Below, piece by piece: positions 1 through 26,015 of a stretch of 26,015 nucleotides of DNA. Made by a program: the position numbers and the translations under genes. The stretch is from Candidatus Bathyarchaeia archaeon (GTDB lineage Archaea; Thermoproteota; CALKCG01; B24; DRYS01): contig JAWCGL010000001.1 in NCBI GenBank assembly GCA_038857155.1, positions 573-26,587 on the forward strand, read 5' to 3'. The notes below the pieces were generated by a model. That model searched no databases and was not told the DNA's origin. It saw only the letters and a list, made by a program, of their open reading frames with translations. The number at the start of each line of letters is the position of its first letter. The stretch's first letter is position 1.

Positions 1-1
1 G

Positions 2-259
2 ACTATAGATCTACTAGCTAAGCTTACAGGTGAACCCTCAGATCCTAGGAATCTAACGGCTACCCTGATAGATTTTGTGGGAAGCGATATGAAAGATCCG
101 TGGGATATGAGAGCTGGAAGACCGTTTAAGCCATCTAAAGCATTCTACATACCTCAGTTAGAGTGGATTAGGCTATTGTATACGGATAGATACGTCTTCA
201 AGAGGGCTATGGATTATATAGATAAAGGTATAGAGATACCGTTAATACCTCCATCGTAA
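2..259 (+). CDS. 3' part of a CDS of unknown function, running off the left edge
   Basis: The frame of ORF 77..259 is open back to base 2 (TIDLLAKLTGEPSDPRNL...IPLIPPS*). It stops 3 nt before the next ORF. No family recognised. Confidence 0.6.
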   Translation, partial: TIDLLAKLTGEPSDPRNLTATLIDFVGSDMKDPWDMRAGRPFKPSKAFYIPQLEWIRLLYTDRYVFKRAMDYIDKGIEIPLIPPS

Positions 260-262
260 TAT

Positions 263-1480
263 ATGCAGTCTTGTATATACGGTTGGTCGGGGGTGGCTGG
301 GATACCTTCGAGTATCGATAGGATATCTAGCGTTAAACAGGCTATGGAGGGTTACGGTATAGATGTACTGGTATGTAGGAACCCTGAGAATGTACTATTC
401 CTTTCAGGCTATTGGCCTTTAACAGGTTGGTCGCTAGCCGTAATACCGCTAGACGGTGATCCACTCCTCATCATACCTACATCTGAGCTAGATTACGCCG
501 GGGAATCTTGGATCAAGAATGTATACACGTATGAAGCTGAAAGCTTAGAGTATATGTGGGATCCGTACCGCTTCATAGCTGGGATACTCGAAGGGTTAAA
601 TCTGCCCAGAGGTATCAGGGTCGGATGCGAGCTTGGTATGGAAACTATAGCTACAGGTACTATCGCAGGGGAGGTAAGCTACGCGTGCATACCTACCTTC
701 GACCTAGTAAGGGATGTATTCAAGGCTGTATTGGTGGATGCTACACCCCTAATCTCTAGGCTTAGGATGGTTAAATCCCATCGCGAAATAGATAGGATCA
801 AGATAGCTTCGAAGATAGCGTCTATAGCTATAGAGAAGCTGTTAGGAGTGGTAGGAGAGGGTTTGAAGGAATCTGAACTAGCAGCTCTAGCTGAGTCCAT
901 CGTTTACTCTGAGGGTGTAGGGTTTGAAGGGAGGGTTAAAAGGGCTAGGGGCTTCGCTTTCGTTATGTCTGGTGGATCAACTTCTAAGGCATGGTACCCG
1001 TTCAACATATCGTCTGATCGTAGGATTACGAGGGGTGATCCGATCCTACTAGAGTTTAACGTATGCGCAGATGGGTATTGGATAGATGTAACTAGGACAT
1101 GGATCTTAGGTAGACCTACTAAAGAACAGGAGGATATCTTCGACACCTTGATGGAAGCTCAAGAATCTGTTTACAGATATGAGAATCCAGGTATGAAGGC
1201 TTGCGATTTAGATTGGGCGGCTAGAAGCGTCGTAAGGGTTAGGGGATACGATCGTTTCTTCCCGCATAGGCTTGGCCATGGAGTAGGATTGAGATTACAC
1301 GAAGAGCCTATAATCCATCCATCATCATCCATCATAGTCGAGAAGGATACGATCCATACGGTGGAACCTGGCATATACACAGATAGATACGGATTGAGAT
1401 TAGAAGATGTAGTTTTAGTTCTAGGTAAAGGTGTAGAAAATCTTTTCCCAGGATACAAGTTCTTAAGTCTCAGTGAATAG
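263..1480 (+). CDS. M24 family Xaa-Pro aminopeptidase/prolidase-like protein
   Basis: Creatinase-type N-domain (NPENVLFLSGY) and pita-bread motifs GYWIDVTRTW, HRLGHGVGLRLHEEP, TVEPGIY, GLRLEDVV. The true start may be slightly downstream of 263. Confidence 0.88.
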   Translation: MQSCIYGWSGVAGIPSSIDRISSVKQAMEGYGIDVLVCRNPENVLFLSGYWPLTGWSLAVIPLDGDPLLIIPTSELDYAGESWIKNVYTYEAESLEYMWDPYRFIAGILEGLNLPRGIRVGCELGMETIATGTIAGEVSYACIPTFDLVRDVFKAVLVDATPLISRLRMVKSHREIDRIKIASKIASIAIEKLLGVVGEGLKESELAALAESIVYSEGVGFEGRVKRARGFAFVMSGGSTSKAWYPFNISSDRRITRGDPILLEFNVCADGYWIDVTRTWILGRPTKEQEDIFDTLMEAQESVYRYENPGMKACDLDWAARSVVRVRGYDRFFPHRLGHGVGLRLHEEPIIHPSSSIIVEKDTIHTVEPGIYTDRYGLRLEDVVLVLGKGVENLFPGYKFLSLSE

Positions 1481-1688
1481 CTGGCAGCCCATTCTTGCGC
1501 TCTACACTTGTCTATCTTATGTAGTTTCCTTTAATACCGATCCATAGTATTTAGCCCACCTCGTTTAATTTTCAACTCTATCAGCTCCTAGATTTTCAAG
1601 TAGATAGATACCTTCAGATGGTGTTAGAGTAAGCTGCTTATTTCCACCTCATGAATATTTAGCTCGTATCGATGCTATCTTCTACAAA

Positions 1689-1700
1689 ATATTTAAATAT
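1689..1700 (+). promoter_or_regulatory. TATA box upstream of ORF 1732
   Basis: ATATTTAAATAT preceded by an A-rich BRE-like AAAA, about 30-40 nt upstream of the ATG. Confidence 0.5.
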
Positions 1701-1706
1701 ATGTCG

Positions 1707-1726
1707 CTCACATCTATTTTTGTGAG
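1707..1726. promoter_or_regulatory. Inverted repeat CTCACA-N8-TGTGAG, candidate operator
   Basis: Perfect 6-8-6 dyad lying between the TATA box and the start codon. Confidence 0.35.
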
Positions 1727-1731
1727 AAGCT

Positions 1732-2094
1732 ATGAGTAGAGGTGTACGTCGAAAAACGATCCTTCCAGAAACTGCTGAAGTATTTTATAGGGGAAGATGG
1801 GTTAAAGCATCTGAGATAGTACCTGAAAGAGTACCTAAAACTAAGATAGAAGAAGCAAGGAGCGAGATTATACGAAGAGTTATAGGCGAGGTAAGATCTT
1901 CACCCGAATCTTCTCTTACAAGACCTGAACTGATAAAGATATGTGAAGAGGTATCTAAAGAGAGAGGATTAAAGAGGAGGGTAAACTACCGATTCCTACT
2001 AGAGAGAGGTATCCTAGGTAGGCTTAAAGGTACCAGAAGATACTTCCTAACAGAGAAGACTAAAGAACTTTACCCAGAACTATTCACCAGCTAA
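1732..2094 (+). CDS. Hypothetical basic protein, possible winged-helix DNA-binding C-terminus
   Basis: 120 aa, K/R/E-rich, with its own TATA box. The C-terminal LTRPELIKICEEVSK...LLERGILGRLKGTRRYFLTEK resembles a helix plus wing hairpin. Confidence 0.65.
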   Translation: MSRGVRRKTILPETAEVFYRGRWVKASEIVPERVPKTKIEEARSEIIRRVIGEVRSSPESSLTRPELIKICEEVSKERGLKRRVNYRFLLERGILGRLKGTRRYFLTEKTKELYPELFTS

Positions 2095-2224
2095 ACTATA
2101 TAGCGGTAAAGCATATCATAGGAAAGATCCAATCCAGGCTATCTCAAATCTATTCTACCTTCCATTTATCCCATCAACCTACAATGTTTAATAGCTGCAA
2201 GTAGATCTACATAGATATCGCTAT

Positions 2225-2299
2225 GGGCCGGTAGCTCAGTCTGGTACGAGCACCCGGTTCGCACCCGGGAGGCCGCGGGTTCGAATCCCGCCCGGTCCA
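2225..2299 (+). tRNA. tRNA-Ala(CGC), intronless, CCA not encoded
   Basis: Full cloverleaf: acceptor GGGCCGG/CCGGTCC with the G3:U70 Ala determinant, D arm GCTC/GAGC, anticodon arm CCCGG-TTCGCAC-CCGGG, T arm GCGGG-TTCGAAT-CCCGC, discriminator A. TTTAATA at 2187-2193 upstream. Confidence 0.97.
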
Positions 2300-2355
2300 C
2301 TCTTGATTAAGGGCGAATTCTCTACATAGGAGATTGCAGCTCAGTATCTTGATGA

Positions 2356-2702
2356 ATGATACTGAGGAGGAAGCAATTATGGTTGGCTTCTTAAAGATCT
2401 TCAGGTTAAGCGTTGGCTCATGAACTTAGCTAGGGGGAAGCCCTGCTGAGTTTGCTCTGAGAAGGTTGAACAGACTCTGCGAGCTTCTAAATACAACTCC
2501 TAAGGGAAGCGTACTTGAATACCAAGAAAAAGAGTGTGTCCTTAAAGCATACCCCATAGACCATAAGGGGAATATGCATCTACACTTTGAAAGACCTAGG
2601 CTATCAAGTCTTTTAAAAGATAGGTTGATCATACTTGAGGAGTATTTAGAGCTTGCTAAAGATACATATAGGCTGAAGTCAAGCCCCAAGAGTCAAAGGT
2701 GA
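2356..2702 (+). pseudogene. Frameshifted, truncated N-terminal remnant of an archaeal tyrosine integrase/recombinase
   Basis: One frame reads NYGWLLKDLQVKRWLMNLARGKPC*. A shift near 2440-2447 continues AEFALRRLNRLCELLNTTPK. This matches, from memory, the N-terminal pattern L..D..V.RW..NL.RG......LR.L..(F/L)C....TP of archaeal integrases. No catalytic domain is present. Confidence 0.55.
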
Positions 2703-2719
2703 AGTAGAAGCTGTCATAG

Positions 2720-3154
2720 CCTTCCATTTCTGATTTAGTATCGATAGGAGGACTCCTACTTGGAATCCTCAACACGATCCTAATAGTTTACTTCCAATAC
2801 TTGAAGCACGCCCTCATAAAGTTGCCATACGATCCAGAAATATAGAATGGAAGTATAGTAGCGCTGGACAGGCACATACCATTCGAAGGTAGGATAGAGA
2901 TTCGAAACCTGGAAAACATAGATGCTGTGATATTCTCCGTTCATACGGCTGAAGCGTCTATGAGAGGATTCAGTAGATACAAGATCAAAGAGCTAATGGA
3001 CGAGGAATTTCCACTCGAATTAAAGGCTGGAGAGTCAAGAATAACCCATTATATTCTAGACGTGCCCTTAAAACCCTGGAGCATGTCTATAAGATTCGTA
3101 GTAGAGAAATCTGCTGGCGTATCTATAGGGAGGTTCACGCTAAGCTGGCGGTAA
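2720..3154 (+). pseudogene. Broken gene for a membrane-anchored protein
   Basis: The frame of ORF 2927..3154 extends upstream through a single TAG (2843-2845) into a hydrophobic segment LVSIGGLLLGILNTILIVYFQYL. No start codon remains. Confidence 0.5.
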
Positions 3155-3285
3155 ACCATGCTAATTCCTGATCCAATTCAAACTATAGACTTAAACCCAT
3201 TTGTATATGAATCCGTTCGTTAAGGCTTTTTAACCTTGAACATTTAAATCTTTATCGATCTATAAAAAATTATTGGGAGACTAAA

Positions 3286-3993
3286 TTGACGCCTCGCTTT
3301 CACGTTGCGATAATGGCGGTGTTACCGTTAATACTGAATATCTTAATGACACCTATGGTAATAATATCTATGGTGCCCTTAACAGAGTTCTTAAAGAACC
3401 CTACCTACTACATATATGCTTATGGGTTCATCCTTTGGTCAGTTTACCATGTTTTTCTGTTTTCTTTAGCTTATCGGTTTCTTAAAATCGAAGGGGGGTC
3501 TCTTAAGGAGATAATTGGGCCGGTAGGAGTCAAAGCTTGGCTATCGATAGCTACAATCGTTGGGTTATTAGGGTTGTCTATGATGATATTCCAAGTGGTT
3601 GAACCAATGGTGACTAACCTGTTATATGGACCAAGGATGTGGGAGCAATTCCTAAGTGAATATAGAAAACTTCCTTTAGCTTTTGCTCTTTATGGCATAC
3701 TGGTCACATCGTCAACTGCTGGTGTGTGTGAGGAAATAGTGTGGAGAGGCTATCTTCAGACTAGATTGGAACGTATGTTCAGTGGCAGGATTTTAATAGC
3801 CATAACAATTCAAGCTATATTATTTGGTTTATGGCATAGTATATCAGTACACACGATATTCACGGCAATATTTGGCTTTATATTCGGCTTAGTATACGCT
3901 AAAACGAGGAGGCTAATGCCAATAATGATAGGTCATTGGTTAGGTGATGTCATAGGCTTCTCCACTATGTACTTCATACCGATCTTTTCTTAA
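3286..3993 (+). CDS. CPBP (CAAX protease/Abi) family intramembrane glutamic metalloprotease
   Basis: Multiple TM segments; motifs EEIVWRGY (EExxxR), FGLWH (FxxxH) and HWLGD (HxxxD). TTG start with GGGAG RBS. Confidence 0.92.
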   Translation: MTPRFHVAIMAVLPLILNILMTPMVIISMVPLTEFLKNPTYYIYAYGFILWSVYHVFLFSLAYRFLKIEGGSLKEIIGPVGVKAWLSIATIVGLLGLSMMIFQVVEPMVTNLLYGPRMWEQFLSEYRKLPLAFALYGILVTSSTAGVCEEIVWRGYLQTRLERMFSGRILIAITIQAILFGLWHSISVHTIFTAIFGFIFGLVYAKTRRLMPIMIGHWLGDVIGFSTMYFIPIFS

Positions 3994-4294
3994 TGAAACT
4001 TAGCACACTTAGAATATATCGGGCTTCCAGCCATATAAAGGGCTTCCCATCTCACTAGTATAGCGGTAATCGTCGCTCCATGGATAGAGGAGTAAATGAG
4101 ATTTTAAAGGCTTCTATCTCGAAGATAGCTTATACCCTCCATCTCCCTCTTTAAAGCTTCTATACCACCAGATCTTATAAGAGGGGAAAATTATCTATTA
4201 ATCGTATACCGCCCGATTCAACTTTCCTAGAGATAGCATGTTAGAAGTTAAACTGTATTGTCGTAAAAATATCGTATACGGGTAGAGTTTTATT

Positions 4295-5422
4295 TTATAC
4301 AGCCCTATATTCTTCGAACCATTTTTGATACCTAGATATAGTAATGTTATTTACGCTAGGCTTCCTTCTACCTAGAGCATCTATGAAATCCTTCATGCCT
4401 ATGGGTCTAGGATAGCTTTTCGGATCATCTACCCTTCCTGTTTCGAAGAATTCTCTGACGACTATAGCGTAGGCTTCTCTTACGAGCTCTGTAAGATCGT
4501 GGAATGTATAGCCCTCGGTAGCTCTAGCTATCTTCTCTAGATCCACATCATCCTCAAGCGTTAGATTCCGGGTAGACCTCTTTAGTAGAGTTAGCCTACC
4601 GTTATAGTCTGGTGGGGGTATGTAGATACGCTTCTGGAATCTTCGGATGAACGGTTCATCTAGATCCCAAGGCTTATTCGTAGCTCCTATAACGTATACG
4701 TAGCTACACTTACCCTTCTCGAATATACCATCCATCTCCTTCAGAAGCTGGTTCCTAACTCTAACCTCCCCTCCAACCTCCTGATTCCTTATACCCGCTA
4801 TAGAATCTACCTCGTCTATGAATATTATCGCTGGCTTCCCCTTCTCAGTGTAACCCCTCGCTTCAGAGAATAGAGCTGCGACGTTCTTCTCGCTTTCACC
4901 CAGCCACTTACTCATAATCGTAGCAGCGTCGACGTCGAAGAATGCAGCATCTATCTCGCTAGCTACGGCTGCGGCTAGCATAGTCTTACCGCATCCTGGG
5001 GGGCCGAAGAATAGTATACCTCTAGGCCATCCTAACGGGAATAGATCCGGCCTCTTCAGAGGGTAGACTATAGCTTCGATTATAGCTTTCTTAGCTTCTT
5101 CGAGATCGACTATATCCCCCCATCTTATCGACGGCTTAGAAGCTAAGACAACTGTAGACGACTGCTTGGAAATATCTCCTCCGCCTAGGATTTGAGGTTG
5201 AAGCCTAGATTTAAGCTCCTCCACTCTACGTTGATATGCTTTTACCCTCTCCTTATACACGTGAATATAGGGTAGCTCGGGATAGTACATACATATCCTA
5301 CTGAGGATCTCTATCGCTCTGTTATACTTCTCTATAGCTCTATCATACTGCCCGCTTCTATCGTAATCTACGGCTTCAGAGGCATTCTTAACAGCAAGCT
5401 CTTCGAGCTCACGCATATCCAT
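4295..5422 (-). CDS. cdvC: Vps4-like AAA+ ATPase of cell division (CdvC)
   Basis: N-terminal MIT three-helix domain, Walker A GPPGCGKT, pore loop SKWLGESEK, Walker B IIFIDEVD, SRH TNKPWDLDEPFIRRF. Directly downstream of cdvA-cdvB. Confidence 0.93.
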   Translation of the reverse strand: MDMRELEELAVKNASEAVDYDRSGQYDRAIEKYNRAIEILSRICMYYPELPYIHVYKERVKAYQRRVEELKSRLQPQILGGGDISKQSSTVVLASKPSIRWGDIVDLEEAKKAIIEAIVYPLKRPDLFPLGWPRGILFFGPPGCGKTMLAAAVASEIDAAFFDVDAATIMSKWLGESEKNVAALFSEARGYTEKGKPAIIFIDEVDSIAGIRNQEVGGEVRVRNQLLKEMDGIFEKGKCSYVYVIGATNKPWDLDEPFIRRFQKRIYIPPPDYNGRLTLLKRSTRNLTLEDDVDLEKIARATEGYTFHDLTELVREAYAIVVREFFETGRVDDPKSYPRPIGMKDFIDALGRRKPSVNNITISRYQKWFEEYRAV

Positions 5423-5471
5423 TAGGCTTCCCCCACCAAATTCTAACGATTATGAACGTCCGCTTAGATAG

Positions 5472-6299
5472 TTAGCGTCTTAAGACTATCTTCCCCTCCT
5501 CTTCGAGCGATTTCAACGCGCGTACAACATCATCCGGAGACGCTTGTAGTTCCCTAGCGCATACAGATACTTTTAAAGCACCCTTGCTACTCTGTATATA
5601 CTCTAGCAGTTTCACCTTTAATTCATCGAAGCTTATCGTAGGAGGGCTAACAGGCGGTGTCCCCCCAGTTGGGGTCGGTGTATCCCTCGTAAGGGTACCT
5701 TCCGCTTCGGTTATAGGGATCCTACGCTCCTCCACCTCCTCTACAGGGAGTTCTGGGAAGCTCTCCCTAATCTTCTGTTCAGCTATGAACGCTGCCTCCT
5801 CTATAATCCTCCTAGCTTCATCGTTCAATTCAACCTCCTCAAGCTTATGTCCGTTTACAACCTTCATCTCGCTAACGGTCGTTATCAGGAGCCGGCTAAC
5901 TTCATCTAACCCGTTAGCGACATCCGGTACGATGTTAGCTATCTGCCTACGCATCTCTTTTACAAGCCCGAGGACAGGTGCAAGCTGGATCATCAGATCG
6001 CTAAACTCTTGTATAGTCTCCAGCCTAAGTATCACGCGTTCTAAAGCTAGCTGTATGCTTAGAAGGAGTTTAGCTATACCCCTAACCTCTGAGCATTCGT
6101 TAGCATACATCTTACTCCTAGCATAGTCTTTTGATAGATAAGCTCCTACGCATCTCTCGAAGATCTCTCTATCCCTACGTTGAAGTTTAGCCATTATATG
6201 CTCAAGCTTCTCCTTCTGAGATTCAAGCTTATATATCGCTACGTTTATACGCTCCTTCAGCGACTGTCTGGAGGATGCGAAGAATCTACGTATCATCAT
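5472..6299 (-). CDS. cdvB: ESCRT-III protein CdvB with C-terminal winged-helix domain
   Basis: Snf7 core (MYANECSEVR...LERVILRLETIQEF), MIM2-like FPELP, P/T-rich linker, terminal wH-like ELKVKLLEYIQ...LKSLEEEGKIVL. Confidence 0.9.
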   Translation of the reverse strand: MMIRRFFASSRQSLKERINVAIYKLESQKEKLEHIMAKLQRRDREIFERCVGAYLSKDYARSKMYANECSEVRGIAKLLLSIQLALERVILRLETIQEFSDLMIQLAPVLGLVKEMRRQIANIVPDVANGLDEVSRLLITTVSEMKVVNGHKLEEVELNDEARRIIEEAAFIAEQKIRESFPELPVEEVEERRIPITEAEGTLTRDTPTPTGGTPPVSPPTISFDELKVKLLEYIQSSKGALKVSVCARELQASPDDVVRALKSLEEEGKIVLRR

Positions 6300-6341
6300 C
6301 CATCCCCCCGCCTGCTAGCCCTCCGAGCCATATCCATTAGT

Positions 6342-7058
6342 CTACTCCTCTACCCTCACTACAAGCGGCTCTATAGGTTTAGTAGATGCAGCCTCCTCCA
6401 GCTTAAACCCAGGCTTCTCAGATAATTCGGCTCCGCTCTTAATACCGCTCTCGACCGTAGGGATGAAACCCTTCTCAGCTATATCTATAAACTTCTCTAT
6501 ATCATCCTTCTCGTTTCTACAATAGCTTATGCCCTTCTCTATCGAAGATCTAGCTTCGTTGAAGGTTTCAGGTAGGATCTCACCGAGAATATACTGTAGC
6601 TTGAGTACTGCTAAGACGTATTCTAGATCCTTAATCCTCCCTTCGAGTGTTTCCACCCTTCTTTTAAGAGACTCTATAAACGAAGCCTTCTTGGATTCCA
6701 GCTCCTCTATAGCCGAGTTATACATAGCTTTAAGCTTCTCGTATGCTTCCCCGGTTATCTCTCCATTCTTATACAATGTATCTAGAGCTTTAAGCCTAGC
6801 TAAACTTACACTATAGACCCTCTCCAGTATATTCGCTTCAACCCTCCATCCATATATGTATACGAGTTTCCCATTCCTTATCTTAACTCTATCGCCCTTA
6901 AGCTTACGATACTCCCCATCACCTGTTTCGACATCGAATGTTTCAACTTCGTTTTTCGCGTTAACAGCGAAGCCTACAACTCTACCTAAGCTCTTACCAT
7001 AGCTATCCATTATGGGTTTACCAAGAAAATTCTTAACATGCTCGAATCTAAGAGGCAA
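6342..7058 (-). CDS. cdvA: Cell division protein CdvA
   Basis: N-terminal PRC barrel (FLGKPIMDSYGKSLGRVVG), long coiled coil, C-terminal beta-strand-like EPLVVRVEE resembling the ESCRT-III-binding tail. Confidence 0.9.
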   Translation of the reverse strand: MPLRFEHVKNFLGKPIMDSYGKSLGRVVGFAVNAKNEVETFDVETGDGEYRKLKGDRVKIRNGKLVYIYGWRVEANILERVYSVSLARLKALDTLYKNGEITGEAYEKLKAMYNSAIEELESKKASFIESLKRRVETLEGRIKDLEYVLAVLKLQYILGEILPETFNEARSSIEKGISYCRNEKDDIEKFIDIAEKGFIPTVESGIKSGAELSEKPGFKLEEAASTKPIEPLVVRVEE

Positions 7059-7070
7059 AGCTTACACCCC

Positions 7071-7694
7071 CTATACCTTCTTCGTAGATTCTCTCGAAGG
7101 TAATTCCGTCGAAGGTATTTCTGGTAGTGTCTCCTTCATCTTCTGCTCCGCTACGAAGGATGCCTTCTCTAGTATATGTCTAGCCTCCTCGCTGGCAGCT
7201 TCTATCTCCCAACTCCTACCTGTAGCCTCTCCCACCTCTGCTACTATACCGTTAAGCTCCTCTCCTATAGCTCCAAGCTCATAGCTTACCTCAGGTATTA
7301 TACCTGAAAGCTGCGTCTTGAGTACGTTAACTACGCTAGCTACAGGAGCCATAACCGCTACTACGTCTCCGAACTCCTGTACAGTCTCCAATCTCAGGAT
7401 AGCCTGCTCTATAGCTAGCTGCGCTCTGAGCATTATGTTTAGCATCTTCCTTATCTCAGCGCATTCGTTAGCATACATAGCCGCTCGTATAGGATCCTTC
7501 GCCAGCTGTGCCTCTACACATCTCTCGAATAGACTCCTATCCTGCTTCTGCATACGTGTCGACGCCATCTCGAGTTTATCCTTCTGTATCTTAAGCCTAT
7601 AGATCGTCTTTCCTATCCTCTCCTTAAGCGGAGGCTGCTTCTTAAACAGACCTGTCCCTCTCTCCCATGCTTTGAATAGATCTCTTGTACTCAT
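7071..7694 (-). CDS. Second ESCRT-III/Snf7 paralogue (CdvB1/B2-like, no wH domain)
   Basis: Snf7 core (AAMYANECAEIRKM...QAILRLETVQEFGD), MIM2-like LPEIP near the end, no wH. RBS GGAGGTG. Confidence 0.9.
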   Translation of the reverse strand: MSTRDLFKAWERGTGLFKKQPPLKERIGKTIYRLKIQKDKLEMASTRMQKQDRSLFERCVEAQLAKDPIRAAMYANECAEIRKMLNIMLRAQLAIEQAILRLETVQEFGDVVAVMAPVASVVNVLKTQLSGIIPEVSYELGAIGEELNGIVAEVGEATGRSWEIEAASEEARHILEKASFVAEQKMKETLPEIPSTELPSRESTKKV

Positions 7695-7740
7695 CTTAAG
7701 CCCACCTCCTAGGCTTAGGGCCTGATGGGGAGAGAGGTCT

Positions 7741-7755
7741 GCGAAACTATAAATA
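7741..7755. promoter_or_regulatory. TATA element in the divergent cdv/npdG intergenic region
   Basis: GCGAAAC-TATAAATA on + reads TATTTATA on -. Direction cannot be decided from sequence. Confidence 0.4.
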
Positions 7756-7916
7756 CCATTTTAACAGTATCTATCAAAACATGCACTCTGAATAGATAGA
7801 TGTTGATTTTACCGCTAAGATAGTTTAATCGATGCATGCATATTCCAGTAATACTTAAGTTATATGTAGAGTATTCAGGATTGCAAGTTTATGAGCTGGT
7901 TCACATTAAAACAAAT

Positions 7917-8618
7917 ATGTGGTTCGATGTGGATAGAACGATAGCTATCATAGGTGGAACCGGTAGTCAGGGGTTCGGTTTAGCTCTAAGATGGCTTAAA
8001 GCCGGAGAGTATGTTATCATAGGATCTAGATTTAGAGATAAAGCTCAAGCTAAAGCCGATGAAGCTAGGGAGATTCTAGGTAGAGGTATAAGGGTTGAAG
8101 GATCCTCTAACGATGAAGCAGCAAGTAGGGCCGATATAATCGTATTAACGGTACCGTTTGAAGCGCAGCTCAGCATCGTTAAAAGGATAAAGCCATACCT
8201 CTCCGATGGGAAGATACTCGTAGATGTTACGGTACCTCTAGCATCGAGTATAGGTGGGGATCCGTGGAGGATCCTACATCCATGGGATGGATCGGCTGCT
8301 GAACAGGCTGCACGCTACGCTCCTAGGGGTGTTAGAGTGGTATCAGCATTCCATACTATAAGCTCCGATATACTCTGCGATATCGATAGCGAGGTAGATT
8401 GCGATGTACTGATATGCGGAGATGATAGGGAAGCTAAACGTATAGTCGCAGAGCTGGCGGAGGAGATACCAGGTGTTAGAGCCGTAGATTGCGGTCCTCT
8501 TGAGAATTCTAGGTTAACAGAATCCCTCGCTCCCTTGATGATATACCTCTGCAGATCCTACGGTGTTAAAGCTGTAGGTATCAGGATTATAGGTATCCCT
8601 ACCCTCAGGCAGGTTTAA
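7917..8618 (+). CDS. npdG: NADPH-dependent F420 reductase (F420H2:NADP+ oxidoreductase)
   Basis: IAIIGGTGSQGFGLALRW, IIGSR, VLTVPFEA, DVTVPL, VVSAFHTIS, DVLICGDD...AK, DCGPLENSRLTESL. Start taken as ATG 7917 (or GTG 7929) rather than 7836 because the Rossmann motif begins just after. Confidence 0.9.
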   Translation: MWFDVDRTIAIIGGTGSQGFGLALRWLKAGEYVIIGSRFRDKAQAKADEAREILGRGIRVEGSSNDEAASRADIIVLTVPFEAQLSIVKRIKPYLSDGKILVDVTVPLASSIGGDPWRILHPWDGSAAEQAARYAPRGVRVVSAFHTISSDILCDIDSEVDCDVLICGDDREAKRIVAELAEEIPGVRAVDCGPLENSRLTESLAPLMIYLCRSYGVKAVGIRIIGIPTLRQV

Positions 8619-9196
8619 CCGGTTTTCTTAGCTCTCTCATACATACGTTCAAGGGTCCATCTTACAGCGCTCTGTATATCCCTAATCCTAGCTGGATCGT
8701 ATAGGTTGTTAAGTATAAGCTCTCTAAGTACACCCTCCTCAACCCTCAGCTCGTAGTTAAACGCTCTATCAGGAGGTATCCTACCCCTACTCACCGCTTC
8801 TAGATCTTGAGATGTTATCGGCTCTAAAACCTTCCTGATGAGAAAAGCTTTGAAAGGCTGTATATCCTCCTTTAAAGCTAGATCTCTAGAGAATACTATC
8901 CTCATACGCGTATCCTCACGGTATACGGTAGCTAGTAGCATCCCATCTGATGAACGTATAGGTATTCCTCCAAGCTGTTCTGGTTGTACCTGTTTAGGCT
9001 GGATAGGTTCAGGAGTAGCTTCTCTAGCTAGAGCCGAGGCTGGTTGGAAGCTTTTCTCGGCTATAACGGTGCCTAGCATCGAGGATAGGGTTTCGAGGAT
9101 TCCTACCTCGTTTTTAAGATCTACCACCCTCTTATCTATCCATTCCTTCAACTCGATCAGCTTCTTTAAGTCTAACTCCTCCCTCTCAGCTGCCAT
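8615..9196 (-). CDS. Hypothetical protein with N-terminal coiled coil
   Basis: 193 aa with host-like codon use: heptad N-terminus (LKKLIELKEWIDKRVVDLKNEV), P/Q linker, alpha/beta C-domain. Its stop codon overlaps that of npdG (TTAA 8615-8618). Confidence 0.8.
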   Translation of the reverse strand: MAAEREELDLKKLIELKEWIDKRVVDLKNEVGILETLSSMLGTVIAEKSFQPASALAREATPEPIQPKQVQPEQLGGIPIRSSDGMLLATVYREDTRMRIVFSRDLALKEDIQPFKAFLIRKVLEPITSQDLEAVSRGRIPPDRAFNYELRVEEGVLRELILNNLYDPARIRDIQSAVRWTLERMYERAKKTG

Positions 9197-9349
9197 ATAA
9201 ACAGCCTCACTACGTACTATAGTCTGAATCCTCAGATTAATCTTTACCTCCCCTCCTCCGCCAATATTCTACGTCGATCGCGCCTTAACCAGCCGCTCAT
9301 TAGGCCATCTGCCATAACCCTCGATAAATCTCAAAGGGTTTAAGAATCT

Positions 9350-9417
9350 TAGTCAGCTTATCGAGCCTGCTTCAAGGCTATCTAGGGCTTATCCGAAAAC
9401 CTCCTCATCATCCCAGC
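9350..9417 (-). ncRNA. Candidate box C/D sRNA
   Basis: Minus strand: box C ATGATGA (9411-9405) and box D CTGA (9356-9353), 59 nt end to end, with a C'-like TTGAAGC. A BRE/TATA sits at the right spacing upstream. Confidence 0.55.
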
Positions 9418-9440
9418 TATAAAATTTGACTTAGCTACAG

Positions 9441-9457
9441 TTTAAATATCGCTTTTC
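9441..9457 (-). promoter_or_regulatory. BRE + TATA box for a leftward transcript starting near 9417
   Basis: Minus strand reads GAAAAG-CGATA-TTTAAA. TTTAAA begins about 29 nt upstream of G9417. Confidence 0.55.
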
Positions 9458-9524
9458 ACAGCTATCAAACCAGAATTACCTCGAAGTGTTAGCTTAATGA
9501 AGTCTTAGGTACGGTGCATCCGGT

Positions 9525-12389
9525 GTGGAGACTGAATCTAAGGAGCTACCATACCCGTTTAACTTGTTAGCTAGACCTATACAGGATGCCCTATTCGAAC
9601 GTGGATTCCTGAAGCCTACAGAGCCTCAAGTCGAGGTTATACCTAGGATACTTAGAGGCGAAAATGTACTGTTATCCGCTCCGACAGGTACTGGTAAAAC
9701 CGAAGCCGCCGTACTCCCGGTCCTAGATCTGCTCCTAAGATTAACTGAACGTAGATCCGGCATCTATGTTCTCTATATAACGCCTCTACGCGCTTTGAAT
9801 AGGGATCTTCTAGATAGGATCGGATGGTGGTGTGGGAGGGTTGGCGTAACGGTCGCTGTAAGGCATGGCGACACCGATAATAGGGAGCGGGTGCTGCAGG
9901 CTAGGAGCCCGCCTGAAATGCTTATAACTACGCCTGAAACCCTTCAAGCAATCCTTACCGGTAGGGTTATGCGTAGGCATCTATCCAGCGTTAGATGGGT
10001 TATAGTCGATGAGATACATGAATTCGCAGAGGATAAGAGGGGTAGCCAGCTATCCTTAGCGTTAGAGAGGCTCACCCTACTTACCTCGAGCGATTTTCAG
10101 CGTATAGGTCTATCGGCTACGATAGGTAGCCTCGAGGAGGTCGGTAGATTCCTAGTAGGGATGGGTAGGAGTGCATCGGTAGTTAAAGTCCCTGTTGCTA
10201 AGCATATGAAGCTAGATGTCCTATACCCTCAACCTCAACCGGAGGATTACGAATTAGCCGATACGCTATACACTAGACCTGAGGTAGCTGCTAGACTTAG
10301 ACTCCTAAGGAGGCTTATCGAGGGGTATGAATCCGTGCTACTATTCACGAATACGCGTTCTATAGCCGAGGTCTTAGCTAGTAGGTTTAGGGTATGGGAT
10401 GACGATATACCTGTGAGTATACATCATAGCAGTCTCTCTAAGCCTGCACGTATAACGGCTGAGATAGGTTTGAAGAAAGGCGATCTTAAGGGTCTTGTAT
10501 GTACTTCGAGCTTAGAGCTGGGTATAGATATCGGTAGGGTGGACCTCACGGTTCAGTATATGAGTCCTAGACAGGTTACGAGACTCATACAGAGGGTTGG
10601 ACGTAGCGGGCATAGTTTAGGTAGGATTTCGAAGGGTATAATCGTAACTATGGATAGCGACGATACTCTAGAAGCCATAGTTATAGCTAGGGGGGCGTTG
10701 AAGGAGGAGCTTGAACCTGCTAGAATACCGTATAAGCCGTACGATGTATTAGCGCATCAGATAGCAGGGTTGCTTATGTATAGGAGACGATGGAAGTTCG
10801 ATGAGATACTGCAAGTGTTTAGAAGGGCTTACCCGTATAGAGACTTATCGGAGGAGGATCTAGTTAAAGTCTTATCGTATATGCATGATAGGTATCCTAG
10901 GTTTGCATGGGTTTCGTTCGAGGATAGGGTTGTAGCTAAACCTGCGAGGGGTAAAGCCCTCTACGAATACTACTTCGAAAATCTATCCATGATACCTGAT
11001 GAGAAGCAGTACCTCGTATACGATGAGGTTAACGATACACCTGTAGGTATACTAGATGAGGCTTTCGTAGCTGAGTACGGCGAGCCTGGGGTTAAGTTTG
11101 TATGTCAAGGTCGGCCGTGGATGCTTACCAGTATAATCGGTGATAGGATATACGTTAAGCCTGTGGATGATCCTACGGGAGCTATACCGAGCTGGGTTGG
11201 AGAGGAGATACCGGTTCCCTTCGAGGTTGCATCAGAGGTTGGACGTATAAGGAGGAAGCTTGAAGAGTATTTCAGGAGAGGTCTAGGCATCGAATCTTCT
11301 GCGAAGAGGATTGCTAGAATGTATCCGATCCATCCATCCATCCTTATGGAAGCTATTAAGGAAAGTTGGAGTCAGCTAGCTCAAAGCTATCCTCTACCTA
11401 CAGATAGGAGGATAGTTGTGGAGAGGTGGGGTGACTATTTGATCGTACATGTACATGGCGGTAGCTTGATTAATAGAAGCCTAGGAAGGATATTAGGCGA
11501 TATACTCACAGATAGGTATGGTGTAAGCGTAGCAGTACAGCAGGATCCATACAGGGTGGTAATGCGCTTACCAGGTGGATCGGTGGATATATCTGAGGTA
11601 GCATCGATGCTTAGATCGCTCTCGAGCGGTGAGATCCGTAGTAGGGGTTTGGAAGCTGCTGAGAAGACCGGGCTATTCAAACGTAGGTTGGTGCATGTAG
11701 CTAGGAGGTTTTCAGCTATACGTGAAGATGTAGATTTCACGGATGTATCGCTTAGCCAGATAGCTGAAAGTCTGAAGGGTACCGTTATCTACGAGGAAGC
11801 TTTGAAGGAGACTCTAGAGAAGGATATGGATATAGACGGCCTGGTAGAGAATGTGGTGGAGCCTATTCGTAAGGGTTTGATCGATATCGTATCCGTAGAA
11901 TCTGAGGAGCCATCCCCGCTGGCTAGGATAGGGATGGAGAGGATAGGCAGGAAGACGGATATAATACCTCCGGATAAGATGAAGAAGATACTCCTGGAAT
12001 CTGTTAAAGCTAGGTTGATGAACGAATCCAGAACCCTTATATGTACCGAGTGCTTCGGATACGTCGAGACGACGGTACTTAAGCTTCTATCAGATGCTAG
12101 ATGCCCGGTATGCGGATCCAGCCGTCTAGCCCCTCTAAACGTAGATGAAGCCGAAGCGTATAAGTTGATTTCTAAAGTTAAACGTCAGGATAAGCTCCAT
12201 GAAGAATTAGTTAAAGCCGGTATACTCGTAGCGACATATGGGTTGCCAGCTATCTACGCCCTCTCGGCTAAAGGCTTAAGCTTAGAGGATATAGAGGCTA
12301 TACTGAAAGTGGAACCCGAGCTTACAGATAGATTCTTCGAACTCGTGATAGAAGCAGAGAGAAAAGCTTTAGCGAGAAGATATTGGTAA
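9525..12389 (+). CDS. lhr: Lhr-like SF2 ATP-dependent helicase
   Basis: Q motif PTEPQ, Walker A APTGTGKT, YITPLRALNRD, TTPETL, DEIH, LSAT, TSSLELGID, QRVGRSGH, WH/domain 4, and C-terminal CTEC...CPVC. Confidence 0.93.
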   Translation: METESKELPYPFNLLARPIQDALFERGFLKPTEPQVEVIPRILRGENVLLSAPTGTGKTEAAVLPVLDLLLRLTERRSGIYVLYITPLRALNRDLLDRIGWWCGRVGVTVAVRHGDTDNRERVLQARSPPEMLITTPETLQAILTGRVMRRHLSSVRWVIVDEIHEFAEDKRGSQLSLALERLTLLTSSDFQRIGLSATIGSLEEVGRFLVGMGRSASVVKVPVAKHMKLDVLYPQPQPEDYELADTLYTRPEVAARLRLLRRLIEGYESVLLFTNTRSIAEVLASRFRVWDDDIPVSIHHSSLSKPARITAEIGLKKGDLKGLVCTSSLELGIDIGRVDLTVQYMSPRQVTRLIQRVGRSGHSLGRISKGIIVTMDSDDTLEAIVIARGALKEELEPARIPYKPYDVLAHQIAGLLMYRRRWKFDEILQVFRRAYPYRDLSEEDLVKVLSYMHDRYPRFAWVSFEDRVVAKPARGKALYEYYFENLSMIPDEKQYLVYDEVNDTPVGILDEAFVAEYGEPGVKFVCQGRPWMLTSIIGDRIYVKPVDDPTGAIPSWVGEEIPVPFEVASEVGRIRRKLEEYFRRGLGIESSAKRIARMYPIHPSILMEAIKESWSQLAQSYPLPTDRRIVVERWGDYLIVHVHGGSLINRSLGRILGDILTDRYGVSVAVQQDPYRVVMRLPGGSVDISEVASMLRSLSSGEIRSRGLEAAEKTGLFKRRLVHVARRFSAIREDVDFTDVSLSQIAESLKGTVIYEEALKETLEKDMDIDGLVENVVEPIRKGLIDIVSVESEEPSPLARIGMERIGRKTDIIPPDKMKKILLESVKARLMNESRTLICTECFGYVETTVLKLLSDARCPVCGSSRLAPLNVDEAEAYKLISKVKRQDKLHEELVKAGILVATYGLPAIYALSAKGLSLEDIEAILKVEPELTDRFFELVIEAERKALARRYW

Positions 12390-12395
12390 GACAAT

Positions 12396-12881
12396 TCAAC
12401 TTACGAGTTTAGCTTTCATCAGGTATGCATGCTCTCCATCCATATAGTAGAACGGTATCTGAGATACTATCTCGAACCCAAGCTTCCTGTAGAGGTTTAT
12501 AGCTGCTATATTGGATACTCTAACTTCTAGTATGCACTCCTCCAGCTTCCGCATCCTCATAGAATCTAAAGCCTTAGCTAGTAGAGAGCCCCCTATACCT
12601 CTACGCCTATACTCAGGTAGGACTGCTATCGATATAACATGCCCTCTACGCTTCGCTCTAAGTCTAGGTAGATCTAAGCCAGCCGCCTCCTCCCTACACA
12701 TAACGTATCCTACGATCCTCCCATCGACTTCGGCGACATAGAATAGATCCGGATACTTCTCCCTAATCTCCTCGAAGAATATCGACGTATAATTCTCAGG
12801 TAGACACCTCCTATTGATCGCTATAACCTCCTCTACATCCTCCTCCCTACACTCCCTTATCTTATACCTGTATTCATCCAA
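12396..12881 (-). CDS. rimI: GNAT N-alpha-acetyltransferase (Ard1/RimI type)
   Basis: CLPENY, GRIVGYVMCR, GHVISIAVLPEYRRRGIG (acetyl-CoA motif A), LEVRVSN..AINLY.KLGF, YYMDGEHAYLM. Confidence 0.9.
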   Translation of the reverse strand: MDEYRYKIRECREEDVEEVIAINRRCLPENYTSIFFEEIREKYPDLFYVAEVDGRIVGYVMCREEAAGLDLPRLRAKRRGHVISIAVLPEYRRRGIGGSLLAKALDSMRMRKLEECILEVRVSNIAAINLYRKLGFEIVSQIPFYYMDGEHAYLMKAKLVS

Positions 12882-12985
12882 CTCCTAGATATGGATAACC
12901 CCCCTCAACCCGTATATAACGGTTACTAAAGTTTGAACACAACCTTTTTCTAGAACGACAGCCGTCACCCAACTAGGGTTAAGCC

Positions 12986-13615
12986 TTGAGCTGGAGGAAC
13001 GAAGCTATCCTCTACCTTTGTAATATGCTTGTACGTCTCGGCGCCCTGCAATTCGGCATGTTCAAGCTTACAAGCGGTAAGATCAGCCCATACTACATAG
13101 ATCTAAGGATAGTTCCAAGCTTCCCATCAGTATTCAGAAGGGTATGCGATTTCTACGTTAAACTATTAGAGGAGGAGGTGGGCGTCGATAGTTTCGATAG
13201 AATCGCAGGTATACCTACAGCGGGTATCCCGTTCGCATCGATAACCGCTTTCCTCCTAGATAAGCCTCTTCTCTACGTTAGAAAGGAGGAGAGGGTTCAT
13301 GGACGTGAACGTAGGATAGAGGGTGTAGTTAAACCCGGAGATAGAGTCGTAGTCCTCGATGACCTTATAACGACAGGTAAAAGCATAGTTAGCGCCGTTA
13401 GAGTTTTAAGAGGGGAGGGTGTGGTAGTCGAGGATGCCGCCGTCCTTATAGATAGGATGGAGGGTGGGAGGGAGAGGCTTGGGGAGGATGGTGTAAAACT
13501 CTACTCGGTTGCATCTATACTCGATATAGCAGAGGGTCTCAGCCACTCCGGCGTTATAACCGGTGAGCAGTATAGAGCTATAGTCAGACAGGTTAAAGGC
13601 GCTATGCATCTGTAA
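12986..13615 (+). CDS. pyrE: Orotate phosphoribosyltransferase
   Basis: FKLTSGKISPYYIDLR, IAGIPTAGIP, RKEERVHG, PRPP motif VVVLDDLITTGKS, LIDR. TTG start. Confidence 0.93.
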   Translation: MSWRNEAILYLCNMLVRLGALQFGMFKLTSGKISPYYIDLRIVPSFPSVFRRVCDFYVKLLEEEVGVDSFDRIAGIPTAGIPFASITAFLLDKPLLYVRKEERVHGRERRIEGVVKPGDRVVVLDDLITTGKSIVSAVRVLRGEGVVVEDAAVLIDRMEGGRERLGEDGVKLYSVASILDIAEGLSHSGVITGEQYRAIVRQVKGAMHL

Positions 13616-13663
13616 GCCGTTTTAACTCTCTATAACGTTTTTCTCCCAGCGTCGCGAAGACTA

Positions 13664-13694
13664 TATCTACACCCGTCGAATATGGGTGTAGATA
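13664..13694. repeat. Perfect 11-bp inverted repeat (hairpin) upstream of aspS
   Basis: TATCTACACCC (13664-13674) / GGGTGTAGATA (13684-13694), extendable by G:U and U:A pairs around a 5-nt loop. Confidence 0.7.
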
Positions 13695-13705
13695 GTGGGT
13701 TAGCT

Positions 13706-15037
13706 ATGGCGGGTAAGATCGATCTAAGGAAGAGGGTGAGGATAGCGGATGCGCGGTATGGAGAGGTTGTGTTAGCAGGATTCGTCCAGGATATCAGGGT
13801 TCTCAAGAATATAGTTTTCATAGTGTTGAGGGATATATCCGGTGTAGCTCAGATAGTATTCAAGAAAGGCTCCATACAGGATGAGGTATTCGAGGAGGTA
13901 TGCTCCATACCTAGGGAGAGCGTGGTAGCGGTACGCGGTTTTATGGTTGAAAGCTCTATAGCTAAGCTAGGTAGAGAGGTTATCCCCGTAGAGTTTGAGG
14001 TTTTAAGCGAAGCTTCATCCCCGATTCCGATAGAATTTCTAAGTTCATCTATAGAGACGGGGCTTAGCAGGAGGCTCGACTATAGATTCCTAGATCTCCG
14101 GAACCCGGCGGTCTCGGCTATATTCAAAATTCAAAGCGTGATCACAGGTTTGCTACACGAGTTCTTCAGGAGTAGAGACTTCATAGAGGTTCATACACCT
14201 AAGATGGTAGCTGAAGCTACGGAATCCGGTGCATCGGTTTTCCCCGTAGACTACTTCGGTAGGAGGGTTTACCTTGCTCAAAGCCCCCAGTTCTATAAGC
14301 AGATGCTCATGGCTTCAGGCTTCGAGAAGGTGTATGAGATAGGGCCTGTATTCAGAGCTGAACCTCATCATACGCCGAAGCATCTATGCGAATATACGAG
14401 TATAGATTTCGAGGTTAGCTACATAGAGAGCTACCATGACGTTATGGGTGTGGTCGAGGATATGATCGTATATGTAGTCGATCGCGTAGGAGAGGTGTGT
14501 AGGAGGGAGTTCGATATACTTGGGGTTAAGCCTCCTAGGATAGGTAGAGGTCTTCCGAGGATAACTGTCAGGGAAGCGTATAAGCTGGTGGAATCTAGAG
14601 GTTACAAGCCGACGTATATGGAGGATCTAGATACTCGTGGGGAGAGGATATTCTCGAAAGCCGTGGAGGAGGAGTATGGATGCGAAGCAGCGTTCCTGAT
14701 AGAGTTTCCATGGAGATCTGAATCTAGGCCGTTCTATGTTATGCGTAAGCATGATGAGCCTGATTGGACCTACAGTTTCGACCTGATATGGAGGGGTTTA
14801 GAGATAACGACAGGAGGTCAGAGGGAGCATAGATACGATCTACTGAGGAGTCAATGTATCGAGAAGGGGTATAACCCGGATAGCTTCAGCTTCTACCTAG
14901 AATTCTTCAAGTATGGCGTACCTCCCCATGGAGGTTCAGGTACAGGCTTAGAACGTCTAACCATGAGGATAGTAGGTTTAGAGAATATAAGGGAGGCAGT
15001 CCTACTTCCTAGAGATCCGGAGAGGGTTAAACCTTAA
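13706..15037 (+). CDS. aspS: Aspartyl-tRNA synthetase, archaeal type, discriminating signature
   Basis: OB-fold anticodon domain, LDYRFLDLR, motif 1 region EVHTPK, LAQSPQFYKQ, motif 2 FRAE, GGQREHR, motif 3 PPHGG.G.GLERL. ATG 13706 preferred because the upstream ATG 13682 lies inside the hairpin. Confidence 0.95.
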   Translation: MAGKIDLRKRVRIADARYGEVVLAGFVQDIRVLKNIVFIVLRDISGVAQIVFKKGSIQDEVFEEVCSIPRESVVAVRGFMVESSIAKLGREVIPVEFEVLSEASSPIPIEFLSSSIETGLSRRLDYRFLDLRNPAVSAIFKIQSVITGLLHEFFRSRDFIEVHTPKMVAEATESGASVFPVDYFGRRVYLAQSPQFYKQMLMASGFEKVYEIGPVFRAEPHHTPKHLCEYTSIDFEVSYIESYHDVMGVVEDMIVYVVDRVGEVCRREFDILGVKPPRIGRGLPRITVREAYKLVESRGYKPTYMEDLDTRGERIFSKAVEEEYGCEAAFLIEFPWRSESRPFYVMRKHDEPDWTYSFDLIWRGLEITTGGQREHRYDLLRSQCIEKGYNPDSFSFYLEFFKYGVPPHGGSGTGLERLTMRIVGLENIREAVLLPRDPERVKP

Positions 15038-15085
15038 ATTTTAAAATACGTAGGATATACCATCCTATTTATGTGGGGTGTTTGG

Positions 15086-15313
15086 ATGAGTGGATGTCGT
15101 ATATCGAAGAAGTATGTCGACGAAGCTCTATCTATCATCCTTCAAGGTAGAGGAGCCGGTAGGGTTCCATCGGATAAAGCTTTGAGTATGCTTAGATACG
15201 CATCTGAAGGTAGGCTATCCTCCGCATCCGGCTTTAAAACCCTCCTAGAGGTATTAGAGTATATGGATCCGGAGAAAGCTAAAGATATAAGATCTAGATG
15301 CAGTCTTAGCTGA
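15086..15313 (+). CDS. Small hypothetical protein immediately upstream of mer
   Basis: 75 aa from ATG 15086 with RBS GGGGTG at 15075-15080 (80 aa from 15071). Ends 12 nt before mer; host-like codon use. Confidence 0.6.
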   Translation: MSGCRISKKYVDEALSIILQGRGAGRVPSDKALSMLRYASEGRLSSASGFKTLLEVLEYMDPEKAKDIRSRCSLS

Positions 15314-15325
15314 GGGGTCTAGGCT

Positions 15326-16321
15326 ATGAAGTTCGGCATAGAATTCGTTCCTAGGGAGCCTTTCTGGAGAACCATCCTATACGCTGTAGAGGCTGAAAGG
15401 CTTGGGTTCGACTACGTATGGGTTACAGACCACTATAACAATAGGAATGTCTTCACCACACTCACAGCTACAGCTATCTATACTAGAAGTATAAAGCTCG
15501 GTATAGGTGTAACAAACCCATACATAAGGCATCCAGCAGCTACAGCTTCGGCTACAGCCTCCCTAGCTGAGATAGCTCCAGATAGGGTAGCCCTAGGTAT
15601 AGGAGCAGGGGATAGAGCTACCCTCGAAGGCATCGGTATCGGGATCGTTAAACCTCTACAGGCTATGAAGGAGTCCGTATATATGATCAGAGAGCTGCTA
15701 GCGGGGAGGCCAGTCTCCCTCGATGGGAGCATATTCAAGGTTAAATCCGCTTCGCTAAACTTCAGATGCAGATCCTATATCCCTATCTATATAGGTGCTC
15801 AAGGCCCCCAGATGCTATCCCTAGCTGGGGAGATCGGTGACGGCGTGCTGATAAACGCAAGCCACCCAGAAGATTTCAAGCATGCTATAGGGTATGTGAG
15901 AATGGGGGTTGAGAAATCTTCTAGGGATATTAAAAGCGTAGATATAGCAGCCTACACAGCTTTCTCGGTAGCTGATGATGAAGCTAGAGCTGTAGAAGCA
16001 TCTAGGCAGGTGGTAGCTTTCATAGTGGCTGGAAGCCCGGAGACCGTGTTGGAGAGGCATCATATAGACCTTGAACTAGCTTCTCGTATAAGAGGGCTTA
16101 TAGTATCCGGGCGTTTCGATGAAGCGTTTAAATCTGTAACAATGGATATGATAGATGCGTTCAGCGTTTCAGGCAGCCCATCATCCGTAGCTAAACGTGT
16201 AGAGGAGTGTCTGAAAGCAGGTGTGACACAGTTCGTAGTAGGTTCACCTATAGGTCCTCAGCCATACGAAGCTATTAAGATCATCAGCTCTAAGATAATG
16301 CCTATATTCAAACCTGAGTAG
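15326..16321 (+). CDS. mer: F420-dependent 5,10-methylenetetrahydromethanopterin reductase
   Basis: MKFGIEFVP, WVTDHYNNRNV, GVTNPY.RHPA, LGIGAGD.ATL, IYIGAQGP.ML..AGEIGDGVLINAS, D.AAYT.FS, GVTQFVVGSPIGP. Confidence 0.92.
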   Translation: MKFGIEFVPREPFWRTILYAVEAERLGFDYVWVTDHYNNRNVFTTLTATAIYTRSIKLGIGVTNPYIRHPAATASATASLAEIAPDRVALGIGAGDRATLEGIGIGIVKPLQAMKESVYMIRELLAGRPVSLDGSIFKVKSASLNFRCRSYIPIYIGAQGPQMLSLAGEIGDGVLINASHPEDFKHAIGYVRMGVEKSSRDIKSVDIAAYTAFSVADDEARAVEASRQVVAFIVAGSPETVLERHHIDLELASRIRGLIVSGRFDEAFKSVTMDMIDAFSVSGSPSSVAKRVEECLKAGVTQFVVGSPIGPQPYEAIKIISSKIMPIFKPE

Positions 16322-16336
16322 ATCCTAGCTCTACAC

Positions 16337-16356
16337 TATTTAAATCTGTATAAATA
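16337..16356 (+). promoter_or_regulatory. AT-rich TATA candidates for the iol cluster
   Basis: TATTTAAAT (16337-16345) and TATAAATA (16349-16356), 35-55 nt upstream of the GTG at 16392. Confidence 0.45.
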
Positions 16357-16391
16357 ACCTCTAATTCTACATCTTCGTCGATATCGTATCG

Positions 16392-17411
16392 GTGTGGTTA
16401 TTGAATCGTGTACGATACGCTGTTATCGGTTTAGGTAGGATAGGTAGGCTACATTGCGAAACGCTCAGATCGAGAATCGATGAAGCTGAGCTTGCAGCTG
16501 TATGCGATCTATCGGAGGATTTAGCTAGATCCATGGGGGAGAGGTTTCGAACAGTATGGCATTCAGATTATTCGAGAATTCTCGTAGATCCAAGTATCGA
16601 TGCTGTAATCGTAGCTACACCTACCTTCACCCATAAGAGTATAGTGTTAGAGGCTTTGAAGGAGGGGAAGCATGTATTCGTAGAGAAACCTCTAGCACCT
16701 TCATCGGGTGAAGCTAGGGAGATCGTCTCCGCCGCTAGGGGGAGCCATCTTAAGGTTATGGTAGGGTATCAGCGTAGATTCGACCCTGCGTATAGGGAAG
16801 CTAAACGTAGAATCGAGGAGGGTGTTATAGGCCGACCGGTATGCTTCATCGATATAGCTAGGGATCCGCAGCCCCCCTCAGGTTGGGCTGCCGATCCGAG
16901 GTTGAGTGGAGGTATATTCGCAGATATGCTTACGCATGATTTCGATATAGCGAGGTGGCTCTTAGGTTTGGAGGCATCGAAGGTTTACGTATCTGGTGGA
17001 AACCTGTTCTACAGCGATCTAAAGGTGCTCGGAGATCTAGATTTCGTTAATATAATGCTTGAATTCGAGGGTGGTGTTCAAGGCTTCATACAGGGTTGTA
17101 GGAGATCTGTATACGGCTACGATCTAAGGACTGAGATCTTGGGAACCGATGGTACGATCTCTATCGGTTGTAACTTCGATTATTCATTCTACTACGGTAC
17201 GTCTGAAGGTATAAGGTTCCATGGGGCTCCATGGTTTGAGAGAAGGTTTTACGAAGCTTATGTCGAGGAGTTAAGGAGTTTTACTGAAGCTATACTAAGC
17301 GATTCTACACCTCAGGTTACCGTGGAGGATGGGTATAAAGCTCTATGCATAGCCGATGCATGCTGGAGATCCTTCAGGGGTAAGAGTATCGTATCGTTGA
17401 ATTATAGATGA
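16392..17411 (+). CDS. iolG: Gfo/Idh/MocA oxidoreductase, myo-inositol 2-dehydrogenase-like
   Basis: VIGLGRIG, HVFVEKPLA, GYQRRFDP, RDP, GGIFADMLTHDFD, YGYDLRTEILG, WFERRFYEAY; context with iolM/N/O-like genes. Confidence 0.8.
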   Translation: MWLLNRVRYAVIGLGRIGRLHCETLRSRIDEAELAAVCDLSEDLARSMGERFRTVWHSDYSRILVDPSIDAVIVATPTFTHKSIVLEALKEGKHVFVEKPLAPSSGEAREIVSAARGSHLKVMVGYQRRFDPAYREAKRRIEEGVIGRPVCFIDIARDPQPPSGWAADPRLSGGIFADMLTHDFDIARWLLGLEASKVYVSGGNLFYSDLKVLGDLDFVNIMLEFEGGVQGFIQGCRRSVYGYDLRTEILGTDGTISIGCNFDYSFYYGTSEGIRFHGAPWFERRFYEAYVEELRSFTEAILSDSTPQVTVEDGYKALCIADACWRSFRGKSIVSLNYR

Positions 17412-17485
17412 TCAAGCTGAAGTTTAGTCGAGCTTAAATCCTTTTACTCGATGATTTATTCGTGGGGTGTAGAGTTTTGGATGGG

Positions 17486-18676
17486 ATGCTAGCTGCGGTC
17501 CTCTACGCAGATTTCGTTCCTCGTAGAGGCTATGCTGTATCGAGCGATGAAGCTGCTACTCGTAAGATTCGTGAGGGTAGTAATGTATGGAGGGATCCTA
17601 AGCTTACGCTAGAGGAGAGGGGTATTCCGAAGCCTAAAGGTAGAGAGGTGTTGATCAAGGTTAAAGCTGTAGGGATATGCGGTAGCGATGTTCATATGGT
17701 GGAATCGGATAGCGAAGGCTATATGCTGTATCCAGGTTTAACGAGGCTACCTGTAGTCTTGGGGCATGAGTTTAGCGGCATCGTCGAAGAGGTCGGTGGA
17801 GATGTTAGAAGCGTTAAACCTGGGGATATGGTTACCAGCGAGGAGATGCTTTGGTGTGGTGAATGCTTGATATGTAGATCGGTGGATGTAAATCATTGTA
17901 CTAGGCTTAACGATCCTAGAGATCTAGAGTTCGGTGAACTAGGCTTCACGCATGACGGTGCTATGGCTGAATACGTCGTAGTCCACGAGAAGTATCTTTG
18001 GGGTATAAACCCGCTTCTAGATAGGTATGGAAGCGAGGATAAAGCCTTCGAAGCAGGTAGCCTGGTAGAACCTGCATCCGTAGCGTATAGAGCGATATTC
18101 AATAGAGCTGGAGGGTTCGATCCAGGTAGCTACGTAGCCGTATGGGGTGCAGGGCCTATAGGTTTATCAGCTATAGCTCTAGCTAAAGCCGCAGGTGCTA
18201 GCAAGGTTATAGCTTTCGAGGTAAGCCCTGTTAGGATGGAGCTAGCTAGATCCATAGGTGCAGACTATGTATTCAGCCCAGTCGAACTCGAGAGAGTAGG
18301 TATGAAGCCTTGGGAGAAGATACTCGAGGTTACAGGTGGATGGGGTGTAGATCTACATGTAGAAGCTTCAGGCGTACCTGAGCTGCTAGCACAAATGGAG
18401 AAGAGCTTAGCCGTCGGAGGAAAGATTACATGGATAGGTAGGGCTCCTAGAGCTGTATCGCTGTATCCCGAGGTATTCCAGGTTAGGAGGGGGCAGATAT
18501 ACGGTAGCCAAGGCCACTCTGGATGGGGTATCTTCAGGAATGTTATAAGGTTGATGTCCTCCGGATCGATAGATACCACTAAGATGATAACTAGTAGGTT
18601 TAGGTTGAGCGATGTTTCTAAAGCGTTCGATAGGGCTAGACAGAGGATCGATGGTAAGATAACTTTGAAGCCTTAG
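17486..18676 (+). CDS. iolM: Zn-dependent dehydrogenase, scyllo-inosose 3-dehydrogenase-like
   Basis: GICGSDVH, GYMLYPGLT..PV.LGHEFSG, EEMLWCGECLIC...NHC, GSLVEP.SVAY, GAGPIG, and EVFQVRRGQIYGSQGHSG, which I recall as characteristic of Thermotoga IolM. Start ATG 17486 preferred. Confidence 0.85.
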   Translation: MLAAVLYADFVPRRGYAVSSDEAATRKIREGSNVWRDPKLTLEERGIPKPKGREVLIKVKAVGICGSDVHMVESDSEGYMLYPGLTRLPVVLGHEFSGIVEEVGGDVRSVKPGDMVTSEEMLWCGECLICRSVDVNHCTRLNDPRDLEFGELGFTHDGAMAEYVVVHEKYLWGINPLLDRYGSEDKAFEAGSLVEPASVAYRAIFNRAGGFDPGSYVAVWGAGPIGLSAIALAKAAGASKVIAFEVSPVRMELARSIGADYVFSPVELERVGMKPWEKILEVTGGWGVDLHVEASGVPELLAQMEKSLAVGGKITWIGRAPRAVSLYPEVFQVRRGQIYGSQGHSGWGIFRNVIRLMSSGSIDTTKMITSRFRLSDVSKAFDRARQRIDGKITLKP

Positions 18677-18737
18677 AATGTAGGGGGTAGAGTTATCTTC
18701 CCCGGCTACATCTGCATATATACTCGGTGTCAGCGTT

Positions 18738-19697
18738 ATGGGCTGTACAGTTGGTAGCCGCTGGTCTCAGCCGGTGTTAGATCGTTACAACCGTAAGATA
18801 TACTTAGATCAGATGAATACTAGGGAGCTTGAGGAGAAGGTGAAGGAGAACGATATAGTCTTCCTACCGGTCGGATCATTAGAAGCTCACGGGTCGTTCG
18901 CTCCTCTAGGGGAGGATACGATAATAGGTGTCTCTATAGCTGAGAGGATAGCCTATGAGACTGGTATCACGGTCGCTCCACCTATACCATATGGTAGCCA
19001 TCCTAGCCACCACTACGGTATACCTGGTACAACCCCAGTTAGAGCTACGCTACTAGCCGAGTATGTAGCAGAGATCGCTAGATGGCTCTCTAACGCTGGG
19101 TTTAAGAAGATCTTCATCTGGAATAGCCATGGGCAAGAGTATGTCCTCCCGATAGCTAAAGATCTAGCTATAGTAGAGAAAGGTGTCCATGCGCTTATAC
19201 TGGTTACCAGCTGGTGGGCCTGGGTTCAAGATATACTGAGGAAAGCCGGTAGCGGGGAGGAGGTAGCTCCAGGTGTGAGGATAGAGACGCCGTTCATACA
19301 TGCAGACGAGGTGGAGACGAGCGTCGTATGGTATCTAGCTCCAGATCTAATCGATGAAGAGAGGCTGAAGAGGGAGGGTGAATGGGGTGTATACAGACCG
19401 CTACCATCTAGATGGGTTAACACAGCTGGAAACGTATTCACGGATAGGCCCTTCAACTGGTACGATGTAGGCTCTCTACCGGAATTCTACTATTACCGTA
19501 AAGGCTTTGTAGGTTACGCTAAGCTTGCAGACCCGGCTAAAGGTAGGATTCTCGTCGAGAAGGTTATCGAGAGGGTTGTAGAGTTTGTAGAATGGCTTAA
19601 GAAGAATTATCCAGCAGGTAGGATACCTAGAACTTGGATAGAATTCGAGGATCTATATTTCGATAAACCTAGATCCTGGTGTGAACCTAGAGGTTAG
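18738..19697 (+). CDS. iolN: Creatininase-fold hydrolase, 3-dehydro-scyllo-inosose hydrolase-like
   Basis: PVGSLEAHG, GEDT, YGSHPSHHYGIPGT, NSHGQEYVLP, ETPFIHADEVETS, GYAKLADPAKG. Confidence 0.85.
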   Translation: MGCTVGSRWSQPVLDRYNRKIYLDQMNTRELEEKVKENDIVFLPVGSLEAHGSFAPLGEDTIIGVSIAERIAYETGITVAPPIPYGSHPSHHYGIPGTTPVRATLLAEYVAEIARWLSNAGFKKIFIWNSHGQEYVLPIAKDLAIVEKGVHALILVTSWWAWVQDILRKAGSGEEVAPGVRIETPFIHADEVETSVVWYLAPDLIDEERLKREGEWGVYRPLPSRWVNTAGNVFTDRPFNWYDVGSLPEFYYYRKGFVGYAKLADPAKGRILVEKVIERVVEFVEWLKKNYPAGRIPRTWIEFEDLYFDKPRSWCEPRG

Positions 19698-19703
19698 CTG
19701 TAG

Positions 19704-20519
19704 ATGTTTTCGTCGAAGCTATCCGTAGTGTATCTCCTAACATCGGATCCAAGATTTAACCTAGGTGTGAGGGGGCCTCTAGATAGCCTACTACCTAGGA
19801 TTAGATCCATAGGGATAGATGGTGTAGAGTATAACGTACCTAACCCGTTCGATGTGGATGGCGGTAGATTGCGTAGGGTTACCGAGGATTACGGATTAGA
19901 GATACCGGTATTATCGACAGGTTTATCGCATATACTCTACGGTATCAATCTATCCAGCGTAGATGATGATTCTAGGTTGAAAGCGGTGAAATGGCTGCGT
20001 CGATACATAGATCTATCGTGTGAGATCGGATCGTATAGAGTCGTCTTAGGCTTGGTTAGAGGTAGATGTACGGATCGAAGCCAGGGTCTGCAGCTCCTCG
20101 CATCCTCTCTAAGAGAGATTGATCGCTATGCGTATGAGAAGAGTGTAGATATACTGCTAGAACCGTTAAGTAGCGGTGAAACCAACCTTGTAAATAACCT
20201 TGAGGAGGCTCTAAGATTTGTAGAGATGTTTAGATCTATACGTATCCTATTCGATCTATACCATGCGTTAAACGAAGAGAAGGATCTCGCTAGATCCCTA
20301 GGATATGCTGGGAGATACATAGAGCATATACATACAGCGGATAGAAGTAGAGGTGTATCCGAGCTAGAAAAGCTACCTTTAAATCAGCTCTTCCACATCC
20401 TAAGCTCTATAGGATACAGAGGATATATAAGCTTAGAAGCTAGGATAGAGTATAGCATCGATGTCTCTCTTAGAAGATTCGTAAATACCGTCAAAGCTCT
20501 CCTTAAACCCTTACGATAA
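19704..20519 (+). CDS. iolO: Sugar isomerase/epimerase TIM barrel, 5-keto-L-gluconate epimerase-like
   Basis: STG, GLVRGR, LLEPL...ET..VN, FDLYH, HIHTAD..R, GY.GYISLE (metal ligands E, D, H, E present). Starts 6 nt after iolN. Confidence 0.72.
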   Translation: MFSSKLSVVYLLTSDPRFNLGVRGPLDSLLPRIRSIGIDGVEYNVPNPFDVDGGRLRRVTEDYGLEIPVLSTGLSHILYGINLSSVDDDSRLKAVKWLRRYIDLSCEIGSYRVVLGLVRGRCTDRSQGLQLLASSLREIDRYAYEKSVDILLEPLSSGETNLVNNLEEALRFVEMFRSIRILFDLYHALNEEKDLARSLGYAGRYIEHIHTADRSRGVSELEKLPLNQLFHILSSIGYRGYISLEARIEYSIDVSLRRFVNTVKALLKPLR

Positions 20520-20637
20520 ACCTAGGTCGATATCAAGCGTAGGGAGCATAGCCCCTCCGTTATATCATAGCATAATGAAGGGTAGGTATGCATAGATATG
20601 GGTAGAGATAGGATTATTAGCATCCTCAAAGTATATA

Positions 20638-21804
20638 ATGCATAGTTTGCGGATCTGCATCGTGGATCTATGCTTAACCTACCTACTACTCGCCTCTATA
20701 GCTATCGGATCATATATACCGTCCAATACTGGGTTGAGGTATCTCGAGTATAAGGTTTATGAGATTAAGGATGTAGCTACCCTAACCTATCTAGGTTCTA
20801 ATAGGACTGTCTACGTAGATTGGCTTGTCCCGGTGAATAATAGCCATCAGATATCCTATGTGCTCGAATTGAACACTGGAATATACGAGAGGTTTACGGA
20901 TAGATGGGGTAACACCATCTATAGGTTTAAGATCGATCTAGACGTGTATGGATCGACGTTTAGGTTGGAGGGGAGGTATCGCGTCGTATGCTATAGTACA
21001 GTTTCAGCAGTAGATACCGGGGGGTACGGTAGGGTAGAGGATATAGATCTCGATTATGTGGATCCGGTATATCTTGCTCCAAGCTATTGGTGGAATTTCA
21101 CGGATCCCGCTATATCTAAGCTTCTCGAAGAGATTAGATTACCCATAATCAAGGATTCCCGTATCGATGTGTTGATCGGAGAAGCTAAGAGGATCGTCAA
21201 TTCTAAGCTATCGTATAGGAGGATCGAGGAGAGGTTAGGTGCATCAGAAGCTTTGAGGAGGGGTTACGGGGATTGTTCAGAATTCTCAGATCTCCTAATA
21301 TCTCTAGCTAGAGGTTTAGGTATACCTGCTCGAAGGGTTTTAGGTGTGTATATCGAGGATTCCGAGGTTAAAGGTTGGCATGCGTGGGTCGAGGTGTGGA
21401 GTCCCTCCCTCGGATGGATACCTATAGAAGCTACCGATCCATTACCCCCGGTCAAGCCTCTAGGCTATATAACATCGAACTATCTAGCTCTATACGTCGA
21501 GGGATACCAGGAGGATACCGTAGATGAGGAGTTTAGGGATGAAGAAATAGTATTCGATGTTAGGCTAGTCGAATATGCCAGGTTGGTGGAGGATCCGTAT
21601 ATTAGGGTTGCTAGGGATCTCGCTATATCGGTATCTATAGCTGTATTAGCTATAGTCGTTATCCATATAGCTATGAAGATGTATAGATCTAGGGATATAG
21701 GCTATTCTTCGTATAGCTTGAATTCATCGTGTATCGCCCTCACAGCCTCCTCTCCATCCACCTCCCTGACGACGAAGGATATATTATACTCTGAGGAGCC
21801 TTGA
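20638..21804 (+). CDS. Membrane-anchored transglutaminase-like (cysteine protease fold) protein
   Basis: N-terminal hydrophobic signal/anchor, GDCSEFSDLLISLARGLGIPARRVLG, WHAWVEVW...GWIPIEAT, C-terminal TM LAISVSIAVLAIVVIHIAM. Confidence 0.85.
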   Translation: MHSLRICIVDLCLTYLLLASIAIGSYIPSNTGLRYLEYKVYEIKDVATLTYLGSNRTVYVDWLVPVNNSHQISYVLELNTGIYERFTDRWGNTIYRFKIDLDVYGSTFRLEGRYRVVCYSTVSAVDTGGYGRVEDIDLDYVDPVYLAPSYWWNFTDPAISKLLEEIRLPIIKDSRIDVLIGEAKRIVNSKLSYRRIEERLGASEALRRGYGDCSEFSDLLISLARGLGIPARRVLGVYIEDSEVKGWHAWVEVWSPSLGWIPIEATDPLPPVKPLGYITSNYLALYVEGYQEDTVDEEFRDEEIVFDVRLVEYARLVEDPYIRVARDLAISVSIAVLAIVVIHIAMKMYRSRDIGYSSYSLNSSCIALTASSPSTSLTTKDILYSEEP

Positions 21805-23114
21805 GCTATCATACGTACGTTTATCCCCTTCGAAGCTACAGCTTTAAACACTTTAGCAGCTACACCCGGCGTCCCCCTCATACCTGCTCCTACCACCGAT
21901 ACGACGCATATATCCGGCTCATAGTATACCTGGCTAACCAGAGAGCCTGTAACGCTCGACTCCAAAGCTGCGACAGCTCTATCGAGCGAACCTCTATCGA
22001 TCACCATAGTTATATTGGCTTCGGAGCTACTCTGCGATATCATAAGTATATTCACGCCAGCTCTACCTAAAGCTTCGAAAACCTTAGCCGCTACACCTGG
22101 TAAACCGACCATACCCGTCCCTTCGACTGCTAGGAGGGCTAAATCCCTTATCAAAACGACGGTTTTAACTATACGTCTATCGACCTCGGGTCTACCAGGC
22201 CCTATAGACGTCCCACGCTTACTAGTATCGAATAGATTCCTAACCCTGACTGGGATACCTCGCGAAGCTATAGGATCGAACACCCTCGGATGCAAGCCTT
22301 TAACGCTAAACCTAGCTAGCTCTACAGCCTCCTCATAGCTTAGCTTATCGATAGTCCTAGCCTCCTCCTCGATCATAGGATCAGCCGTCATTATACCGTC
22401 TACATGCGTCCATAGGTAAACCTCCTCAGCATCTAGACATGCAGCTAGAATCGTAGCCGTATAATCTGCTCCGCCGCGTCCAAGTGTAGTTATACAGCCA
22501 TCTATCGTCGCGCCTGAGAAGCCGGCTACTACAGGGGTTACATCACGATCTATCAGAGGCTTCAACCTCCTAGAAACCTCAACTCTCGTATTCTCTATCA
22601 ACGGATTAGCATCCCCGAATCTTCCATCCGTAACTATACCCGCCTCCCACCCCGCTAGAGCTACGCTATCAATCCCCCCCTCAGTAAGCTTACCAGATAC
22701 TATGATAGCGGATAGAACCTCCCCTATCGAAGCTATATAGTCTCTAACCTTAGCTGTAACCTCTCTAAGCTTTAGACACGTGTAGGATATAGATTTTACC
22801 CCCTCCACCACCTCCTCGATCCTTCTAAGGGCAGCCTCCCTAGCTTCGATACCATTTAGCGTTTCCATCGCTAGCTTTACATGCATCTCTCTGATCCAAT
22901 CTATGTACCCCCACACTCTATCTTCGACACCTAGCTCTACCTCTCTGCATAGGGATAGAAGCTTATCGGTTACCCCTTCTACAGCGGCTACGACGATTAC
23001 CAGCCTATAGCCTCTACTCAATGCATCCCTTACGATGCCCACTATCCTCTCCATACCGTCGGCTGTAGCTACGCATCTCTCACCAAACTTATAGACTAGA
23101 ATCCTACTGCTCAC
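21702..23114 (-). CDS. Aspartate kinase homologue with two ACT domains and degenerate catalytic motifs
   Basis: AAK fold (TTLGRGG, GIMTADP, LSYEEA.ELA, LHPR) plus two well-conserved ACT repeats (MISQSSSEANI; VVGAGMRG.PGVAAKVF...MIAQGSSEYNISFVV). GTG start at 23114 with RBS GAGGGGTGA. Confidence 0.85.
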   Translation of the reverse strand: MSSRILVYKFGERCVATADGMERIVGIVRDALSRGYRLVIVVAAVEGVTDKLLSLCREVELGVEDRVWGYIDWIREMHVKLAMETLNGIEAREAALRRIEEVVEGVKSISYTCLKLREVTAKVRDYIASIGEVLSAIIVSGKLTEGGIDSVALAGWEAGIVTDGRFGDANPLIENTRVEVSRRLKPLIDRDVTPVVAGFSGATIDGCITTLGRGGADYTATILAACLDAEEVYLWTHVDGIMTADPMIEEEARTIDKLSYEEAVELARFSVKGLHPRVFDPIASRGIPVRVRNLFDTSKRGTSIGPGRPEVDRRIVKTVVLIRDLALLAVEGTGMVGLPGVAAKVFEALGRAGVNILMISQSSSEANITMVIDRGSLDRAVAALESSVTGSLVSQVYYEPDICVVSVVGAGMRGTPGVAAKVFKAVASKGINVRMIAQGSSEYNISFVVREVDGEEAVRAIHDEFKLYEE

Positions 23115-24399
23115 GATGCGTATCACCCCTCTTCGGAGATCCGTGTAGAGCTTTAAGCTTAGCAAGCTCGTCTACGAGCATAGGTAGGAATACTCCTACA
23201 TCCGATACTATACCTATCGATTGAGCTGTCCCTCTATCAAGAAGCTTAACCGGTACAGCCGGGTTTATATCTACGCATACAACTTTAACTGTAGATGGTA
23301 TCATATTTCCTACAGCTATAGAGTGTAGCATAGATGCTAGCATCAAAACTAGGTTAGCATCCCTAAGATGCTCTCTATACGCCTTCTGTGCTTCAACCAT
23401 ATCCGTTATAACATCTGGTATTGGACCATCATCTCTTATCGAGCCTGCTAGTATATAGGGTACACCGTTAACTATGCATTCGTAGAATATCCCCCTCCTC
23501 AGTACACCCTTCTCGACCGCTCCACGTAGACCTCCACATTTCATCACTTCGTTTATAGCTACCAAGTGGTTCTTATTTCCACCAGGTATCCTATACCCTT
23601 CATCTACCTTGAACCCGAGCGATGTACCGAATAGAGCGTATTCTACATCGTGAACCGCTAACGCGTTACCGGATAATAAAGCATCGACGAACCCCATACG
23701 GATCATACGTGCTAGATGCTCACCTCCACCTGTATGTACCACCGCAGGTCCTGCTACGACTACTATCCTACCTCCAGACGCCTTCACATTATACATTTCT
23801 TCAGCTATCCTCTTAACTATAGTTGGTGTAGGCTTCTCGGGTGAAGCTCTACTACTCATAAACTCGAAGATACCTGCACCAGTCCTAGGGTATTCTGGAA
23901 GCTTAACCCTAACACCCTCATCGCCTACGACTATAAGATCGCCTCTACGTACATCCCTAATACCCTTACAACAGGCTCTACCGGCTATAGGATCTACCAC
24001 TATAACTTTATCCATGCATATGTCCTCGACTTGAATCCATCTACCCCTATATCTTATCCATGTAGGATGGTTCGTAGTAGCGTAGAATCCATCCGGTAGA
24101 ACCATATCCTCCAGGGCTTCCTCCAGCCTAACATCCTCTACGTATACTGGTAGAGCTCCTAAACTTCTAAGCTCTTTAAGTATATATTCGAGGTGATCGC
24201 GGCTTCTACCCTTAACCATTATCTTAGCGTAGCTTGTTTCATCCTTCCTCCTACCTATACGGAAATCTAGTACCTCAAACTCGCCTCCTAAGTCCATGAT
24301 CCTATCGAAAACCTTAGGTAGTATATACGAGTCTATGAGGTGACCTTCAAGCTCGATTATCTCCGTATACTCATCGCCGGGATCCTGGAATGCGACCAC
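23104..24399 (-). CDS. TIGR00300 / LOR-SDH N-domain protein, AgrE/ArgZ-type ornithine cyclodeaminase homologue
   Basis: ELEGHLIDS, PDGFYATTNHPT, MDKVIVV, F.FMSS..SPEKP, VVAGPAVVHTGG, LLSGNALAVHDVE, GTSLG, LAGSIRDDGPIPD, MLHSIAVGN, VCVDINP, KL.DRGT.Q..GIVSDVG.FL. Confidence 0.88.
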   Translation of the reverse strand: MVAFQDPGDEYTEIIELEGHLIDSYILPKVFDRIMDLGGEFEVLDFRIGRRKDETSYAKIMVKGRSRDHLEYILKELRSLGALPVYVEDVRLEEALEDMVLPDGFYATTNHPTWIRYRGRWIQVEDICMDKVIVVDPIAGRACCKGIRDVRRGDLIVVGDEGVRVKLPEYPRTGAGIFEFMSSRASPEKPTPTIVKRIAEEMYNVKASGGRIVVVAGPAVVHTGGGEHLARMIRMGFVDALLSGNALAVHDVEYALFGTSLGFKVDEGYRIPGGNKNHLVAINEVMKCGGLRGAVEKGVLRRGIFYECIVNGVPYILAGSIRDDGPIPDVITDMVEAQKAYREHLRDANLVLMLASMLHSIAVGNMIPSTVKVVCVDINPAVPVKLLDRGTAQSIGIVSDVGVFLPMLVDELAKLKALHGSPKRGDTHREQ

Positions 24400-24550
24400 C
24401 CACCATTAGGATCACCATCTAAACCTATAACCCTACGAAGCAATCACACAATTCATCATAGCTGCTATTTAACGGTTTCCCTCCACGAAGAATTAGGGGA
24501 TAGTTTAATAAAGCTGAACGTTATCCATCGTTATCGGTGGTTTAAGAGGT

Positions 24551-25708
24551 TTGAATCTACGGATTAGATTCCTGGAGGTAGCTAGATTCGGTAAACCGGA
24601 TAGGATACCGCTATCGCTGTGGGGTATTAGACCAGCTACGCTTAAGAGGTGGTGGAGGGAGGGTCTACCTCCTGGGATGGATGCAGCTACATACTTTAGA
24701 TTCGATATATACGGTATGAGGACTTTCAATATAACGTCGTGGCCCTCTGAAGGATTCCAGTGGGAGCCTAGCGATAGGCTTGTAAACCTAGGTCCTATCC
24801 CACCCTTCGAGTATAGGATTCTAAGGGAGGATGATAGGTATAGGGTATGGGTGGATAGTCTAGGTATAACCCAGCTAGGATTCCAAGATGATTGGAGGGA
24901 TGGGTGGAGCGGCTTCGCTACAAGGACATTCATAGATTTCCCTGTTAAGGGTAGGGAGGATTTCGAGCGTATAAAGGGTAAGTATGATCCGTATCATCCA
25001 GATAGGTATCCATCTAGATGGGGGGAGACGGTCGAGTTTTTAAGGAAGAATGACGATGGGAGCTTCCTCATACATATATCGTTGAGAGGCGTGTTCTGGT
25101 GGATCAGGGATATGATGGGGCTGGAGGCTACCCTGATAAGCTTCTTCAAGGATAGACAGCTTATCAGAGATATACTCGATCTATACCTGGATTTCCACGT
25201 CGAAGCTTTGAAGAGGGCTATCGGAGAGGTGGAGGTAGACTATGTTACGCTCAACGAGGATATGGCGTATAAACATGGACCTATGATCTCTCCCAAGATG
25301 TTTAGAGAGTACATCTCCCCGGTTTACCGTGAGCTCATCAAGTTCCTTAAGGATAATGGTGTTAAGATAGTTGTAGTGGATAGCGATGGATACGTCGAGC
25401 CTCTAATACCTGAGCTTCTATCGGTAGGGGTGGATGGTATATCTCCATGCGAAGTAGCCGCAGGTATGGATATAGTAGGGCTTAGGAGGAAGTATCCGAA
25501 TCTCGTTATGATGGGTGGTATAGATAAGAGAATGCTAGCATCATCTAGATCAGATATAGATAGAGAGGTCTACAGGAAGGTCCCGCCGCTAGTGGAGAGT
25601 AGAGGCTACTTTCCAGGTGTAGACCACGCCGTCCCACCAGATGTATCGTTCGAGAATTTCAGCTACTTCGTAGAGCTTCTTAAAAAGCTATGCGGCTGGG
25701 TCGATTAA
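24551..25708 (+). CDS. Uroporphyrinogen decarboxylase / MtaA-CmuA superfamily protein
   Basis: N-terminal PDRIP, NEDMAYKHGPMISPKMFREY, VVVDSDG, GVDGISPCEVAAGMD, MGGIDKR, GYFPGVDHAVPPDVSFENF. TTG start. Confidence 0.85.
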   Translation: MNLRIRFLEVARFGKPDRIPLSLWGIRPATLKRWWREGLPPGMDAATYFRFDIYGMRTFNITSWPSEGFQWEPSDRLVNLGPIPPFEYRILREDDRYRVWVDSLGITQLGFQDDWRDGWSGFATRTFIDFPVKGREDFERIKGKYDPYHPDRYPSRWGETVEFLRKNDDGSFLIHISLRGVFWWIRDMMGLEATLISFFKDRQLIRDILDLYLDFHVEALKRAIGEVEVDYVTLNEDMAYKHGPMISPKMFREYISPVYRELIKFLKDNGVKIVVVDSDGYVEPLIPELLSVGVDGISPCEVAAGMDIVGLRRKYPNLVMMGGIDKRMLASSRSDIDREVYRKVPPLVESRGYFPGVDHAVPPDVSFENFSYFVELLKKLCGWVD

Positions 25709-25725
25709 CCTATAGGTGGCTATCC

Positions 25726-26015
25726 TTGGATAATGGATACTACTCTCTATCGTTAGAGGATCTCTGCGATCTAGCTGTGAAGCTAGGAGCTAAAACCGCT
25801 AGGATCCTAGGATCTGGGGATATCGTAGTCGCAGATTGGGTTCGACTTAAATGTATGTATGGATGTGGTGGCTACGGTGAGAAGCTTACATGCCCACCAT
25901 ACTCTCCGACACCAGAGGAGACTAGGAGGATACTTAGATCGTATGAATACTGTATACTGGTAGAGTTCCCGCCTGAAGCTGATATCCATAGGGTTATGGC
26001 TAGACTTGAGAGGGA
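25726..26015 (+). CDS. DUF2284 family Cys-rich predicted metal-binding protein, truncated at the window end (absent from the ORF track)
   Basis: TTG 25726 with RBS AGGTGG (25714-25719). Open to the end: MDNGYYSLSLEDLCDLAVKLGAKTARIL...WVRLKCMYGCGGYGEKLTCPPYSPTPEETRRILRSY... Confidence 0.85.
   Translation, partial: MDNGYYSLSLEDLCDLAVKLGAKTARILGSGDIVVADWVRLKCMYGCGGYGEKLTCPPYSPTPEETRRILRSYEYCILVEFPPEADIHRVMARLER

Follow-up and report, generated by a model that had tools for sequence, protein, structure and literature searches.

The window, by which we mean the whole 26,015-nucleotide stretch of DNA that was analysed, derives from a hot-spring Bathyarchaeia-like MAG that is 80% complete. It holds four clustered, co-oriented and intact reading frames behind an AT-rich promoter region, an arrangement already described in the first-pass annotation and borne out by our reading:

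16322 to 16391, plus strand: intergenic putative promoter region with TATA-like boxes, read from the sequence
16392 to 17411, plus strand: iolG-like gene, predicted NAD-dependent inositol 2-dehydrogenase of the Gfo/Idh/MocA family; start anywhere from 16392 to 16401
17462 to 18676, plus strand: iolM, predicted scyllo-inosose 3-dehydrogenase, a Zn-dependent MDR
18738 to 19697, plus strand: iolN-like gene, predicted 3-dehydro-scyllo-inosose hydrolase with a creatininase fold
19704 to 20519, plus strand: iolO-like gene, predicted 5-keto-L-gluconate epimerase with a xylose-isomerase-like TIM barrel

ORF calling leaves gaps of 50, 61 and 6 nt between consecutive genes, and comparison with homologues suggests that the true start of IolM is likely the ATG at 17486. 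The encoded Pfam domains are, in gene order, GFO_IDH_MocA, Zn-MDR, creatininase and AP_endonuc_2. Upstream lie mer, aspS and pyrE; a transglutaminase-like gene lies downstream. The spacer behind the mer stop codon is 70 nt long and contains TTTAAA at 16339-16344 and TATAAATA at 16349-16356, two TATA-like boxes approximately 40-50 nt 5' of the iolG GTG start, and the four genes would form one transcription unit. The motifs quoted earlier are all present (EVFQVRRGQIYGSQGHSG in IolM, ETPFIHADEVETS and HPSHHYGIPGT in IolN, GLVRGR in IolO). Domain and family searches of the window also agree with the earlier observation that no kinase, transporter or regulator gene adjoins the cluster.

Family searches, solved structures, the IolM tree and synteny all support identification of these genes as iolG, iolM, iolN and iolO of the Thermotoga type. 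For each protein, the cognate NCBIfam equivalog is the best family: TIGR04380 for the IolG-like protein (319 bits; cut-off 355), NF041097 for IolM (503.5 bits; cut-off 450), NF041098 for the IolN-like protein (215 bits; cut-off 245) and NF041099 for the IolO-like protein (145 bits; cut-off 300). IolM is the only one of the four above its cut-off. T. maritima proteins are the top solved-structure matches for three of the four: 3ezy for the IolG-like protein (214 bits, with named inositol 2-dehydrogenases next), 3ip1 for IolM (312 bits; next match 158 bits) and 2zvr/TM_0416 for the IolO-like protein (99 bits; next match 61 bits). The IolG-like protein carries GLGRIG, EKP (98-100) and D178-x3-H182, and the catalytic and structural Zn ligands of IolM are invariant in an alignment with its homologues. 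The IolO-like protein has the Glu/Asp/His/Glu set that we take to be the metal ligands of ketose 3-epimerases, and these putative ligand residues are identical to those of TM_0416 (2zvr) in alignment. Two other identities were tried and rejected: L-threonine 3-dehydrogenase for the MDR gene (TIGR00692, 202 bits against a cut-off of 458) and creatininase for the iolN-like gene (TIGR04448, 106 bits against 235).

Phylogeny places the window protein inside the IolM family, which a starred long branch sets apart from threonine-dehydrogenase-like MDRs. Within the family it sits in a Thermoproteota subclade (99*) apart from the Thermotoga subclade, and it is approximately 43% identical to the Pseudothermotoga copy. 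The subfamily-level match to Thermotoga proposed in the first-pass annotation stands for IolM by its score; the other three proteins miss their cut-offs, and the archaeal clade is distinct from that of Thermotoga. Because three proteins fall below equivalog cut-offs and the IolM clade is separate, these assignments stop short of proving substrate identity.

Of 301 genomes sampled from the host's phylum, 23 encode IolM, complete genomes among them. Wherever IolM relatives of at least 40% identity occur, in bacteria and archaea, homologues of IolN, IolO and IolG are nearly always close by, with IolN as the immediate neighbour of IolM; the four-gene module is syntenic in about 40 loci across many phyla, with a composition that is constant from Thermotogota to archaea. 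In a Pyrodictiaceae MAG, a 71%-identical IolM is found beside a binding protein, a GDPD and a PfkB gene. The binding protein shares 51% identity with its equivalents in the iol clusters of Pseudothermotoga and Dictyoglomaceae, and the PfkB gene is 30-37% identical to its counterparts in bacterial iol clusters, including that of Pseudothermotoga. The presence of these genes in archaea is not new to databases: archaeal IolM copies are already named by PGAP, and cultured Thermofilaceae carry them. The first-pass remark that no biochemically described archaeal instance was known agrees with our literature search, which found no publication on one.

Taken together, these data make it likely that the cluster is a Thermotoga-type inositol module encoding the upper, ring-opening half of the pathway. 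The substrates are inferred from those of the homologous T. maritima enzymes, which have been characterised. IolG would use NAD+ to oxidise myo-inositol, or an isomer close to it, to scyllo-inosose, and IolM would convert scyllo-inosose to 3-dehydro-scyllo-inosose. The creatininase-fold hydrolase IolN would open the ring of this diketone to yield 5-keto-L-gluconate, and the TIM-barrel epimerase IolO would invert the carbon beside the keto group to give D-tagaturonate.

The fate of D-tagaturonate is less straightforward. Among the tagaturonate-processing enzymes named in the first-pass annotation, a UxaE-like gene is present, and UxuB/UxaB, UxuA and UxaA were not found. UxuA was sought in the host genome (80% complete); UxuA and the Mannitol_dh (UxuB/UxaB) and GD_AH (UxaA) families were sought in five IolM-positive genomes of 93-99% completeness, in a search confined to these families. 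The host UxaE-family gene, on contig C125, scores 75.8-78.3 bits on PF16257 against a cut-off of 27.1. It encodes a divergent UxaE, to which 9kcs is the nearest structure (469 bits), and in the G103 cluster a canonical UxaE stands in its place.

IolM co-occurs with four genes that are all in the host, and clusters with them in other archaea, which suggests a different lower pathway. These encode the UxaE-like epimerase, a second TIM barrel (TIM2), a 700-aa transaldolase-fold (TAL-like) protein and a glyoxylate/hydroxypyruvate reductase. A UxaE-family gene is found in 19 of the 23 IolM-positive genomes and a TAL-like gene in 20. The TAL-like gene is embedded in the iol clusters of four lineages (L019, L099, L109 and L110), and in L101 and L102 it forms a contiguous block with the UxaE-like and TIM2 genes. 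The host reductase (a 2-Hacid_dh on contig C11) passes the glyoxylate reductase equivalog (476 bits; cut-off 455). TIM2 (C47) has a weak match to Hyi (33.5 bits) and also weak matches to IolO and IolI; it gave no match to IolE. The TAL-like protein (C11), annotated merely as a "transaldolase family protein", belongs to a small family with 38 representatives at E<=1e-30 among 1.84 billion. Its predicted model (pLDDT 94) has structural matches to transaldolases only, and its invariant Lys K333 lies in a motif that presumably corresponds to that of the Schiff-base lysine of TalB.

We tentatively propose a lower half built from these scattered host genes. D-tagaturonate would not enter the lower route known from Thermotoga and E. 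coli (UxuB, UxuA, KdgK, KdgA). The divergent UxaE-family epimerase could convert it to D-fructuronate, from which the TAL-like enzyme may remove a dihydroxyacetone unit, leaving tartronate semialdehyde. TIM2 and the reductase would take tartronate semialdehyde to glycerate, and the MOFRL glycerate kinase that the host genome holds on contig C53 could feed glycerate into glycolysis. In the host's genus these genes are dispersed among housekeeping operons, and local context there thus lends the lower route no support.

A second possibility, which we regard as unlikely without dismissing it, is that the upper half operates as proposed and non-orthologous enzymes carry out the canonical KDG route as its lower half: a fructuronate reductase of the SDR or 2-hydroxyacid type, a mannonate dehydratase of the enolase superfamily, the PfkB kinase encoded on C99, and a KD(P)G aldolase of archaeal type. 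The TAL-like protein would then be a housekeeping transaldolase. It is the only TAL/FSA-family (PF00923) match in 15 of 17 genomes of the host's order, and may simply be the transaldolase of those genomes; its gene is also commoner than IolM (47 versus 23 of the 301 genomes). However, at least six lineages have the TAL-like gene within an iol/UxaE cluster or next to one, and it is present in 27 of 29 UxaE-positive genomes; in L101 the gene immediately after it encodes a glycerate kinase and not a KDG enzyme. The host PfkB kinase can be read either way: it reaches 167 bits with the model for archaeal KDG/KDGal kinases and 304 with that for tagatose kinase, both below the respective cut-offs of 400 and 420. 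On the IolC N-terminal model a PfkB kinase scores 178 bits against a cut-off of 300.

The cluster could also act on another cyclitol or keto-sugar and yield a different keto-acid (examples of such substrates are scyllo-inositol, D-chiro-inositol, inososes of other origin and polyols other than inositol), in which case the Thermotoga names would be guides at the family level only. Gfo/Idh/MocA enzymes vary in substrate, and the PDB matches of the IolG-like protein include scyllo-inositol, chiro-inositol and other sugar dehydrogenases. The sub-threshold scores of IolG, IolN and IolO and the divergence of IolM from its Pseudothermotoga counterpart point the same way. We nevertheless judge this reading improbable: IolM exceeds its equivalog cut-off, the best families of all four proteins belong to one pathway, module composition is constant across distant phyla, and the binding protein of the same-clade Pyrodictiaceae cluster resembles those of bacterial iol clusters.

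The four iol genes are under purifying selection. Measured against two congeners, dN/dS is 0.12-0.13 for iolG, 0.09-0.10 for iolM, 0.055-0.074 for iolN and 0.14-0.20 for iolO; the overall range of 0.05-0.20 is like that of aspS and mer. Two further genomes of the genus, as well as related metagenome contigs, preserve the synteny of the cluster. In one same-genus genome, exactly these four genes have been cleanly deleted; the promoter region and a 5' iolG stub are conserved there. This exact joint loss indicates that the genes behave as one dispensable unit. That deletion might suggest that the cluster is a silent or decaying relic that no longer serves a function in this organism, but four intact frames with catalytic residues kept, housekeeping-like dN/dS values and conserved synteny make such a reading scarcely credible.

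The source of the inositol may be internal or external. The host genome holds MIPS and IMPase, so its own inositol synthesis is possible. In relatives, the counterpart genes are coupled with a phosphodiesterase and an ABC importer of the inositol type, a combination suggestive of inositol being scavenged from di-myo-inositol phosphate or lipids. The sugar ABC transporter that the first-pass annotation proposed to look for did not turn up: the window has no importer, the host genome gave no homologue of either the binding protein or the permease of L019, and no Peripla_BP_4 binding protein was found in three genomes belonging to the genus. Inositol does not support growth of T. maritima itself (PMC3750489), and a role in growth is therefore uncertain even in the model system. 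On a broader scale, and with comparably little assurance, one could envision that in Thermoproteota, and probably also in some Asgard archaea, the breakdown of inositol and hexuronates is completed by an undescribed route that avoids KDG. In it, D-tagaturonate would be epimerised to D-fructuronate; a giant transaldolase-family enzyme would split off or transfer dihydroxyacetone to leave tartronate semialdehyde, which an isomerase with a TIM barrel and a reductase of the hydroxypyruvate type would take to glycerate and thence to 2-phosphoglycerate. The iol genes would be the inositol-specific feeder, recycling or scavenging the inositol of lipids and di-myo-inositol phosphate in hot springs.

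The oxidative inositol pathway of T. maritima, reportedly described by Rodionova et al. in 2013 (Environ Microbiol 15:2254), is said to be encoded by TM0411-TM0416, with IolG as TM0414, IolM as TM0412, IolN as TM0413 and IolO as TM0416. The archaeal system shares with it the clustering of the same four enzyme families and a UxaE-family gene in the genome. Unlike T. maritima, the archaeon has an IolM of a separate subclade (about 43% identity), a divergent UxaE and no IolR (ROK) regulator in the window; a TM0415-type kinase and an InoEFGK importer were not found in the window or host genome, nor was the UxuB/UxuA lower route found in the archaeon. Archaeal clusters in turn add the TAL-like enzyme, the second TIM barrel and a 2-hydroxyacid dehydrogenase. 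The iol pathway of Bacillus subtilis and Salmonella (IolG, IolE, IolD, IolB, IolC, IolJ, IolA) likewise begins with a Gfo/Idh/MocA inositol 2-dehydrogenase. After scyllo-inosose the two diverge, with the dehydratase IolE and the ThDP hydrolase IolD in those bacteria and a second oxidation and creatininase-fold hydrolysis here. A 2022 survey found the Bacillus/Salmonella-type pathway to be essentially confined to Bacteria (PMC9430895).

The TAL-like protein shares the TIM-barrel fold of E. coli TalB and FSA (PF00923), with a Foldseek TM of about 0.65 on the target. At 700-730 aa it is far longer than these enzymes (220-320 aa), with an N-terminal helical domain, large insertions and 11-15% identity. 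Its alignment contains an invariant Asp, STNP, the Lys in IVFKVAA and the Arg in GGRL, which we take to correspond to the Asp, Asn, Schiff-base Lys and Arg of TalB; an invariant Gln presumably occupies the place of FSA Gln59 and TalB Glu96. Finally, although host TIM2 resembles Hyi weakly, the proposed last steps parallel the bacterial glycerate pathway (Hyi, GhrB, glycerate kinase) in employing an AP_endonuc_2 TIM barrel, a 2-Hacid_dh and a MOFRL glycerate kinase.

Four co-oriented open reading frames (ORFs) occupy positions 16392-20519 of the window, as the first-pass annotation had claimed, and we name them after the oxidative inositol route of Thermotoga maritima:

16392-17411, + strand, iolG-like ORF (Pfam: Gfo/Idh/MocA)
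17462-18676, + strand, iolM ORF (Pfam: Zn-MDR)
18738-19697, + strand, iolN-like ORF (Pfam: creatininase)
19704-20519, + strand, iolO-like ORF (Pfam: xylose-isomerase-like TIM barrel)

The intergenic gaps are 50, 61 and 6 nt, in that order, and homologues of 396 aa suggest that the true IolM start is the ATG at 17486. A 70-nt spacer separates the mer stop codon from iolG. It holds the promoter region that had been proposed ahead of the cluster: two TATA-like boxes, TTTAAA (16339-16344) and TATAAATA (16349-16356), lie 40-50 nt ahead of the start and form a plausible predicted archaeal promoter. A sigma-70 promoter/terminator scan was discarded as not meaningful for an archaeon. The cluster is surrounded by genes of the housekeeping kind. 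Upstream lie a Cdv cell-division cluster, npdG, lhr, rimI, pyrE, aspS and mer; transglutaminase-like, aspartokinase-like and ornithine-cyclodeaminase-like genes follow downstream. In the window annotation no transporter, kinase or regulator adjoins the four genes, in agreement with the first pass, and all four of the protein motifs it quoted are present in the sequence. The transglutaminase-like gene (20638-21804) was considered as a fifth member of the cluster and rejected; it stays put in a genome from which the cluster has been deleted and is unlinked to iol genes outside the genus. This archaeon, which bears mer and F420, may also have a corrinoid methyltransferase system: window genes of the URO-D family (MtaA-like) and of DUF2284 (24551-26013) hint at one, together with a RACo corrinoid activase on contig C11 (L097:170-2020).

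For each of the four proteins, the best NCBIfam family is that of the cognate Thermotoga-route enzyme, and only IolM clears its cut-off. IolM scores 503.5 bits on NF041097 (cut-off 450; runner-up threonine dehydrogenase, 202 bits), IolG 319 bits on TIGR04380 (cut-off 355), IolN 215 bits on NF041098 (cut-off 245; runner-up creatininase, 106 bits) and IolO 145 bits on NF041099 (cut-off 300; runner-up psicose epimerase, 66 bits). Comparison with solved structures gave a similar picture for three of them. The top match of IolG is 3ezy, followed by named inositol dehydrogenases; IolM matches 3ip1 at 312 bits versus 158 bits for threonine dehydrogenases; and IolO matches TM_0416 at 99 bits, with the next match at 61 bits. 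The structure matches of IolN were creatininases only, with no close solved structure among them. We take 3ezy and 3ip1, whose entry names read just 'dehydrogenase', to be TM0414 and TM0412. IolM retains its Zn ligands and IolG the EKP and D-x3-H catalytic residues. In the alignment of IolO with TM_0416, putative Glu/Asp/His/Glu metal-ligand residues are identical; these positions presumably correspond to the metal ligands of ketose 3-epimerases. By homology, IolG would convert myo-inositol to scyllo-inosose, IolM scyllo-inosose to 3-dehydro-scyllo-inosose, IolN this product to 5-keto-L-gluconate, and IolO 5-keto-L-gluconate to D-tagaturonate.

The window (contig C1) belongs to a metagenome-assembled genome (MAG) of 1.23 Mb in 195 contigs that is 80% complete. 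The stretch is found in hot-spring metagenome runs of four studies, and the nearest IolM homologues (88-91% identical) come from hot-spring metagenomes, one being named '[Candidatus Bathyarchaeia archaeon]' at NCBI. RNA runs were absent from those listed as containing the stretch; of three runs compared with it, an RNA-Seq run gave no cover, a DNA run did, and an ambiguous 'metatranscriptomic WGS' run contributed just two 151-nt contigs, a pattern that speaks neither for nor against expression. Homologues with 65-75% identity occur in Thermofilaceae, Ignisphaera and Pyrodictiaceae, with one Njordarchaeota protein at 55%. The complete genome of the cultured Infirmifilum lucidum encodes two IolM paralogues (P0019 and P0021), each about 71% identical to that of the window; one is part of an IolO / IolM-IolN-2-Hacid_dh locus (L010) without an adjacent IolG. 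In a tree of 80 sequences, a long starred branch parts the IolM family from threonine-dehydrogenase-like MDRs. The phylogeny that the first-pass annotation had suggested as a check thus places the window protein in the IolM family; it does not join it to the Thermotogota, as it lies within a 99* Thermoproteota subclade and Pseudothermotoga within a different, mostly bacterial one. IolM above the cut-off is present in 23 of 301 sampled genomes of the phylum (about 8% of sampled Thermoproteota) and in 10 of 123 genera; the 23 include six genomes from one genus, five of which are in one or two contigs. Wherever IolM is at least 40% identical, homologues of IolN, IolO and IolG almost always lie within a few kb. 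This neighbourhood is seen in Chloroflexota, Bacillota, Ignavibacteriota, Thermotogota, Dictyoglomota and archaea, which argues that the four genes are a widely shared module and no archaeal peculiarity.

The cluster is an accessory trait that selection maintains where it is present. Measured against two congeners, dN/dS of the four iol genes is 0.05-0.20, a range equal to that of the adjacent aspS and mer. IolM was not found in a third congeneric genome, G025 (95% complete), and the empty site on its contig C2 shows secondary loss within the genus. Compared with window positions 16322-20637, its flanks align up to 16521 and resume at 20597, with only about 240 nt between. What remains is the promoter and the first ~43 iolG codons; in this remnant the Rossmann motif is mutated (GLGRVDR) and a stop codon is present. 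The common ancestor of the genus therefore had the cluster, which one line later lost as a single unit. At the levels of homology, synteny and selection, the evidence supports the first-pass claim of a Thermotoga-type iolG-iolM-iolN-iolO cluster, and with it our reading of the upper pathway, which would add a new member to a known system.

The steps after D-tagaturonate are less familiar. A downstream route had been named at first pass as something to look for, and this was borne out in part: the genome has a UxaE-family gene on contig C125 (76-78 bits; a divergent form) and other candidate genes, and UxuA was not found in it at 80% completeness. Searches of five IolM-positive genomes with 93-99% completeness, two of which are essentially closed, turned up no UxuA and no member of the Mannitol_dh (UxuB/UxaB) or altronate dehydratase families. 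Across these three families, the canonical lower route is mostly missing.

Several other genes may take its place. The solved structure 9kcs, titled just 'isomerase', is a close relative of the divergent UxaE-like protein, and the cluster of another genome (G103) has a canonical UxaE (521 bits) at the position of the UxaE-like gene. A second AP_endonuc_2 barrel (TIM2) on contig C47 is 52% identical to its homologue in the iol locus of a Pyrodictiaceae MAG (L019), and matches Hyi, IolO and IolI weakly. Contig C11 encodes a TAL/FSA-domain protein of 700 aa (TAL-like), 44% identical to its L019 homologue. The adjoining 2-hydroxyacid dehydrogenase is 62% identical to one beside Infirmifilum IolN and passes the glyoxylate reductase equivalog (476 bits; cut-off 455). 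A MOFRL glycerate kinase lies on contig C53. On C11, C47 and C125 the lower-route genes have unrelated housekeeping genes as neighbours, so that local context does not support them; this genus scatters pathway genes among housekeeping operons. TIM2, for example, is flanked by ilvN and ilvC in an operon for branched-chain amino acids (L098:3186-4130).

Support comes instead from other genomes. Among the 301 sampled, a UxaE-family gene occurs in 19 and a TAL-like gene in 20 of the 23 IolM-positive genomes, and a TAL-like gene in 27 of the 29 UxaE-positive genomes, although Fisher p-values overstate these associations because the counted genomes are related. The TAL-like gene lies within the iol clusters of L019, L099, L109 (Bathyarchaeota BA1) and L110, with the order IolN-IolO-IolM-IolG-TIM2-UxaE-TAL in L099. 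Two IolM-negative genomes carry a contiguous set of UxaE-like, TIM2 and TAL-like genes; at one of these two loci (L101, G210:C1:312000-331999), a MOFRL glycerate kinase directly follows the three, a link that had been predicted beforehand. The surroundings of this locus include GH4 and GH2 glycosidases and two 2-hydroxyacid dehydrogenases, a gene set that suggests the lower route also serves glycoside-derived uronates. The lower-route genes of the archaeal clusters are absent within 10 kb of bacterial iol loci. Several TAL-like or UxaE-like matches in G210, G091, G270, G031 and G087 have one in-frame stop (TAA, TAG or TGA); in these otherwise high-quality genomes, the stops could reflect pseudogenes, sequencing errors or recoding.

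At E<=1e-30, the small TAL-like family counts 38 representatives among 1.84 billion, and it is annotated in databases as 'transaldolase family protein' or hypothetical, nothing more. A search for longer forms yielded none, and the hits of the exhaustive search include no UxaE-TAL fusion of full length. An AlphaFold model built with 26 sequences (pLDDT 94.4, pTM 0.93) retrieves transaldolases only in Foldseek (TM ~0.65 on the target, 11-15% identity); in the model, a helical domain would precede the barrel, which large insertions appear to break. The alignment keeps the Asp in GNDYA, STNP, the Lys in IVFKVAA, GTNNTVTFTVSQ and the Arg in GGRLEDH, which we take to be the transaldolase active-site motifs (TalB/FSA), the Lys presumably being the Schiff-base lysine. 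A Gln in SYQLNP is invariant; at this position, as we understand it, FSA aldolase has Gln and transaldolase B has Glu. The listed C11 ORF (L097:4211-6313) starts about 40 residues after its homologues, and the tblastn match begins at 4193. Upstream, in divergent orientation, is a threonine-dehydrogenase-like MDR that scores 228 bits on the IolM model, a layout kept in G017. The TAL-like protein is the sole TAL/FSA match in 15 of 17 genomes from this order and so could be the ordinary transaldolase of these archaea.

We propose a possible role for the TAL-like protein in the lower half of inositol breakdown. D-Fructuronate has the D-threo C3-C4 configuration needed by TAL/FSA enzymes, and its C6 carboxylate takes the place of the fructose-6-P phosphate. 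We infer that the UxaE-like epimerase would convert D-tagaturonate to D-fructuronate, from which the TAL-like enzyme would strip a dihydroxyacetone unit, either in an aldol cleavage or with an aldose phosphate as acceptor, to leave tartronate semialdehyde. TIM2 and the glyoxylate/hydroxypyruvate reductase may then yield glycerate, which the MOFRL kinase would convert to 2-phosphoglycerate.

Archaeal lipids have inositol as a major head group, and di-myo-inositol phosphate is the main compatible solute in hyperthermophiles; even so, no archaeal pathway of inositol degradation is known to have been described. The Pyrodictiaceae locus L019, whose IolM is 71% identical to that of the window, combines its iol genes with an ABC importer (binding protein 51% identical to those of Pseudothermotoga and Dictyoglomaceae iol clusters), a glycerophosphodiester phosphodiesterase gene and a PfkB kinase 30-37% identical to PfkB genes of bacterial iol clusters, Pseudothermotoga included. 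TM0415 is a PPi-dependent inositol kinase (PMC5931981), and the iol-cluster PfkB genes may, judging by position, be of this type. No homologues of the L019 importer, phosphodiesterase or PfkB kinase were found in the window's genome (80% complete). The sugar ABC transporter sought as a further check on the first-pass reading did not appear either, with no Peripla_BP_4 protein found in three genomes of the genus. Self-made inositol is a possible substrate, because the genome encodes an inositol-3-phosphate synthase and an IMPase-family phosphatase. Convergent (tail-to-tail) with the synthase gene is an MFS_1 transporter (contig C24, L016:1096-2265), which may be a candidate inositol carrier or unrelated. 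T. maritima does not grow on inositol (PMC3750489).

An archaeal module of the Thermotoga type that is intact and under selection gives a tangible way into inositol turnover where conditions are hot and anoxic, and its carriers include cultured Thermofilaceae, so direct testing is possible. The usual uronate enzymes are consistently missing and a TAL-like enzyme co-occurs tightly, which hints at new sugar-acid chemistry; our literature search found no paper on a fructuronate aldolase. Nor did it find one on an archaeal Thermotoga-type inositol pathway, as the first-pass annotation had presumed, though PGAP already gives several archaeal IolM homologues the name 'scyllo-inosose 3-dehydrogenase'. 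A 2022 genome survey, which covered the Bacillus-type gene set only and found scattered homologues in five archaeal genomes, concluded that inositol capability is confined to Bacteria (PMC9430895). Taken as a whole, the archaeal system described here appears to be a variant whose lower half is different and as yet undescribed.

Follow-up and report, generated by a model that had tools for sequence, protein, structure and literature searches.

Gene organization at the locus

The window (the whole stretch of DNA analyzed, 26,015 nucleotides long) comes from a genus of hot-spring archaea that NCBI labels Bathyarchaeia. As the initial annotation had proposed, two of its genes overlap by 11 nt on the minus strand: a TIGR00300-family ornithine cyclodeaminase gene (23104..24399; 431 aa, GTG start) and, downstream of it, an aspartate kinase (AK)-derived gene (21702..23114; 470 aa from the GTG at 23114). 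The cyclodeaminase was assigned from its match to NCBIfam TIGR00300 (613.3 bits, above the curated cut-off of 410.8) and from its Pfam domains (Saccharop_dh_N plus ArgZ-like C-terminal domains), and its dN/dS within the genus is 0.06-0.12. Its last ~11 codons encode a basic tail that is found only in this genus and that overlaps the AK-derived gene. A candidate TATA-like box (TTTATTAAA, 24504..24512, minus strand) was read by eye, with low confidence, in the 151 nt that separate the cyclodeaminase gene from its divergent upstream neighbor.

The downstream gene encodes the sole long-type (M. jannaschii-like) AK homologue of the genus. According to Pfam and NCBIfam it consists of a kinase-like domain of the amino-acid-kinase fold (22164..23114, minus strand; AA_kinase, 151.8 bits), whose altered active-site residues are described below from column counts and dN/dS, and two ACT domains (21705..22163, minus strand; ACT_9, 177 bits over two stretches) that are near-canonical by match, identity and dN/dS and keep their glycine-rich ligand loops intact. 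The AF2 model has a pLDDT of 90.8 and a TM score of 0.85 to 3c1m. The protein passes the broad subfamily-domain model TIGR00657 (408 bits; cut-off 208.7) but falls just under the cut-offs of its two best-scoring equivalog models, NF004938 (517.1 vs 528) and TIGR00656 (400.0 vs 402.25).

The junction (23104..23131, minus strand) was read directly from the sequence. A purine-rich, Shine-Dalgarno-like stretch (GAGGGGTGA, approximately 23123-23131) lies inside the end of the cyclodeaminase gene, and the GTG start of the AK homologue (23112-23114) follows 3′ of it, ahead of the cyclodeaminase stop codon, TAG 23104-23106. The purine-rich stretch and an overlap of 8 or 11 nt are kept in all 7 clade loci examined, and the only start position common to all clade members is 24 nt before the Lys codon of the AK homologue. 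Such an overlap would couple the two genes in translation, with the likely result that their proteins are made together.

The active site of the AK homologue

Substitutions were scored by alignment to M. jannaschii AK (3c1m) and 115 canonical relatives, with residue numbers following the AK homologue (protein label P0003) and all coordinates on the minus strand. Every motif change listed in the initial annotation was recovered at the position given there: KFGG(T/S)S reads KFGERC (23073-23090), VVSA reads VVAA, RGGSD reads RGGAD, WTDV reads WTHV, DP(K/R) reads DPM and FGAK reads FSVK. The residues now found in the kinase-like domain are E16-R17-C18 (23073-23081), A47 (22986-22988), A220 (22467-22469), H241 (22404-22406), M251 (22374-22376) and S274 (22305-22307). 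Four of these columns, those of G16E, S47A, S220A and G274S, are invariant in 115 of 115 canonical relatives and replaced in all five clade members, a joint replacement that is far beyond chance. The further changes are T/S17R, S18C and, at the nucleotide site, D241H and K251M; column 241 holds Asp in 106 of the 115 relatives, and residue 251 is M or K within the clade, one member keeping DPK. The phosphate loop reads K-F-G-E-(R/K)-C in all five members, and its second Gly is present in every canonical relative. The alpha-amino-binding Glu (E136, 22719-22721; the equivalent of E119 in E. coli AKIII), found in 115 of 115 canonical relatives, is E, G, D, E and E in the five clade members.

In E. 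coli AKIII, E119 and R198 bind substrate and K8 and D202 act in catalysis, and in M. jannaschii AK, D239 and R241 bind nucleotide (PMC4142519). All clade members retain the catalytic Lys (K13, matching K8 of AKIII), the Asp (D221, matching D202) and the substrate-carboxylate Arg (R217, matching R198), and the second Lys (K276) and D249 are also retained in the AK homologue. Since K13, D221, R217 and K276 persist, the active site is only partly eroded; and because the catalytic Lys and Asp equivalents are among them, a "dead" kinase, that is, loss of kinase activity, is something that we infer from the sequence. Not every substitution carries the same weight. The second loop glycine is missing from glutamate 5-kinases, which are active, so G16E by itself does not establish a dead enzyme, and the changes at the Arg of GER and the Ala of GAK are not diagnostic, because canonical sister-family kinases vary there too. 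Over the whole protein, 12 of 80 highly conserved columns are changed in the kinase domain vs 3 of 53 in the ACT domains, which bears out the earlier description of the latter as nearly canonical.

Conservation and selection within the clade

All five known clade members, which are 77-100% identical, share these changes, and we therefore reject sequencing error and strain-specific decay as their source. All clade sequences and loci examined have an unbroken reading frame at dS of ~0.3-1.3, and over this range the overall dN/dS of the AK homologue is 0.10-0.15: the gene is under purifying selection and is not a pseudogene. By domain, dN/dS in the clade vs canonical orthologues is 0.19 vs 0.10 for the N-lobe, 0.09 vs 0.04 for the C-lobe and 0.058 vs 0.068 for the ACT domains. 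Constraint on the ACT domains is thus as strong as in true kinases; on the kinase-like domain it is relaxed about two-fold, in a gene that is nonetheless maintained.

Within the kinase-like domain, the substrate-binding N-lobe is the least constrained part of the protein, with 20-60% of columns invariant within the clade vs 72-88% in the nucleotide-binding C-lobe. Fifty-four residues are invariant in the clade and rare among canonical kinases. Divergence is greater in the kinase domain than in the ACT domains: identity of the former to the sister families is 39-44%, vs 53-59% between canonical families, and for the ACT domains the corresponding ranges are 57-65% and 58-70%. In the tree, the longest branch is the one that carries the clade.

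Genomic context and origin

Each of the four genomes of the genus also encodes a canonical short AK (adjoining asd in the window's genome), so the AK homologue is not the sole AK, a point on which the initial annotation had sought a check. The thrB-thrC-hom operon is also kept in the genus, with no AK in it, and together with the short AK it covers Asp-family synthesis.

In the sister families the long AK is canonical and is the last gene of a thrB-thrC-hom-AK operon. In one of them (f2) that operon is convergent to the cyclodeaminase gene, 0.6-2.6 kb away, and the hom-AK linkage is also present in family f4. We considered and rejected the idea that the AK homologue is an extra paralogue: the genus has no other long-type AK, and the protein stands in for the threonine-operon AK of the sister families. 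In a 301-genome sample of the phylum, among genomes with both genes, the two are neighbors only in this taxonomic order and co-directional only in this genus. The cyclodeaminase neighbor and the overlap are kept in all clade members, as the annotation's proposal of a coupled pair would predict; because this is a single genus, in which the genes flanking the pair are also syntenic, the conserved synteny amounts to effectively one event and is weak as independent evidence.

In the ancestor of the genus, the long AK lost residues lining the phosphoryl-transfer centre and nucleotide site. In KFGG(T/S)S these are the second Gly and the Thr/Ser-Ser; VVSA and RGGSD each lost their Ser, WTDV its Asp and FGAK its Gly. 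After this loss the aspartate alpha-amino-binding Glu was free to vary, and purifying selection continued to act on the fold and most of all on the two ACT domains.

Cofactor synthesis genes

Cyclodeaminases of the TIGR00300/ArgZ-AgrE C-terminal type are reported to use a nickel-pincer adenine dinucleotide cofactor (Desguin 2025, as cited in PMC13524815), and LarB, LarC and LarE are the makers of the nickel-pincer cofactor used by this family. All three proteins are present in each of the 11 genomes of families f2 and f4. No match over the cut-off was obtained for any of them in the four genomes of the genus (three are 91-95% complete), an unexpected absence. Two families in all combine a well-conserved TIGR00300 cyclodeaminase with the lack of LarB, LarC or LarE, and they raise the question, relevant to the nickel-pincer enzyme field, of which cofactor their cyclodeaminases use.

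Interpretation

The active-site loss, the selection on the ACT domains and the overlap with the cyclodeaminase gene together make a sensor or partner protein more likely than an aspartate kinase. Our leading reading, which we hold tentatively, is that the gene encodes a selectively maintained derivative of the threonine-operon AK that is no longer an aspartate kinase and serves as an amino-acid-sensing partner without catalysis of its own. On this view the ligand of its ACT dimer would be an amino acid, either threonine, as for its ancestors, or something new, for example proline or ornithine; the kinase-like domain would be a scaffold that relays the ACT signal to the cyclodeaminase or to ornithine/proline metabolism. 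Counting against a partnership, the metabolic logic of joining a threonine-type sensor to an ornithine cyclodeaminase is not obvious. The initial annotation had envisaged a dead or re-specialised AK acting as a sensor for the cyclodeaminase; the orthologues, the synteny, the second AK and the dN/dS values favor that idea, and the confinement of the synteny to one genus and the retained catalytic Lys and Asp weigh on the other side.

Retention of K13, D221, K276 and R217, together with the conserved C-lobe, makes nucleotide binding or a modified kinase chemistry possible, and two rival explanations build on such retention. The protein might be a re-specialised enzyme, with Glu16, Arg/Lys17, Cys18, His241 and Ser274 forming a different active site on the amino-acid-kinase fold that phosphorylates another substrate or carries out another nucleotide-dependent step in the cyclodeaminase pathway. 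The replacements are specific, chemically reactive and fixed in five of five members rather than random losses; K13, D221, K276 and D249 are kept in a protein whose nucleotide-binding C-lobe has a dN/dS of 0.09; the clade has its 54 invariant residues that are rare in canonical kinases; and the operon ties the gene to an ornithine-to-proline enzyme. Nevertheless, we consider this unlikely, given that the substrate-binding N-lobe is the least constrained region (dN/dS 0.19, 20-60% invariant columns) and that E, G and D all occur in the clade at the position of the alpha-amino-binding Glu, which is unexpected with a defined amino-acid substrate. For the particular case of a new glutamate 5-kinase no partner was found: none of the 17 genomes of the class has ProA, and a search of five genomes for ProB gave no hit. 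That the protein is instead a still-working AK isozyme whose active site is unusual and whose place in the cyclodeaminase operon is accidental appears improbable. The retained substrate Arg and catalytic Lys/Asp equivalents, the TIGR00657 score well above its cut-off and the strong purifying selection all fit such an isozyme, but it would have had to absorb simultaneous replacement of four columns invariant in 115 of 115 relatives, D241H and K251M at the nucleotide site and, in one member, loss of the Asp-binding Glu; its scores for the two best equivalog models are below cut-off, and it is detached from hom, thrC and thrB in a genus where every genome keeps a canonical AK.

The other two rivals differ from our leading reading over what the protein now does. 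A functional ACT-domain regulator could act on another target (the short AK, homoserine dehydrogenase or some other enzyme), its operon position being incidental to a local rearrangement, as might suit a descendant of a threonine-pathway enzyme with unchanged ACT constraint whose gene was already a neighbor of the cyclodeaminase gene before the change, in sister family f2. However, conservation of the internal ribosome-binding stretch and of an 8-11 nt overlap across dS ~1 argues for selected co-expression, and nothing points to another partner; we give this explanation a small chance, slightly better than that of a working isozyme. A slowly decaying relic without function, to which redundancy with the canonical AK and the roughly two-fold relaxed kinase domain might point, is already strongly disfavored and in our view very improbable: no clade sequence or locus examined has a broken frame, at dS up to ~1.3, and dN/dS is 0.10-0.15 for the whole gene and, at 0.058 in the ACT domains, matches that of working kinases.

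A more specific version of the non-catalytic partner reading, possible but on the doubtful side, is that the AK has become a full-length pseudoenzyme that acts as an amino-acid-responsive allosteric subunit of the ornithine cyclodeaminase, in a lineage that has also lost nickel-pincer cofactor synthesis. If true, it would be the first AK-derived regulatory pseudoenzyme. More speculatively still, the retained nucleotide-binding lobe might help the cyclodeaminase to use a different dinucleotide cofactor. The history is unusually readable: the ancestral state (a canonical kinase in a threonine operon, next to the cyclodeaminase gene) survives in sister families, the derived state is fixed in one genus, and selection can be measured domain by domain. 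Should amino-acid sensing and control of the ornithine-to-proline step prove true, a feedback-regulated enzyme would have been recycled into a stand-alone regulator of a different pathway.

Comparison with known systems

Our search of the literature found no description of pseudoenzymes derived from amino-acid kinases. The closest known relative of the AK homologue is the threonine-sensitive monofunctional AK of M. jannaschii (3c1m, 3c1n, 2hmf; PRK06291 type), with which it shares an amino-acid-kinase domain with a helical insert, two ACT domains with conserved loops, and 41% identity (phmmer E-value 2e-104), in keeping with the model's structural match. It differs in that invariant residues of the phosphate loop, phosphoryl-transfer centre and nucleotide site are replaced, and it lies just under the PRK06291 (NF004938) equivalog cut-off. 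Unlike the long AKs of the sister families, which sit in the thrB-thrC-hom operon, its gene lies apart from the threonine genes and overlaps that of the cyclodeaminase. The cyclodeaminase itself is of the TIGR00300 / ArgZ-AgrE C-terminal type and 64-72% identical to the sister-family copies from genomes that carry LarB, LarC and LarE, from which it differs by its short C-terminal tail and its probable translational coupling to the AK derivative.

In having an ACT gene that adjoins or overlaps the gene of a (putative) partner enzyme, the pair resembles systems with ACT-only subunits, namely the Corynebacterium and Thermus AK beta subunits (2dtj, 2dt9) and the AHAS small subunit IlvN; the ACT domains of the AK homologue match the beta-subunit structures (2dtj and 2dt9, at structural-match ranks 45-49). 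Unlike those subunits, the AK homologue keeps a full-length kinase-like domain under selection, and its putative partner, unlike that of the AK beta subunit, is an unrelated enzyme rather than an AK.

The cyclodeaminase and AK derivative genes

The flagged interval is occupied by two minus-strand ORFs. The upstream one (23104-24399, minus strand) matches NCBIfam TIGR00300 at 613 bits, a family annotated there as nickel-pincer-nucleotide-dependent ornithine cyclodeaminase, and carries the Pfam domain Saccharop_dh_N plus an ArgZ-like C-terminal domain. The downstream one (21702-23114, minus strand) encodes a long aspartate kinase (AK) homologue of the M. jannaschii type, in which an amino-acid-kinase domain is followed by two ACT domains. 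Against the broad AK model TIGR00657 it reaches 408 bits, but it falls slightly under the cut-offs of its two best-scoring equivalog models, NF004938 (517 vs 528) and TIGR00656 (400.0 vs 402.25). We refer to this protein as the AK derivative, and to the five protein clusters that share its substitutions, all from the window's genus, as the clade.

Direct reading of the junction places the GTG start of the AK derivative at 23112-23114 (minus strand), with GAGGGGTGA upstream of it on the same strand, and the cyclodeaminase stop codon at 23104-23106 (minus strand), so the two genes overlap by 11 nt, as the initial annotation had stated. This arrangement recurs at all seven clade loci examined: the start codon of the AK derivative lies 24 nt ahead of the Lys codon, a purine-rich stretch lies upstream of that start, and the overlap with the cyclodeaminase gene is 8 or 11 nt.

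On the other side, the AK derivative and a convergent transglutaminase-core gene (20638-21804, plus strand) overlap at their 3′ ends by 103 nt (21702-21804); the same overlap is called in one relative (L005) and is just 4 nt in another (L007). Divergent from the cyclodeaminase is a URO-D-family gene (63 bits), followed by a gene for a DUF2284 metal-binding protein (together 24551-26013). This pair, syntenic in both of those relatives, may be of the methyltransferase type rather than a haem-synthesis gene.

Active-site substitutions

We compared the AK derivative with the M. jannaschii AK structure 3c1m (E = 2e-104) and with 115 canonical relatives from a large protein search. In its own numbering, the AK derivative replaces a Gly or Ser found in all 115 relatives at four positions (G16 to E, S47 to A, S220 to A and G274 to S) and an Asp found in 106 of the 115 at a fifth (D241 to H); it also departs from the canonical residues at T/S17 (to R/K), S18 (to C), R/K137 (to V/I) and K251 (to M). 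Position 136, Glu in every one of the 115 canonical AKs, reads E, G, D, E and E across the five clade members. The equivalents of the catalytic Lys and Asp, K13 and D221, are kept, as is R217. The multiple simultaneous departures from catalytic motifs first noticed in the sequence are thus real and non-random. Two entries of the motif list drawn up at that stage, the GER arginine and the GAK alanine, are not diagnostic, since canonical kinases of sister families vary there as well.

In the amino-acid-kinase family, the Gly-rich loop and the two Ser positions presumably line the transferring phosphate. In E. coli AKIII, K8 and D202 act in catalysis while E119 and R198 bind the substrate's alpha-amino and alpha-carboxylate groups, and in M. 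jannaschii AK, D239 and R241 take part in nucleotide binding (PMC4142519). By these assignments, the changes in the clade touch the Arg/Lys that binds nucleotide and the Glu that binds substrate.

Selection and structure

Pairwise Nei-Gojobori estimates within the genus (dS 0.3-1.3) give an overall dN/dS of 0.10-0.15 for the AK derivative. By domain, the values in the window's genus and in canonical orthologues of a sister genus are 0.19 vs 0.10 for the N-lobe, 0.09 vs 0.04 for the C-lobe and 0.058 vs 0.068 for the ACT domains. The per-domain check proposed in the initial annotation therefore points to a maintained gene and not to a pseudogene: the ACT domains are constrained as in working kinases, and the kinase-like domain, with roughly two-fold relaxation, is still clearly maintained. 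An identity matrix shows the same division, with ACT identity between the clade and other families (57-65%) equal to that among canonical families, and kinase-domain identity of 39-44% compared with 53-59% among canonical families. The clade forms a monophyletic group in a maximum-likelihood tree and has the longest branch there, with a stem of 1.0 substitutions per site when measured on the kinase domain and of 0.45 on the ACT domains; the midpoint root falls on this same branch, so the tree does not fix the clade's exact sister group. The confident AlphaFold2 model of the AK derivative (pLDDT 90.8) superposes on 3c1m with a TM score of 0.85.

Genomic history

The window's genome (a 1.23-Mb assembly, 80% complete) belongs to a GTDB class represented by 17 species genomes from four families. 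Of the 17, 16 carry a long AK homologue of the M. jannaschii type, and most also encode a short AK of 415-440 aa. The degenerate long form is found only in the window's genus (4/4 genomes); in the other three families the long AK is canonical. A second, canonical AK, suggested earlier as something to look for, does exist: in the window's genome a short AK whose gene overlaps asd shows every canonical motif, and its counterparts in the three remaining genomes of the genus are likewise intact and canonical.

A thrB-thrC-hom-AK operon in family f2 ends with the canonical long AK and runs convergent to the cyclodeaminase gene, at a distance of 0.6-2.6 kb; family f4 also shows the hom-AK linkage. 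The window's genus retains thrB-thrC-hom without AK at its end. From this context across families, the AK derivative is the kinase that once belonged to the threonine operon, now separated from it and placed behind an earlier neighbour, with no paralogue added; a local inversion would have given the present arrangement. In one f2 genome (G007), a cytidylate-kinase-like gene (L020:5702-6244) lies between the cyclodeaminase and the convergent AK; it is missing from that place in the window's genus.

A phylum sample of 301 genomes, 82 with TIGR00300 and 166 with a long AK, was compared by eye on coordinates. The two genes are adjacent only in the window's order, with no adjacency found outside it in this sample, and co-directional only in the window's genus. 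A single in-frame stop (TAG or TAA) occurs in canonical long AK matches from a sister family (G004:C3:19207-20586) and from the phylum sample (G193 and G165), which could reflect errors of assembly or separate inactivation of the long AK in other lineages.

Alternative explanations

Sequencing error or strain-specific decay can be rejected. The large protein search returned just five clusters of the AK-derivative type, at 77-100% identity (the next matches are at 51% or less), and the orthologues sought from the outset carry the same substitutions in all five, which come from different samples; in addition, five DNA runs from hot springs, spread over three studies, each contain at least 30% of the window's sampled words. 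None of the RNA sequencing runs holds the locus. The principal alternative is an enzyme that has been re-specialised, for which the replacement residues (Glu, Arg/Lys, Cys, His, Ser), being fixed and chemically reactive, and the well-conserved nucleotide lobe both speak; the substrate lobe, however, is the most relaxed part of the protein, and its substrate Glu drifts. As one such enzyme, a new glutamate 5-kinase feeding ProC (pyrroline-5-carboxylate reductase) is unsupported: none of the 17 genomes of the class has ProA, ProB was not found in the five genomes searched, and ProC presence tracks neither the Lar genes nor the AK change. ProC itself is present in the window's genus (G000:C64:5137-5922 in the window's genome) as well as in genus g2 and family f4.

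Compensation for lost cofactor synthesis fares no better. LarB, LarC and LarE are the enzymes that synthesise the nickel-pincer cofactor. Cyclodeaminases of the TIGR00300 type are reported to use it in an adenine-dinucleotide variant (Desguin 2025, cited in PMC13524815). Each of the 11 genomes in families f2 and f4 has all three Lar genes; no Lar gene scores over cut-off in the window's genus (0/4 genomes, three of them with 91-95% completeness) or family f3 (0/2). All 17 genomes, the Lar-less ones included, keep a high-scoring, well-conserved TIGR00300 gene. We found no specific link to the AK: family f3 is Lar-less yet has a canonical long AK unlinked to the cyclodeaminase, so Lar loss alone does not explain the AK change, and the cyclodeaminases of the two Lar-less families have one changed column in common and no shared remodelling.

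A putative sensory partner of the cyclodeaminase

Taken together, the data speak strongly for an AK derivative that is maintained, non-canonical and encoded jointly with a cyclodeaminase, which is the part of the originally proposed sensor or partner reading that stands; interaction between the two proteins and loss of all catalysis are its putative parts. The AK derivative would no longer phosphorylate aspartate, the gene overlap would couple translation of the two proteins, and the AK derivative would act as an amino-acid-sensing partner of the cyclodeaminase. Co-folding of the pair scored 0.00, which counts neither for nor against binding. Literature searches found no report of a catalytically degenerate AK or an AK-derived pseudoenzyme, and the AK derivative is restricted to a single genus of uncultured archaea from hot springs. 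Set beside known aspartate kinases, it has lost residues that are otherwise invariant, has kept the fold with its ACT domains fully maintained, is redundant with a canonical AK, and is encoded in a conserved overlapping gene pair.
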